Source: an uncultured Desulfospira sp. (GTDB taxonomy: Bacteria; Desulfobacterota; Desulfobacteria; Desulfobacterales; Desulfobacteraceae). Taken from it: 64,000 nucleotides of DNA. The stretch covers positions 2,336,001 to 2,400,000 of the forward strand of contig OY760175.1 in the NCBI GenBank assembly GCA_963663165.1, given 5' to 3'. The position numbers were made by a program, and so were the translations under genes. Positions 1 through 64,000 of this stretch are shown in pieces (within the stretch, counting starts at the first letter, position 1; every line of letters begins with the position of its first letter). Under the pieces are notes generated by a model that did not search any database, was not told where the DNA came from, and saw only the letters and a program-made list of their open reading frames with translations.

Positions 1-307
1 CCGCCATTTCATGGATCGAAAATTTAAAAAAGCGATTTCGGCCATTAACCTTGATCAGCACAAAAAAATTATTGGTGCTACAAATTTCAGCAACCCGACA
101 CGGCACTCACTTCGTCATTCCTTTGCTGTAAATACACTGAAACGAATTAAACAACAGGGCAAGTCTGCCCAAAATGCGTTGCCGGTGCTGGCCGCTTACA
201 TGGGACACAGCGAATACAAGTATACGACCAAATATCTGAGAGTTCTGGATGCAGAGCATCGCCGCCAAATGCTTGATTTTTCGATGTTGAGAAGTGAGGA
301 TGTATGA
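1..307 (+). CDS. Tyrosine recombinase, 3' part only (probable RitB of a RIT element)
   Basis: HSLRHSFAV...LPVLAAYMGH...TTKYL carries the HxxR, H and Y catalytic motifs. The frame is open to the window start and overlaps the next recombinase at ATGA. Confidence 0.85.
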   Translation, partial: RHFMDRKFKKAISAINLDQHKKIIGATNFSNPTRHSLRHSFAVNTLKRIKQQGKSAQNALPVLAAYMGHSEYKYTTKYLRVLDAEHRRQMLDFSMLRSEDV

Positions 308-1323
308 GATTATCCACCTGCCTGCATCAGTATTTTTATGAATACCTGCCCCATATAAAAGGGACCAGCGAACAAAGCATTAAAACTTACCAGCAGGCTT
401 TTTCTTTGTTTCTGCATTTTTTGGCGGATTATCATTCGATCAAAATCAAATCCTTGAAAATTGACCATTTAACACCTGACGCTGTTCTGGGCTTCCTGAA
501 TCATTTGGAAACAGACCGAAAAAATACCGTCCAGACCCGGAACAACCGCTTGGCCGTGATCAAGTCGCTGGCCAAGATGATCCGATTCATGCATCCGGAC
601 AAAAAACGAGTCGCAGAAGCTCTTTTGACCATCCCTCAGAAAAGGGCTCAAAAGAAGGTGATGGGATTTTTACACCCAGAAGAAATAATGAAAATTTTCA
701 GTGTCGTCGATTTAAAAAAGAAGGAAGGGATGAGAGATTTTACCATTCTCCATCTGCTTTACGACTCCGGTGCCAGAGCCAGCGAGATTGCCACACTGGA
801 ATTTGATTATTTTGATCCTGAAAACGAAACCATTGCGGTCCTGGGCAAGGGGAACCGATACAGGTTGATCAACCTGTGGTCCAAAACCGCATCACTGATC
901 TCAGACTATATCACCAATCATAGAGTAGCCCCCATCCCATTATTTGCACACCGGCTGTTCATTAATCAGCGGAGGCGGGGAATGACCCGGCATGGTATCA
1001 ACAAAATTTGCCGAAGATATCTGACAAAAGCATTGCCGGAAAAACGGTTGAAAGGTCTGAGTCCGGCCCATTGCTTCAGACATTCTTGTGCGGTTAATAT
1101 GGTGACTTCAGGGGCCCCCGTATCGGATATCAAAAATCGCCTGGGCCATCAAAGCGTTGAATCAACAATGGCTTATTTGCAGCTGGACTTGTCAAAAAAA
1201 CGGGAAATCCAGGATAAGCTCATTGAATATATGCAATCGAAAATAAATCAAGACAAGAAGATTGATGAGCTGATCGACTGGAAAAATAATGCTGAAATCC
1301 TTGCCTGGCTTGACAGTTTATGA
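304..1323 (+). CDS. Tyrosine recombinase (probable RitC)
   Basis: Catalytic motifs GARASE, GKG, HCFRH, LGH and TMAY are present. The N-terminal SAM-like domain has TRNNRLAVIKS. Confidence 0.9.
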   Translation: MRLSTCLHQYFYEYLPHIKGTSEQSIKTYQQAFSLFLHFLADYHSIKIKSLKIDHLTPDAVLGFLNHLETDRKNTVQTRNNRLAVIKSLAKMIRFMHPDKKRVAEALLTIPQKRAQKKVMGFLHPEEIMKIFSVVDLKKKEGMRDFTILHLLYDSGARASEIATLEFDYFDPENETIAVLGKGNRYRLINLWSKTASLISDYITNHRVAPIPLFAHRLFINQRRRGMTRHGINKICRRYLTKALPEKRLKGLSPAHCFRHSCAVNMVTSGAPVSDIKNRLGHQSVESTMAYLQLDLSKKREIQDKLIEYMQSKINQDKKIDELIDWKNNAEILAWLDSL

Positions 1324-1502
1324 TCCATTGAGGTAGCCTTTTGCTATCTTTAAAGCGGTATGTAGTAAAACAAAAAATTATGTTGCCAGTGATTATGAAA
1401 AATTTTATAATCCACTGTAACTCATTGAATTTAAAAGTCGATATTGATTTGCACAGCGGGTGTTTGAATTTATCATAAAAATCAATGAGTTATGACCACT
1501 CG

Positions 1503-1524
1503 CAACATAAGTCTATTTATGTTG
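1503..1524. repeat. Inverted repeat CAACATAA-gtctat-TTATGTTG (tyrosine recombinase core-like site)
   Basis: Perfect 8 bp arms around a 6 bp spacer, read directly. Confidence 0.65.
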
Positions 1525-1608
1525 TGTGCAACCTTTGCCAGTAAAGGCGTTGACTTCTTATGTCATTGAGTGCTCGGATCGGAAATTCGGAAGATCAAAT
1601 TAAGCTTT

Positions 1609-1675
1609 TGAGGTGAAGACTACCTACGTAACATTGTCCGCTTTTCAGGTGAACGAACCCACCAGACTATCCTGT
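1609..1675 (+). repeat. Bipartite inter-module site, copy A
   Basis: TGAGGTGAAGACTAC-N40-AGACTATCCTGT. Confidence 0.7.
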
Positions 1676-1716
1676 AATTCAGGCTCGTTCCAATATCAAA
1701 AATGATGTCGCCGATA

Positions 1717-2759
1717 TTATTTTTTGCCTTTTATTTTCTTTGAGGTTTCTATTTGTTTTACCGCCTTATCGAAGTCGCTCAGTTCATTTTTTGAAGAGAT
1801 CAAACGCCGGGCATGAAATTTTTCATACTCATTTTCAGCCGTCTGCTTTGCCGATTCATGGGAAATTTTTCCCGCATGGTTCAAAATGTCCCGATCATTG
1901 ATCGAAAGAAAACCATCCAGCTTTTTAATCCAGTCTTCCATATACATGGGAATACGGCGCATGGCCTGGCCTTGTGCAAAAATAAGGTATTGTTCAACCA
2001 AATTATTTAAGGCCGCTAATTCGTCTTCATTGAGGTAATTTTTTGCAATGACAACGTCCTGCTTGCGGACCTTTGTCCCCCGGTAATTGGTCAGCCCCAT
2101 ATTGGGTTTATCAGCATCAACCCGGGAATGAATAATCTCAGCGGCTGTTTGGCCGGTTATGGCCCAGTGCATCTTGTTTTGGACTGTCTTAAAAAATGAA
2201 ATACTGATATCCATGGTGGGATCATAATCTATGCTGTGGCATAAATATCGGTAATTTTCTGATAGAACCGACGCTCGGACGTCCGTATATCCTGAATCCG
2301 CCGTTCCAGTTCCTCAAAGTAATCAAAGGGAAGGTCTGGATTTTTCAAACGGTCATCGTCCAGAGTAAACCCTTTGATAATATATTCCTTGAGCCGTTCC
2401 GTTGCCCAGATACGAAAACGGGTGGCCACACGGCTTTTTACCCGGTAACCAACGGATATGATCATATCCAGATTATAGTAATCCAGCAGGCGCTTTACGT
2501 CTCGGTTCCCTTCCCTGCGAACCGTCAAATATTTTTTGACAGTTGCCTCCGGCGCCAACTCACTTTCTTCATAAATTGAATTAATATGATGGCTTATATT
2601 CTGCTTTGAACTTTGAAACAGATCTGCCATCAACTGCTGGGTTAACCATACAGATTCATCCTCAATCCGGACATCTAACTTAAGCCGGCCATCTTCGTCC
2701 TGATAGACCAAAAACTGTCCTTTGGATGGTGTGTTTTCTTGCGGTGTGTCCCCGGCCAT
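1717..2759 (-). pseudogene. rhuM: RhuM-family protein split by a 1 bp frameshift
   Basis: ORFs 2229-2759 and 1717-2214 are the two halves (YYNLDMIISVGYRV, IRTSERRFYQK, TVQNKMHWA). Adding one base near 2236 restores DIYATSIDYDP. Confidence 0.85.
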
Positions 2760-2970
2760 TAATCAGTCTCCCATATTTCTTATAAACTCCGGGCCATCCT
2801 ACTTACCCGCCTGCATTTAAATATGGCACCCCGAATTGCACCTATTATTAAGAGTGTTATTCTAATTTTATTGTACACGCTAAGCCGACATCAGAACAGC
2901 ATACGTTTTAAATTATTTGCACTGTTAGGTGAGTTGATATGAAAAATTCGGCAGCCATGATAGAGACTTT

Positions 2971-3037
2971 TGAAGCGAGGACTACTTATTCGATCGGTTT
3001 TGTTTTTCAATAGACAATTGCCATAGACTTTCCCTGT
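2971..3037 (+). repeat. Bipartite inter-module site, copy B
   Basis: TGAAGCGAGGACTAC-N39-AGACTTTCCCTGT. Confidence 0.7.
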
Positions 3038-3157
3038 TACTCCTGAGCATTTCTATAGTAGACATAAAGGCATTAGATCAATACAAAGATTGACAATTAT
3101 TGTATTTTGACTATTATGATATGTAGTTGTTTTTATTTAAAGAAGAGGAGGGCAGAT

Positions 3158-3406
3158 ATGCATATCTCATTGACCCCTGAGCTTGAAAACACAGTTAAAC
3201 AAAAAGTAGCATCAGGTTTTTATAACAACGCAAGTGAAGTTATTCGGGATGCTCTGCGGTTCTGGGAAAAAAACGAAGAATTGGTTCAGCATATGAAACT
3301 TGAATTGTTAAAAGAACGCCTGGCGACTGGTGCTGAGGAAGCCAGACAAGGAAAATTTGTGGCGCAGTCTGTAAGCGAAATTATTGATGAGGCCAGGGAT
3401 GCCTGA
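3158..3406 (+). CDS. parD: Type II antitoxin, ParD family (ribbon-helix-helix)
   Basis: MHISLTPELE...SGFYNNASEVIRDALR. GAGGAGG SD lies before ATG 3158. Confidence 0.9.
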   Translation: MHISLTPELENTVKQKVASGFYNNASEVIRDALRFWEKNEELVQHMKLELLKERLATGAEEARQGKFVAQSVSEIIDEARDA

Positions 3407-3692
3407 ATACCGTCTGACGCCTTCGGCAAAATCAGATTTGATTGAAATTTGGAATTATACTGTTCAAACATGGGGTGAGAAACAAGCTGACAAATATCTT
3501 CAATATATTGAAGATACGCTTAATGAACTCGCTGCCAATCCTGGGCTTGGTAGGCAGCGACCGGAAATCTGTCCAGGATATTATTCCTTTCCAGCGCGAA
3601 AACACATAATCTTCTATCTTAACTCAGGCCGTCACATTGATATCATTGGTATCTTACATGGAAAAATGGATATTGATAAAAACTTAATGTGA
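3399..3692 (+). CDS. parE: Type II toxin, RelE/ParE family
   Basis: YRLTPSAKSDLIEIWNYTVQTWG...HIIFY...IIGILH. Overlaps the antitoxin stop. Confidence 0.9.
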   Translation: MPEYRLTPSAKSDLIEIWNYTVQTWGEKQADKYLQYIEDTLNELAANPGLGRQRPEICPGYYSFPARKHIIFYLNSGRHIDIIGILHGKMDIDKNLM

Positions 3693-3757
3693 GGTGTGGA
3701 CTACTCGTCTGGCAGATCTAATTTTTTAACCGGATGAATACCCAAGACTATCCCTGT
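3690..3757 (+). repeat. Bipartite inter-module site, copy C
   Basis: TGAGGTGTGGACTAC-N40-AGACTATCCCTGT. Begins at the parE stop codon. Confidence 0.7.
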
Positions 3758-3783
3758 TTCATATCGGTGCTTGTATCTTTTAT

Positions 3784-3818
3784 TTGACTTTCTGTATTCG
3801 AACGATTACATATTCAAT
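3784..3818 (+). promoter_or_regulatory. Putative promoter/operator of the toxin-first TA pair
   Basis: TTGACT at 3784, then the imperfect palindrome TGTATTCG-aa-CGATTACA (3793-3810) just before ATG 3819. No SD is visible. Confidence 0.45.
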
Positions 3819-4115
3819 ATGTACATAGTTAAAACATTACCCGAATTTGACAAATGGCTTGACAGCTTGAAAGACCGTATAACAAGGCTTCGCCTAAGCC
3901 GCCGTCTTGATAAAGCACAGCGTGGCAACCTTGGTGATGTGAAGCCTGTTGGAGAAGGTGTCTTTGAGATGAGGGAACATTTTGGTCCGGGCTGGCGGAT
4001 GTATTACACCAAGCGGGGAGACACTTTGATCGTCATGCTTGGTGGGGGAGATAAGAGCAGCCAGGAAAGTGATATTGCCAGGGCCAAACAGCGGGAAACC
4101 ACTTTGGAGGATTGA
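3819..4115 (+). CDS. Addiction module killer protein (HI1419-like, RelE/HigB superfamily)
   Basis: EFDKWLDSLKD...GNLGDVKPVGEGVFEMREHFGPGWRMYY...LGGGDKSSQESDI. Confidence 0.9.
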   Translation: MYIVKTLPEFDKWLDSLKDRITRLRLSRRLDKAQRGNLGDVKPVGEGVFEMREHFGPGWRMYYTKRGDTLIVMLGGGDKSSQESDIARAKQRETTLED

Positions 4116-4118
4116 ATT

Positions 4119-4421
4119 ATGAAAAAACGAATTGCAGACCTGCCGGATTTTGATATGGCACAGCAGCTTAAAAGCGAAGAAGATATTGCTGCTTACATCA
4201 CCATGGTGATTGAAGATGGGGATGCTGCCGAATTAGCCCATGCCCTGGGGGTAGCTGCCAAGGCCCGTGGTATGAGCGAAGTTGCTAAATTGACAGGAAT
4301 AACCCGCGAAGCTTTGTATAAAGCGCTTAAGCCAAACGCCAAACCTCGATTTGACACGATTAACAAGGTGTGTGCGGCCCTCGGAGTTCGCCTGGTAGCT
4401 CAGCCTGCCAAATCTCATTAA
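4119..4421 (+). CDS. Addiction module antidote protein (HI1420-like HTH)
   Basis: FDMAQQL...ALGVAAKARGMSEVA...REALYKAL...PRFDTI. Confidence 0.9.
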   Translation: MKKRIADLPDFDMAQQLKSEEDIAAYITMVIEDGDAAELAHALGVAAKARGMSEVAKLTGITREALYKALKPNAKPRFDTINKVCAALGVRLVAQPAKSH

Positions 4422-4518
4422 GGATTTCAACAACAGTGCCGACTTGCCCAATCACCAGCCCTCGTTTAGATAAATTTTCAACAAGTGCTACAACATCATA
4501 AATCTTTATATTTTCATT
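4420..4518 (-). pseudogene. DUF4926-like protein, N-terminal remnant
   Basis: Manual translation gives IKIYDVVALVENLSKRGLVIGQVGTVVEIL. There is no in-frame ATG, and similarity ends at the antitoxin stop. Confidence 0.65.
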
Positions 4519-4531
4519 ATTCTACCTGCCT

Positions 4532-4699
4532 TTATTTGACGTAACAAGTTGTTAGTCTTGGGTTTGATTCATTTCGTTTAATAATCCAACTTGTGCGTAC
4601 AACAGCTTTTTTCGATTCATATTGAATTTCGATATCGGCTGTGTAGCGTTGACCATATTGATCCTGTTCACCTTTTAGACAATCTACTTTTATCATCAT
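4532..4699 (-). pseudogene. DUF6883-like protein, C-terminal remnant (55 aa)
   Basis: Manual translation gives MMIKVDCLKGEQDQYGQRYTADIEIQYESKKAVVRTSWIIKRNESNPRLTTCYVK. Confidence 0.65.
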
Positions 4700-4709
4700 T
4701 GTTTTTATT

Positions 4710-5141
4710 CGATTTGATTACACCGCCATGGGAGACAATGTCAATTTAGCCTCCCGCCTTGAAGGGGCCAATAAAAATTACGGCACCACCATCCTGATAT
4801 CCGAATCCACCCGGGACCGGGTAAAAGATCAATACTTTTGCCGGTTTATTGACAAGGTTCAGGTCAAGGGCCGGCAGCAGCCGGAAAACCTTTTTGAACC
4901 CCTGTGCCAGGGCCGGCCGGCCCCTGAGGTCATAGAAAAAATAAAAACCTTTGAAACGGGCGTCACCGCCTATCAGCAGGGAAACTTCAAACAGGCCAAA
5001 GAGATCTTTTCTGCCCTGGATCAGGAGAATCCCTCCCAGCTTTACCTGTCCTATCTGAACCGGATCAATGGCTATCTGGAAACGGCCGTGCCTCCCAACT
5101 GGGACGGCACCGGGAGCGGCTGCCGATGGTCAACCGCTTAG
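4710..5141 (+). pseudogene. 3' fragment of a class III adenylate/guanylate cyclase
   Basis: RFDYTAMGDNVNLASRLEGANKNYGTTILISE...VKG...PPNWDG. The N-terminal catalytic part is absent and GC rises sharply at about 4710. Confidence 0.85.
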
Positions 5142-5159
5142 AGACCAAATAGAATTAGC

Positions 5160-6611
5160 CTAATTCCCTTCCTGATCGGAGATCAGGCGCAGCTTGCGCC
5201 ACAGCGCGGCCCGGCTGATGCCGAGAAGCTCGGCCGCCTTTGTTTTGTTGCCGCCGGTCATTTCAATGGCTTTGAGAATGTGGTTGTACTCCATTTGCTG
5301 GATGGTCAGAAAGGCGGCCTCTTCCTCTTGCAGCTCTTCAGGGGTTTTGACCCTGAGCCTGTCCGGCAGATGTTCAACCGCCATATCCTCTCCCCGGGCC
5401 CGCAAAAATGCGTTTTCAATGATGTGCTTGAGTTCCCGGACGTTTCCGGGGAAATCGTAGGATTTAAACGCCGACAGCACCTCATCGGGCAGGGTGATCA
5501 TTCTGCCGAATTCCTGATTCAGCCGGTCCAGAAAAAACCGGCAAAGCAATGCCAGATCGTCTGTGCGCCGGCGCAAGGGGGGGATCTCAATTTCCATGGC
5601 CCGCATCCGGCTGAAAAGATCCATGGGAAATTTCCCCTCCTTAACCCTTTCCTGAATGTTCTGCTGGGCTGCCACAATAAAGCGGATATCCATGGAAAAA
5701 TCAGAAGTATCCCTCTTTTTGTCTATGATCCCGAGCATTTCACGCTGTATATCCTCAGGCATATTTTCAATATGATCCAGCAGGATGGTTCCGGAAAAGA
5801 CCGGGGGTTTTTCCAGACCGGATTTGGGATTAAAGGAAACCGGTTTAGGGGTATCATCATAGGCCGCCACCAACTCGGCAAAGCGGAAATCTTTGCTGAA
5901 ACATCCGCAGTCAAATGCCAGGAATTTTTGATGCCGGCGGCGGCTCAAGGCATGGATGGTCCGGGCCGCCAGTTCCTTTCCCGTGCCGATTTCACCCTTA
6001 ATAATGACGGCGCAGTCCATTTCGGCAATCCTTCTGATATTTTTTTTCAGTCGAAGGACCTGCTCGGTTTCGCCCACGATTTCCAATAAAGGGCCGGTTG
6101 CCCCGGGCCGGTTGCCCGTATCCGTCCCTGCCGAACTTAAGCCGTCACCCGGATATTCATGGGCGGCTGAAATTTCCACCCGGCCCGATGATCCGGCCGC
6201 CGGTGCATTGTTTCTTGACGGGGACGGCTTGATGACGATGGTTTTCCCCTCATCTTCCCAATGTTTGATCATGTCCCACAACCCGCCCATGGAATCCTTT
6301 TCAACGTATACGGATCCTAAAGCTTCGGTGGCCTGCTTAACCTTTTCATTGCCGTAACCGGTCAAAAGGACGGTTCTCAAATCGGGCAGAATTTCCTTTA
6401 ACTTTGTAATCGTCACCAGGCCGTCCATATCCGGCATTTTCAGATCCACAATGGCCAGATCAATGTGTATCCCCCTTGCAATCTCGAGTGCCTGAAGGCC
6501 GGACAAGGCCTTTAACGGGGTAAGCCCCAAAAGGGAAATCCGCTTGGATATGGAATCGAGCAGCCGCTCCTCATCATCCACCAGCAATATGGTCTTCTCT
6601 GATAAGGTCAC
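5160..6611 (-). CDS. NtrC-like response regulator (REC, degenerate AAA+, Fis-type HTH)
   Basis: REC (LVDDE, DLKMP), GEIGTGKE, FPGNVRELKH and C-terminal GNKTKAAELLGISR. No GAFTGA. Confidence 0.9.
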   Translation of the reverse strand: MTLSEKTILLVDDEERLLDSISKRISLLGLTPLKALSGLQALEIARGIHIDLAIVDLKMPDMDGLVTITKLKEILPDLRTVLLTGYGNEKVKQATEALGSVYVEKDSMGGLWDMIKHWEDEGKTIVIKPSPSRNNAPAAGSSGRVEISAAHEYPGDGLSSAGTDTGNRPGATGPLLEIVGETEQVLRLKKNIRRIAEMDCAVIIKGEIGTGKELAARTIHALSRRRHQKFLAFDCGCFSKDFRFAELVAAYDDTPKPVSFNPKSGLEKPPVFSGTILLDHIENMPEDIQREMLGIIDKKRDTSDFSMDIRFIVAAQQNIQERVKEGKFPMDLFSRMRAMEIEIPPLRRRTDDLALLCRFFLDRLNQEFGRMITLPDEVLSAFKSYDFPGNVRELKHIIENAFLRARGEDMAVEHLPDRLRVKTPEELQEEEAAFLTIQQMEYNHILKAIEMTGGNKTKAAELLGISRAALWRKLRLISDQEGN

Positions 6612-6614
6612 AGG

Positions 6615-7415
6615 CTACTTTCTCTTGGGATGGTCCATGGCCACAGCATCATCCACATCGCCGCCCTGGGCCATGCCGGCTGCGGCCATGGTGGATTCAA
6701 GCTTGTTTAATATCTTCCGGAATACCCCCCAGAAACTGCCCATGTCTTCTTTATCAAAATAAAAGGAATTCAGGGCTTCGGTGGCTTCCTTGAGCTTGTC
6801 GTCCCCGTGGCCGGTTAAGAGCAGGGTTTGTACCGACGGGTCAATCTTTTTCAACCGGGTGATCAGCACCAGCCCTTCCATATCCGGCATTTGCTGATCC
6901 ACAATAGCCAGGTGAACCTTTGTGGTTTCCATGATCTTCAGGGCTTCGCTCCCGTTCAGGGCGGTTAAGGGGTCATACCCTTTTAAACGGATCCGGTCGG
7001 CCAGGGTGTTGAGGAACTTGGGGTTGTCATCCACCAGAAGGATATTGACATTCCCCAAAGACAGATTGGCCAGAAAGGTCCAGAAATCCGCAATATTTTC
7101 CTTGTCAAAATAAGAGGAGTTCAGGGCCTGGGTGGCCTCTTTGAGTTTTTCATCCCCGTGGCCCGTCAACAGCAGGGTCTGGATATCCGGGGAGAGTGCC
7201 TTTAATTTGGTGATCACCACCAGGCCTTCCATGTCCGGCATCTGCTGGTCCACTACGGCCACATGAACCGTTTCTTTGGCTGCAATTTCAAGGGCAGCCG
7301 CACCGTTTTCTGCGGTCAGGACATTGTAGCCCTTGAGTTTGGCCCTGTCAGCCATGGAGTTTAAGAACTTTACATTATCATCTACCAGCAACAGTGTGAT
7401 TTTATTTTCATTCAT
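6615..7415 (-). CDS. Tandem double receiver-domain protein
   Basis: Two copies of LLVDDN...VDQQMPDMEGLV...LLTGHG. Confidence 0.9.
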   Translation of the reverse strand: MNENKITLLLVDDNVKFLNSMADRAKLKGYNVLTAENGAAALEIAAKETVHVAVVDQQMPDMEGLVVITKLKALSPDIQTLLLTGHGDEKLKEATQALNSSYFDKENIADFWTFLANLSLGNVNILLVDDNPKFLNTLADRIRLKGYDPLTALNGSEALKIMETTKVHLAIVDQQMPDMEGLVLITRLKKIDPSVQTLLLTGHGDDKLKEATEALNSFYFDKEDMGSFWGVFRKILNKLESTMAAAGMAQGGDVDDAVAMDHPKRK

Positions 7416-7476
7416 ATTTCACCTCATTGGTTTGCCCTGTCAAGGGTGTGTGCAAAACATTTAACTGCCATTGGCC

Positions 7477-7905
7477 TTAGTGACCGCCGCCTCCGAGCAA
7501 TCCGGATGCCGCCACCAGGAGGACAATAATTTCCAGAATGGCGATGGTCGTATAAATCCAGTCCTTTTTAGCCAAAAACCCCTTTACCAGTACTGTGTAG
7601 CAGACAACCGTCATCAGGGCAAGCAAAGCAAACCCCAGGTAATTTAAAAAATCCCCCTGACCGATGAGATGGACCCAGTCCCATCCATGGGGGGAATGGG
7701 TCAGCTCAAGATACTCGTTTACCCCTTTGCCCCAAAGCGTGGTTACCGTGTGGATATCCACATGAGGGGGCAAAACACCAAAAACATAAACAAAATAGGT
7801 CGCAAACAACAATGCAATCCCGAACCAGACACCGATCACCAGGATATTTGCATAAATGATCTGTTCTTTGGAAGGCCGCATTGCCTGATTATCCTGTTCA
7901 CTCAT
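7477..7905 (-). CDS. DUF1634-type membrane protein
   Basis: Three hydrophobic segments and PHGWDW...GDFLN, directly downstream of a TauE-family gene. Confidence 0.75.
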   Translation of the reverse strand: MSEQDNQAMRPSKEQIIYANILVIGVWFGIALLFATYFVYVFGVLPPHVDIHTVTTLWGKGVNEYLELTHSPHGWDWVHLIGQGDFLNYLGFALLALMTVVCYTVLVKGFLAKKDWIYTTIAILEIIVLLVAASGLLGGGGH

Positions 7906-7943
7906 TTTTATATTTTCACTCCTTTTTTTAAATTTATGGCAGA

Positions 7944-8918
7944 TTATCCGAGAAAGCCCAGTCCAAGGCCCTTGTCAATGGCCTTTAAGCCGGCAAACAG
8001 CAGGACCACGATAACAAACACCCGGATCATTTTCGGCTTGGCAATGGCCAGGACCTTCACGCCGATCAAAGATCCGAGCATCAGCCCGACAATGGACGGC
8101 ACGCCGATCAGGGGAATCACACACCCTCTGTTCATATAAATCCAGGCAGCCGAGGTGTCGGTGATGGAGAGCAAAAACTTACTGGTGGCCACAGAGATCT
8201 TCAAGGGGGCGCCCATTAACAGGTTGAGCACCGGCACATTGGCCCAACCGGCGCCTAAGCCGAACATACCGGCCAAAAGCCCGATCAGGATAAACAAAAA
8301 CAGGCCCAGAAGGGTTCTGTGGGTTTTCCACTCCACTGCTTCCCTGGCCCCTTCATCCCAGTAGATACCATTGAGGCCAAGGGCAAGGCCAATGGCGTCC
8401 TGCTTGGTCACAACCGGTTTTTCAGAATTTTTTGAAAAGAAGAGCAACGCCGCAATCCCCACAATGGTGACCCCAAGGCAGGTCTGGATAATATCCGGGT
8501 TAAGGGACGACAGGTATAACCCGAGCATGGCCCCTAATATGGAAAAGGTCGAGGCAATCAGGGCCACAGGCAGCGCCAACCGCAGATTGGCAAGGTTCCG
8601 GCGAAGCAGGCCCGGACCTGCGGCCAGGGCGCCTGCAAGGGCCACCATAAGCCCGACCCCCCTGACAAAGTCAATGTGAAAGGGGAAAAATCCACTGACC
8701 AGGGGAACGTACAACACCCCGCCCCCGACACCGGCCATAACTGCCAGAACCCCCAGTATCAGGCAGAAAAAGAAAAGGACGATAGGCCAAAACCACCAGG
8801 GTTTATCGGATGCAACCACGGCCTGTTCAGTGGCAAAGGCAAGTGCCGGACAGCCCAGTATGAATACAACCAGAAAGACCTGCAACCGATTTAACGAGCG
8901 CTTCAAATCTTTAACCAT
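7944..8918 (-). CDS. Sulfite exporter TauE/SafE (TSUP) family permease
   Basis: GVGGGVLYVP and GLGAGWANVP repeats; multiple TM helices. Confidence 0.9.
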   Translation of the reverse strand: MVKDLKRSLNRLQVFLVVFILGCPALAFATEQAVVASDKPWWFWPIVLFFFCLILGVLAVMAGVGGGVLYVPLVSGFFPFHIDFVRGVGLMVALAGALAAGPGLLRRNLANLRLALPVALIASTFSILGAMLGLYLSSLNPDIIQTCLGVTIVGIAALLFFSKNSEKPVVTKQDAIGLALGLNGIYWDEGAREAVEWKTHRTLLGLFLFILIGLLAGMFGLGAGWANVPVLNLLMGAPLKISVATSKFLLSITDTSAAWIYMNRGCVIPLIGVPSIVGLMLGSLIGVKVLAIAKPKMIRVFVIVVLLFAGLKAIDKGLGLGFLG

Positions 8919-8962
8919 TAATCTGTCTCCTTGAATCTTGTGTTAAAATTTCCTTCGTTTTG

Positions 8963-9007
8963 CTTTTTTTGTTTACACATTTACTTTTTTTGTTTACAAA
9001 TGAAACA
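8963..9007. promoter_or_regulatory. Candidate regulator sites in the divergent promoter
   Basis: Direct repeat CTTTTTTTGTTTACA at 8963 and 8984 (21 bp period); TGTTT-N7-AAACA palindrome at 8991-9007. Confidence 0.4.
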
Positions 9008-9070
9008 CAATATGATTATGGGTGTTGTATAGAGTATAAATTTTAAACAGTCAACAAGAAAATTATAATT

Positions 9071-9451
9071 ATGAAACATGCCGATGTATTAGTGATTGAC
9101 GATGAACAGAAATTTGCCGGGATGCTGGCCAAGCGCCTGGAACTTAGAGGACTGGAATGTGCTGTCTGTTATGACGGAATGTCGGGCGTAGAGTGGATTC
9201 GACAGTCCCCTGACGGGGTTACACTGGTTCTGCTGGATTTGAACCTTCCGGATATTTATGGCACACAAGTCATGGTTGAAATTAAAAAAATCAACCCGCA
9301 GCTTCCGGTGGTCATTGTCACCGGGCATGGCAGCGAAGCCGATAAAATCGAGTGCATGAAGCTCGGCGCAGCCGATTTTAAAAACAAACCGCTTAAAATT
9401 GAAACGGTCATGGCGCTGCTAAACAGGATAAAAGAAAGTGAGCGTGTCTAA
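9071..9451 (+). CDS. Single-domain response regulator
   Basis: VIDDE...LLDLNLPD...VTGHG...KP. Confidence 0.9.
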   Translation: MKHADVLVIDDEQKFAGMLAKRLELRGLECAVCYDGMSGVEWIRQSPDGVTLVLLDLNLPDIYGTQVMVEIKKINPQLPVVIVTGHGSEADKIECMKLGAADFKNKPLKIETVMALLNRIKESERV

Positions 9452-11233
9452 ATGATGAGGAATCATCCGCTTTTAGAAAAGATACAACCCAACTTTTTAT
9501 TCCACAAACATAGTGTTCATCTGGACTCTTTTTACACATTTGAAAGCTATGAGCGGATCTGGATCAGTTTTATCTGTATCCTGGCCATATCCTCCCTGGC
9601 TCCCCTGGTACTGGCCACCATGATCCATTACAAGCTGATCCAGCGGTCTACGGATTCCGAGCTCACCCTGCGGGCGGAACGGCTCACCTCCAACGCCCGG
9701 CGGTCTGTTTCATTTTTCATTGACGAACGGCTGGATGCCCTGTCTTTTACCGTTAATGAAAGCGGCTACGACAACCTGACAGATCCCGGTAAAATCAAGC
9801 AGGTGCTAAACAACTTGCGGCTTGGATTCGGGGGATTTACGGACTTGAGCGTGATTGATGAAGACGGGCAACAGGTGGCCTATGCCGGCCCCTTTAACCT
9901 TGAAGGCAAAAACTATGAGGATCAGCCGTGGTTTGCCCAGAGCCTGAAGTCCGACAACTTTGTCAGTGAGGTCTTTACCGGATACCGGGACGCCCCGCAT
10001 ATCATCATTGCCGTCAGGTCCAAAACACCGGAAGGCGCCCCGTATATTCTGCGGGCCACCCTGGATACCGAACGGCTCATCCAGATGCTGTTATCCTACA
10101 AACCCAATGTCCATACCGATATCTTCCTGATCAACCACAAGGGCATCTTGCAGACCCCGTCAACTAAATATGGGAATGTCCTTGGCAAAACGGATTTTGA
10201 AATCCCGGCCTTCTCCCCCCGGACCATTGCCGAGAAAACCGTTGAGGAGCAGGACACGGTGGCCAGCCATAGCAAGACCATTATCGCGGGCTATTCCTAT
10301 ATTTTTACGGACAAGGTAAAAACCCCGTTTATCCTGGTGGTCCGGAAAGAAAAAGAAGGAACCATGCAAAACTGGCTGGATATGGGAAAAACCTTTAACT
10401 GGATCATCGGGGTCAGCAGCGTGGTCATTATTATTATCATAACGCTTTTGTCCACGTTCATGGTGAATAAGCTCTATCTTGCCGACAAGACCAAGGCCAG
10501 AACCATGCTCCAGATGGAACAGAACCAGCAGCTGGCCAGCATCGGGCAGCTGGCTGCAGGGGTTGCCCATGAAATCAACAACCCCCTGGCCCTGATCAAC
10601 GAGACCGCCGGGTATATCAGGGATATTTTCAGTTTTGCACCTGAAGAAGAGCTGGACAGACAGGAAATTGTGGAGCATATTGATTCCGTGCTGGATGCCG
10701 TGGAACGATGCGGCACCATCACCGGGCAGCTGCTGGGCTTTGTTCGCCGGTTTGACATCAGGATAAAAAAAATAGACCTGGGTCAGATGATTGAAAGTGT
10801 CTTAAACTTTCATAAAAAAGAAGCCCAATACCGGAACATCTGTGTGAGCACTGCCAAACCGGATGACCCGGTATTCATTGAAACCGACAGCGGCAAACTC
10901 CAGCAGATCCTGGTCAACCTGGTGAACAATGCGTTCCAGGCCCTGGACGAGGGGGATTGCCTTGACATCATGGTGTCTTTTGTTAACCCGGAGACCATAC
11001 AGATTGTGGTTAAAGATACGGGCTGCGGCATCCCGGCAGAAAATCTTAAAAAAATTCATGAGCCCTTTTTCAGCACCAAAAAAGAAAAGTTGGGAACCGG
11101 ACTGGGGCTTTCAATTACTTACGGACTGATCAAAAAGCTCCAGGGGAATATCAGCGTTCAGAGTGTCGAGGGCCAGGGGACCATATTTACCGTAACGCTT
11201 CCCGTCAAGATTCAGGAAGGGGATTTGGCATGA
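9452..11233 (+). CDS. Membrane sensor histidine kinase (Cache-like sensor, HisKA, HATPase)
   Basis: Two TM helices; AHEINNPL H-box; NLVNNA, DTGCGI and GTGLGL boxes. Confidence 0.95.
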   Translation: MMRNHPLLEKIQPNFLFHKHSVHLDSFYTFESYERIWISFICILAISSLAPLVLATMIHYKLIQRSTDSELTLRAERLTSNARRSVSFFIDERLDALSFTVNESGYDNLTDPGKIKQVLNNLRLGFGGFTDLSVIDEDGQQVAYAGPFNLEGKNYEDQPWFAQSLKSDNFVSEVFTGYRDAPHIIIAVRSKTPEGAPYILRATLDTERLIQMLLSYKPNVHTDIFLINHKGILQTPSTKYGNVLGKTDFEIPAFSPRTIAEKTVEEQDTVASHSKTIIAGYSYIFTDKVKTPFILVVRKEKEGTMQNWLDMGKTFNWIIGVSSVVIIIIITLLSTFMVNKLYLADKTKARTMLQMEQNQQLASIGQLAAGVAHEINNPLALINETAGYIRDIFSFAPEEELDRQEIVEHIDSVLDAVERCGTITGQLLGFVRRFDIRIKKIDLGQMIESVLNFHKKEAQYRNICVSTAKPDDPVFIETDSGKLQQILVNLVNNAFQALDEGDCLDIMVSFVNPETIQIVVKDTGCGIPAENLKKIHEPFFSTKKEKLGTGLGLSITYGLIKKLQGNISVQSVEGQGTIFTVTLPVKIQEGDLA

Positions 11234-11592
11234 AAGTCATTTTAGTGGATGATGAACAAAAATTTATTGTGATGCTCTCCAAACGCTTAAAGTTCAGGGG
11301 AGTTGATTCAACCCCGGTCATGACCGGTGAAGACGCCATAAAAGAAGTATCCCAAGCGCCCTATGATGTGGCGGTCCTGGACATTAAAATGCCGGGTATC
11401 AGCGGGCTTGCACTGAAAAACGAATTGGTGGCCATCAACCCGGACTTAAAATTTGTCTTTGTTACCGGACATGGCGCCGCCATTGACCAAGACAAGCCTG
11501 GATATGCGGCCGACGACATCTATTTGTCAAAACCCCTGGACATTGATGTCTTAATCAACACCATCCAGAAACTGGTTGGGAATAGCTGTTAG
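11230..11592 (+). CDS. Single-domain response regulator
   Basis: LVDDE...VLDIKMPG...VTGHG...SKP. Confidence 0.9.
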   Translation: MKVILVDDEQKFIVMLSKRLKFRGVDSTPVMTGEDAIKEVSQAPYDVAVLDIKMPGISGLALKNELVAINPDLKFVFVTGHGAAIDQDKPGYAADDIYLSKPLDIDVLINTIQKLVGNSC

Positions 11593-11628
11593 CTCTTAGC
11601 CGTTAGCTGTTCGCCTTCATCCGTTCAC
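11583..11628. repeat. Degenerate heptamer tandem repeat (TTAGCYG-like)
   Basis: tagctgt tagctct tagccgt tagctgt tcgcct... Confidence 0.6.
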
Positions 11629-11646
11629 AACAAAAGGGAGAAAAGA

Positions 11647-12294
11647 GTGAATTCACCGATGAACAATGAAATGGAAAGCCTGAAATTTTTTGGAAAAGTC
11701 AACGCCAGTATCTCTCACGAACTGAAAAACATTTTTGCCATTATTTCGGAAACCACGGGGTTCCTTGACGATCTGACCCAGCTGGCCAAAAAAGGGGAAA
11801 AATTTGACCTGTCCATTCTTGAAAACTGCAACGCCAGTATTGCCGAAGAAATCGAACGGGGATTTCAGGTCATCCGGCGCATGAACCGCTTTGCCCACAG
11901 TGTGGACGACCCCCTGAAAGAAATCCATCTGGCCTCAACCTTAGAGCTGACGGCCAAGTTAACCGGGCTGTTAAGTTATGCCAAACCCGTCAAGATTACG
12001 GAGCCTGCCCAGGATATCCTGATCACCACCAGCCCTTTCTTGTTCCAGGGGCTGATATACCAGATCCTGTGCGAGCTGTACCAGATCCCGGAAACCAAAG
12101 AGGTTTTGATCCGACTTGACCCGGTTGCCGATACCCAGATTCAATTAATTGTGTCAAATTTTGCATCCAGCCCTTGTGATTTCCTGTCATCCCGGGATAT
12201 AAAGGGAAAAGCAGCAAAGCTCAACATTGATCTTGAAGTCAGCACAGATCCGGCCGAAATTTCCATACGGGTTCCAAGGTCAGTGGATCTGTGA
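11647..12294 (+). CDS. HisKA-domain protein with degenerate ATPase domain
   Basis: FFGKVNASISHELKN H-box; no recognisable N, G1 or G2 boxes. Confidence 0.75.
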   Translation: MNSPMNNEMESLKFFGKVNASISHELKNIFAIISETTGFLDDLTQLAKKGEKFDLSILENCNASIAEEIERGFQVIRRMNRFAHSVDDPLKEIHLASTLELTAKLTGLLSYAKPVKITEPAQDILITTSPFLFQGLIYQILCELYQIPETKEVLIRLDPVADTQIQLIVSNFASSPCDFLSSRDIKGKAAKLNIDLEVSTDPAEISIRVPRSVDL

Positions 12295-12437
12295 CAAACC
12301 GATATGACTTAACCGTCAACCCCTGTGGGGTAGCGACCGGACAGCCTGTATTTTAGCGCAGGGCTTTTACGTCCGAAATAAAACTTGAAAGCTTTCAGCC
12401 GACAGCTGACAGCTTTATTGCCGGGAAAGGAGGAAAC

Positions 12438-12932
12438 ATGTCCGATAACGAAAAAATCAATCTGCTGATGGTGGATGATGAGGAAAAATTTTTAGATGCT
12501 ATTACCGAACGGCTGAAACTCAAATTCTTTGACATTGAAACCGCCACCAACGGAAAAGACGCCATTGCCTTATCAGAACAGAGCCGATTCGATGTTGCGG
12601 TAGTGGACCTTCAGATGCCCGGTATAGACGGCGTGGAACTGCTGAAAACCTTGAAAAAAGGGCATAAATTTTTAGAAATCATTATCCTGTCAGGCCATGC
12701 CACCATTGAAACGGCGGTAGAATGCACCAAACTGGGCGCCTATAAAATTCTTGAAAAGCCCGCCAAATTTGAAGTCCTGGTGGATACTATAAAAGATGCT
12801 TATGAATCGCGGCTTAAGAAAAAATTTGAAAATGATGAAAAAAGAATGCAGGAGATTCAGTCCCTTGCCTTTGGCCAGTCTGCCCTTGGGATATTAAGAG
12901 AACTGTCCAAAATAGACGACGATCAGAAATAA
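12438..12932 (+). CDS. Response regulator (REC plus short C-terminal tail)
   Basis: MVDDE...VDLQMPG...LSGHA...EKP; strong SD AGGAGG. Confidence 0.9.
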   Translation: MSDNEKINLLMVDDEEKFLDAITERLKLKFFDIETATNGKDAIALSEQSRFDVAVVDLQMPGIDGVELLKTLKKGHKFLEIIILSGHATIETAVECTKLGAYKILEKPAKFEVLVDTIKDAYESRLKKKFENDEKRMQEIQSLAFGQSALGILRELSKIDDDQK

Positions 12933-12943
12933 TCTAGGAATTC

Positions 12944-13006
12944 AGGCTGAAGGCTGAAGGGGATTAGGGTTGCTAAGCCCTTCAGCCTAACCGCCTTCAG
13001 TCTAAT
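12944..13006. repeat. Inverted heptamer array (AGGCTGA / TTCAGCC) forming a hairpin
   Basis: AGGCTGAAGGCTGAAGG...CCTTCAGCCTAACCGCCTTCAGTCT, just after a stop codon. Confidence 0.6.
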
Positions 13007-13014
13007 TATCTTTT

Positions 13015-13129
13015 ATCCATACTCACATATTGCGATTACCCTGCCCCGGACCTAATGCCCACTGATTTTCAAGGCCCGGGCAAGCACCAGCACATCCACA
13101 CCATCAGCCCCGGTAAAGGGTTCTGGCAG
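13015..13129. repeat. Degenerate duplicate of the comF 3' end and downstream flank
   Basis: Direct repeat of 15890-16009 with 4 substitutions and a 5 bp deletion. Confidence 0.9.
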
Positions 13130-13133
13130 TTCG

Positions 13134-13162
13134 GTAGGGCGGGCACGCTCTTTGTGCCCGCC
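13134..13162 (+). repeat. GTAG-type REP-like palindrome
   Basis: GTAG-GGCGGGCAC-gctcttt-GTGCCCGCC. Confidence 0.55.
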
Positions 13163-13472
13163 GGTTTGCCGTAAGCCCGTTTGATTTATCTTTCAGAAAC
13201 AACATATTGTGCTTTGAAACGAAACGGGGATGGGTTGATTCCCAATAATTATTGATTTGTCAGATTTTTAGAGAATCAATTTTATAATATATAAAATTTA
13301 GCCTTGCCTTTCTCTGTTGGAGATGTTTAATCTCCAATTAAGTTGCTTTTCAATGAGGGCATTCATGCTTGGAAATTAGTTTTGAAAAATTTTTCACGCA
13401 ATTCAATTGACAAGCCCTGCGGTTTTAAGTAACGGATACTAAACTATTTTTATTTTAGGGATAGTACTTGTT

Positions 13473-14588
13473 ATGATACAAAGACTTTACATCCATAATT
13501 TCAGATGTTTAGAAAATTTTGAGTTAAATCTTAAAAAAAAATCATCTGCACTTTTAATAGGAAAAAACGGTTCCGGCAAATCAACTGTTAGTTCAGCGCT
13601 CGAGATTTTTCAAAAAATAGCTCGAGGTCAGAATAAAACAAAAGATCTTCTACATTATAGTGATTTTGTTACAGGACAACAAGATCAACCCATTCGATTA
13701 GAAGTTGAAGCTCTAATTGAAGATCAGCTTTATCATTATGATCTTGCTTTAGAGTTGCCTGATGGTTTTAGAGAATTCAGAATTTATGAAGAATCTTTAA
13801 GTGTTTCTGGGAAGTTTATTTTTGAAAGGAAATTTGGGGATGTCACATTTGTTAGAAATTCTCTGAATCAAAACGAATCAAATTTTGTAGTTGATTGGCA
13901 CCTTGTTGCTTTGCCTGTTATTCAAGAACCCTTTGGGAAAGATCCTATCAGCATTTTTAAGACATGGCTGTCTCATATGATTATCTTGCAGCCTATTCCC
14001 TCATTGATGGGGGGGGAATCCCGTGGAGAAACGCTTCAACCTGTAAAAAATGGAAGTGATTTCGAAGAGTGGTTTACTGGCTTATTATCACGTTATCCAG
14101 CAGCTTATACTAATATTCATAATTATTTAAAAAAGGTTATGCCTGACTTCAAAGATTTCCAAAATGAGCTTGTTGGTAGAGATGCCAAAAGCATGAGCGT
14201 TCGATTTAGTGATGGGAAACGGAGTTGTCAGTACCCTTTTAGCTCTCTCTCTGATGGAGAAAAATGTTATTTTTTATGTGCACTTGTTGCCGCAGCAAAT
14301 GAATTTTACGGGCCACTTTTTTGTTTTTGGGATGAACCTGATTCTTATCTATCACTATCAGAGGTTAGCTTTTTTATTAACTTTTTAAGAAAAGTTTTTG
14401 AAAATAAAGGACAAATTCTGGTAACCTCGCATAACCCTGAAGCGATAAGAAAATTTTCAGAAAATAATACATGGCTATTATTTCGTAAAAGCCACCTTGA
14501 GCCTACTCAAGCGAGACTTCTTGAAGACCTTGGTGATATAAAAGATGATATAATAGAAGATCTAACTTTGGGTGATATAGAATTGTGA
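13473..14588 (+). CDS. ABC-type ATPase (AAA_15/AAA_21-like)
   Basis: IHNFRCL, GKNGSGKST (Walker A), LSDGEK signature, FWDEPD (Walker B), TSHN. AT-rich. Confidence 0.9.
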   Translation: MIQRLYIHNFRCLENFELNLKKKSSALLIGKNGSGKSTVSSALEIFQKIARGQNKTKDLLHYSDFVTGQQDQPIRLEVEALIEDQLYHYDLALELPDGFREFRIYEESLSVSGKFIFERKFGDVTFVRNSLNQNESNFVVDWHLVALPVIQEPFGKDPISIFKTWLSHMIILQPIPSLMGGESRGETLQPVKNGSDFEEWFTGLLSRYPAAYTNIHNYLKKVMPDFKDFQNELVGRDAKSMSVRFSDGKRSCQYPFSSLSDGEKCYFLCALVAAANEFYGPLFCFWDEPDSYLSLSEVSFFINFLRKVFENKGQILVTSHNPEAIRKFSENNTWLLFRKSHLEPTQARLLEDLGDIKDDIIEDLTLGDIEL

Positions 14589-14591
14589 TTT

Positions 14592-15083
14592 ATGGCTGAT
14601 AAATACAATCCACATCTGATAATATTACCGGAAGACCGTGCAAATGAACAAATTGTTAACGGTTTCCTTTTGAATTCACAATTAGACGAGAGAAGGATTT
14701 CTTGCCTCAAACCTTGTAAAGGCTGGAAAAGAACCCTCGAGTATTTTTTAGAACAATTTTCGGACAGGTTGAGGTCATGTGTTCAATGGAGGTGCCTGCT
14801 CCTTATTGATTTTGATATGGATGAGAATCGATATCAAACTGTAAACAACGATATCCCTGAAGATTTAAAAGAAAGAGTCTTCATTTTAGGTTCGATTTCA
14901 GAACCGGAAGAACTGAAAAATCGATTTAATCCAGTAAAATCTTATGAAGAAATTGGCAAGGCGCTTGCTCAAGATTGCGTTGATGGAACTAATCATACAT
15001 GGGATCATGAGCTTTTACGACACAATGAGGGTGAGATACAAAGAATGATTGGATCTGTGAAACCTTTTTTATTTAATTTTTGA
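14592..15083 (+). CDS. ATPase partner with TOPRIM-like motif order
   Basis: N-terminal IILPED acidic motif, GW, and LLIDFD (DxD). Starts 3 bp after the ATPase stop. Confidence 0.6.
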   Translation: MADKYNPHLIILPEDRANEQIVNGFLLNSQLDERRISCLKPCKGWKRTLEYFLEQFSDRLRSCVQWRCLLLIDFDMDENRYQTVNNDIPEDLKERVFILGSISEPEELKNRFNPVKSYEEIGKALAQDCVDGTNHTWDHELLRHNEGEIQRMIGSVKPFLFNF

Positions 15084-15341
15084 ATGCGTCACTTAATTCC
15101 ATCCAGAGCTAAATTATGTGAGATTATTTTTTAAAGTAATCTTATTACATTATTTTCGTTACAGTCCGAAGATCCATCAAAATCAATTTCATAGAACATA
15201 ATCCTGATTTTCAGGGTTCAATTCTGGTTCAATCTCGTGATGGAGGATAATAAATATAGAATGTAATCATTGAAATTTTTTTTGGTGTGTGATTAATCTC
15301 CATTAAAACTGAAATAATCATTATCCAAATTGGACAGAATA

Positions 15342-15851
15342 ATGAAGAAAATTAAAATATTATTTTTCATCTCTCTTCTTTTATTGAACCTGTTTTTAGG
15401 ACCAGGTTTTACGAAAAATTTATTCAATCTATCTGAACCAATCTATCTTTTATTAATCGCTGGCGTTAAAGATGGTGGAAGTACTGAGATAATGTTACGA
15501 GGATTCGGAGAAAAAAAATTTTATATCTTAATTGATCATCGACTAAATACCGAAACAGAGGGAAGGATGTATATTGGCCCTGATAGTTACCCTCAGGATA
15601 GTGAAAATTTGGTTTCGATTAATTCAGATGAGGAAAAGCAAATTTTGGATATGTTACAACGAATCATTGACAATAATATCAATCCAGAAATGCAAAGTAA
15701 GTTACTCAATTTCTATGCTGAAAACAAATTGGGAGGCCTTTTCATTGATGATCCCAGAATGTCATTTATTGAAAATCTTCCTATTGAGGACATGAAAGCT
15801 GCACTGCTTTTAAACACAATTCAAACTTACAAAAATGCCTTCCATCATTGA
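15342..15851 (+). CDS. Hypothetical exported protein
   Basis: MKKIKILFFISLLLLNLFLG signal-like N-terminus; AT-rich ORF. Confidence 0.6.
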   Translation: MKKIKILFFISLLLLNLFLGPGFTKNLFNLSEPIYLLLIAGVKDGGSTEIMLRGFGEKKFYILIDHRLNTETEGRMYIGPDSYPQDSENLVSINSDEEKQILDMLQRIIDNNINPEMQSKLLNFYAENKLGGLFIDDPRMSFIENLPIEDMKAALLLNTIQTYKNAFHH

Positions 15852-15926
15852 ATTAACAATTACATTTTCCGGCCTCCGGCTTTTACATCATCCATACTCA
15901 CATATTGCGATTACCCTGCCCCGGAC

Positions 15927-16727
15927 CTAATGCCCACTGCTTTTCAAGGCCCGGGCAAGCACCAGCACATCCACACCGTCCGCCCCTCCCCGGTAAAGGG
16001 TTTTGGCAGCCTCTTTGCAGGTACTGCCCGTTGTATATACATCATCAACCAGAAGAATTCTTTTGCCTTGAATCTGCTGTTTTCCTTTTTGAGTGACCTG
16101 AAACGCATTTTTCAGGTTCTTTTTTCGGGCCCCGGCATCAAATCCGGTCTGGGGCCGGGTATGGACCACCCGTTTTAAACTGGTGATATCAATTTTCCAG
16201 GCGGGGAACTGGTTGTATTGTTGCTGATACAGCCCGGGAAAATGCCGGACCAGGACATAGGCCTGGTTAAACCCGCGTTTCATCAACCGCCGCACATGCA
16301 ACGGGATGGGCAAAATCAAATCCGGTTCATCATCCTTAAAATAGGCCTCAAAAGCCTGAAACATAAAAACTTCAAAAATCCGGGACAGGGACAGCCGGGA
16401 CCGGTATTTGAACGCCGGAACCGCATCCTGAACAATCCCTTTGTATTTGAGGGCCGCCCTAACCTGCCGGATATCCTTACCCGCGGATTTGCTTTTCAAA
16501 CAGGCTTCGCACAAGTGGTTTTCACCCTGCTCAAACAGATGGCCGCACCGGGGGCAAAACGGCTTCTGAAAAATCGCGGCCCCACCGCCCAAGCAGGACT
16601 TGCAGAAAACCCCTTCAAAGGACCGGTCGCGGCGGAGTCCGGAATCCAGAAAAACCCCGCACTTCAGGCATCTGGCCGGAAACACGAAATTTCCCAGCAC
16701 CGAAACCCACCGGGTTTCGCGAATCAT
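15927..16727 (-). CDS. comF: ComF family protein (zinc ribbon plus PRTase)
   Basis: FPARCLKC and further CxxC pairs, IPLH...RGFNQA, LLVDDVYTTGST. Start is uncertain. Confidence 0.9.
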   Translation of the reverse strand: MIRETRWVSVLGNFVFPARCLKCGVFLDSGLRRDRSFEGVFCKSCLGGGAAIFQKPFCPRCGHLFEQGENHLCEACLKSKSAGKDIRQVRAALKYKGIVQDAVPAFKYRSRLSLSRIFEVFMFQAFEAYFKDDEPDLILPIPLHVRRLMKRGFNQAYVLVRHFPGLYQQQYNQFPAWKIDITSLKRVVHTRPQTGFDAGARKKNLKNAFQVTQKGKQQIQGKRILLVDDVYTTGSTCKEAAKTLYRGGADGVDVLVLARALKSSGH

Positions 16728-17135
16728 GTCTTTTAATTGCAATCCCATGATTTTGTTCGAATAGGGGTTAAAGGTTCTAATGCAAGAAACGGACACCGGA
16801 AGAAGGGAGGCCGAAGACCGGAAATCACGGTTCCCCCGGGTATACGCATTCCGGTCTCCGGTTTCCATTCAATTTATTTGAATAATTTAACCCATTATTT
16901 AACCGGATGACAATCCCGCAGCTAAAAATTTAAAATTTTATACTAACGGCCACGGGCCGATTGGATTGTTAATCCGGTTCAGCCCACAACAAAGCATGAA
17001 AGAATTATAGCAGCTTGCAGATTCTTTCATATAAAAGTGTTGCATTATTGGCCCAACACTGCAACTTATACCTTTACGAAGAGCCGGGCTTTAAATTTTA
17101 ACGTTAACACCATCCGGAAAAAAAGGAAAAAACAA

Positions 17136-17933
17136 ATGAAATACGGCGCCATGAACTTTCCCGTCAAACCGGTACTGGATGAGGTTGAAAAAATTGCAGA
17201 TTTGGGATTTGACTACGTGGAACTAACCCTTGATCCGCCCTGTGCCCACTATTCCGATATCGACAATGTGGCCGATCCATTGATCCGGGCCCTGGCCAGG
17301 CATTCATTAGGCCTTGTCTGCCATCTGCCCACTTTTGTGTTTACGGCTGACCTGGCCTTGGGGATACGAAGGGCATCCGTGAACGAAATGCTCAACTCCC
17401 TGAGAACGGCGGCAAAAATCAGGGCCCAGAAGGTGGTGCTTCACCCGAGTATTATCCACGGCATGGGTCCCCTTGTCATGGATAACTCCCTGAAATACGC
17501 GAAAAAAAGCTTTGAGGCCATTCTGGCGGAAGCCCGGGGGTTATCCCTGCCCATCTGTTTTGAGAATATGTTTCCCAAGTACAATTCTTTTTCCAGCCCC
17601 GATGAATTTTCAGCCCTGTTTGAGGAATTTCCCGACCTTAAAATGACCCTTGATACCGGCCATGCCAACATAGATGACCCCGGGGGGAAAAGGCTCTTCG
17701 AGTTCATTGAACGATTCCCCGGCCGCATCGGCCATGTCCATGTCAGTGACAACAACGGCCGGCGCGATGACCACCTTAAATTGGGTGGCGGCTGTATTGA
17801 TTTTAAAAAACTGGCCCATATGCTTAATGGGGCCGGCTACAATGACACCATGACCTTTGAAATTTTTACACAAAAGCCCAGGGACCTTTTGGAAAGCCGG
17901 GAACGAATGGCAGCGCTTCTGGCAGAAATTTGA
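17136..17933 (+). CDS. Sugar phosphate isomerase/epimerase (AP endonuclease 2 TIM barrel)
   Basis: FENM, LDTGHA, HVHVSDN...DDHL and TFE metal-binding motifs. Confidence 0.85.
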   Translation: MKYGAMNFPVKPVLDEVEKIADLGFDYVELTLDPPCAHYSDIDNVADPLIRALARHSLGLVCHLPTFVFTADLALGIRRASVNEMLNSLRTAAKIRAQKVVLHPSIIHGMGPLVMDNSLKYAKKSFEAILAEARGLSLPICFENMFPKYNSFSSPDEFSALFEEFPDLKMTLDTGHANIDDPGGKRLFEFIERFPGRIGHVHVSDNNGRRDDHLKLGGGCIDFKKLAHMLNGAGYNDTMTFEIFTQKPRDLLESRERMAALLAEI

Positions 17934-18048
17934 TTGACCTTGGGTAAAGGGTTGACTATTATCATTTGGATTTGATGAGTGTTTGAACGGCACTGCCGGG
18001 CGGTCCAAACACGGGTTACGTTTAGGCACTGTATTGGGAATGAAATCT

Positions 18049-18219
18049 ATGAATGCTTTATTGATATTTGTTGTCCGGCTGATCCTGGGACTGGTATTCG
18101 GTATCATTTTGACCCGGCTGTTCAGGCCGGACTGGGGGATCTACCACGGTGTCGTTACCGGGATTATCCTCACGGCACTGGCATACGGCATGAGTTATCT
18201 CAAAAAACGCAATTCATAG
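18049..18219 (+). CDS. Small two-TM membrane protein
   Basis: Two hydrophobic helices and a basic C-terminus, directly upstream of selB. Confidence 0.6.
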
Positions 18220-18253
18220 TATTTGATTTTTTTTGGTTTCAAAGGGGACCCTT

Positions 18254-20167
18254 GTGGAGAACATCATCTTAGGAACTGCCGGACACATTGACCACGGCAA
18301 AACCAGCCTGGTCAAAGCCCTTACCGGCATTGAAACCGACCGTTTAAAAGAAGAAAAGGAAAGGGGCATCACCATTGAGCTCGGGTTTGCCAGCCTGGAC
18401 CTTTCCAACGGAAAACATATTGGCATTGTGGACATGCCGGGCCATGAAAAGTTCGTTAAAAACATGGTGGCCGGATCCAGCGGGATTGACCTGGTCACTA
18501 TGGTCATTGCCGCCGATGAGGGGGTCATGCCCCAGACCCGGGAACACCTTGAGATCTGCAATCTCATGGGAATTGAATACGGGATGATCGCTTTGACCAA
18601 AATCGATATGGTGGATGAGGACCTGCTTGAACTTGCCATGGAAGATATTTCCGATTTTGTAAAGGGAACCTTCCTGGAAGACAAACCGGTTGTCCCGGTT
18701 TCTTCGGCCACCGGCCAGGGTCTTCCTGAGTTTGTGTCCACCCTTGAGTCCATTTGCAGCCAGCTGCCGGAACGAAAATTTTCTCCCATTTTCAGGCTTC
18801 CCGTGGACCGGGTTTTTTCCATGAAAGGGTTTGGCACGGTCATTACAGGGACCCTGATTTCCGGAAAGGTGAGCGTGGGAGAAGACATCATGGTCTTTCC
18901 CAAACGGATCACCTCCAAGGTCAGGGGAATCCAGGTTCACTCAAACGGCGTGGAAACCGCCGGCCCCGGCACCCGGACCGCCATCAATTTCCAGGGCCTT
19001 GACAAAGAGGCCGTTACCCGGGGGGATATCCTGTCCAGCCCCAACACCCTGATTGAAAGCTATATGGTAGATGCCAGCTTTCTCTACCTGAAAAGCAACA
19101 CCAAGCCCGTCAAAACAAGGACACGGATCCGGTTCCATTCGGGCACCAGCGAAATTTTAGGATACCTTATTCTTCTGGACAGGGATGAACTGTTGCCCGG
19201 AGATGAAGCCCCGGTCCAGTTTAGGCTCGAATCTCCGGTCTGCTGCATCAAGGATGACCGGTACGTGATCCGCAGTTATTCACCCATCCGGACCATTGGC
19301 GGCGGTGCTGTCCTCAACCCGGTGTCCCGGAAATATAAACTCAATGACCAGGCTGTGATAAACGGCCTTAAAGAACTGCTCCCAGGAGACCCTGAGCAGA
19401 CCATTTTGTTTTTTCTGTCCCTTAAAGGGGTTACGGGAATCTCCTTTGGCGAGCTTCGGGTCATGACCAATATTGCCGATAAGCCCCTGGCAGCGCTTCT
19501 CCAAAAACTCCAGGCCCGGCAGGATATTGTTCAAATCGACAAGGAACGCCAGGTTTACGTCAGCGGTTCGATTTTTGAAAATTTTAAAGAAAAAGTCATC
19601 AAAAAAATCCAGGACTTTCATGAAGCCAACCCCCTGAAAGAAGGCATGCCCACCCAGGAATTAAAATCCAAATTCCAGTATATCCAGGACCCCAAGTTTT
19701 TTAACATTCTCTTTGCCCGGCTGGCCAAGGATGAGGCCATTGTTCAAGATAAAAACCTGGTTAAACTGGCCGGTTTCAAAGTGGCCCTGAAGGTGGACCA
19801 GCACGAAATCAAGGACAAAATTATTCAGATTTATAAGGATTCCGGCCTCACCCCGCCCTTTTTCAGAACCATCTGCCAGGACCTTGACCTGGATGAAAAA
19901 ACAGCCAAGGGGGTGCTTCACATGCTGATCGAAGAAAACGCCATTGTAAAGACCAAAGATGACCTCTACTTTGACGCCAAAATCATTGGAGACCTTGAAG
20001 CCAAAGTGATTGATTTTTTAAAAGCCAACGAACAGATGTCCACCCCTGATTTCAAAGACATGACCGGCATTTCCCGGAAGTTTATTATTCCCTTGATTGA
20101 GTATTTTGATTCTACCCGGCTGACCATCAGGGTCGGAGATGTCCGGCAGCTAAGACGCAAACTCTAA
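18254..20167 (+). CDS. selB: Selenocysteine-specific elongation factor
   Basis: [30 protein letters not shown] and C-terminal [16 protein letters not shown] start at 18254. Confidence 0.97.
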
Positions 20168-20225
20168 TGTTTGGCTCACAAATTTGTGAGCCAAAGCGCA
20201 CTTGATGGGTTATCTAACCAAACAC
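20168..20225. repeat. Perfect 26 bp palindrome within a MITE-like remnant
   Basis: TTTGGCTCACAAATTTGTGAGCCAAA (20170-20195), with outer TGTTTGG...CCAAACA. Confidence 0.55.
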
Positions 20226-20469
20226 ACTTCTTGCTCAAAAAACTTATGAATTTTACCATTGCGGCATCAGGGGGAGATGTTGATGCCGGCCCTTACATAA
20301 TCCAAATTATTTTAACACGTTCTATCCGTTAAACCCCTTATCCTGAGGGGAAACAAAAGTTTTGCAAACCATTTTCTAATCCTTTCTTAACCATTTCTTA
20401 AAACATTAGGTATAAGACAAGAAACATTCTTTTAGTGACTTTCATGAACTTAACTGAACAGGATGCTTT

Positions 20470-21276
20470 ATGGAAAAAAATTCACCTTTTCGGATAGAGG
20501 TCTTTAACCGGCCGGGGCAGCGTCTCATGGACACCGAACTTCAAGTCCTGGTCCGTGACATCCAGAAAATTGCCGGCTCATGCTTTAAGAAACTTCCCCC
20601 CTACCAGGCCATGGTGGGAACCAGGGAAGAACTGTCGGACAAACTCATCAGTGTGGCCTGGAATGAAGACAGCACCCCTTGCGGATTCTGCTCCATGGTT
20701 TTCCTTCCGGTTGAAGGCGTCGGCGATGTCCTGCATTTGGGACTGACCTGTGTAACGCCTGAATCCCGGGGCCGGAAACTGACCCACCTGCTGGTTAAAA
20801 AAGCGCTCACCAGCTACCTGTTCAGACAGAATCCCTTTGGCCGGATCTGGGTCAGCAACTGTGCCGCTGTGTTGAGCAGCCTTGGCAATGTGGCCATGCA
20901 CTTTGAAAATGTCTACCCCTCTCCTTTTTATCTGAAGCGGCCCAATAAACACCACCTGACGATTGCCAAAGCCATTGATGAACGGTTCAGGGACAAAATG
21001 TATGTGCTTTCCGATGCGGTCCTGGATGAAGACCGGTTTATTTTCAAAGGAAGCGTCAAGGACACGGTCTTTCACAAAGAAAAAGGCGATTTCCAGTACT
21101 ATCACCGAAAAAGCTATTTAAACCGGTTTTATTCCGGACTGATGGATTTCAGCCAGGGAGATGAGGTCCTCCAGATTGGCTATTTCAGGCTGGCATCCAT
21201 CCTCAAATACTATCTGCGTCAGCATAGGATCAAAAGACTTAACCATATGGAGAGACCCGTCATTGAATCGGTCTGA
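20470..21276 (+). CDS. Hypothetical protein, possible GNAT-fold acyltransferase
   Basis: LHLGLTCVTPESRGRKL resembles GNAT motif A. Confidence 0.55.
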   Translation: MEKNSPFRIEVFNRPGQRLMDTELQVLVRDIQKIAGSCFKKLPPYQAMVGTREELSDKLISVAWNEDSTPCGFCSMVFLPVEGVGDVLHLGLTCVTPESRGRKLTHLLVKKALTSYLFRQNPFGRIWVSNCAAVLSSLGNVAMHFENVYPSPFYLKRPNKHHLTIAKAIDERFRDKMYVLSDAVLDEDRFIFKGSVKDTVFHKEKGDFQYYHRKSYLNRFYSGLMDFSQGDEVLQIGYFRLASILKYYLRQHRIKRLNHMERPVIESV

Positions 21277-22015
21277 CAGGATTCTTTTTCTGCGGCCTTA
21301 TCTTCGCCTGATCCGGGTGCTTGCCCTGACCGTTTTTCATGTGGCCGGTGTTGTTGCCGCCACTGTCTTTAAAGGGTGGGACCCGTCCCGGGTAGCCGGT
21401 CAGGCAAAGGGATGGGCCGCTGATCTGGTGAACCGGCTCCATATTGACATCCAGATGGAAGGCAGGTTCCCTGACCACGGGGTCCTGGTGGTCTCCAACC
21501 ACCGGTCCTATCTGGACATTGTGGTGATCCTGTCTCAGATTGAATCCGCCTTTCTGGCCAAAACAGAGTTGCGCAAATGGCCGGTTTTCGGTTACGCCGC
21601 CATGAAGGGCAATACCGTCTTTGTCGACCGTTCCAGCCGCGACAGCCGGAAAGCGGCAAGAAAACAAATCCTGGACCGGCTCAACCAGGGCATTTCAGTG
21701 GTGGTGTTTCCCGAAGGGACAACCAGTGCAGGCCCCGGCCTCCTTGCACTTAAAAACGGTATTTTTGACATCACAGCTGAAAAAAACATCCCCGTGGTCC
21801 CGGTTGCGGTCTTTTATGAAAATAAAAATGCCGCATGGATAGATGACGACACCTTTGTCCGCCATTTCCTGGACATTTTCAAAACCAAACCCTTAAAAAG
21901 CCATCTTATCATCGGCCCCGTCCTAACAAAGACCAATGCCGCAGATCTCAAGGCCTCCTGTTATCATTTCATTGAACAGGCCCTGGCATCAACAGACAAC
22001 AGCCCTGCCGTATAG
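21263..22015 (+). CDS. Lysophospholipid acyltransferase (PlsC family)
   Basis: NHRSYLD (HxxxxD), FVDR and VFPEGTT. TTG start inferred from SD GGAG. Confidence 0.9.
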   Translation: MNRSDRILFLRPYLRLIRVLALTVFHVAGVVAATVFKGWDPSRVAGQAKGWAADLVNRLHIDIQMEGRFPDHGVLVVSNHRSYLDIVVILSQIESAFLAKTELRKWPVFGYAAMKGNTVFVDRSSRDSRKAARKQILDRLNQGISVVVFPEGTTSAGPGLLALKNGIFDITAEKNIPVVPVAVFYENKNAAWIDDDTFVRHFLDIFKTKPLKSHLIIGPVLTKTNAADLKASCYHFIEQALASTDNSPAV

Positions 22016-22735
22016 AATTTCACATCTGCCTGGTAGAAACCATCCCTGAAAATTTAATCTCCAGTTGGCCGGAAACCAACTCCGGTCATCGGCGACTTCC
22101 GGTCGAAAGGCATGCTGCAGCAAGCATACCGGATGCTATTTCAACGCACAGCAGTGAAATAAAAGTGATTCCTTTCCTTTTCGATGTTCTTAAATACAAA
22201 GAGAAGGACAAAGCCCGCCGATATAAATGGATAACCGCTTCCCTCAACAAAAGGCATAGGGGGCTTCCAAAATGCCGTATCCGGCCCGGCCTGTTGAAAA
22301 GTGACTATTTATAGACGTCGCTTTTTGGGATTTCATCAGATACAGGAGTTTAATATATTAAATTTACTGGTGGCGTTTCCAGGCAGGCACAATATCTGGT
22401 GGTTGGATAATTTCAGAAAAATCGTTCAATCATACTATTATGTGGGGTTCCAATTTACTTCACTCACCAGAAAATTGACAGTAAAAAGTAGTCCATGTTT
22501 TGTGTTAATTGTAGCGGCTCGGAATAATTCTCTCCAGGCTCTATTTATACGTTAATAAGATTTCAAAATCTGTCAGAAAAATACAGTTGACCGAGAAGCC
22601 ATTTCGTTAATCATATCAGCATATTACCATCTATTAAGATTTGGTTCGGCCAGTAATTTTTCTTGACATTATAAAAACCTAAAGATACATGAACAAATGT
22701 CCGTAATATTAATCTCAATTATTTAGGATGCTATC

Positions 22736-23287
22736 ATGAAAATTCCCCGATTATTCATAATTTTTTGTGTATCATTTTTAAGTCTTATTTATACGAACAA
22801 GGGATTCTGTGGTCTCGTTTTAACGGATGGCGAATCTTATACTTTCGAATTCACGTCTTTGCCTTATGGTTCGGAGTATATGGAAGAATATTTTATTTAT
22901 GCTTTGATCCGAGTCTCATCAACGACCCCTGATACACCTCAGTTTATGTTTTCCGTTTATGAGGACTCTTTGGGGCAGTCGCCAATTAAATCAAGTTTGA
23001 GCAGTGTTGATCCAGAATTTGGCGTGCAGAGTATTGGGTATTTTGATAGACCTGAATCATCACCATGGCAGGACTTACAAGGCGTTTTTTGTATAGACGT
23101 CATCGAAGGGACAATAGAAATTGAATCGATCACCGCAGCGGCAATCATTAATGATGTTCTCTATCAACAAGTGTTTCCTGTCCCAATTTCAAGTTCTTGT
23201 TCAATTCTTTTATCGGGAATTCTTGTTATTGTTTTGATCCGATGTAAAAGAAACAAATCTGATTATAATAAATCCATCCCTTGTTAA
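22736..23287 (+). CDS. Exported protein with PEP-CTERM/VPLPA-like sorting tail
   Basis: Signal peptide and C-terminal VPISSSCSILLSGILVIVLIRCKR. Confidence 0.6.
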   Translation: MKIPRLFIIFCVSFLSLIYTNKGFCGLVLTDGESYTFEFTSLPYGSEYMEEYFIYALIRVSSTTPDTPQFMFSVYEDSLGQSPIKSSLSSVDPEFGVQSIGYFDRPESSPWQDLQGVFCIDVIEGTIEIESITAAAIINDVLYQQVFPVPISSSCSILLSGILVIVLIRCKRNKSDYNKSIPC

Positions 23288-23303
23288 TTAAGGAAATCTG
23301 ATC

Positions 23304-25811
23304 ATGAATTCCAACACTCTGAAATGGTTGTGTATCTGTCTTGTGTTTTCGTTAAATGGGATACTATTTGCTAAAACGGCGAATGCTCTCCCACGCCTTG
23401 ATTTCCCGCCTCCAAATATTTTCATTTATTCTTTTCCAGCTCCAGAGTTTGATTCTGAAAGCGGATTGGTGAAAGGAGAAATTGTTTTAAAAAATACTGG
23501 AGGAAATTATATTGGAGCCTTTCCAATTTCAGTTTGGATTGAAGGACTTGAATCGCAAACCAAGGTATCCGTATGGGTAAACAACATGTCCGGATATGGA
23601 TATACCAGAAGTTTTTCCTACCATTTTAATTGCAATACCGGAATGTATATACTTAACCGGTCATACTGGGTAATGGCTAAAATAGATAACGGCACTTCTC
23701 TCAGAAGTAATGGTTCTTTCCAATATTCAACCCCTGATTACTATAAACCGAACCTAACTTTTGATTTCAGTGATCAAGAAGCTAATGGGTATGTTTTTGA
23801 CTCCGTGACGAATGAAATCTCTTTTTCAAATGCAATTATCAATAAGGGAACATGGGAAGCGGATTTATTTACAGTGACTTGGTATTTTTCCGAAGATGAA
23901 ACTATAGATACCAATGACTTTGAAATTGGTTCGTATACGATTTCTGAAGGATTGTCCGCCTTAAGCCCGTCATATGCATTGTCAGATGTCACTTTCGATT
24001 TGGATAATCTATCAGGATTGACTCCTGGGAATTATTATGTCGGAATTATTATTGATTCCAATGAGGATGTAGCCGAAAGCTGGGAGGATGATAATACAAG
24101 TTATTTTTCGGGCTTTTTCGTTTGGGGCGGGGCAACAGGTCCTGCAAATTTGACGTTTAGCACAATAGAGACAGAACATAGCTGGAGTTATAACACAACT
24201 ACTCATGAATTATATTTAAGAAATACAATTGAAAATACGGGCTCTTTTCAATCTGGTGAATTTAGGGTCAGACGATATTTATACTCATCAGATGTTGGAT
24301 ATATCCTATACGACAGTGAGATAATAGAAGAGTTGTTACCTTCGGGAAAACAGCCGCTAATCAATACAGTTGATCTTGACGAAATTAGCGGTCTGCCTAA
24401 CGGATCGTATTCCATAGTTGTTTTTATAGACGATCAGGAGGTCATTGATGAAACAGATGAAACAGATAACTTTGGTTCATTTGTGGCCGAAGGTGATTCT
24501 ATGTTTGTTTATAACAACAGCTTAAAAGCAAACTTAGGCTTCTACTCAAATTCTGATCAAGGCATTTACAATTCCATGGCATACTATCCTGAAAATCATT
24601 TCATTTATTTTCGCAGCGGAATTGGCAACTATGGCCAGACAGCAGCCCCATCCTTCAAAGTAGGCTATTACCTTTCTGAAGACACAGTGATAGATCCTAA
24701 TGAAGATTATTTTCTATTTTATTGGCTTTTACCAAATGGACTTTTAGGAGGTAGCGCATCTGGTTCAGATATTATTACAAGAAGTTTGGATGTTTATGCC
24801 CCTGATCTTCCAGTTGGCACCTATTATTTTGGTATGTATATTGATCCTGAATTCGCAGTGGATGAATATGATGAATTGCTTAGTGATAATAGTGCCTATT
24901 TTGGGGATTTGAGCCAAATAATCGAATGGACTGGGCCTTATTGCGATGGGGATTTTGAACCCGACGGAGATGTTGACGGATCAGATTTAGAGGTTTTTAT
25001 TACCGAATACAGTGCTGGTTCCTACCAGGCAGAGCATATCCCGATATTTACCCAGAACTTTGGAAAAAACAACTGTGCTACGCTTCCTGTTGGAACTGAA
25101 TCTGCCCAACAAAGCACTTCTTCCGTAATTCCGGCTGAGACGGTAAATAGCCAACTGCTTGGAGAGGTTTCATCAAACTTAGAATTAAGCGTTCAAACTG
25201 TTTTGCAAACAAAAGAGCCCTTAATAGTTTCGACGGCTTCAAAAGAAGCCGACATGAGCTGGCCACTAATTGAAGATTACGCTCCCAGTTCAGAAACAGT
25301 CCAAGCAGAAACTCAAGAAAAGGAAAGGACTCCAGATGAGTTCGTCATTAAAGAAATAAGCTGGAGTGCTTCCAACAACCAGGATGGAGTTGTATCCGGT
25401 GAATTGGAATGGCAGATTAACGAAATCAATCTTGAGTTAGGCACAAATATCATAAATTTAATTGTTACAGATGCCCTCGGCAACATAGCCGAAAAAGAAA
25501 TACAAGTGGTTTACAATGAAATTTTGACAGAAGATGGAACAACAAGACTGCCGGAACAATGGACCCGCAGGCTGACGTATGAATTCAACTTTGACGAAAC
25601 AGATTCCGAGGATACTACGATAACAGCGGCAGATGTAACCATCTGGCTCTGGCCAGATAAGATAATCATGACCGATGATTATTTAAACTCTGATGACCTG
25701 GGTAGTAATCGGATCACGACAGAGGATGGATTTCAATATCACTGGAGCATGGAGTGTGATGGGCTCAATAAGAAAATTCTCTATTTAGATCTTCCTTCAG
25801 AGTTGCTTTGA
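23304..25811 (+). CDS. Large secreted protein with CARDB-like repeats and an EF-hand/dockerin-like motif
   Basis: Signal peptide; repeated PNL...NxG...F.V.YYLS.D...YY.G...D....V.E..E..N units; GDFEPDGDVDGSDL. Confidence 0.75.
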   Translation: MNSNTLKWLCICLVFSLNGILFAKTANALPRLDFPPPNIFIYSFPAPEFDSESGLVKGEIVLKNTGGNYIGAFPISVWIEGLESQTKVSVWVNNMSGYGYTRSFSYHFNCNTGMYILNRSYWVMAKIDNGTSLRSNGSFQYSTPDYYKPNLTFDFSDQEANGYVFDSVTNEISFSNAIINKGTWEADLFTVTWYFSEDETIDTNDFEIGSYTISEGLSALSPSYALSDVTFDLDNLSGLTPGNYYVGIIIDSNEDVAESWEDDNTSYFSGFFVWGGATGPANLTFSTIETEHSWSYNTTTHELYLRNTIENTGSFQSGEFRVRRYLYSSDVGYILYDSEIIEELLPSGKQPLINTVDLDEISGLPNGSYSIVVFIDDQEVIDETDETDNFGSFVAEGDSMFVYNNSLKANLGFYSNSDQGIYNSMAYYPENHFIYFRSGIGNYGQTAAPSFKVGYYLSEDTVIDPNEDYFLFYWLLPNGLLGGSASGSDIITRSLDVYAPDLPVGTYYFGMYIDPEFAVDEYDELLSDNSAYFGDLSQIIEWTGPYCDGDFEPDGDVDGSDLEVFITEYSAGSYQAEHIPIFTQNFGKNNCATLPVGTESAQQSTSSVIPAETVNSQLLGEVSSNLELSVQTVLQTKEPLIVSTASKEADMSWPLIEDYAPSSETVQAETQEKERTPDEFVIKEISWSASNNQDGVVSGELEWQINEINLELGTNIINLIVTDALGNIAEKEIQVVYNEILTEDGTTRLPEQWTRRLTYEFNFDETDSEDTTITAADVTIWLWPDKIIMTDDYLNSDDLGSNRITTEDGFQYHWSMECDGLNKKILYLDLPSELL

Positions 25812-26177
25812 TAGTTTGTCTTTGGTGATTAAAAATTGATTACATAGGAATTTTGGGATAATCTCAACAAACGGTAGTTTGATGGGACAGTTTTAGGAAT
25901 TGGCAACCCAGGACTATTAATGCTTGCTTTTCAAGGAACGGTGTCGGACCCCACATCTTGTGTCCCACCGTTTTTTTGTGCATGAAGGATTATAGAACAT
26001 AAAATTAACTGAGTGTACATGGTATGTAACCGGGCGATTTAAACAATAGGGGTCCTCACCAATAACAGAACAATTGCCCCTTATATAGATCAGCCAACAC
26101 GCATGGCAAAACAGATGGTCAAGGGGGCATGGCGTATATGCCTATAGCCGTGACAAGGCAATTGCTGGAGCTGCTCA

Positions 26178-27164
26178 ATGAAAATTTTAATTGTTAAACT
26201 TGGTGCCTTAGGGGACGTGATCAACACCCTGCCCCTGGCCTGTGCCCTAAAACAGATTCCCGGGTGTACCATTGACTGGCTGGTGGCCCCCTTGTCCCTG
26301 CCCCTGGTTGCGTCCCACAGGGCCGTGGACAAGGTCATTGTGTTCCGGCGTACCGCAAAGTCCGCCCTTGAGGCCGTTACAGCCCTTCGAAAGACCCGGT
26401 ATGACCTGGTTCTCGACCTTCAGCGAATACTAAAATCCGGGCTGTTTACCCTGGCGGCCCGGGCGGACAGGCGGATCGGGTTTGACCGGGAACGGTGCAA
26501 GGAGATGACCTGGCTTTTCCCCTTTGAACGGATCCGGGCAAAGGACCCCGGAGCCCACATGCTGGATCAGTACCTGGAATTTGCCAGCCATCTGGGGCTT
26601 AACCCCGGGGTTCCGGTCTGGGATATCCCAAGGACCGCCCTCCCCTATAAAGGCCTTCCCGACGCTTATGTGGTGTTGAATATCGGGGCCACCAAACCGG
26701 CCAATCTCTGGGATACGGAAAAATTCAGCAAACTGGCTCAAAAAATTCAAACGGTTCTTGATCTTCCCTGCCTGATCACCGGCGGTCCTGAAGATGGCCC
26801 CAGGGCCCAACAGATACTCGCCGACTGTCCGGCACAGGTCATGGATCTGACCGGAAAGACCAGCATTCCCGAACTTATAGAAGTTATTGGCAATGCCAAA
26901 GCCGTTGTCAGCTGCGACACCGGCCCCATGCACCTGGCCGCGGCCCTCAATGTCCCCCTTGTGGCGCTTTTCGGGCCGTCAAACCCCCGCCGGACCGGCC
27001 CTTACCGGGGAACGGTTATCCGGCAGCCGGTAAGCTGTTCTCCATGCAACCTTAAACACTGCACCGCACCGGTCTGCATGGATGCCATTACTCCGGATAT
27101 GGTATTGGGACAACTGGCAACAGAAATAGGAAAGACATCCCTTTTACCGGAGAGCCGCTGTTAA
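26178..27164 (+). CDS. GT9 LPS heptosyltransferase
   Basis: KILIVKLGALGDVI...DTGPMHLAAAL...LFGP. Confidence 0.92.
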   Translation: MKILIVKLGALGDVINTLPLACALKQIPGCTIDWLVAPLSLPLVASHRAVDKVIVFRRTAKSALEAVTALRKTRYDLVLDLQRILKSGLFTLAARADRRIGFDRERCKEMTWLFPFERIRAKDPGAHMLDQYLEFASHLGLNPGVPVWDIPRTALPYKGLPDAYVVLNIGATKPANLWDTEKFSKLAQKIQTVLDLPCLITGGPEDGPRAQQILADCPAQVMDLTGKTSIPELIEVIGNAKAVVSCDTGPMHLAAALNVPLVALFGPSNPRRTGPYRGTVIRQPVSCSPCNLKHCTAPVCMDAITPDMVLGQLATEIGKTSLLPESRC

Positions 27165-27186
27165 TTCAAATTCAAGCATAACAAAA

Positions 27187-27918
27187 CTACCCCGCGCGGG
27201 GCAGAACAAAAAGGCGGCTTAGCAGTTTGGGCAGGCCGTGTTTGGCAACGGCCCGGTCCCACCGTTTCCGGTATCGACGGAACAAAGACAAGGGAGGAAA
27301 ACTTTTCAGACAGGCCTTGTCAAAATCAATGAGAAAAACCCCATCATCCTTTCCAATAAGAACGTTTCCCGGATGAAGGTCGGCGTGGACCATTTTATGT
27401 TTGACCAGAAGATCAACCTGTTCCATGACACGGGGCATGATCTGCCCGGCTTTTTCTTCATTGGCCAGGGACAGGGCCGCAAGGGTTTGCGCCTGTGGAA
27501 TCTGCCGGGTGACAAGCCAGCACCGGTACCAGAATCTTTCCTGCTCCACAACCCCAAGGGGTTCGGGAACCTTGATCCCCTTTTCCCGGGCAAGGGCAAG
27601 CATGACAAATTCCAGATGGGCCCGGCTTTTGCCCCAAGCCCTGAAATACCGGTCCCGGACAACGATCCGGAACAGTCCGCCGCGCAAAAACGGTTTGACC
27701 ACCACCGTCCCTTTTCCCGGAATGTCAAACAGCCTGACCTTAACCCTGCCGCCAAGCACGTTCCCGCCTTCAACCGGGCCGGCTTTGTCATTGTTACGCC
27801 CTTTTGAAAGGCCCGATAAAATCGGCCGGTAATCCTCCGGTTCCAATGGGCCGGACAATCCGACACGGAACCCGGGAAAGGATTGGCTCATTTGCAGACC
27901 TTTATCCATGGCCGCCAT
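27187..27918 (-). CDS. Kdo/LPS kinase (KdkA/WaaP family)
   Basis: VVKPFLRGG...SRAHLEF...HADLHPGNVL...IDFDKA. Start may be 27891. Confidence 0.85.
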   Translation of the reverse strand: MAAMDKGLQMSQSFPGFRVGLSGPLEPEDYRPILSGLSKGRNNDKAGPVEGGNVLGGRVKVRLFDIPGKGTVVVKPFLRGGLFRIVVRDRYFRAWGKSRAHLEFVMLALAREKGIKVPEPLGVVEQERFWYRCWLVTRQIPQAQTLAALSLANEEKAGQIMPRVMEQVDLLVKHKMVHADLHPGNVLIGKDDGVFLIDFDKACLKSFPPLSLFRRYRKRWDRAVAKHGLPKLLSRLFVLPRAG

Positions 27919-28927
27919 CCGAAAGTTTCATCACCTGCAGGCATGCGGCCAGAACCTTTTCGGCATCAATCTGCATACAGGCCTTGGTGCCGTTAGGGCA
28001 GGTTTTATGGCCATGGCGGCCGCAGGGCCGGCAGTCCAGATCCGCTTGTTCCACAATCCGCGCCAAAGGATTCTGCCAGGGGCCAAAGCCGAAGCCAGGA
28101 ATTGTGGAACAGAAAACAGCAACCATCGGCCGTTTCAGGGCTGACGCCATGTGCAGGGTCATGCTGTCATTGGTGACCACCAGGCAGGCCCGGCTCATGA
28201 GAAAAAGGGTCTCGGGAAGGGCAAGTCTGCCTGAAAAATCTGCGGCAGCGCCATTCTGGGCAATGTCCCGGCAGGTGCCGGTTTCATCGGGTCCACCCAC
28301 AAGAAGGACCCGGATTCCCATCTGATCCAGCAGGGTGGAAAGGCGGGCAAAGCCCTGCCAATGCCATTGTTTGGTTTCCCAGGCACTGCCCGGGGCCAGG
28401 ACCGCATAAGGTCCGGATTTCGAGACTTCATCCAGGACCGCCGGGGATACGGCGGATTCACCGGGGACAACCAGTCTCATTGCCGGCGCATCCTTGTATG
28501 GTTCAGGATAGGTTTGAACGAGAGAAAGGTTCCGTAAAACGGCATGCCCCTGTTCAAGGCGGTTGACCCGGCGGGTATAAAGAAAGGAAAGGCTGGCATC
28601 GGAGAATCCGATTCGCTCGGGGATTGAGGCCAGAAACAACACCAGCGAGGTCCGGTAAGACCGGTGCAGCGAGTAGACCAGGTCAAAGCGTTTTTTCTTT
28701 AGCTGGGCCGCTTTTTTCAGGATGCCGGCCAGCCCCTTTTCCCGGCCTCTCTTGTCAAATACAATCACCTCGGAAAGATCCGGGTCCAGTGCCATGAGAG
28801 GGGCGGCAAGGGGGGTGGTCATCAATGTCACCGACGCCCCGGGATGACGCTCATGGATGGCCCGGATGACCGGGGTCGAAAGAATCATGTCCCCCAAAAA
28901 ACTGCATTGTACCAATAATATGTTCAT
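27902..28927 (-). CDS. GT9 heptosyltransferase (WaaF-like)
   Basis: FLGDMIL...APGSAWETKQW...NDSMTLHMASAL...CRPCGRHG. Confidence 0.9.
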   Translation of the reverse strand: MNILLVQCSFLGDMILSTPVIRAIHERHPGASVTLMTTPLAAPLMALDPDLSEVIVFDKRGREKGLAGILKKAAQLKKKRFDLVYSLHRSYRTSLVLFLASIPERIGFSDASLSFLYTRRVNRLEQGHAVLRNLSLVQTYPEPYKDAPAMRLVVPGESAVSPAVLDEVSKSGPYAVLAPGSAWETKQWHWQGFARLSTLLDQMGIRVLLVGGPDETGTCRDIAQNGAAADFSGRLALPETLFLMSRACLVVTNDSMTLHMASALKRPMVAVFCSTIPGFGFGPWQNPLARIVEQADLDCRPCGRHGHKTCPNGTKACMQIDAEKVLAACLQVMKLSDGGHG

Positions 28928-29181
28928 TTTGCCGCAACCCTGTAGATTTCAAGATACCGGTCTTTGGTATGGTTGATGTCAATGGTCCCGATATCTGAAA
29001 GATCCTTCAGGGCCTTTGAAAGGCCCGAACATTTCCGGACCACCGCCGTCTGGCTCAAATATGGGGCAAGGGCTTTGACCGGAAGAAAGGTCTGTCTTTC
29101 ACCTCCCCTGAACCCTTTTCCCAGATTGATATGGCAAAGGTGGATGGGGTTGGGTATGGGCTCGCGGATGGGCTTATTCAA
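28924..29181 (-). pseudogene. GT4 glycosyltransferase relic with large internal deletion
   Basis: N-terminal HINLGKGFRGGERQT joined to a C-terminal-like DINHTKDRYLEIY; only 85 aa. Confidence 0.6.
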
Positions 29182-30331
29182 AACGTCTTTCCCGCTGTAA
29201 ACTTAAGCTGAAATCCCGGATAAACCCCTTGAACGCCTGTTCCTGGTCAAACCGAAGCTGAATACCGATCACCGCAAGGTCACAGGGCCACCGGGTTTGA
29301 AAATTCATCCGGGCCCAGTCTTTCTCGGTGGTCACCAGCAGCCTGGCCCCGGTCTTTGCCAGCTGTTCCCGGATCATCTCAATGTCCGATGGTGTATATC
29401 TGTAATGATCACTGAATTCAAGATGCGCCGCCACCCGGCACCCTAAGTTCTCCACCGTGGTTGAGAAACTTGAATTTTGAGCAATGCCGGACCAGAGGAC
29501 GGCCTGTTTTCCTTTAAGGTCGGCCAGGTTTTTCTGATGGTTGCCTTCCGCTGATACCCATTGGGCCAGGTACGGGGAATGAAAGGTCCTGAACAGGGGT
29601 TTTGACCTGAACGCCTGGGAAATGGCCTGCCGGTCAGGACTGTCTGAAAAGGTCCTGCCGGCCGGGTGTTCAGGGCACCGGGTCAGGACCACGGCACCAG
29701 CCCTTCCTGCGGCGGTTTCCAAGGGTTCCCTGAGCCGCCCGGCCGGAAGAATCCGGTTATTTCCCAGGGGCCGGTCATGGTCAAAGAGCAGGATATCCAG
29801 ATCCCGCCTTAGCCTTACATGCTGAAACCCGTCATCCAGGATAATCACATCAGGGTTAAACCGTTTAACCGCCGCAAGCCCGGCCTGATACCGGTCCTTT
29901 CCCACCACCACGGGAAAGGCTTTTTGCGCGGCCATCATAAAGGGTTCGTCCCCGGCGGCATCGGCATCCATGAGCAGGTCTTTTCCATCCCCCACAATGC
30001 CAAAGCCTTCTTTCAAACAGCCCTTATATCCCCTGCTGATCACCACCGGTTTTTTTCCCATGGCTAAAAACAAACGGGCCAGATAAACGGCCATGGGGGT
30101 TTTGCCGGTTCCGCCGGCAACCATATTCCCGATGGAGATGACCGGGCAGTCCAGCCGCTTCTGCCTGAACATATTTTTTTGATAAAGCCGGAGCCGAAGT
30201 GTTGCGCCTGCTTTATAAAGAAAAGAAGCGGCGGTTACCAGGCCTTCCAGGGAAAACAGGCGCACGGCAAAATCCTGGTCAGACAACCGGACAATCCGCT
30301 GCTCAAGCTTTTTTAAAAAAGGGTGCGCCAA
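29174..30331 (-). CDS. lpxK: Tetraacyldisaccharide 4'-kinase
   Basis: VISIGNMVAGGTGKTP, SRGY, GDEP, LDDGFQH, LPAGRLRE, TTEKD. Confidence 0.95.
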   Translation of the reverse strand: MAHPFLKKLEQRIVRLSDQDFAVRLFSLEGLVTAASFLYKAGATLRLRLYQKNMFRQKRLDCPVISIGNMVAGGTGKTPMAVYLARLFLAMGKKPVVISRGYKGCLKEGFGIVGDGKDLLMDADAAGDEPFMMAAQKAFPVVVGKDRYQAGLAAVKRFNPDVIILDDGFQHVRLRRDLDILLFDHDRPLGNNRILPAGRLREPLETAAGRAGAVVLTRCPEHPAGRTFSDSPDRQAISQAFRSKPLFRTFHSPYLAQWVSAEGNHQKNLADLKGKQAVLWSGIAQNSSFSTTVENLGCRVAAHLEFSDHYRYTPSDIEMIREQLAKTGARLLVTTEKDWARMNFQTRWPCDLAVIGIQLRFDQEQAFKGFIRDFSLSLQRERRFE

Positions 30332-30353
30332 TCTTGTAATTCCTGAGACGTAT

Positions 30354-30531
30354 TTCCTGCTTCCTGCCTCTTGTTTCCTGTCTCTTGTCTCTTGTCTCTT
30401 GTCTCTTGTCTCTTGTTTCTTGTCTCTTGTTTCTTGTCTCTTGTTTCTTGTCTCTTGTTTCTTGTCTCTTGTTTCTTGTCTCTTGTTTCTTGTCTCTTGT
30501 TTCTTGTCTCTTGTATCTTGTCTCTTGTCTC
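30354..30531. repeat. About 25 tandem heptamers (CTCTTGT / TTCTTGT)
   Basis: Read directly; fills the lptG-lpxK spacer and has an alternating 14 bp superstructure in the middle. Confidence 0.97.
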
Positions 30532-31606
30532 ATTCCGCATGCATCAGGTAAATGCACCCGCCGATCAAAAATATCACATTGGTGATCCAGGCCGCCATCA
30601 CAGGGGGAAGCGCACCGGCATATCCCATAGATAAACTCAGGCCATATATGATCCAGTAAAAGAATGAAATGGCCACCCCCAACGCAATGGCCCCGGGCAG
30701 GTTCCGGCCGGCAAAGGAGCGCATCCCGGTGGCTGCCCCGGCCAGTGCCATGATGATGCAGATAAAGGGAAAGGCCAGTTTGCCTTGCATATCCACCTTA
30801 TAGACCCTGGCATCATACCCTTCACTTTCAACCTTATCCACATAGGCTCTCAGCTCAAAAAAGCTCATTTCATCGGTCTTTTTGACCATGGCGCCCAGGT
30901 CCTCGGGTTTGATGTCATAAGCTGTTTCTCGAACAGGTTGGAGCTTTACATTATAATCTTTGGTTTCCGGCTGATAGGTTTGTTCAATGACCTCCTTTAA
31001 AATCCATTTCCCGGACTGGTAAACCCCTTCTTTGGCATCCACCCGGGATATAATCTTAAAATTATCCCCCATGGTTGTGGCCGTGATATCTGAAACGGTT
31101 TTAGCAACCGGATCAAAAAAATTGATATGGACCAGTGTTTTATCGGATTTGATCCAGACATCCTGCCGCCCTTTGGAAACGGTTCCATTCTTCTTAAGTT
31201 CCACATACCGGATATGATTGGCATCTGTCATGGACACCGGGATCAGGGTTTCCCCAAGTAAAAACATGAGACCGGCCAGGAAAAAGGCCGCCCATATGGC
31301 CGGTCTAACCAGAAAATAAACGCTGATGCCGCTGGAGCGGATGGTGGTCAGCTCGTTGTTCCGGTTCATCAGGGCAAACACGGTCAACACCCCGAGCAGG
31401 ATAGCGGCCGGCGTCAATTGAACAAACATAAACGGCACCTTGAGCATCACATACCAAAGCCCCCTTAAAAGGGTGACATCAGACTCAAGGAACTTGTCCA
31501 TCCGTGACAGGTAATCAATAAAAATAAAGACCACCAGAATCAAGATCTGGATGACGAAAAAGAATTTTGTGAATTCTTTGAGCCAGTATTTGTGAAGACA
31601 GGTCAT
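30530..31606 (-). CDS. lptG: LPS export ABC permease
   Basis: YjgP/YjgQ architecture (NELTTIRSSGIS, KLAFPF, AAWITN); second of the pair. Confidence 0.9.
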   Translation of the reverse strand: MTCLHKYWLKEFTKFFFVIQILILVVFIFIDYLSRMDKFLESDVTLLRGLWYVMLKVPFMFVQLTPAAILLGVLTVFALMNRNNELTTIRSSGISVYFLVRPAIWAAFFLAGLMFLLGETLIPVSMTDANHIRYVELKKNGTVSKGRQDVWIKSDKTLVHINFFDPVAKTVSDITATTMGDNFKIISRVDAKEGVYQSGKWILKEVIEQTYQPETKDYNVKLQPVRETAYDIKPEDLGAMVKKTDEMSFFELRAYVDKVESEGYDARVYKVDMQGKLAFPFICIIMALAGAATGMRSFAGRNLPGAIALGVAISFFYWIIYGLSLSMGYAGALPPVMAAWITNVIFLIGGCIYLMHAE

Positions 31607-32790
31607 GGGGATTTTTTCCAGGCCAGGTACTTAACCAGGGCGGCAAAGAACTGCCCTACCCATGCCGGCATCCTGACCGGCCTTTCCTTGGCATTGCGCC
31701 ACAACAGGAAACCGCCGGCTCCGCCCATGATGACGTTAGGGACCCACATGCCGATGGCCGGCGGATAATGGCCGCTCTCTCCAATGGACCAGCCCGCAGC
31801 CAGAAGGAAATAATATAAAAGGAAGAAAAAAATCCCCATGCTGAACCCCGAAGACCGTCTCAGGGACAAAGACTGTATCCCCAAGGGGAAGGCCAGAATC
31901 CCCAGGGCGAGACAGGCAAAGGGGATGGAAAATTTCTCATGAAGAACCATGAGGGCCTCACTTTTTTTAAGGGGATCCGGTATCCCGGCTCTCAAATGGG
32001 CGACCAGCTCGCTTAAGCTGAGTTCATCATAATCCTTGTTGACCTGGCCCGGTCCCTTTTGCATGGCGGCAAGGTCAATATTGATGTCATAGTGGACAAA
32101 ATGAATGGTGGACACAGAGTTGTCTTCCGTGTTGACATGATTGATCATGCCCCGGTACAGCCGGATGGTGTACATATTCTCATCTTCAAGGTGAATGAGC
32201 TTTCCGGAAGGGGCGGTGGAGATGCTGGTGACCCCCTGAGTCCGCCGGTCCTCAATAAAGATATCGGTTAAATCCCGTGTTTTCATGTTTACATGGGACA
32301 CATAAATCATGATATCCTTGAGCTGGGCGTTGAACTGCCGTTCCTGAAGGGCCAGGTCAATACTGGACCTTGCCAGATCGATACTGGTCTTTTTAAGGGA
32401 CAGTTTTCCCCATGACACCCCGAAGACCGTTATCCACATGGTCAGCAAGGTGCCAAGAACACAGAAGACCAGCACCGGCGGCAATATCCGGTAAAGGGAC
32501 ATGCCCGCTCCCTTTAACGCCACAATTTCATTTTCACCGGACATGCGCATAAAGGTTAACAGTATGGAAATCATAACCGACATGGGAAGGGTAAATTCCA
32601 TGAACCTTGGCAGGGTGTAAATCACCATTAAAAGAATGGCGGACGGGTCTGCATTATAATTGACCACCATGTTGGTGATCCCGGGGATCCGGGTCATCAA
32701 AAAAACAAAGGTCAGAAAAAAAAGACTGATGCCGAAGGGAGATAAAAGTTCCTGGAAAATATACCGGTTTATGGTTTTAGCTGAATTCAT
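31603..32790 (-). CDS. lptF: LPS export ABC permease
   Basis: RYIFQEL, ENEIVALKGAGMS, EKFSIPFAC, MWVPN. Confidence 0.9.
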   Translation of the reverse strand: MNSAKTINRYIFQELLSPFGISLFFLTFVFLMTRIPGITNMVVNYNADPSAILLMVIYTLPRFMEFTLPMSVMISILLTFMRMSGENEIVALKGAGMSLYRILPPVLVFCVLGTLLTMWITVFGVSWGKLSLKKTSIDLARSSIDLALQERQFNAQLKDIMIYVSHVNMKTRDLTDIFIEDRRTQGVTSISTAPSGKLIHLEDENMYTIRLYRGMINHVNTEDNSVSTIHFVHYDINIDLAAMQKGPGQVNKDYDELSLSELVAHLRAGIPDPLKKSEALMVLHEKFSIPFACLALGILAFPLGIQSLSLRRSSGFSMGIFFFLLYYFLLAAGWSIGESGHYPPAIGMWVPNVIMGGAGGFLLWRNAKERPVRMPAWVGQFFAALVKYLAWKKSP

Positions 32791-32887
32791 TTTTACGCAA
32801 AATAATGATTACCCGAAAAATAGTCAACCTTTAATAGGCGAAGAGGCTGAAGGGCATCGGCCAAAGGAGGCCGCCCTCTCTCACCGG

Positions 32888-32972
32888 CCCACTTTCCCAC
32901 TTTCCCACTTTCTCACTTTCTCACTTTCCCACTTTCTCACTTTCCCACTTTCTCACTTTCCCACTTTCCCAC
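32888..32972. repeat. 10 tandem octamers (CYCACTTT) plus a partial unit
   Basis: Read directly in the lptF/thiN divergent intergenic region. Confidence 0.95.
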
Positions 32973-33029
32973 CAGCCCCAAACCACAATTCTATTGTACT
33001 GACAAGGGGTTTCATGATATGCCCCTGTC

Positions 33030-33689
33030 ATGAAATGTGTCATATTTGCAGGCGGGACCTTTGGCCGGGATCAGGCCGGAGACCGGACAATCCACAGCCA
33101 TCTGGAAAGGGCGGATCTGATCATTGCCGCTGACAGCGGTGCCGGCCATCTAAAAAAACTCAACCGTTTTCCTCATTTCATCCTGGGGGATCTGGATTCC
33201 ATTGATCCGGCCACCCTTGAATATTTTGAACGCCAGAAGGTCACCTTTATCCGTTACCCCAGCAAAAAAGACAAGACCGACACAGACCTGTGTGTGGACT
33301 TTGCGCTGAAAAAAAATGCATCCGATATCACCCTGGCCGGCTCAACAGGACACCGGATGGACCATACCCTGGCCAATATTTTCCTTCTTCGCAGGCTTTC
33401 GGATCTTAAAATTCCAGCCCGGATCATTGACGGGCACAATGAAATTTACCTGATGCATTCTTCGTTGACAACTTCCCTGGAAATCAAAGGCCGGCCCAAC
33501 GAATTTTTATCGGTTATTCCCATTTCAGAAACTGTGGAGGGGGTGACCTTAAAAGGGCTGGCATATCCTTTGGATAACCATACCATCCCCTTGGGGTCAT
33601 CCCTTGGGATCAGCAACTCTTTTAAGGATGAATCGGCTGTGGTCACCATCAAAAAAGGATGCCTGGTGGTCACAAAATCCAGGGATTAA
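33030..33689 (+). CDS. thiN: Thiamine diphosphokinase
   Basis: IAADSGA, GDLDS, KDKTD, RMDHTLAN, GLAYPL, LGISN. Confidence 0.92.
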   Translation: MKCVIFAGGTFGRDQAGDRTIHSHLERADLIIAADSGAGHLKKLNRFPHFILGDLDSIDPATLEYFERQKVTFIRYPSKKDKTDTDLCVDFALKKNASDITLAGSTGHRMDHTLANIFLLRRLSDLKIPARIIDGHNEIYLMHSSLTTSLEIKGRPNEFLSVIPISETVEGVTLKGLAYPLDNHTIPLGSSLGISNSFKDESAVVTIKKGCLVVTKSRD

Positions 33690-33732
33690 ACACAACTCAC
33701 AGCTATCGGCTGCCAGCTGTTTACCACTGCGC

Positions 33733-34572
33733 CTATTCCTTTGGATCTTCTTCCCCTTCTTCCCCCTCCTCCCCTGGTGGCGGCGTCTGGGCTACGGTAT
33801 GTTCAACCAGGAACTCTTCAACTTTTTCATAACTGGTTGTGACAATGACATGTTCAATTTTAATGTCTTTTACCACCCCTTCCATATAGGGGTTTACAAC
33901 ATTAATCAGTTTGGCTTTCTGTGCCTCTAACCGGTCAAAGTCCTTGATGTCGTTGTAGATCAGTGAGCTTAAAAATACCGTTATCGCCTCCATGGCCCTG
34001 GGGTGAAGCAAGGGCATTTCCTGCCCCGGCATCAGCTCGTTGAGAAGCAGTTCCATTTTCAGGCAAAGATACCGGTCTTCGGTGTTGGAGCTGATCTTGT
34101 TCAGGTTCACGGCAATGGGGTCAAGGGAGATGGCGGTTGCTGAATTTTCTCCGCCTTTGCCGGATTTGGAAAGGGTTTTCTGCCATTCCTCTACCCGGCC
34201 GTTTTCCCCTTTAAGGGTCATTTTGGAATCCTCAAACTGAACGATTTCAAAAATATTGGTGGTATTTTTCTCCCATACCTTATCAATATTGGATTCCGTC
34301 ACAGTGAACACAATCTGCTTGTCACTGATGTGCCAGGTCCCTTTGGCACTGCCTTTGGCGGCCACAATTTTCTCAGTGGCATCGGCAATCCTCACCGAGG
34401 ACTGCCATTGCCCCTGAGGGCTTATGATCAGCAGAATATAGGTCCTGCTCCTGAGCTGAAACCAGTTCCCCAGAACCTGCTCTTCCTGGGCAACGGTTTT
34501 TTCACCGTCACCGCCGCCGCATCCGGCCTGGATAAACAACAGGCACAATAAAAAAATAGACATATATCGCAT
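33733..34572 (-). CDS. Putative lipoprotein with C-terminal FliL-like domain
   Basis: Lipobox-like IQAGC; C-terminal LDPIAVNL...RYL...EAITVFLSS...KLINVVN. Confidence 0.6.
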   Translation of the reverse strand: MRYMSIFLLCLLFIQAGCGGGDGEKTVAQEEQVLGNWFQLRSRTYILLIISPQGQWQSSVRIADATEKIVAAKGSAKGTWHISDKQIVFTVTESNIDKVWEKNTTNIFEIVQFEDSKMTLKGENGRVEEWQKTLSKSGKGGENSATAISLDPIAVNLNKISSNTEDRYLCLKMELLLNELMPGQEMPLLHPRAMEAITVFLSSLIYNDIKDFDRLEAQKAKLINVVNPYMEGVVKDIKIEHVIVTTSYEKVEEFLVEHTVAQTPPPGEEGEEGEEDPKE

Positions 34573-34645
34573 GAGAGATATCCTGATAATGAAGGTTCAA
34601 GATCTAGGAGAAGCTACCATGAAGGAAGGATACTGGTCAACCCAT

Positions 34646-34684
34646 AAAAAAAGGCGCTCCGACCACCGTCAGGACGCCTTTTTT
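34646..34684. terminator. Intrinsic terminator, possibly bidirectional
   Basis: A7-GGCG...TCC.GAC loop GTC.GGA.CGCC-T6, downstream of the HesB-like gene. Confidence 0.7.
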
Positions 34685-34686
34685 AT

Positions 34687-34775
34687 TAGCTTTTAGGCGT
34701 TAGCTATTAGCTGTTAGCTTTTGACTGATAGCTGCTGGCCTTTGGGCTAACGGCTAATGGCTAAAAGCTAACGGC
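34687..34775. repeat. Inverted heptamer arrays (TTAGCTN / GCTAANG)
   Basis: ttagcta ttagctg ttagctt ... gctaacg gctaatg gctaaaa gctaacg. Confidence 0.7.
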
Positions 34776-34780
34776 TTTTT

Positions 34781-35098
34781 TTATGATGAACTGCAACCGC
34801 CGGAACTGCAGCCGGAGCAGCCGGACTGGCCAAGGTCAATATTTGAATCCAGGCTGAATCCCATTCCTGTGAAATCAATTTTAATGGTCTGGGCTTTTTC
34901 CATAAAATCCTTTTCAACGACGAACTTGTGTCCTTTAACGTCAAAGGTGTCATCCGTATCTCTAGGCTCATCCAGAGCCATGGCAAGAGAGGGGCCCCCT
35001 CAGCCGCCGGAATTCAAAAAGATCCGTATGGGGGACGGCGCCTTCCCCTGGAAATAATCGTCAATCTGCGTTTTGGCAGAATCTGTTAATTCAATCAT
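34781..35098 (-). CDS. IscA/HesB-like selenoprotein (105 aa, Sec at codon 33)
   Basis: MIELTDSAK...PIRIFLNSGG-UGA-GGPSLAMALDEP. In-frame TGA at 35000-35002, downstream GGCTC-TGGAT-GAGCC hairpin, and selB in the same window. Confidence 0.92.
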
Positions 35099-35277
35099 GG
35101 TGTTTGGTCTCCTTATGCTTTAATTTTTCACCAGGCTGCATTTCCCTTCAATACCTTCACTCTAAACACGGTCACAGGGCCTGTCAATGCCGCCCGAAAC
35201 TGGCCCGCACAAAATAATTGACAATTCATAGGTGAAAGCTGATAATAAAATTTTTAATTTTTCTTTCAACGACCCCA

Positions 35278-36342
35278 ATGAAATTATCCGTCCCTTACAT
35301 ACCTGACCCGGATTATGAAGGGTTTTTGCTGGACAGAATTTCTTTTCTGGATTCCATTTATTTTGGCCTTCACTCAGGACCGCTTCTGGATTCACGGGTG
35401 AGGTTCTCATCTTTGGGCATCCAGCAGCTTGCCCAGGGGCTGCTGCCCTTTGGCCATGTTAAAAAATACGCGCTGGTCAATGGCCGGTTTATCCCGCCCC
35501 ACCTTTACCATGACCGGTCTTTTGCTCGAAAGCTTTTGGACAACTTAACGGTCCTGTACGACACCTGCGGGCTTGCCGGCATGGTGATGGTGGACGTTTA
35601 CCTGTTACAGGCATTAGATCAAACCGGCCACCGCCTGGTCCCTTTAATCGAGGCCGTGCCCGGGGCAAACCTGATGATGGACTGTCCTTCAAAAATCTTT
35701 TCCGTGTTAGAGGCCATTGAACAAACCCGGTTTAAGATGCCCCACAAAATTGTAGTTGACCGCTCTTTAAACCGAAATCCTGAAACTCTTTCCCAATTGA
35801 ACGACAGCGTTAAATCGGTTTTCCCGGACATCGCCATTGAGCTGTTAGCCAACGAGGGATGCCTATACCAGTGCCCGTTTAAACCAACCCACGATGCTCA
35901 GATTTCCCTTTCCAATACCGGCCTTGTCCGGGAAGAAACCCATAAGCTCAACCAGGCATTCGGGTGCCACAACACCTTTTATCACCACCCCCACAAATTT
36001 TTAAAATCGCCCTTTATCCGGCCCGAGGATCTGCACCATTACGAAGGCCTTGCCGATACCGTCAAAATCTGCGGCAGAACCCTTGGCCCCTCTTTTTTAA
36101 AACAGGCGGTCACGGCCTATATGGACCAAAGCTTTGACGGCAGCCTGCCCGAACTCATGGACACAACCCATTTTTTGTCCCGGCGGTTTGAACTCAACAA
36201 CAAAGACCTTGGCCCTGATTTTTTTAAAATGGTGACCAACTGTACAAAAAATTGCAAATGGTGTACCCTGTGTCCAGATCTATTTTCAAACACAGCAAAA
36301 CTATTAAACCCGACCATACCCCTTTACGAGGACTGCCAATGA
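35278..36342 (+). CDS. Peptidase U32-like protein with Cys-rich C-terminus
   Basis: [37 protein letters not shown]. Confidence 0.7.
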
Positions 36343-37355
36343 AAATACTTGTTACCGGAGGGGCCGGCTATATCGGCTCCCACACCTGTGTTGAACTTCT
36401 CAATGAAAATTATGAGGTAGTGGTTATCGACAACCTGTGCAACAGTTCGGAAAAATCGTTGAACCGGGTTAAAAAAATCACGGGAAAAGACCTGGTATTT
36501 TACAAAACCGATCTTTTGGACAAGGACGGCCTGATCCCCATCTTCCAGGACCATAAAGTTGACGCGGTTATTCATTTCGCCGGCCTTAAAGCGGTCGGGG
36601 AATCGGTGGACATCCCGCTGACCTATTTTCACAACAACATCACCGGAACCTTAAACCTGCTTGAAGTCATGGCCGCCGCCAATGTGAAAAATATGGTGTT
36701 TTCGTCATCGGCCACGGTATACGGGGACCCGGCATCCCTGCCCATAAAGGAGGATTTCCCCTTAAGCGTGACCAACCCCTACGGCCGGACCAAGCTGATG
36801 ATCGAAGAAATCCTCAAGGATCTTTATGTATCGGACAATGAATGGAATATTGCCCTGCTTCGATATTTTAACCCTGTGGGGGCCCATGAATCCGGTACCA
36901 TCGGAGAAGATCCCAACGGCATTCCCAACAACCTGATGCCCTATATCGCAAAGGTTGCCATCGGGGCCTTAGACCGGCTCAGCGTTTTCGGCAATGACTA
37001 CGACACCCCGGACGGCACCGGGGTCAGGGATTTTATTCACGTGGTGGACCTGGCACAAGGCCACATTAAAACCCTTCCCAAGCTGTTTACCAATCCCGGT
37101 GTGGTGACCTATAATTTAGGAACCGGAAACGGTTTTTCCGTTCTTGAAATGGTCAAGGGGTTTGAAAAGGCCTCCGGCCAAAAGGTCTCTTATCAGATAA
37201 CGGACCGGCGGCCCGGGGATATTGCGGCATGTTACGCAGACCCGTCAAAAGCCAGAGAAGAACTGGGCTGGACTGCCCGAAAAACCCTTGAAGATATGTG
37301 CCAGGATACCTGGAAGTGGCAAAAAAATAACCCTGATGGGTTTGGTTCACCCTAA
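36339..37355 (+). CDS. galE: UDP-glucose 4-epimerase
   Basis: [38 protein letters not shown]. Confidence 0.97.
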
Positions 37356-37374
37356 TTGAATTTAGGAGAAAAAT

Positions 37375-39054
37375 ATGGAAAAAAATCTGGCGGAACTGGA
37401 AAAGCTGATTAAAAACTCAAACATTAAAGCGGCAGCGGAAAGCATCGGCCGCCTGATGACAGGCCCGGAGGATGACAAACAGCGCGTGATGGAAATGCTG
37501 GCCCTGACCCCGGACAAAACAGCTCTGGATCTGCTGGATTTTCTATTTGAAGAAAATGTGCTGGCACCCGGGACGGCAGAGCCTTTGTTCCAGCTGGTTA
37601 TAGACCGGGCCCATCTTCATTTTCCCTTTGTCCTGATTTTGTTAAGGCACGGGGGCAGGCAACGGGCCCTTGCGGCGGTTTCCCTGCTGCGACATGTCAT
37701 GGGCCGGGAAACCAATACCGGCATCCTGGCCGAAATCATTAAAACCGCCGGCTTAAACAAGCTGGACAAACTCACCGATGATATCGCCGAATTCATATTT
37801 TATGATGATCCTAAGCTCAAATCCTGTGCTGTACAGGCCTTAGAACGGATTGGGACCGAGCGTGCCCTGGATCGGCTTGAAAAAATTGCTGAAACCAGCA
37901 AGTGTGACCAGGACGTGCTGGATGCCGTCCACCTGCTCAAAACCAATGCCCAGCAAGGACCGCTTTCAATTACCCCGGAAGAACCTGAACCCGAACCGCC
38001 GGCTCAGGCGGAACCGGCCGGCGAAACGCCGCCGGATGCGGCCCAGCCCTCCTTTGAAGACCAGCTTGAACTCTTATCATCCAGCGACGTGGCCCAGCGT
38101 TACCAGGCGTTTAACTATTTTTCCATGAGAAGCGAAGACGTGGCCAGGGCCCTGTCCGAGTGCCTGGACACGGACAATGAAGACCTGATGATCTCCCTGC
38201 TCTGGCTTGTCACGGTCTCCATCCCCAATGATGCGATCCAGGACCTGTTTTCCATTATCTCCAACGGGCCGGTGGATAACCGGATAAAATTTTGTGTTTA
38301 CTCTGCCCTGGAGGCCTATCCCCGGCTTGATTCGGCCGCTATTTTAACAAAGGGAATCACGGAACCTGCGGCATATGTCCGGGTGGCTGTGGTCAAGGCC
38401 CTTGAAAAACACTGCTCAGACTATGTGGTGGCGGAAATCCGGCAGAAGATTGAATCCGGCACCAAATCCGGTGAGGAACTGGTGCGGACCATCCTGGATG
38501 TCAGGGCCGAACGCCTTATTCAGGCCCTTTTAAAATCCGACACCTTCTCCTATATCGCGTCCAATTACCTTGAAAACAAAGCATCCCCGGCAGCACTGGA
38601 TACCTATATCCGGATCCTTGAAGACCGAAACTTAAAATCTACGGTTAAACGATTTCAAAAAATCAGGGATGATAAAGCCTTTGGCCCGAAACCCCTGGTC
38701 ATGGTGGTCTGTCCGGCCCAGCCCTATCTGGAGGTTTACGGCAGACGCATTCATACCTGCGGCTTTGAGGCCGTCCTCCATACCGGCACCCAGGAAGCTT
38801 TCGAAGACCTCATGAACCGGAAACCTTCGGCCCTGATCTGCTGTGTGATGCTCAACAACATGAGCTGTATCGATTTTGTCAAAGAGGCCCGGCAGGTATA
38901 CGGCCCAGACGAACTGCCCATCATTGTCTCATCCCTGCTTAAAGATTTTTGCGTTGGAAAAAACCAGGAAAAAGCGAAAAACGCCGGGATAACGGCGGTT
39001 GTGGAATTCCCGGCCAACCCGGCACAGATCAAATCCTGGGTGAAAGCCGGTTGA
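37375..39054 (+). CDS. HEAT-repeat protein with C-terminal pseudo-receiver domain
   Basis: AVQALERIG and VRVAVVKALE repeats; Pro/Glu linker; REC-like tail lacking the acidic residues. Confidence 0.7.
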   Translation: MEKNLAELEKLIKNSNIKAAAESIGRLMTGPEDDKQRVMEMLALTPDKTALDLLDFLFEENVLAPGTAEPLFQLVIDRAHLHFPFVLILLRHGGRQRALAAVSLLRHVMGRETNTGILAEIIKTAGLNKLDKLTDDIAEFIFYDDPKLKSCAVQALERIGTERALDRLEKIAETSKCDQDVLDAVHLLKTNAQQGPLSITPEEPEPEPPAQAEPAGETPPDAAQPSFEDQLELLSSSDVAQRYQAFNYFSMRSEDVARALSECLDTDNEDLMISLLWLVTVSIPNDAIQDLFSIISNGPVDNRIKFCVYSALEAYPRLDSAAILTKGITEPAAYVRVAVVKALEKHCSDYVVAEIRQKIESGTKSGEELVRTILDVRAERLIQALLKSDTFSYIASNYLENKASPAALDTYIRILEDRNLKSTVKRFQKIRDDKAFGPKPLVMVVCPAQPYLEVYGRRIHTCGFEAVLHTGTQEAFEDLMNRKPSALICCVMLNNMSCIDFVKEARQVYGPDELPIIVSSLLKDFCVGKNQEKAKNAGITAVVEFPANPAQIKSWVKAG

Positions 39055-39827
39055 AGCCCATTGCCATAGGCGCGCGGCTCCAGGAATGCCCCCAAATCCT
39101 GACCCTGGGATTCAAGCCCGATTTCTTGAGCTACACGCCCGAAGAAAGGGAACTGCTGCTGGCCGCCCCTAAAATTTTTTATCCCACGGCATTTTATGCA
39201 GACCTTTTCAATGCCATGGGCAAACCCACTTTCCCAAGCTACCACACCTATAAGTTCGCCCAGGATAAAATACGGCAGACCGCCATGTTTCAAATGCGGG
39301 GCATCCCCCATCCCCGGACACGGGTGTTTTTTGCCAGGAAAACGGCCCAACAGAAAATCGGCCGCCTTTTTTCATTTCCCTTTATCGCCAAGATCCCCAG
39401 GGGCTCGGCCCAGGGCCGGGGGGTATTTTTGATCCAGTCTGCCCAGGACCTGGACGATTACCTTTCCCTTAAAGGCCCCTTCTATATCCAGGAATACCTT
39501 CCCTGTGACCGGGACATGCGCATTATCGTCATGGGCGGCCAGGCCGTGCTGTCCTATTGGCGGATCTCACAGGGCAACAGTTTTAAAACCAATGTTTCCC
39601 AGGGCGGGGCCATCCACTTTGCCCCCATCCCCAGACCCGCCTTAGACCTTGCCCTTACCACGGCAAGGCTTTGCGGATGGGATGATGTGGGCATTGACGT
39701 CATCCAGTCCGGCAACAAATTTTATGTGTTAGAGGGAAACATGAAATACGGCACCCGGGGATTTCAGAAAGCCGGCATTGATTATAAGCAGTTTCTTTGC
39801 CAGCTGATCCTGAAAGGACGGGTTTAA
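39051..39827 (+). CDS. RimK-like ATP-grasp ligase
   Basis: FPFIAK...GSAQGRGVFLI, YIQEYL, DMRI, FKTNVSQGG, GIDVI, VLEGN. Confidence 0.88.
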   Translation: MKPIAIGARLQECPQILTLGFKPDFLSYTPEERELLLAAPKIFYPTAFYADLFNAMGKPTFPSYHTYKFAQDKIRQTAMFQMRGIPHPRTRVFFARKTAQQKIGRLFSFPFIAKIPRGSAQGRGVFLIQSAQDLDDYLSLKGPFYIQEYLPCDRDMRIIVMGGQAVLSYWRISQGNSFKTNVSQGGAIHFAPIPRPALDLALTTARLCGWDDVGIDVIQSGNKFYVLEGNMKYGTRGFQKAGIDYKQFLCQLILKGRV

Positions 39828-39886
39828 ACTGGGGGACCTGGGATCTGGGACTTGGGGGGCTTTCGGATGATCCTGATAGGAAGGGT

Positions 39887-40441
39887 TCAAAATATCCCGG
39901 CGTCCTGCTCATCTTCTTCCCATTCTTTAAGATAGGCCCTGGTCACTGCATATTTTGATTTTCCGGCGGGTTTTAACAGCACATACCCCATTTTTTCAAG
40001 GTCTTCTTCCAGAAGGCTGAAAAATCCCTGTTCAATTTTTTCGGCCTCAGGCAGATCCGGGTCTATAGCATCCCCCATGGCCTGAACCTGTTCCTTAACC
40101 GCCAGGGTCAGGTACCCTTCAGGAACAAACGCCCGGCATTCCATGGCATTCCACTGTTCGGGGAAATTTTTTATTTTCCACGGAATCATGTTGCCGGGCC
40201 TTAAGATATCTTTTTTTTTCGGGTTGAACGCCGCCTCCGCAATGGCGATTTTTTGGCCGGTCTGCATCAGCGCCTTTAACAGGCCTTTGATATCATTGCC
40301 GAAAATCCACTCTTCGGGTTCCAGGAGAACCGGCGGATACTCGGCACTGGTCAGGGCATACCGGAACGGCCCCTGGTCTTTCCAGAATTTTTTAAACTCG
40401 GCACAATGGGTCAGGACACGCCGGGGGAACTCCTCTGTCAT
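39887..40441 (-). CDS. Hypothetical protein
   Basis: Long ORF with SD (AAGGA), in an apparent operon with the TerB-like gene. Confidence 0.65.
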   Translation of the reverse strand: MTEEFPRRVLTHCAEFKKFWKDQGPFRYALTSAEYPPVLLEPEEWIFGNDIKGLLKALMQTGQKIAIAEAAFNPKKKDILRPGNMIPWKIKNFPEQWNAMECRAFVPEGYLTLAVKEQVQAMGDAIDPDLPEAEKIEQGFFSLLEEDLEKMGYVLLKPAGKSKYAVTRAYLKEWEEDEQDAGIF

Positions 40442-40451
40442 GGTTCTTTCC

Positions 40452-40907
40452 TTAAGACTTTGACAGCTGTTTTCGGGCCAGAAGTTTGGCATCAATCAGA
40501 TCGCTGTGGCTTAAATTCAACAGGTCCGCGAGCCTGTGGGCAAAGTGGTCTTCGTGGGCTTCCAACTCCCCGTCCAGGAGAATAACCCGCCAGACCGAGG
40601 TCATCAGGTCAATCTTTTGCTTCTCGCTGAACTGTTCGTTTAAAAACCGGGTATACCTGAAAAAGTTGACATGTTCCTTTCGCTCTTTATCCCGTTCGGC
40701 CAGCAGGTCATCAATCTCCTGGGGCGGCACCCGGTAGTTGGTTTCAAGGGTTTTGACCAGGTGGGCCTTTTCTTGTTTGCTGCACTGCCCGTCGGCAAAG
40801 GCCGCATCAAACAGCAGAACCGCCAGGGCCAGTTCAACGGAAAGGCTGTCCTGCTCGGGCAACTGGGTTTGATCGCCGCTGATAATCTTTTTGATATATT
40901 CAAACAT
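40452..40907 (-). CDS. TerB family protein
   Basis: AAFADG...E...WRVILLDGELEAHED. Confidence 0.85.
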   Translation of the reverse strand: MFEYIKKIISGDQTQLPEQDSLSVELALAVLLFDAAFADGQCSKQEKAHLVKTLETNYRVPPQEIDDLLAERDKERKEHVNFFRYTRFLNEQFSEKQKIDLMTSVWRVILLDGELEAHEDHFAHRLADLLNLSHSDLIDAKLLARKQLSKS

Positions 40908-41340
40908 GTGGTGTTAAAATCCTTTTTATCCTGAAACCGGCCGGATCAGGGGTCCGGTGTCTTGACGGCCATTGCATATATATAATGTCAGGATATTCTG
41001 CGGTACCTTCGGGATTGGTATATGGCATTTGAACCTTGATAAATTTTTGTGGCGAAGCGATACCATATGCAGTGCAGGTCCAATACCAACCGTTTGGTAC
41101 GCGGGTAAAAAAATAATGTTATCCTGGTCAAGACCGACATCGCCGTCAACCTTGCCTGTTCCGTCATGATAGCCCTGGGAAATGGCACCATCCCAAGTTC
41201 CGGGCGTGATATTCCGGGCCCCGGCATTATTCATGGCCCCGGTCTGTGCCCCCCAGTTTCCCGAGGGTTTTCCCCCAGTATGTTTTGCCGGAGAGTACAT
41301 CTGCAGGGTCTGCACCGCCGGTGTCTTCTTTTTCAGGCAT

Positions 41341-41457
41341 TTTTTTATATGAAAGACTCACTAACAAGCTGAAAAAACTTTCATTTTTCGTTGTGGGCGG
41401 TGCTTGGTTGGATAACCAAGACGGCCCGGTTTCTGCCCTTTAGGGTATGGCCGTTAT
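41341..41457 (+). repeat. Structured dispersed repeat, copy 1
   Basis: GAAAGACTC...ACTTTC, then GTTGTGGGCGGTGCTTGGTTGGATAACCAAG... Confidence 0.85.
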
Positions 41458-41662
41458 TAGAAATTTTCATACAAAGACTCCCCATTCTTTTCAGTCTGGC
41501 TGACCCTCTGGAACAACGCCCTTTCTTGTCTTCTTTGTTGGGAAAATCTGTCATAAAAAAACAGGAAAAGCAAGCAGATCTCTTTATCTGATCATTGGTA
41601 AATACGGTTTCCATGGTATTTTTGCCGCCGGAGTGTCCAGCTGTTTTCCTTAAGCTGCCTGG

Positions 41663-41783
41663 ATTTTTTTTTAGATGAAAGTCTCAGTAACGTCCTGAGA
41701 AAACTTTCAATATTTGTTGTGGGCGGTGCTTGGTTGGATAACCAAGGCGGCCCGGTTTCTGCCCTTTAGGGTATGGCCGTTAT
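41663..41783 (+). repeat. Structured dispersed repeat, copy 2
   Basis: The core differs from copy 1 at one position over about 68 bp. Confidence 0.85.
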
Positions 41784-41859
41784 ATGGATTTCTTGACAAA
41801 ACAGGATGTTCCATATCTATTTTAGCTGACTTTCTTACCCATAAGGACGGATCATACCG

Positions 41860-42738
41860 TTATGATGAAGAAAAACGCCCTAAAAAATCACCGACAGCCT
41901 GTCTCACCTGTGCATTATGGGTAAAAATCGTCATGTGTTCGCCTCTTTGGGCAAGGCACAGTGTGCTGTTGGGCAGCCGCTTGGAAAGGGTTTTCCCATG
42001 AGCCTCAAAGGGAACAATGGGGTCGTGGGTGCCGTGGACTACAAGGGTGGGCGTTTCAATACGCTCAAGCGGGTACCCGGTTGTCCGGGTGATCCTTATG
42101 TCATTCATTGTGCCGGGCATGCGCTTTGCCATCTGGTCAAAACCGGCATGGGTCAGTTCCTGGAAAAAGGCCATCATTTTCGGATCGTTGAGCATCTTTT
42201 CAGCCAGATCAGGGAAGGTGACGGATCTTCTCAGGGATTTGTCCATATTTTGATCAAATTTTTTTCTCATCTGTTTTACAAGCCAGGGAACCCGTGCGGC
42301 CAGCCGCATGATATGGAAGGCCCTGGGCACAGGCTGGGTAATCTTCTGGCCGGCTGTGGAACATAAAATCAGGGCCCGGCAGCGTTCGGGATGGCCAAGG
42401 GCAAAGGCCAGCGCTGAATAGCCGCCCCCGGAGATGGCCATAATTATCACCTTTTCCAGGCCCAGTGTATCGAGCAGGGCTGCAATCAGGTCTGCCTGGG
42501 CCTTTGGGGTTTTTCTGCCCTTAAGTGCGGTTTGAAGGTAGCCCGGCCTTGAGACGGCGATATAGTTGTAGTTCGAAGGGCCCACAGCCCGGCCAAGAAT
42601 GTCTGACTGTTCATAGCCGCCCATGGCACCGTGGATGGTTACGATGGTTTGGGCCTTTGGTATTCCTTCCCGGGTTCGGTGCCGGTATTCAATGGGCCCA
42701 AGGGCTGTCCGGGCAATACAAGATCTGTTTTTAGTCAT
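41860..42738 (-). CDS. Alpha/beta hydrolase
   Basis: IHGAMGG, SRPGY, AISGGG nucleophile elbow, HGTHDPIVP, GEH. Confidence 0.9.
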   Translation of the reverse strand: MTKNRSCIARTALGPIEYRHRTREGIPKAQTIVTIHGAMGGYEQSDILGRAVGPSNYNYIAVSRPGYLQTALKGRKTPKAQADLIAALLDTLGLEKVIIMAISGGGYSALAFALGHPERCRALILCSTAGQKITQPVPRAFHIMRLAARVPWLVKQMRKKFDQNMDKSLRRSVTFPDLAEKMLNDPKMMAFFQELTHAGFDQMAKRMPGTMNDIRITRTTGYPLERIETPTLVVHGTHDPIVPFEAHGKTLSKRLPNSTLCLAQRGEHMTIFTHNAQVRQAVGDFLGRFSSS

Positions 42739-43354
42739 CCGTATCCTTCTTTCCTGTTAAAAACATATGGTAGAGCAGCTCAAGGGCGGGCTGCATTGCA
42801 TTTTTCCCGTACATCACCTGATGCTGGGCCATGCCGTTGATGTTGACCCAGAAGAAAAAAGCAAGGTCCCTGGGATTTCCAGGCCGGACCGTTCCCTTTT
42901 GCTGGCCCTGTGCCATGATTTCTGCCATCACCTCATAGGGGATGCGGCGTTTGGCCTCAAGCAGCCGGGCTGCCTTTTCCGGGATATTGTCTGCGGCAAT
43001 GGCCTGGGTGACAAACAGATGATAGCGGCCGGCATCCGGCCGGGTGCGGATGGTTTCCACAAGGGCATCAATGGCGTATTTGATTTTGTCATGGGGTGGA
43101 AGGGGCAGGGCAGCCAGGTGCAGGCAGGCCTTTTCAAGGCGGTCTAAGGCAATGCGGATCAGTTCCGTATAAATGGCCTCTTTTGACGGGAAATAGTGGT
43201 AGATCAACCCGTTTGACATGCCGGTGTGTCTTGCAATATCACTGATTTTTGTCCCTGGGGCACCATTGAGTGAAAAAAGTTCAAGGGCACCGGACAAAAT
43301 TTTTTCCCGTCTTGCTTCCTTAACCTTTTCGTTTGCCTCTTTATTTCTTCCCAT
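42731..43354 (-). CDS. TetR/AcrR family regulator
   Basis: RREKILSGALELF...DIARHTGMSNGLIYHYFPSKE. Confidence 0.92.
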   Translation of the reverse strand: MGRNKEANEKVKEARREKILSGALELFSLNGAPGTKISDIARHTGMSNGLIYHYFPSKEAIYTELIRIALDRLEKACLHLAALPLPPHDKIKYAIDALVETIRTRPDAGRYHLFVTQAIAADNIPEKAARLLEAKRRIPYEVMAEIMAQGQQKGTVRPGNPRDLAFFFWVNINGMAQHQVMYGKNAMQPALELLYHMFLTGKKDTDD

Positions 43355-43413
43355 AAGCCGCTTTTTTCTTCCAGCATCCTTAAAGTGTACTTTTGGCCGG
43401 GGTTTTAACACTG

Positions 43414-43431
43414 ATTGAATATTTATTCAAT
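43414..43431. promoter_or_regulatory. Probable TetR operator
   Basis: Perfect palindrome ATTGAATA-tt-TATTCAAT upstream of the TetR gene. Confidence 0.6.
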
Positions 43432-43838
43432 GAAAAAAATACAGGAAGATTCCATTTTCAGGCGGCATCTTGACAAATGATTCCAATGGATGATAATTCA
43501 GCCGCAAACTCAATACAATTATCAAAGGATTTTTTTGAACCCATTCGTATTGGATATTGTGCCGCACGCTGCCGATCAGGACACAGTTTAGAAAAAATCA
43601 GTGGCGGTATACTGCCAAAGCGCATTTATCTTAAGTGCGCCGGATACCGGGACGTAAAGGTCTTGAGAGCCCTGGAATACCCAATAGACGGGCTTGGGGC
43701 CTGTGCATTTTTCCGGTGAGTTGTTCCCATCCGCAGACCGCTTTATTGCGTTAGACATTTTAACTAAAAATCAGCCGGTTCTATTGTGTTGTGCATTATT
43801 GCCCGCATACAGTTAAATTAAATTTAGAGGAAATCCAA

Positions 43839-44384
43839 TTGGAAATAAGAAAATCTCATGATTCAGACAGGTTGAATATTCAACAAATTCATACAGAGGC
43901 GTTTGGCAGAATCAAAGGTCCTGAAATCGCCAATCTTGTTAACGGACTTTTTGAGGACAAAACAGCTGAACCCCGGCTCTCTTTAGTGGCCCTGGAAAAA
44001 GGAGAGCTGACAGGACACATCCTTTTTTCAAAGGTCACGCTGCTTAAAAGCCCGCATCCGGTATCGGCAAGTATTCTGGCACCCCTTGCCGTGCTTCCCG
44101 GTTCCCAGTCGGCAGGGGTTGGCAAGGCATTGATCAAGGAGGGCCTTTTTCAGTTGAAACAGGCCGGGGTGGACCTGGTTTTTGTTCTGGGACACCCGGA
44201 TTATTATCCGCATTCAGGCTTTACGCCGGCAGGCGTCCTGGGTTTTGAGGCCCCTTATCCGATCCCCAAAAAAGATGCCGGTGCCTGGATGGTCACCGCC
44301 CTTTTTCCGGATGTCCTGGGCAGGGCAAAAGGACGGGTGAGATGTGCCCAAGTCCTTAACCGGCCCGAACACTGGCGGGAATAG
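43839..44384 (+). CDS. GNAT N-acetyltransferase (YhbS-like)
   Basis: GHILFS, LAPLAVLP..Q..GVG, FVLGHPDYY..GF. Confidence 0.9.
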   Translation: MEIRKSHDSDRLNIQQIHTEAFGRIKGPEIANLVNGLFEDKTAEPRLSLVALEKGELTGHILFSKVTLLKSPHPVSASILAPLAVLPGSQSAGVGKALIKEGLFQLKQAGVDLVFVLGHPDYYPHSGFTPAGVLGFEAPYPIPKKDAGAWMVTALFPDVLGRAKGRVRCAQVLNRPEHWRE

Positions 44385-44590
44385 CGGCCTTTTTATAGGT
44401 AGGCAATTTCCCGATGCAGGGCAATCGCATGTAAAATAATTATCCATGATGATTTTTATTTGCATATGCATTCAAGGTCCGCCCCTCTGTGTAATTTGGC
44501 GAAAGCCAAACCTCTGTGCCCCCGGTGGTTTAAAAACATGAAATCCCGAAGGGATTGAATTGTTCTTCGTTAACCTCCCAGTTTTTATAA

Positions 44591-44683
44591 CCGTCACGGA
44601 CGGCTTGGATTATCCAACCAAGCACCGTCCACAACGAAAAATGAAAGTCTTTTCAGCTTGTTAGTGAGACTTTCTTATAAAAA
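44591..44683 (-). repeat. Structured dispersed repeat, copy 3 (inverted)
   Basis: Reverse complement reads GAAAGTCTCACTAACAAGCTGAAAAGACTTTCATTTTTCGTTGTGGACGGTGCTTGGTTGGATAATCCAAGCCGTCC. Confidence 0.85.
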
Positions 44684-44842
44684 TTGTGGGCTTTGCCCGC
44701 TCTTTAAATTTAACCACAGAGGGGCACCCTATTTTATCGCCATGGGTGGTGGCGGCCATGACCTTCGGTAACAGCGCGTCACCCCTTTGCGCCGCTAAAA
44801 ATTGCGGTGGTCCGGGACCCTTACCGGGTCCCGGGTGCAGCA

Positions 44843-47188
44843 TCACCTGCGGTTTGGGGGTCCAAAAGCATTGAGGGCCCGGATCAGAACCGGGGTGACA
44901 AAGTAATCGGAAAGCAGGGCCGTCATAATTCCGGTTCCGGTAAGAATTCCCATGAAGATGAGAACGTTGGCAGGGGAACTTAAGTAGACGCTGAAATTGG
45001 CCGTCAGGATCAGGGAGGTAAACAGCAACGGAATCCCGATGGCGGCAAAGGTATGCCGGATGGCTTTGGGATAATCTTTTTCCCGTTCAAAGGCCAGTTT
45101 GGCATGGTTGATAAAATGGATGGTATCATCCACAGCAAGGCCTAAAAGCATGGGCATAATGGTGATGGTCATCATATCCAGGGGGACTTTCATCCATCCC
45201 ATGATCCCGCCCACGGCCAGGGCCGGGGTGATGTTGGGGATCATGGCGATCAGCCCGACTTTAAAACTGCCAAAGACCAGGACCATAAAAAAGGTGATCA
45301 CACAGACGGCAATCAGAAAAGAGGTCAGCTGTCCCTTGGAGACAATATCCTGCATTACCGTAAACCGGGGCATGGAACCGGCCAGGGTCACTGTGGCGTC
45401 AGGGAAAAATAAGGCCGCCTGTTGAGAAATATTGTTGAGTTCCCGGTATGCCTCAAGGGTGTTATAGTCTTTTAAATCCACGGTCATCCGCAGCCGCCGG
45501 TATTCGTAATCAATCCATTTTTCAGCCTCCCTGCCCCCGGCATTTTCATAAAGGAGCATGATCTGGGCCACCATTTCGCGGGTGTCGGGAATGGCATAAA
45601 ATTCTGGATGCCCGTTGTTTAAGACCTGGTTCATGTCCTTGATAATTTCGGTAATGGAGGTCACCTTTTTGGTCAGCGCATAGCCGGTCACCTCCTGCTC
45701 GAGCAGGTCCAGTTTTTTTAAGTTTTCAGGTTCCCTTGCCAGGTTCTCTTTGGGGAACTCCACCACCAGGTCATAAGAGTAAAGGGACCCTAAAGGCGAC
45801 CGGCAGACCTGGTCCAGCCGGTTGACGTAGGGCACCTTAAGCCCCATATTCCTGCGGATGTCAAAGTTGACCTCAAAATGGCGCAGCCCGATCACAGCCG
45901 TCACCATGACCAGGACAAATACAACCAGGATGGGAACGGGTTTTGCCAGGACAAGGTCTGCCAGCCTTGATAACAGATTTTCCAAAAATGCGTTGGAACG
46001 TAGCCGGATCGTCTTTTTTTCGGCACGGTCCTTACCAAAAGACAGCAGGGCCGGAATCATAATGATGACCATAAAAAAAATAACCGTGACCAGAAGGGAC
46101 GTGGCAGACCCGATCCAGCGCACGGGTTTGACATCCACAAAGTAAAAGGAAAAAAGAGCGCCCACCGTGGTCAGTGCCGTAAACAAAATGGGCCATCCGG
46201 TTTCCTTGACGGCGTAACAAACCGAATCCTTTCTTTTTCCCGTGGCCATAAATTTTTTGTTGAAAAAGGAAAAAACATGGATGGAATACCCGATGGATAC
46301 GGCAATGCCAAGGTAAAGAGGGACCATGATCATGCCGATGTCTATGGGTTTTCCGGCCCAGCCCAGAATGCCGAAGGTCAGGATCACCGACCCTGCCGTG
46401 ACCATGACGGTCACGGCAATTGCCCTGATGGACCGTAAGGCCAGGGAAAGGACAATAAGGGACACGATCAGGGACAGGCCCATGGTTCTTGACATCTCTT
46501 TTTTAAAAAACGCGGTTTTATCATAGGCAAGGACGGGCATGCCCGAAGATCTGGGGGTTAATGGGGCATACTTGTCCTGGCGGATGATGGAAGCCGCTGT
46601 CCGGCCCACCACAATTTCAGCGGATTGATTGTCCTTGCTTCGCCAGCCTTCGGGATAGGGGGTCAGCCTCAGGATGATCCATGAATACCGCCCATCCCCT
46701 GAAATCAATTTGCCGTTCAGCAGGTTCCTGGACAGGATCTGCTCCCGGATGCGGGCCAGGGCGGCAGGATCATGGGGGATGGGGTCCGGCACAGGCGAGA
46801 TGATCTCAATGCCCCCTGCATCACCTAAGGAAAATTCGCAGTCGGTAATGGACATAACCTCATCGGCAAAGGGGACATTGGCCATAAGCTCTTTTCCCAA
46901 TTCCCGGATCAGGGCCAGGGTGCCCGGATCAAACATGGTATCGGATTCCACCAGAATTCCGACATAGTCGTTGTTGCCGAAAATTTCCTTGAATTCGTCC
47001 TCGGCCATCTGCAGGGTTGAATTATCTAAAAGCCATTTGTCCCAGCCCGCATCGGTCCGGATCTTTTTAAGGCCCGTAAATCCGAATATCAGGGCCAGAA
47101 CAAACACCAGAACAGCCATATAGCGCAACCGGATAATTTGGGTACCAAAGGCTTCAAATATCCGGTTGATTCTATTGATATTGATCAT
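44843..47188 (-). CDS. MMPL/RND family transporter
   Basis: Duplicated TM blocks with large loops; GLAVDDTIH; TALTT. Confidence 0.9.
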   Translation of the reverse strand: MININRINRIFEAFGTQIIRLRYMAVLVFVLALIFGFTGLKKIRTDAGWDKWLLDNSTLQMAEDEFKEIFGNNDYVGILVESDTMFDPGTLALIRELGKELMANVPFADEVMSITDCEFSLGDAGGIEIISPVPDPIPHDPAALARIREQILSRNLLNGKLISGDGRYSWIILRLTPYPEGWRSKDNQSAEIVVGRTAASIIRQDKYAPLTPRSSGMPVLAYDKTAFFKKEMSRTMGLSLIVSLIVLSLALRSIRAIAVTVMVTAGSVILTFGILGWAGKPIDIGMIMVPLYLGIAVSIGYSIHVFSFFNKKFMATGKRKDSVCYAVKETGWPILFTALTTVGALFSFYFVDVKPVRWIGSATSLLVTVIFFMVIIMIPALLSFGKDRAEKKTIRLRSNAFLENLLSRLADLVLAKPVPILVVFVLVMVTAVIGLRHFEVNFDIRRNMGLKVPYVNRLDQVCRSPLGSLYSYDLVVEFPKENLAREPENLKKLDLLEQEVTGYALTKKVTSITEIIKDMNQVLNNGHPEFYAIPDTREMVAQIMLLYENAGGREAEKWIDYEYRRLRMTVDLKDYNTLEAYRELNNISQQAALFFPDATVTLAGSMPRFTVMQDIVSKGQLTSFLIAVCVITFFMVLVFGSFKVGLIAMIPNITPALAVGGIMGWMKVPLDMMTITIMPMLLGLAVDDTIHFINHAKLAFEREKDYPKAIRHTFAAIGIPLLFTSLILTANFSVYLSSPANVLIFMGILTGTGIMTALLSDYFVTPVLIRALNAFGPPNRR

Positions 47189-47198
47189 AATTCATCCT

Positions 47199-48404
47199 TT
47201 AAAAATGGTAGGTGATCTTGGTCCAGACCTGGGTATTGTCTTTATACCGGCCGTATGTCCCCTGCCTGTCTCCGGAAAAGATGTCGGTTCCCACAAAAAA
47301 TTCCAGGTTGTCCATGAACCGGTATTCGGCGGTCAGCCGGATCAGGCTATCGTTTACGTCAACATCCCGGAATACTGAACCCGATAAGGTCAGCTTTTCG
47401 CGAAACAGATCCTTTGACAGGCTCAGGGTAAGGGTTCTGGTGCAAAAGGCCTGTGCCAGTCCGGTTCCGGAATTAAGGATGTGGTCCTGGGCATACTGTC
47501 CGGACAAAGTCCAGTTTCCCCCGGGATACCAGTCAAGGCCGGCCAGCCATTTAATCCGGTCCTTTTGGGCCGTAAAGTAACCGGTCTTAACCCCTTGAAC
47601 CAGGCTGCCCATGAAAAAGGCGGCCTCAGCCCTTAAGACGAATTCTCCCAAGGGTTTTGAAAATTCGGCTCCCAGGATATGAACCCGGTCGAACACCAGT
47701 TCCAGGGCATTGCCCTTTTGCCGGTATCCGGGAAAATCATTCCAGGTATAAAAATAGGAAAACGCAAGGTCCATTCCGGACAGGTAAAGGGCGTATCGTA
47801 CGGCAAGTTCGGCGTCCCTGACGGGATCATCCGGTTCATTTCCCGAAAGCACCGTGTTGTTCCCAAACCCGCCCAGATACCAGGGGCTGTCTTTGCCGGG
47901 TTGTTCCCCTGATCTATAAACCGGGATAAAGATCAGCTGAAGATCCCCCCGCAACGAAGCAACCTTAAGGTTCAGGGCATCCACGGCCATGCGCATTTCA
48001 TCAAAATCCCGGGTAATGGTTTCCGAGTAATCCAGGGGCGAGATATTGTCCACAATCCGGATGCCGTCGGCCTGGCCCCAGATGATGATCTGGCGGCCGG
48101 CCCTGAGGGTTGCGCTGCCCAAGACATAATCCAGGTAGCCCTCATGGAGGCGGATTCCGCCCTCATCTTCCAGAAGATGGTTTTCAGAAAAGTTGACGGC
48201 GCCAAAAGCGGTCAGGTTCCCGTGGTAGACGGTAATTTCCGGCCGGGCCAGGGTTTCCGATGCCAGGGTGTCGTGGGGCGCACTGACCTGAAAATTATGC
48301 CGGGTTTCCACAAATCCGGTCAACGCCATTTCCATGGCCCCAAGAAAACCCGGGGCCAGTAAAAGAATTTCCATCAGCAGAACCGCCGCAAAGGGACGGT
48401 TCAT
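47199..48404 (-). CDS. Outer-membrane beta-barrel (DUF1302-like)
   Basis: Signal peptide, GRQIIIWGQADG, C-terminal YHF; between the LolA-like and MMPL genes. Confidence 0.7.
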   Translation of the reverse strand: MNRPFAAVLLMEILLLAPGFLGAMEMALTGFVETRHNFQVSAPHDTLASETLARPEITVYHGNLTAFGAVNFSENHLLEDEGGIRLHEGYLDYVLGSATLRAGRQIIIWGQADGIRIVDNISPLDYSETITRDFDEMRMAVDALNLKVASLRGDLQLIFIPVYRSGEQPGKDSPWYLGGFGNNTVLSGNEPDDPVRDAELAVRYALYLSGMDLAFSYFYTWNDFPGYRQKGNALELVFDRVHILGAEFSKPLGEFVLRAEAAFFMGSLVQGVKTGYFTAQKDRIKWLAGLDWYPGGNWTLSGQYAQDHILNSGTGLAQAFCTRTLTLSLSKDLFREKLTLSGSVFRDVDVNDSLIRLTAEYRFMDNLEFFVGTDIFSGDRQGTYGRYKDNTQVWTKITYHF

Positions 48405-49228
48405 CTCAAATGGCCCCGGGAAATGGTGTTGACGCTGAAAAAGGCGTCATCCACCCCGGTGTTGTAAGAGACCTGGGACAGGGTCATCAGGGTGGTGTGT
48501 TTTTCCCTGTGGTTTTCCATCTTCATTTTGAAAACGGTCCAAAACCCCTGGTGCCGGCGCAGGTCTTCCACGGTGTAGGTCTTGATCAGGCCCTGGGCAT
48601 CAAAATATTGCGCTTTTACCGTTTTATGGGCCTTTTGGGAGACCCAGATCATTTTTTCGTCATAGGCCGCGTCTTTTTTTCTTGGCACGGATTTGATTTT
48701 CCAGCAGGTGTCATTGTTTACGGCCTCTTCTCCTAGGAGGGTATGGTCATCCTCGTCCACATGCCGGTCTCCCATATCGTCGTATGTAAAGTCCGATCCC
48801 ATGAAATAGTCGTTGGTGGATGCGCCCGAAATCCGGCGAACCTTTCTTAAGGCAGGCATATAAAGCCATTTGTCATCGTCCCTTTCCGGGTCATCATACT
48901 CCCAGGACAAAAAGGCCGTGCCCTTGATATCCATGGGTTTTTTAAAGGCCATCAGTTTTTTGGTGTCTTTGCCATAATCTTTTCCAAAGGATGACATCAC
49001 CCGGACCCTTTTTTTGCCCCGGCGGTTGATCAGAACCATTTCAATGGTGGATTTTCGGTCATCCCCGTCCGGGGCCTCATCCACCATGACCATGACCTCC
49101 CGCCCCGTAAGGGTTTGCGCCCATGCAGAACCGGCCAAATACACACTTGCGCCGGCATAGAACATCACAGCAGCCCCAAAAGAAACCAAAAGATAAAAAT
49201 CAACCCTTCTGGCCAGCTGGTTTAACAT
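48401..49228 (-). CDS. LolA-like outer membrane lipoprotein-sorting protein
   Basis: P.DIKGTAFL, WLYMPALRKVRRI, FMGSDFTYDD. Confidence 0.88.
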   Translation of the reverse strand: MLNQLARRVDFYLLVSFGAAVMFYAGASVYLAGSAWAQTLTGREVMVMVDEAPDGDDRKSTIEMVLINRRGKKRVRVMSSFGKDYGKDTKKLMAFKKPMDIKGTAFLSWEYDDPERDDDKWLYMPALRKVRRISGASTNDYFMGSDFTYDDMGDRHVDEDDHTLLGEEAVNNDTCWKIKSVPRKKDAAYDEKMIWVSQKAHKTVKAQYFDAQGLIKTYTVEDLRRHQGFWTVFKMKMENHREKHTTLMTLSQVSYNTGVDDAFFSVNTISRGHLR

Positions 49229-49254
49229 GCTTCTTCCTTTAATTACGGTTAAAG

Positions 49255-49268
49255 TTAGACTCCTCTAA
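49255..49268. promoter_or_regulatory. TTAG-N6-CTAA box (DtxR/MntR-like)
   Basis: TTAGactcctCTAA upstream of the MMPL operon; near-matches at 54487, 61652 and 63489. Confidence 0.5.
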
Positions 49269-49569
49269 TACGTCTTAATCATAAACTTCTGCCCGAATCG
49301 GGAATCTGTTTAAAATTCATTGTACCGGACCTGAAAATAGACAATTTCAAAAGGCGCTGCTAACGTTTGCGTCTTTTTTTTTGACGTTTTAGTCCAATAA
49401 GCGAAGGGGCAGGCCTTAAATTTACGAACACCTCCACAGAACGAGGGCAAAACCATAGGTGCCCATGGTTATTAAAGGGTTTTGTCCACCGAATCGGTTT
49501 TTTCTTCAATACGGTGAAAATTTAAAATCGAAGTTGCAAATTGCACCAGTTTGTGGTATGCCCTATTTT

Positions 49570-50751
49570 ATGGCACTCATTCAAAGATCCATAGCGCCTG
49601 TAGTTCGGTCTCTGGCGGCCCAATATCCGGTTGTGACCATCACAGGACCCCGACAGAGCGGGAAAACAACGATCTGCAGGCAAATTTTCAAAGACAAGCC
49701 CTATGCGAACCTTGAATTTCCTGATACCCGGCAGTTTGCAATAGATGACCCCAGAGGATTTCTAGCCCAGTTCCCAGACGGTGCGGTACTTGATGAAATA
49801 CAGCGGGCCCCGGATTTAACATCGTATATTCAGCCAATGGTTGATGAAAATCCAGCCGCAGGGCAGTACATTTTGACTGGAAGTCAGCAATTTGAAGTAC
49901 GTTCCAGTGTCAATCAATCCCTTGCAGGACGTTCGGCGCTGGTTAGACTGCTTGCTTTTGATCTCAATGAAATTTCATCCGGCTATGAGGTGCCGGATTC
50001 CAATGAACTGCTGTATAAGGGGTTCTATCCCCGAATCTGGGATCAGGGCCTGAATCCGACCCAGGCGTTAGGTGATTATTACGAAACCTATATCGAACGG
50101 GATTTGCGGCAGCTTGTTACCATCAAGGATTTGAATCTGTTTCAAAAATTTATCAAATTGTGTGCCGGGCGCATCGGACAACTGCTGAATGTGAGTTCCC
50201 TTGCCAACGACACCGGCGTGTCCCATACCACGGCATCCAACTGGATTTCCATTTTAGAAGCAAGTTTCATCCTTTTTCTTTTAAATCCGTATCATGCAAA
50301 CATTTCCAAGCGACTGGTCAAATCCCCTAAACTGTATTTTTATGATGTGGGTCTTGCCTCGTTTCTGCTGGGCATAGAGACCATGGAACAAATTTTCAGA
50401 GACCCGTTGCGCGGCAATCTTTTTGAAAACATGGTCATTGCCGAGGCATTAAAATTCCGCTTTAACCAGGGCAGACGCAGCAATCTTTATTTTTACCGTG
50501 ACAGCAAGGGAAACGAAGTCGATCTTGTATTTTCATCCGGTTCTATGCTGTTCCCTGTTGAAATCAAGTCAGGAATGACTGTCACCCGTGATTATTTCAA
50601 GGGGTTGAACCATTTTAAAGCCCTGTTTGAACCCCACATGCCCAATGGATGCGGCCTGGTTTACAACGGCATGGACGCCCAGAACCGCTCGGATGTTTCA
50701 ATCGTTCCCCTTGACAAGCTTCATCAGCTTTTCGGCCGGTCATGCAGTTGA
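49570..50751 (+). CDS. AAA_14 ATPase with DUF4143 domain
   Basis: GPRQSGKTT, LDEIQR, TGSQ, SLAGR, KSPKLYFYDVG, EVDL...VEIK. Confidence 0.92.
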   Translation: MALIQRSIAPVVRSLAAQYPVVTITGPRQSGKTTICRQIFKDKPYANLEFPDTRQFAIDDPRGFLAQFPDGAVLDEIQRAPDLTSYIQPMVDENPAAGQYILTGSQQFEVRSSVNQSLAGRSALVRLLAFDLNEISSGYEVPDSNELLYKGFYPRIWDQGLNPTQALGDYYETYIERDLRQLVTIKDLNLFQKFIKLCAGRIGQLLNVSSLANDTGVSHTTASNWISILEASFILFLLNPYHANISKRLVKSPKLYFYDVGLASFLLGIETMEQIFRDPLRGNLFENMVIAEALKFRFNQGRRSNLYFYRDSKGNEVDLVFSSGSMLFPVEIKSGMTVTRDYFKGLNHFKALFEPHMPNGCGLVYNGMDAQNRSDVSIVPLDKLHQLFGRSCS

Positions 50752-50942
50752 TTTCGTAATTTCGCAAAATTGAATCCCGGGGACCGGATATCAAGCTGCT
50801 CGGGGTCACCCGTTTTTTGACCGTCACACAGAACGGTACCCGCTGATCCTGAGAGTCTTGCGATAGTTAACCTGCCCTTGCGCTGCCCCGCCTGTACCAA
50901 AATCAAACCCTCAGGTACAAGACCCTGTCCTGCTTCCATGGT

Positions 50943-52718
50943 ATGTCATGCCCCATGGAAGATAAAAATATAACAAACGGGTTTGTGCGGCTGGCCGGAT
51001 TTGCCGCGCCTTTCCGGGGGCGGTATCTGGCATCGGCAGCCTGGGCCGTTCTCGGGGTGGCCTGTGCCATGATTCCCTATGCCGCCGTGTCGCAGGTCAT
51101 TATCAGGCTGGCACAAGGGCAGCGCTCTTTGGGCGGATATCTTGCCTGGTTTGCCCTGGCGGCACTGGGGTACCTGTGCAGGGTCTGGTTTCACGGTCTT
51201 TCCACCCGCATCTCCCATCTGGCCACCTTTGCCGTGATTTCACAAATCCGGCGCCGGATTGCGGCAAAGCTTGCCCGGGTGCCCATGGGATATATCCTGA
51301 ACACCCCATCGGGGCGGTTGAAAAACACCCTGGTGGAAAAGGCTGCGAGCATTGAGCCGGCCCTGTCCCATGTTCTGCCGGAAATGACCGCCAACCTCCT
51401 GATTCCCCTTGTTATTATTTCAACCATATTTTTCCTGGACTGGCGCATGGCCCTGATCAGCCTGATCACCCTGCCGGTGGGAGCCTTCTGCTTCATGATG
51501 ATGATGAAGGATTACCAGGACCAGTATGCCGGTTACATGGCTGCGGGCAAACAGATGAATGCCGCGGCCGTGGAATATATCAACGGCATTGAGGTGATCA
51601 AGACCTTTGGCGGGTCTGCCGCATCCCATAAAAAGTTTGCCCATGCCGTATCTGCCAATGCCGAGTACGGCGTGGCCTGGACAAAAAGCGTCCAGGGCTA
51701 TTTTGCCATGAGCATCGGGATCTGGCCGTCGGTGCTGATCGGGGTGCTGCCCCTAGGCTGCCTGTTTTTGCAGAACGGCTCGCTGAGCGCTTCAGTGTTC
51801 ATCACCATCATGATTCTGGCCCTGGGAATTTTTCCCTGCCTGCTCAGCATTCTGTTTTACCTGGATGACCTGGCAAAAATCGGCACCACCATGAACGATA
51901 TCGGTGACGTGCTGGACCAAAAGGAGCTGAAGCGGCCTGACGCCTTTGTTGTTCCGGGCCCCATGGACATTAAACTGTCCGGTGTCGGCTTTTCCTATGG
52001 CCGCACCCGTGTTCTGGACAATCTGTCCCTAGTGATCCCCCAGGGCCGGGTAACCGCCCTGGTGGGGCCGTCGGGCAGCGGCAAAAGCACCATCGCCCGG
52101 CTCATCACCTCTTTCTGGGATGTGGACAAAGGGGCTGTCACCATTGGCGGAACAGATGTAAAAAACATCCCTTTTGAGCAGCTGAACGGGTGGATCTCCT
52201 ATGTGGCCCAGGACAACTATCTTTTTGACACCACGGTTATGGAAAATATCCGCATGGGTGATCCAAAGGCTTCGGACCAGGCAGTGATGGATGCGGCAAA
52301 GGCGGCCGGATGCCATGGGTTTATCACGGCCCTTGAACAGGGGTATCACACCATGACCGGCGGGGGCGGCACCCGTCTTTCCGGAGGAGAGCGCCAGCGG
52401 ATCACCATTGCAAGGGCCATGCTGAAAAACGCCCCCGTGGTCATTCTTGATGAAGCCACCGCCTACGCAGACCCGGCAAATGAGGCCAGGCTCCAGCAGG
52501 CCATTGCAGGGCTTGTCAGGGGAAAAACCCTGATTGTCATTGCCCACCGTCTTTCCACCATCACAAATGCTGACCGGATCGTGGTGCTGAACCAGGGCCA
52601 AATCCAGGGTATCGGCACCCACAGGGAACTTTTATCCGGGTGCGGGCTTTACCGGCAGATGTGGCATGCCCATGTCAGTGTCAAAGATGAACCGGAAAAG
52701 GAGCTGTGCCGTGGTTGA
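50943..52718 (+). CDS. ABC transporter permease/ATPase (YbtP/IrtA-like)
   Basis: SHLATF, EYINGIEVIK, GPSGSGKST, LSGGERQR, ILDEATA. Confidence 0.9.
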   Translation: MSCPMEDKNITNGFVRLAGFAAPFRGRYLASAAWAVLGVACAMIPYAAVSQVIIRLAQGQRSLGGYLAWFALAALGYLCRVWFHGLSTRISHLATFAVISQIRRRIAAKLARVPMGYILNTPSGRLKNTLVEKAASIEPALSHVLPEMTANLLIPLVIISTIFFLDWRMALISLITLPVGAFCFMMMMKDYQDQYAGYMAAGKQMNAAAVEYINGIEVIKTFGGSAASHKKFAHAVSANAEYGVAWTKSVQGYFAMSIGIWPSVLIGVLPLGCLFLQNGSLSASVFITIMILALGIFPCLLSILFYLDDLAKIGTTMNDIGDVLDQKELKRPDAFVVPGPMDIKLSGVGFSYGRTRVLDNLSLVIPQGRVTALVGPSGSGKSTIARLITSFWDVDKGAVTIGGTDVKNIPFEQLNGWISYVAQDNYLFDTTVMENIRMGDPKASDQAVMDAAKAAGCHGFITALEQGYHTMTGGGGTRLSGGERQRITIARAMLKNAPVVILDEATAYADPANEARLQQAIAGLVRGKTLIVIAHRLSTITNADRIVVLNQGQIQGIGTHRELLSGCGLYRQMWHAHVSVKDEPEKELCRG

Positions 52719-54441
52719 AACCATCGTTAAATTCTTTGCCTTTGCCGGCCCCCGCAAAAAGGATCTGTATAAAGCAATTGCCTGGTCGTTTGCCGATGCC
52801 TTTTTCCAGGGGCTGCAGATTGTGGCCCTGTATGTGGTGCTTAAAGACGTTGTTTCCCAGTCGGTTACACCGGCCACCGCCTGGATCAGCTTCGGGCTGA
52901 TGCTAACCGGCATGGCCGGGACCATTGCGGCCAAAGCCGCTTCAATGATTTTCCAGATCCAGGGCAGTTTTGCCATGTGCGCCGACCACAGAATCCGCAT
53001 GGCCGACCGCATGAGGTACATGCCCATGGGATATTTCAACAGCAACAGTTTAGGCCGGATCACCGCCACTGTCACCACCACCATGGAAGATATCCAGGAC
53101 ATGGCCTCCAATGTCCTTTGCCGGATTATTTCAGGCGTTGTGCACGGGGCCGTGATCACCCTGATACTGACGGCCATGGACCTTCGCATCGGCATGATCG
53201 CCCTTTCCGGGGAACTGATTTTCCTGGCGGCAAACAGGCAGATGCAGGCGTTGTTTAAAAAGATCTCCCCGGCCCGGATGGCGGCCAAAACAGCCCTTGT
53301 GGCCGCAGTCCTTGAGTATGTCCAGGGCATGGGCGTGGTCCGGTCGGTCCACCAGAGCGCCGAAGCCCGTAAAACCATAGACCGGTCCATAGCTGACTGT
53401 CAGAGGCAGAATGCCGCCCTGGAGCTTGCCTTTTTGCCGTTTTTTGCCGTGCAGACCCTGGTGCTGAAATTGACCAGCCTTGCCATGGCCCTTGCTGCCG
53501 TACTCTTTTATCTGAATTCAACCATGACCCTTCCCTTGTGCCTGCTCATACAGGTTAGCTCGTTTATTATCTTCAGCCAGATGGAATCCGCCGGCAGTGT
53601 GTCAGCCCTGCTCAGGACCATTGATCTTAGCCTGGACCAGGTGCAGCAGATATATCAGATCCCGGTGATGGATGAAACAGGCTGCAAGATCACACCGGAC
53701 AGCATGGATATCCGGGCGGAAAATCTGGTTTTTTCCTATGGCGGCAAACGGATCATTGATGATGTGGGGTTTGAAATTCCTGGGGGCCGGACCGTGGCCA
53801 TTGTGGGACCGTCCGGGGGCGGGAAAACCACATTGTGCAATCTCATCGCCCGGTTCTGGGACCCGGATTCCGGGGCGGTTTATCTTGGGGGGCACGATCT
53901 GACCAGTTATTCCCTGGACAGTCTGATGCCCCATTTTTCAATGGTGTTCCAGCGGGTCTATCTGTTCAACGACACCATTGGCAACAACATTGGCTTTGGC
54001 TGCCCGGGTGCAGGGCCTGCAGCTGTCCGGAAGGCTGCTGAAAAGGCCTGCTGCCATGAATTTATCAAAGCGTTGCCCCAGGGGTATGACACCCTGGTGG
54101 GAGAAGGCGGGGCCACTTTGTCCGGCGGGGAAAGGCAACGGATCAGTATTGCCCGGGCCATATTAAAAGATGCCCCGGTCATTATTCTTGACGAGGCCAC
54201 GGCCAATGTGGACCCGGAAAACGAATCCCTGCTCAGGGCCGCCATTGGGGAACTGACCCGGGACAAAACCGTGATCATGATCGCCCATAAACTTAAAACC
54301 GTGCGCCATGCCGACCGGATATGGGTCCTGGACAAAGGCCGGATCATTGAACAGGGCCCCCATGACCGGTTGATGGCCCAAGGCGGCCTTTATGCAGAAT
54401 TTATCGGTATAAGGGAAAAGTCGGCGGGATGGAAAATTTAA
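52711..54441 (+). CDS. ABC transporter permease/ATPase (YbtQ/IrtB-like)
   Basis: MPMGYF, EYVQGM, GPSGGGKTT, LSGGERQR, DEATANVDPENE. Confidence 0.9.
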   Translation: MVETIVKFFAFAGPRKKDLYKAIAWSFADAFFQGLQIVALYVVLKDVVSQSVTPATAWISFGLMLTGMAGTIAAKAASMIFQIQGSFAMCADHRIRMADRMRYMPMGYFNSNSLGRITATVTTTMEDIQDMASNVLCRIISGVVHGAVITLILTAMDLRIGMIALSGELIFLAANRQMQALFKKISPARMAAKTALVAAVLEYVQGMGVVRSVHQSAEARKTIDRSIADCQRQNAALELAFLPFFAVQTLVLKLTSLAMALAAVLFYLNSTMTLPLCLLIQVSSFIIFSQMESAGSVSALLRTIDLSLDQVQQIYQIPVMDETGCKITPDSMDIRAENLVFSYGGKRIIDDVGFEIPGGRTVAIVGPSGGGKTTLCNLIARFWDPDSGAVYLGGHDLTSYSLDSLMPHFSMVFQRVYLFNDTIGNNIGFGCPGAGPAAVRKAAEKACCHEFIKALPQGYDTLVGEGGATLSGGERQRISIARAILKDAPVIILDEATANVDPENESLLRAAIGELTRDKTVIMIAHKLKTVRHADRIWVLDKGRIIEQGPHDRLMAQGGLYAEFIGIREKSAGWKI

Positions 54442-54540
54442 AACCTGTAAACCATAACAGGAGAGACCGTTTTTTTTATGTTTGAGTTAGGTTTTACTTA
54501 TCTTGTATTAAATGACATATAAAAAAAGAGGAGATGAAAG

Positions 54541-56598
54541 ATGAATTGCAGAACTTTTTGTATGATAATTGCAGCCGGTTTTGTGCTGCATACGGCCCCG
54601 GGGGCCAGGGCCGGGGAGTTGTCCGCCGGGGAGCCACCCGCCAAAGACCCCGTGGCCATAGAGTCCATTACGGTAACCGCCAATAAAACCGAGGAAAACG
54701 CCCAGGAAATCCCCATGAGCATCACGGTGATCGACGACATTGAGATCCAGGACCGCTCCATAGATACCACGGAACGGCTCTTCCAGCGCATGCCCAACAT
54801 GCACATGACCAAGATGGGGCCTGTGGGGCTCTCCCAGAACATTGCCGCAGTCAGGGGGATCTCATCGTTCATGACCGGCGGGGATGTGTTCGGCTTTTTT
54901 GTGGATGATGTATTTTACCCGTCTGCCGACATCAACCTCATGGATGTCGAGCGCATTGAAGTGTTAAGGGGCCCCCAGGGCACCCTGTATGGAAAAAACA
55001 CCGAGGCCGGTGTCATCAACATCATCACCAGAACCCCTGAAAATGACTGGGGCGGGGAGATATCCCTTTCCTATGGGAATTACGACACCTTTGAAACCGT
55101 GCTGGCCGGCGGCGGGGCCCTTGTTAGGGATAAGCTGTTCCTGCGCCTGGCCGGCCGGTACATGGGGTCTGACGGATATTTCACCAATACCGTGGACAAT
55201 GACGACACCGTGGATGAAAAAAAGAACTATGACGGGCGGCTCTCCCTGCGGTACCTGCCGGCCGACAACCTCACCGCAGACCTGAAGATCAACTGGCAGA
55301 AGTATGACTCAAACTATGCCGAGTTCACCACCTTTGACAGGGTCATGGACAACGACTTTGATATCAGCGTCAATGATCCCGGCCATGCGGACAAGGATTT
55401 TTCCAATGCCTCGTTAAAGATCGCCTGGGACATGGATACCGTCCGGCTGACCTCCATTACCACGGCCCTGGACAGTGATGCGGTCTATGGAAATGATATG
55501 GATTTCACTTCATATGATTTCTACCGGTTTGAGGCAGGCATGGACAGATCGCTGCTCACCCAGGAACTGCGGTTAAATTCGAGGTCCGGCAATGCCCTGA
55601 AATGGACGGCCGGGGCCTATTTTTTTTCAGGGCAGGATGACCAGAGCATTGTGTATGACATGGTGCCCTATAATGTGACGGCACAGCTTTACGGCAACAC
55701 CGACGCCACGGGTATGGCCGCCTTCGGCCAGGTTGACTACACCTTGAATAAATGGGTTTTCACCGCCGGATTACGGTATGAATACGAGGAAAAAACCTTT
55801 GATTATGAGTGGAAGGGCGGTGCCATGGTCGGTTATACCCCCTGTGCCGGTTCCACGGAAAAGGATTTTGATGCCCTGTTGCCCAAATTTGCCTTAACCT
55901 ACCATGCCACGGATCACTTCAGGCCCTATGCCAGCGTGACCAAAGGGTTTAAAAGCGGCGGGTTCAACTTAAGCACGGACCCCGGCGTGGCCTATGATGC
56001 GGAATACACCTGGAACTATGAGCTCGGATTTAAAAGTGAGCTTGCCGGCAACCGGGTCCAGTTCAATGCGGCCCTGTTTTATATTGACTGGAAGGATCTT
56101 CAGGTGGAACAGCCCTCCTATCCCGACTACATCGTAGAAAATGCGGCCCAGGCCACCAGCAAGGGCGTGGAGGTGGAAGTGATCCTTCGCCTTCTGGCAG
56201 GACTTGAGGTTTACGGTAGCCTGGGATATGTGGATGCCACCTTTGACGAATACACCAATGACGGGGTTGACTATTCAGGAAAGGATATCCCCAACGCCCC
56301 GTCCCATACCTACAGCCTGGGCGCAACATACCGTTTCCTTGACCACTGGATGGTCAATGCCGAACTCAACGGCACCGGCACCATCTATTACGAGGCAGAC
56401 AATGAAAAATCCCAGTCCAGCTACCGGATTGTGGATGTAAAGGCCGGATATGAGACAGACCGTTTTGATGTTTATGTATGGGCCAATAACCTGTTTGACC
56501 AGGCCTATGCCACCCGGGCCTTTGAGATGAGCGGGCAGTGGTGGGCCAGAAACGGGGACCCTTTGACCTTTGGGTTAACCTTCAGGTACAGATTCTGA
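54541..56598 (+). CDS. TonB-dependent receptor (FyuA-like)
   Basis: ITVTANK, DVERIEVLRGPQGTLYG, TQELRL, GFKSGGFN, C-terminal YRF. Confidence 0.95.
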   Translation: MNCRTFCMIIAAGFVLHTAPGARAGELSAGEPPAKDPVAIESITVTANKTEENAQEIPMSITVIDDIEIQDRSIDTTERLFQRMPNMHMTKMGPVGLSQNIAAVRGISSFMTGGDVFGFFVDDVFYPSADINLMDVERIEVLRGPQGTLYGKNTEAGVINIITRTPENDWGGEISLSYGNYDTFETVLAGGGALVRDKLFLRLAGRYMGSDGYFTNTVDNDDTVDEKKNYDGRLSLRYLPADNLTADLKINWQKYDSNYAEFTTFDRVMDNDFDISVNDPGHADKDFSNASLKIAWDMDTVRLTSITTALDSDAVYGNDMDFTSYDFYRFEAGMDRSLLTQELRLNSRSGNALKWTAGAYFFSGQDDQSIVYDMVPYNVTAQLYGNTDATGMAAFGQVDYTLNKWVFTAGLRYEYEEKTFDYEWKGGAMVGYTPCAGSTEKDFDALLPKFALTYHATDHFRPYASVTKGFKSGGFNLSTDPGVAYDAEYTWNYELGFKSELAGNRVQFNAALFYIDWKDLQVEQPSYPDYIVENAAQATSKGVEVEVILRLLAGLEVYGSLGYVDATFDEYTNDGVDYSGKDIPNAPSHTYSLGATYRFLDHWMVNAELNGTGTIYYEADNEKSQSSYRIVDVKAGYETDRFDVYVWANNLFDQAYATRAFEMSGQWWARNGDPLTFGLTFRYRF

Positions 56599-56616
56599 TT
56601 TAATGATGGAACAGGA

Positions 56617-57216
56617 ATGAATAAAAAAACAAACGGGCTCAGTGTAAAAGATCTGGTGACCTGCGGGATTTTTTCAGCCCTATATATTGTCTTCATGTTC
56701 ATGGGGGGGCTTTTTTTCGCCCCCAATCCAATGCTGACCTTTTTAACGCCCATGGGCATGGCGCTGCTTACAGGCCCTGTGTACCTGCTGTTCGTCTCCA
56801 TGACCGGCAAACCCTTTGCCGTGACCCTTTTAGGGATTGTCACAGGAGGACTGGTCTTTGCCACAGGCATGTTCTGGCTGTGGGCCCTGGCCTGCCCGGT
56901 TCTGGCCTTTGGGGCCGATCTCATTGCAGGGTTGGGCAAATACCAAAGCAAAACACTGAATGTTATCTCCTTTCTGTTATACGCCCTGAACCCCATGGGC
57001 TCCTATGTCATGCTGCTCATCAACCCGGACGCCTATACCCGGTATCTCATGGGAAGGGGAACGGATCCGGCCTATATGAATACCATGCTGGCCCGGTTCA
57101 AGAGCTGGATGATTCCGGGAATGGCCGCGGGCACCCTGGTCTGTGCCGCCATAAGTGCACTTTTAGGGTGTTATCTGCTTAAAAAGCAGTTTGAAAGGGC
57201 CGGGATCACGCGATGA
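56617..57216 (+). CDS. MptD-family ECF transporter S component
   Basis: LSVKDLVTCGIFSALY...LLKKQFERAGI. Confidence 0.88.
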   Translation: MNKKTNGLSVKDLVTCGIFSALYIVFMFMGGLFFAPNPMLTFLTPMGMALLTGPVYLLFVSMTGKPFAVTLLGIVTGGLVFATGMFWLWALACPVLAFGADLIAGLGKYQSKTLNVISFLLYALNPMGSYVMLLINPDAYTRYLMGRGTDPAYMNTMLARFKSWMIPGMAAGTLVCAAISALLGCYLLKKQFERAGITR

Positions 57217-57962
57217 CCCCTGCATTTTTCAAACACGGTGCCGCAAGATCCGGCCCAGGCCTTGACGGCAGGACCAAAATTGTGCTTCTTGTGTGGGCAA
57301 CGGTTCTGTCCGCTGCCTGCCCCGGTTCCGGCTACCAGATCGTGCTGTGTATTTCGGTGCTTGTGCTTGCCGCAATGTCCGGACTTGTCTCTTATTCGGC
57401 AAAAATTTTGCTTTTCTATGGTGCCGTACTCTTTTCCCAGCAGGCTGCCGCCCTTTTTCTGCAAGGCCCGGTTGCCCTTGTTTTTCTCTCTTTTTTCATG
57501 CTGGTCCAGAAACTTTTTCCCACCATTGTGCTTGGCACGCTTCTGGTTCAGACCACCCGGGTGTCGGAATTCATGTTTTCCCTGGAGTGGCTCGGCCTGC
57601 CCCGGGAACTGACCATTGCCGTTGCCGTGATGCTGCGGTACTTTCCCAGTGTCAAGCAAGATTTGGGGGCCATCAAAGATGCCATGCGCATGAGAGGGCT
57701 GTCTTTGTCTCTGGCAGGCTTTGTAAAAAATCCGCTTTTAACGGTGGAGTGCCTCTATGTGCCGGTGATGCTGTCCGCCTCCCGGCTGGCCGATGAATTG
57801 TCCGCAGCCAGTGCGGCAAGGGGAATTGAAACCCCGGGGAAGCGCACCTGTTTTTCAGTAAAGGGGTTTCACGGGTTTGACCTGTTCTGTGTTGTCCTGT
57901 TCTGCGGCCTGACCCTCCTGCTTTTTGTGCCCCTTTCCAAAGTCACCCGGGGGGTGCCGTGA
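57213..57962 (+). CDS. ECF transporter T component
   Basis: LDGRTK, TT..SEF, RYFP...IKDAMRMRG, ADELSAASAARG. Confidence 0.9.
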   Translation: MTPAFFKHGAARSGPGLDGRTKIVLLVWATVLSAACPGSGYQIVLCISVLVLAAMSGLVSYSAKILLFYGAVLFSQQAAALFLQGPVALVFLSFFMLVQKLFPTIVLGTLLVQTTRVSEFMFSLEWLGLPRELTIAVAVMLRYFPSVKQDLGAIKDAMRMRGLSLSLAGFVKNPLLTVECLYVPVMLSASRLADELSAASAARGIETPGKRTCFSVKGFHGFDLFCVVLFCGLTLLLFVPLSKVTRGVP

Positions 57963-59389
57963 TCCAAATTGAAAATGCATCGTTCAGGTACACCCGCATG
58001 GACACGGGCGTCACCGATATCAGCCTTGCTGTAAGTCCCGGGGAATGCGTCCTTTTATGCGGTCCCAGCGGCTGCGGCAAAACCACGCTGACCCGCATGG
58101 TAAACGGGCTGATTCCCCATTTTTACCAGGGGGATTTTTCAGGCCGGGTCAAAGTGGCCGGCTTAAGCGTTGCAGACTCTCCGCTCCACCGGATTGCCGG
58201 TTGCGTAGGTTCGGTCTTCCAGAATCCCAGGACCCAGTTTTTTAATGTGGATACAGACGGCGAGATGGCATTCAGCCTTGAAAATGCCGGGGTCGATCCG
58301 GAAACCATTTGCCGGAAAATGGCCCGGACCACCAGGGACCTGAATCTTGAGCCCCTGCTCGGACGCAGCCTGTTTGAACTGTCCGGCGGCGAAAAACAGA
58401 AAATCGCCTTTGCATCGGCCTATGCATATTCCCCGTCAATTTTTGTCCTGGACGAACCTTCGGCCAACCTTGATTCGGACAGCATCCGCACCCTGAAAAA
58501 ATACCTGGCCCTGCTCAAAGCCCAGGGCAAAACCATCATTATTGCAGAACACCGGCTCTATTACCTCATGGGCCTTGCGGACCGGATCATTTACATGGCC
58601 TGCGGCACCATCAAAGCCAGGTATTCTTCTGATGAATTCATGGCCATTCCCGAAAAAGAACTTGCATCCATGGGGCTTCGCAGCAGAACACCGGGGGCGT
58701 ATCCCAAAAGTCTGTTTGCGCCCCACAACCAAAAAACGCAAAAAAAGCTTGTCATAGAGTCCATGAGCGCCCGATACAAAAAAGAACCTGTGATTGAAAA
58801 TATCAGTCTGACCGCCCGGTCCGGACAGATCATCGGACTTGTGGGCGGCAACGGTGCCGGCAAATCCACGTTTATCCGGACCCTGGCAGGCCTTCATAAA
58901 AAAGAGCGGTCCAGGATCACCTGGCAGGGCCGGCCGGTTTCAGCAAAAAAACGCCTTGCCGCCTCCTATCTGGTCATGCAGGACACAGGGTTTCAGCTCT
59001 TTGCCGAAAGCGTCACCCGGGAATGCATGTTCGGCCTGAAAAATCCGGATACCGGACTGATCAAGGAAACACTGGAAAATTTAGGCCTGGCCCCTTTGGG
59101 AAAGCGCCATCCCCACACCCTTTCCGGGGGCCAGAAACAGCGGCTGGCCATTGCTGCGGCCATGGCCTGCGGCAAAGAGATCCTTTTATTTGACGAACCC
59201 ACCTCCGGACTGGATTACGGCAGCATGATCCGGGTCAGGAACCTGTTTTACGATCTGGCCGCCCGGAACAAGCTGATTTTTGTGATTTCCCATGATGATG
59301 AATTCTTAGGAGCGGTCTGCTCACGCATTATCCGGCTCCACCAGGGCAGGATAGTAAAGGATTATATCTGCCCGGGAACTGATTTTTGA
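57959..59389 (+). CDS. ECF transporter duplicated ATPase
   Basis: Two NBDs (GPSGCGKTT/LSGGEKQ and GGNGAGKST/LSGGQKQ); FQNPRTQFF. Confidence 0.93.
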   Translation: MIQIENASFRYTRMDTGVTDISLAVSPGECVLLCGPSGCGKTTLTRMVNGLIPHFYQGDFSGRVKVAGLSVADSPLHRIAGCVGSVFQNPRTQFFNVDTDGEMAFSLENAGVDPETICRKMARTTRDLNLEPLLGRSLFELSGGEKQKIAFASAYAYSPSIFVLDEPSANLDSDSIRTLKKYLALLKAQGKTIIIAEHRLYYLMGLADRIIYMACGTIKARYSSDEFMAIPEKELASMGLRSRTPGAYPKSLFAPHNQKTQKKLVIESMSARYKKEPVIENISLTARSGQIIGLVGGNGAGKSTFIRTLAGLHKKERSRITWQGRPVSAKKRLAASYLVMQDTGFQLFAESVTRECMFGLKNPDTGLIKETLENLGLAPLGKRHPHTLSGGQKQRLAIAAAMACGKEILLFDEPTSGLDYGSMIRVRNLFYDLAARNKLIFVISHDDEFLGAVCSRIIRLHQGRIVKDYICPGTDF

Positions 59390-59439
59390 AATCAGCCGAA
59401 CCGCCCTGGTACGTGATCCGTTGAAGAGAATTATCTGGT

Positions 59440-60384
59440 TCATTGCCTGAATACATCTCTCAGTGCGCCTGCTACGTGCTGGTTTGCCAGCCTGGCAACA
59501 TCAAACAGTGCGCCAAAAGAAAAAAAGCCGTGATACATGTTTTCATAGCAATGATAAAAGGTTCTGACGCCCGCGGCCCGTAATTTATGAGCATAAGTTT
59601 CCCCCTCATCCTTTAAAGGATCAAACTCGGCAGTAATAATATACGCCGGGGCCAGACCGGAGAAGTCCTTTTCCCTTAAAGGAGAAACAATCGGATCCGA
59701 CAGATTTCCATCTGCATATAATTCCCCCATGGTATATTTAACAATGTCTGTTTGGAGGAAAGTACTATGCTCAAGCCGGCTCCGGGTCTCACACGCCACA
59801 TCTACCACGGGATAAATCGGTATCTGGAGCAGCGGCTGCGGGGTCCCTTCCCGTTTGGCTTTATGGGTCACTGCACAGGTTAGATATCCTCCGCCGCTGT
59901 CACCGGCAATGGCAATCCTGTCCTGGTCTGCGCCAATCTCACTCCCGTTTTGCTGGAGATACCGTAAAACTGCGTAACAATCCTCTATGGCTGCCGGGCA
60001 TTTATGTTCCGGGGCCAGGCGGTACGCCGGTGCCAGGACAATACAATCTGCTTCCTGGGATAATACGGAGTTCTGACCATGGTAATCATCTGGAGACAGA
60101 AGGCATACCCCGCCTCCGTGGAAGTAGGCCAAGGCCGGCAAGGGCTGGTCAATTTTCCTCGGAACGTAAAGCTTACAACGGATTTCACCTTCTGGACCAG
60201 GAATGTAAATATCTTTCATCCTATGCAGATTCCTGACCGGCGGATCAATGGTTTTCCAGAATTCACTGTTCATGGATCTCCATTCTTTTATGGGGATATC
60301 TCTGGGGGAAGGCGCGTTTTCCATACCTTTCAGGAAAACATCCAGCCATGCATTCACCTGAGGATCTTTGCATCTCATCATCAT
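59440..60384 (-). CDS. HSL-family esterase/lipase
   Basis: HGGG, YRLAPEH, GDSGGG, FDPLKDEG, HGF. Confidence 0.92.
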   Translation of the reverse strand: MMMRCKDPQVNAWLDVFLKGMENAPSPRDIPIKEWRSMNSEFWKTIDPPVRNLHRMKDIYIPGPEGEIRCKLYVPRKIDQPLPALAYFHGGGVCLLSPDDYHGQNSVLSQEADCIVLAPAYRLAPEHKCPAAIEDCYAVLRYLQQNGSEIGADQDRIAIAGDSGGGYLTCAVTHKAKREGTPQPLLQIPIYPVVDVACETRSRLEHSTFLQTDIVKYTMGELYADGNLSDPIVSPLREKDFSGLAPAYIITAEFDPLKDEGETYAHKLRAAGVRTFYHCYENMYHGFFSFGALFDVARLANQHVAGALRDVFRQ

Positions 60385-60639
60385 TATCCTTTTTAAAAAT
60401 TAAAAATTCAACATAGAATACTATATATCGGTTACCTGTGTGCTGTTGTGTACAATATATGGTATATGAAGTCAAACCAATTACCCTGGTTATCCGGAGA
60501 ACAACCTTTTTACCAGATCAAAAAGGAGAATGGCTTGTCTTTCATGCCATCCATTTAAGGGATAACACCTAATCCATCATACAGGCGGCCGGTCCGAATA
60601 TTGCGGTTCCCGTCATTCAGGGCAGGATAGCAACGGATT

Positions 60640-61614
60640 TTATTCCGGGAGAACAGGACAGATTGAGCGCGCCTGTTTAAGATAGGTGCCCGGGGTGGTG
60701 CCGTAATGCTGCCGGAACTGGCGGATAAAATGGGCGGTGTCGTGAAAGCCCAAAGCGTATGCGGTTTCATCCACATTCATCTGGCCTGTGGAAAGAAGGG
60801 TTGTGGCCTGGGCCATGCGGTACTGCCGCAGGTAGCCGAACACGGTGGTGCCGTATACCTGGCGAAATCCGCGCTTTAGTTTTGTGTCATTGAGACCGGC
60901 TTTCCGGGCAAGGGTTTTCAGGGTGGGTGGGGCGTCAGCTTCCCGGATCAGGATATCCCTGGCATGGCAGATTTTTGCCCGGTCCTGGCCTGAAAGGGCA
61001 TGGCCGGTATGGCCGGACTCCCCGGATTTCGCGGTTTCCCAGAGCAGGCGCAGGATCAGCTCCATGCTCTTGGCTTCAAGATAGCGGTTGTAAAAAGCGC
61101 CCTGGTAGTCGCAATTGTAAATCTGGTCCAGGATCATGCGGGCGGCAGGACTGATATCCAGGGCCAGGTTGAAGGGGGCCTGGTCCCTGTTTTCAAGGAC
61201 CCGGCCAAGTTTTTTGGGCACCTGGCTGACATCGTCCTGCAACAGCCCGCGCAATGTCCGGGGGGCAATGTACAGGTTGAGTACCCGAAAGGTCTGCCGG
61301 GCGTTCATCCGGGTCAGGCAGCGGCTTTCAGGGTTGAATGAGAGAACCGCTTTGCCCGGGCTGACATCAACCTGCTCTTTTTTTGAGGGGGACCGGGTCA
61401 TGGTGCCGGTGCCGCACCCTGACAAATGAAAGGCAAAGGCCAGGGGCGCCTGATCAATGTTAAACTCATTTTCTGCCGCAGTTTCGGACCGGATATCCAC
61501 AAACAGCACCTCAATGCCCGAAGGCAGGAAAACATGTTTGAGGCCCCGGGGGTCCAGGCGGCCAAAGGCCTTTAAAAAATTCCATGACGTATTCAATGCA
61601 ACTGCTGCCATCAT
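60640..61614 (-). CDS. AraC family regulator (PchR/YbtA-like)
   Basis: YLEAKSMEL, PPTL..LA...GLN..KLKRGFRQVYGTTVFGYLR. Start is uncertain. Confidence 0.92.
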   Translation of the reverse strand: MMAAVALNTSWNFLKAFGRLDPRGLKHVFLPSGIEVLFVDIRSETAAENEFNIDQAPLAFAFHLSGCGTGTMTRSPSKKEQVDVSPGKAVLSFNPESRCLTRMNARQTFRVLNLYIAPRTLRGLLQDDVSQVPKKLGRVLENRDQAPFNLALDISPAARMILDQIYNCDYQGAFYNRYLEAKSMELILRLLWETAKSGESGHTGHALSGQDRAKICHARDILIREADAPPTLKTLARKAGLNDTKLKRGFRQVYGTTVFGYLRQYRMAQATTLLSTGQMNVDETAYALGFHDTAHFIRQFRQHYGTTPGTYLKQARSICPVLPE

Positions 61615-61809
61615 CACTCTCCTCAATGCAGGATAGAAATAGCCCAGCATATTAGCTTTGTCAAACATTAATTTAAAAACATTACAAAGATGAAAAGCCA
61701 TAAAACTGCTCTCCAGATACCAATAAGATTCCTTTATTTACAATGACCACAGATGAATCCGGTTTAATATGGTCCTGAAACAAAAGTCGCATTTTAAAAA
61801 GGAGGCCAT

Positions 61810-62436
61810 ATGATTTCCCGACTCAGACAGATCCGGCAGCAGTTTATTGAAAAAACCGCCAGGCAACCCAAGGGTGCCTGGGCCATAAAACAATACAACG
61901 ACCCCAAAGCCCATTACCGATCATTCAGGATTATCATGGAGGCATTGCATCTTTCACAAAAGGATGTGTATTGCGAGATCGGCTGCGGCGGCGGCGTTCT
62001 GTTAAACATGGCCATGGAAAAGGCAGGCAGCGGTGCGGCCCTGGACCACAGCCCTGATATGGTCCGTCTCTCCATTGAAAACAACCGGGATGCTGTGGAA
62101 AGCCACCGGCTTGAGATCCTTGCGGGAAACGCCGAAGCTCTGCCCTGGCCGTCCCGGCGGTTCACGGCCTGTGCCTGTGCCAACATGTTTTTCTTTGTTG
62201 AACACCCCGATGCGGCCCTGGCTGAAATTTTCAGGGTCCTTGCCCCGGGTGGCCGGTTCTCCATGGTCACAGCCGGACAAAGTCTTTTAACCCGGATCTC
62301 CATGGGGTGGTTCTACAGTCTGAACACCTATCCGGATGCGGTCATGGCCGCCATGATGAAAGAGGCAGGGTTTTCGGATATCCGGGTGAAAACGCAAAGG
62401 CCCGGCTTATCCCAGGTCTGCTATGCAAGGAAGTGA
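61810..62436 (+). CDS. Class I SAM-dependent methyltransferase
   Basis: EIGCGGG, LDHSPDM, AEALP, EIFRVLAPGG. Confidence 0.92.
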   Translation: MISRLRQIRQQFIEKTARQPKGAWAIKQYNDPKAHYRSFRIIMEALHLSQKDVYCEIGCGGGVLLNMAMEKAGSGAALDHSPDMVRLSIENNRDAVESHRLEILAGNAEALPWPSRRFTACACANMFFFVEHPDAALAEIFRVLAPGGRFSMVTAGQSLLTRISMGWFYSLNTYPDAVMAAMMKEAGFSDIRVKTQRPGLSQVCYARK

Positions 62437-63444
62437 ACCCGGCAGCGCCTTTTGCCCGGGGCAGCTAAGCCGGAAGTCCGAAGGCCTTATGCCGTACTGT
62501 TTGTGAAAGGCCTGGGCAAAGTGGCTGGAACTGCAGAATCCTGCATCAAATGCCGCCTGGGTGATGCTCATTTTGTGCGTTTCAATCAGTTTTTTGGCAT
62601 ACTCCAGGCGCTGCCTTCTCAGATATTCGAACACGGTGCAGCCGAACACCTTTCTAAAGCCCCGGGTCAGGCGGGCATGGCTGATGCCCACAAGGCCTGC
62701 CAGTTCGGACAGGGACGGCGGATATTGCAGGCGGGAGACCAGAATGTCCCGGGCCGTTATGATGCGCTGCCGTTCATCGTCCCGGACCGGGGCCCCAGGG
62801 TCCGCCGGGGCGGTTGTGTCAAGGGCCTGGGACAGGATCAGTGCCACAAGCTCCATGGCCTTGCTTTCCAGAAAGATTCTGCGGATCATGCCCTGGTGGG
62901 GGCAGGCAAACATCTGGAACACAATGGACTGCATGGCAAAATCCATCTGCCGGGCAAACCGGCCGCAGCGCCGGGAAAGGCTGCGGAACAAAAGCGCATC
63001 CTCTTTTATGGAAAATTCCGGGGCCAGAAGCCTGTGCAAAAGACCGGGGGAAAAGTGGATGACCACGGCCTTAAGCTCTTTTCCCCCGGCGGTAATCCGT
63101 TCCAGCACCGGCTGTTCAAAATTTAAGATATCGGCCTGCCCGGCAGTGATGTCAAATGAGGCTGTTTTGTCCGGACTTCGGGTGCATGTGCCCCCGGACA
63201 GGCAGAAAACAAAGGAGATCCTTGGCGCGCTCCAGGTGATCCTGGCCTGGTAGTCCCGGATAAACCGGCAGTGGCTCATGCAAAGATCCATGCCCGGCCG
63301 GCAGGCCAGGTTATAGAACCTGCCCCGGCCAAGATCCGGCGGCAGGGGCCGCAGGGTCTCCCGGCCGGTCCCGCAGGACGGGCTTTGTGCGTCAAACCGG
63401 ATGAACTCTCCCCCGGGATTTCTGACTGTGATTTCAGGCGTCAT
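62407..63444 (-). CDS. AraC family regulator (PchR/YbtA-like)
   Basis: FLESKAMEL, PPSLSELA, GFRKVFGCTVFEYLR, SHFA..F...YG. Confidence 0.92.
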   Translation of the reverse strand: MTPEITVRNPGGEFIRFDAQSPSCGTGRETLRPLPPDLGRGRFYNLACRPGMDLCMSHCRFIRDYQARITWSAPRISFVFCLSGGTCTRSPDKTASFDITAGQADILNFEQPVLERITAGGKELKAVVIHFSPGLLHRLLAPEFSIKEDALLFRSLSRRCGRFARQMDFAMQSIVFQMFACPHQGMIRRIFLESKAMELVALILSQALDTTAPADPGAPVRDDERQRIITARDILVSRLQYPPSLSELAGLVGISHARLTRGFRKVFGCTVFEYLRRQRLEYAKKLIETHKMSITQAAFDAGFCSSSHFAQAFHKQYGIRPSDFRLSCPGQKALPGSLPCIADLG

Positions 63445-63668
63445 GGCCTTTTCTCTCCAAGGCGTGTTTTTAAAATCCAGCTAAAAAGTTATGATTTCCT
63501 AATCAATAATACAATATCATTCTTTTTTCAATATTCTTTATTGTTCCTGAAATGTTCAAAAATGTTCCGCATTTTATATTTTTCGGATCACGACCCGGGG
63601 TAATAAACACTGTGAACAACCTGCTGTGCAGGAAAATATGAACCATCATCCCGGGAGAAAAAAACATC

Positions 63669-64000
63669 ATGAAAAACAAGAGAAAACCGGGCCGGTTTGT
63701 TTCGGCCCTGATATTAACGGCCGCCTTCTTAATGCTGCCCGGCCGGGTATTCTGCCAAGAGGACAGGGGCAGTGAAGACAAAAGCCGGATCACGTCCCTT
63801 GGGGACACCGTTGTCACGGCCCGCAAACAAAAAGATCTTGAAATGGATCTGCCCGGCAGCATCAGCGTGGTGGACGAGCAGACCATGGACGAGTTTAGCA
63901 TCCGCACCACCGAAGAAATGACAAGGGTTGTGCCGAATCTGTATTTTAAAACCGCCACCTCGGGCGATACCTTTGTCAGCCGGGGAATCTCCACCATTGA
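63669..64000 (+). CDS. TonB-dependent receptor, N-terminal part (runs off the window)
   Basis: Manual translation gives a signal peptide, then LGDTVVTARK...LPGSISVV...VPNLYF...SRGIS. Confidence 0.88.
   Translation, partial: MKNKRKPGRFVSALILTAAFLMLPGRVFCQEDRGSEDKSRITSLGDTVVTARKQKDLEMDLPGSISVVDEQTMDEFSIRTTEEMTRVVPNLYFKTATSGDTFVSRGISTI

Follow-up and report, generated by a model that had tools for sequence, protein, structure and literature searches.

A family-wide, two-ended cassette system for defence genes in Desulfobacteraceae and its probable recombination sites

A stretch of 64,000 nucleotides from an uncultured Desulfospira sp. (hereafter the window, corresponding to positions 2336001-2400000 of the genome G000, a single contig of 6.74 Mb) carries three copies of a bipartite repeat between small gene modules, and the question that this locus raises is what these repeats are and which enzyme acts on them. 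The initial annotation took them for recombination sites of an integron-like system accumulating toxin-antitoxin (TA) and defence cassettes. Our analysis indicates that the repeats are copies of one of the two ends of a defence unit and that they probably serve as double-stranded sites for a small tyrosine recombinase resembling Xer. In what follows, coordinates refer to the window unless they are preceded by G000.

The three copies lie in a single orientation on the plus strand, as had been described, at 1609-1675 (A), 2971-3037 (B) and 3690-3757 (C), the last beginning on the parE stop codon (TGA 3690-3692). Their left boxes match the sequences previously quoted, the T-tract is present, and the distances between the boxes are 40, 39 and 40 bp, respectively. 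The right box includes the 7-mer TCCCTGT at B and C, but at A it is shortened to the 6-bp TCCTGT. The spacers between the boxes had been called unrelated apart from the T-tract; they are indeed module-specific, but a weak consensus is common to them (background identity 0.46). The description as a two-box site was moreover incomplete, since a degenerate inverted arm is also present just to the right of TCCCTGT. With a two-box matrix the genome yields 19 sites scoring above 30 bits (31.2 for A, 40.2 for B and 40.4 for C), while the best score in three shuffled genomes was 29.2, so that these sites cannot be attributed to chance.

The complete repeat, which we call the C end, consists of a GACTAY box, a GACTW arm, the 7-mer TCCCTGT and the degenerate inverted arm. 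The distance from box to arm is 46-47 bp in 76 of 91 measurable C ends, and the pattern.A.TC of the inverted arm stands to the right of TCCCTGT in 52 of 101 C ends vs 2.1 expected. When compared with downstream controls, the inverted outer arm was significant both in 72 C flanks (p=9e-27) and in 38 flanks of the second end type, T, discussed below (p=2e-20). By analogy with the sfx site and the TnpI IRS, as presented in the relevant parts of PMC11852207 and PMC2847244, the layout might be read as a tyrosine-recombinase core with a 7-bp spacer and one accessory direct repeat. Many C ends are preceded, on the 5' side, by a conserved arm of about 100 bp, named LE, which in the window occupies 1512-1608 (plus strand) before C end A; LE remnants of at least 10 bits were detected at 26 of 101 C ends and never in shuffles. 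Another arm of about 107 bp, RE, follows five G000 ends. An LE-C-RE arrangement at G000:1289069-1289335 was considered as an "empty element" and rejected, a T end being found 1 kb further on.

The cargo between the sites is made up of TA and defence genes, as proposed at first. The rhuM module (1676-3037, plus strand) ends in C end B and contains a rhuM-family gene on the minus strand (1717-2759, PADLOC PDC-S05), split near 2234 by a 1-bp deletion with respect to the intact genomic copy. The rhuM module has a duplicate at G000:4445204-4446693, the second copy of A-rhuM-B being located at G000:4445204-4446761, and the two copies part directly after B, where a vapBC module is found instead of parDE. 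In the window this position is taken by the parD-parE module (3038-3757, plus strand; parD 3158-3406, parE 3399-3692), which ends in C end C. Elsewhere the parDE module occurs behind different C ends and also in a form without ends, with five loci having a C box at the stop codon and five loci having no ends. An HI1419/HI1420-like TA module follows (3758-4421, plus strand; Gp49-like gene 3819-4115, HI1420 4119-4421); its downstream end is lost and it is fused to the internal remnant of a DUF6883 module (4415-4711, minus strand), 96% identical to the copy of genome G108, in which the module sits between two C ends.

That the sites are joints between modules had been proposed, and the comparison of C ends bears this out. 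We considered 101 distinct C ends, after collapsing exact duplicates: the upstream cargo was unrelated in 31 of 31 pairs sharing at least 200 bp downstream, and the downstream DNA was unrelated in 30 of 30 pairs sharing upstream cargo, where pairs form cliques and do not count as independent events. In 12 of these 31 pairs sharing downstream DNA, the homology begins no more than 6 bp from the spacer. Arrays of variable order, also predicted, are present across the family, and several modules, DUF4160/DUF2442, hicAB, relE and parDE among them, turn up again behind various ends. Public contigs from four runs of two studies, one of which may be the source sample, depart from the window sequence at 3037 (X1, X7) and 3039 (X3); at 3758 exactly, a contig of X7 enters it. 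TGT also precedes three module starts that have no C end upstream. Neither excised circles nor skip joints were seen at the sites in the four contig sets, in which rare forms are dropped by assembly into contigs, so that we do not count the lack of skip joints as evidence, and 11 comparative DNA searches returned no clean empty target, revealing swapped cargo, larger indels or rearrangements instead. Module joints at C ends are well supported, and a small dedicated recombinase likely uses the three repeats as its sites.

A pair of direct boxes enclosing a T-tract could in principle be the operator of a regulator, or else a promoter, an attC-like hairpin or a structured RNA, and not a double-stranded crossover site; some of the spacers can be drawn as hairpins. 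We consider this reading very improbable and largely refuted, as module homology stops at the site and the next gene faces away from it at only 27 of 81 C ends, with 49 showing the reverse arrangement (by strand, inner genes are +43/-31 and outer genes +27/-49). A structured RNA was rejected for lack of any Rfam match. The single-strand folding earlier suggested as a check for attC-like structure gave a mean z of -0.09 on both strands (n=101), so that hairpins drawn by eye were not upheld and the attC-like hairpin was discarded as well.

What had been overlooked in the initial annotation is a second end type, oppositely oriented, which brackets each island. This T end was first revealed in DNA adjoining recombinase fragments; it has the same boxes and spacing as the C end, but its 7-mer is TTATTAA and its direction is opposite. 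Inner arms were modelled by HMMs built without the 7-mers: TCCCTGT came next in 78 of 99 C-inner matches of at least 20 bits and TTATTAA in 32 of 41 strong T-inner matches, fractions that lean upward because they include training arms, with many loci collected by means of the 7-mers. No swapped spacer was observed among these 99 and 41 strong matches. Many of the other 21 C-inner matches have a 7-mer differing by one or two letters or by an indel, and some are truncated ends. Ends with a third spacer occur in genome G049.

The two types are arranged as pairs. A strict C end lies within 35 kb for 30 of 78 strict T ends (the other 48 have none), and the geometry is inward and opposite in 29 of these 30. 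In 16 near-complete chromosomes, 22 of 40 T ends are paired inward vs 0.47 expected, the maximum being 4 in 2000 random placements. Where C ends are neighbours, 30 of 31 pairs face the same way. T...C pairs enclose 1-30 kb of defence cargo, and the array of the window forms the right-hand portion of one such island. Outside the window, to its left, lie the T end of this island (G000:2313277-2313344, minus strand) and an LE arm whose C end is degenerate (G000:2317316-2317454). The cargo of islands comprises type I and III RM, BREX, Zorya, DRT3, a Thoeris-like TIR protein and many TA pairs. In a PADLOC screen of 34 proteins in all, 21 of 26 large cargo proteins from the islands of other genomes matched models of RM, BREX, Zorya, DRT3 and similar systems, and the remaining 5 had no match at 1e-15. 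At three T ends and one C end, the same-genus genome G012 has the outer flank of G000 together with a different inner arm and cargo; at one orthologous locus, for example, 1.2 kb stands against a 22-kb BREX island.

Bracketing by T...C, with a gene just inside T, is also what would be expected if T and C were the left and right ends of a transposon-like element. According to this alternative, the same recombinase would excise the element by T x C without spacer matching, the circle would keep TCCCTGT and insert after TTAATAA or an existing TCCCTGT, and arrays would be stacked mini-elements with decayed left ends. Elements of the SE and Tn554 type move with mismatched 6-7 bp spacers, as reported in the portions of PMC10214605 and PMC12486829 that concern their ends, and in our data the outer flanks share the T-tract of T-inner at +10 to +20 (p=1.4e-4), although the second box was not found in them (p>0.07). 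Further support comes from a single joint of C-inner, TCCCTGT and T-inner in the metagenome contig L146, whose T side scores 26.1 bits. Among the 30 examined of 35 family matches no such circle joint occurs, this one metagenome contig being the only case; the joint pattern appears in 0 of 201 genomes of the order, a sample with only four other members of the family, and T-inner is absent from the opposite side at all 6 C-type matches in 161 family genomes. Moreover, in SE and Tn554 the right spacer comes from the left flank and varies, while here both spacers are fixed and never swapped. We regard T x C excision as unlikely. Recombination of like with like, C with C and T with T, is favoured because both spacers are nearly invariant, because T-inner arms at shared loci are replaced and not stacked, and because the three module starts without an upstream C end follow TGT. 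Three things are left unexplained by like-with-like exchange: the first arrival of a T...C pair at a naive locus, the lone C-TCCCTGT-T joint of L146, and the position of C ends at seven different distances within the recombinase promoter.

The recombinase had been expected to the left of the window, and a small candidate gene resembling Xer is indeed present there, 17-18 kb away and in the same island (G000:2317844-2318679, plus strand). Its product matches PF00589, its best library models are XerA/XerC-like with scores below cutoff, and its in-frame relatives are 278 aa long; it has a CB and a catalytic domain with the residues R-K-H-R-H-Y, read by eye from the translation, and no arm-binding domain. 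On the integron-integrase model TIGR02249 it reaches 51.1 bits vs a cutoff of 265. The IntI of the genome, at 4194663 and about 80 kb from the nearest end found, was rejected as the enzyme.

The family of this gene is associated with the ends in several ways. An end is present within 5 kb at 19 of 49 recombinase-family loci, many of the misses being loci of 2-4 kb, and the orientation near the recombinase follows a rule in 23 of 24 ends, C ends being on the same strand (14/15) and T ends on the opposite one (9/9). In 25 start regions, a T end precedes the ATG by 199-207 bp in 4, continuous with the promoter, a C end precedes it by 104-168 bp in 7, and neither end is found within 300 bp in 14. 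Strict ends were detected in 22 of 28 genomes with the recombinase gene vs 26 of 92 without it, where related genomes are not independent. In G000, paired elements make up 1.8% of the genome and contain 4 of 5 recombinase-family loci (one pair has degenerate ends), while the control, other single recombinase loci, gave 0 of 15.

Away from this group the association fades. In recombinase subgroups at 55-70% identity, most copies have no end within 5 kb, and around 28 order-level homologs GACT ends within 1.5 kb numbered 1 vs 2.95 in shuffles. Distant homologs have no motif in common, and 16 larger loci displayed only unrelated repeats, clearest in L300 and L306, where the intergenic repeats around the homologs would fit lineage-specific sites. 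Plasmids contained no match to the candidate at E<=1e-20.

A recombinase match at E<=1e-30 was lacking in 26 of 48 genomes with strict ends, including the single-contig G021, and the absence of the gene from over half of the genomes that have ends raises the alternative that the sites are true joints acted upon by another enzyme (the RIT trio, XerCD or some other recombinase), the small recombinase being only frequent cargo. Several C-end/recombinase loci moreover derive from one promoter lineage and are therefore not independent, and RITs are abundant in G000, with two of them inserted at LE arms. One of these elements (G000:2333441-2337516) extends into the window, its right part covering 1-1516 on the plus strand, with the spacer GTCTAT at both ends. 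It had been described as inserted into the array, but its right boundary lies 92 bp before A, where the LE arm begins, and not between cassettes. This RIT has its own ends with 6-bp spacers and three near-identical copies elsewhere, and each of three RIT families mostly keeps a 6-bp spacer of its own and TTATG/CATAA arms; it is a passenger. The RIT was rejected as the enzyme for the ends, from which it differs in arm and in having an identical 6-bp spacer at both ends, and XerC/D sites have 11-bp arms and 6-bp spacers in the account we drew on from PMC13141974. In addition, no second gene was seen to recur across 20 element loci, by inspection and not by clustering, and the T end is continuous with the recombinase promoter at a fixed distance of about 200 bp. 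Action of another enzyme seems to us quite improbable, and the small Xer-like recombinase is the probable enzyme for C and T ends.

The recombinase gene itself has an unusual reading frame. Its ATG and its main ORF lie in different frames, offset at an A-run, in all 23 scored family copies (25 loci given) and in 24 of 27 scorable order-level copies (of 28), two having an uncertain start; the 3 in-frame order-level copies have no A-run. The frame shifts needed run in opposite directions between lineages, a pattern for which transcriptional slippage seems a closer fit than a -1 ribosomal shift. Integrases and recombinases go unmentioned in the main text of PMC3711429.

The strict C pattern gave 146 matches in 39 of 121 Desulfobacteraceae genomes, vs 1 match for the backward control, and the strict T pattern 78 matches in 41 of 121, vs 4 control matches. 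In 350 genomes of the phylum, 1 match was found outside G000 vs 4 in the backward control, so that beyond the family the strict motif is not above chance. Viral sequences yielded 14 motif matches, none with inner-arm support. From this analysis it is evident that a two-ended cassette system for defence genes is real and family-wide. It is apparently undescribed: searches of an open-access library turned up no account of it, a statement to be read with the provision that the supplements of PMC3711429 and PMC8138268 could list the recombinase family.

From these data we infer the identity of the enzyme and the chemistry of exchange, and it is possible to hypothesize how the system might work. 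The recombinase would bind the GACTA boxes and exchange strands across the 7-mer, a reaction needing matching spacers. Each module carries its own C end at the far side, and direct runs of C ends divide the cargo; recombination of C with C would release a module as a circle and let it insert at any other C end, and recombination of T with T would act likewise at T ends. A single event of each type would exchange the whole cargo of an island. Most islands, having no recombinase gene, would be moved in trans, and slippage on the conserved A-run might keep the level of the enzyme low. More broadly, we tentatively propose a separate cassette system, distinct from integrons and dif modules, in which one slippage-throttled recombinase serves two non-cross-reacting double-stranded sites, single TA or defence modules are added at one site type and whole anti-phage islands are swapped between the two, that is, a natural form of recombinase-mediated cassette exchange; taken in all its parts, this proposal is a possibility somewhat short of even.

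If true, it would explain how defence islands are built and replaced in sulfate reducers even though most islands have no recombinase gene, and would represent a way of collecting and swapping defence genes other than the integron. C and T ends give exact boundaries for mining new anti-phage genes. As parDE exists both with and without ends, the system is also a testable case of cassette origin outside integrons, and a recombinase of about 278 aa with two non-cross-reacting 7-bp spacers would be a useful part for genome engineering.

How does this system compare with those already known? The likeness to integrons lies in direct arrays of swappable modules with a site at one end and TA or anti-phage cargo, one site here even abutting a stop codon. 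The name "integron-like cassette system" thus holds for the exchangeable direct arrays, but the sites are not attC-like and the enzyme is not IntI. Integron attC sites have RYYYAAC/GTTRRRY ends, and these are absent from the consensus, as had been noted. Integrons have one attI and Pc by the integrase, with cassettes in one orientation, whereas the array layout here is different: G000 contains many short dispersed arrays, genes face either way, and there is a second, inverted end type.

The pdif modules are similar in that double-stranded sites flank TA modules, and exchange occurs there between matching spacers, including replacement through two spacer pairs, according to the part of PMC13141974 devoted to them. 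The pdif sites of Acinetobacter have 11-bp XerC/XerD arms, a variable 6-bp spacer and alternating orientation. The ends described here instead combine GACTA arms with one of two fixed 7-bp spacers and an accessory box, 30 of 31 neighbouring pairs of C ends are direct, and there is a candidate for an enzyme of their own; their core, GACTW-7 bp-NANTC, agrees with the earlier remark that they lack the pdif form.

SE, GInt and Tn554 elements and the Gamma-Mobile-Trio (GMT) islands are also tyrosine-recombinase elements without conjugation genes. Different 6-7 bp sequences are found at the two ends of SE and Tn554-type elements in the sections cited (PMC10214605; PMC12486829), and defence cargo is carried by GMT islands in what we took from bioRxiv 10.1101/2023.03.28.534373. 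These elements, however, have three or four core genes including two recombinases, compared with one small gene here. A strand-biased circle that leaves no empty site is a further trait of SE and GMT. The right spacer of SE and Tn554 derives from the previous left flank of the donor, whereas here C-inner is followed by a T spacer in 0 of 99 cases, and, unlike SE, Tn554 and GMT, one end is serially repeated.

The shufflon of R64, with its sfx sites for Rci, shares a conserved 7-bp spacer and the presence of one conserved and one variable arm, at least in the description drawn from PMC11852207. It inverts segments beside rci, while here same-type neighbours are direct, modules recur at other loci and genomes, an accessory box stands upstream of the core, and spacers of a second class exist; a recombinase gene inside the element was found in 0 of 20 element loci. 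TnpI of Tn4430 is likewise a tyrosine recombinase, and the core of its IRS has accessory motifs beside it, directly repeated and with the same sequence, as outlined in a part of PMC2847244. That IRS is a single site for cointegrate resolution, with two accessory repeats and a symmetrical core, and it neither forms arrays nor bounds islands. Finally, the RITs of this same genome also set a fixed spacer against degenerate outer arms, but they encode a trio of recombinases, carry TTATG/CATAA arms and repeat a single 6-bp spacer at both ends. The system works like an integron or a dif module, but it departs in defining features from both of these, and from SE, Tn554 and GMT, RIT and the shufflon as well.

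The RE arm, a sequence of about 107 bp following some C ends (the ends with the 7-mer TCCCTGT), and the LE arm, a sequence of about 100 bp preceding many of them, adjoin each other in the Desulfospira genome (G000) at a core that resembles dif and has a centre of 6 bp. Sites with these arms lie at G000:4301451-4301663, at G000:6731682-6736526 and at window positions 1512-1608, and an RE-LE-C mini-module might serve as the seed of new C ends. Many of the oppositely facing T ends (7-mer TTATTAA) carry on their outer side a third arm that terminates in a similar dif-like core. Two LE starts of this core type are occupied by recombinase-trio elements (RITs).

Three RIT families, with 4, 4 and 8 copies, were found in G000 (representative copies at G000:2333441-2337516, 2323141-2327874 and 2833221-2837355). 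The 6-bp spacers beside their end arms are mostly fixed (GTCTAT, TGGTAT and CTCCAA in the three families), whereas their target arms are degenerate. At G000:6321068 and 6333379 two T-like ends share a 307-bp flank, and a RIT-type arm comes immediately after each. Between them lies a cluster of primase-like and ATPase genes, which is also present at G000:2319058-2322741.

The same end arms are also combined with other 7-mers in genome G049 (locus L192 and five more matches), at L084:15577 and at L203:1122; the six G049 ends carry a variant 7-mer, all of one type. These ends suggest that further spacer classes exist. In two other genomes a C end (L078:1560 in G046, L101:18232 in G037) precedes a sequence that also occurs at three loci in G000, apparently rRNA operons.

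Within the window, the rhuM gene (1717-2759) is split by a 1-bp deletion, and the other genomic copy is intact (347 aa). The right side of the island is a gene fragment at 4712-5160, for which no Pfam match was obtained and which, judging by resemblance, may come from the C-terminal end of a cyclase-type gene; paralogous pieces lie at G000:2810225 and 2935527. Both island flanks are found rearranged, 38 kb apart, in the congeneric genome G012 (C2:357298-398713).

An A8/A9 run marks a conserved out-of-frame start of the candidate Xer-like recombinase gene (G000:2317844-2318679, plus strand) and of its homologs at loci L024-L053 and L269-L298, and is absent from in-frame relatives. Homologs of the recombinase in other families (L300, L306) have other intergenic repeats on their two sides, with distinct upstream and downstream types. 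A true integron integrase is encoded at G000:4194663-4195604, and one of the RIT copies lies roughly 2 kb from it.
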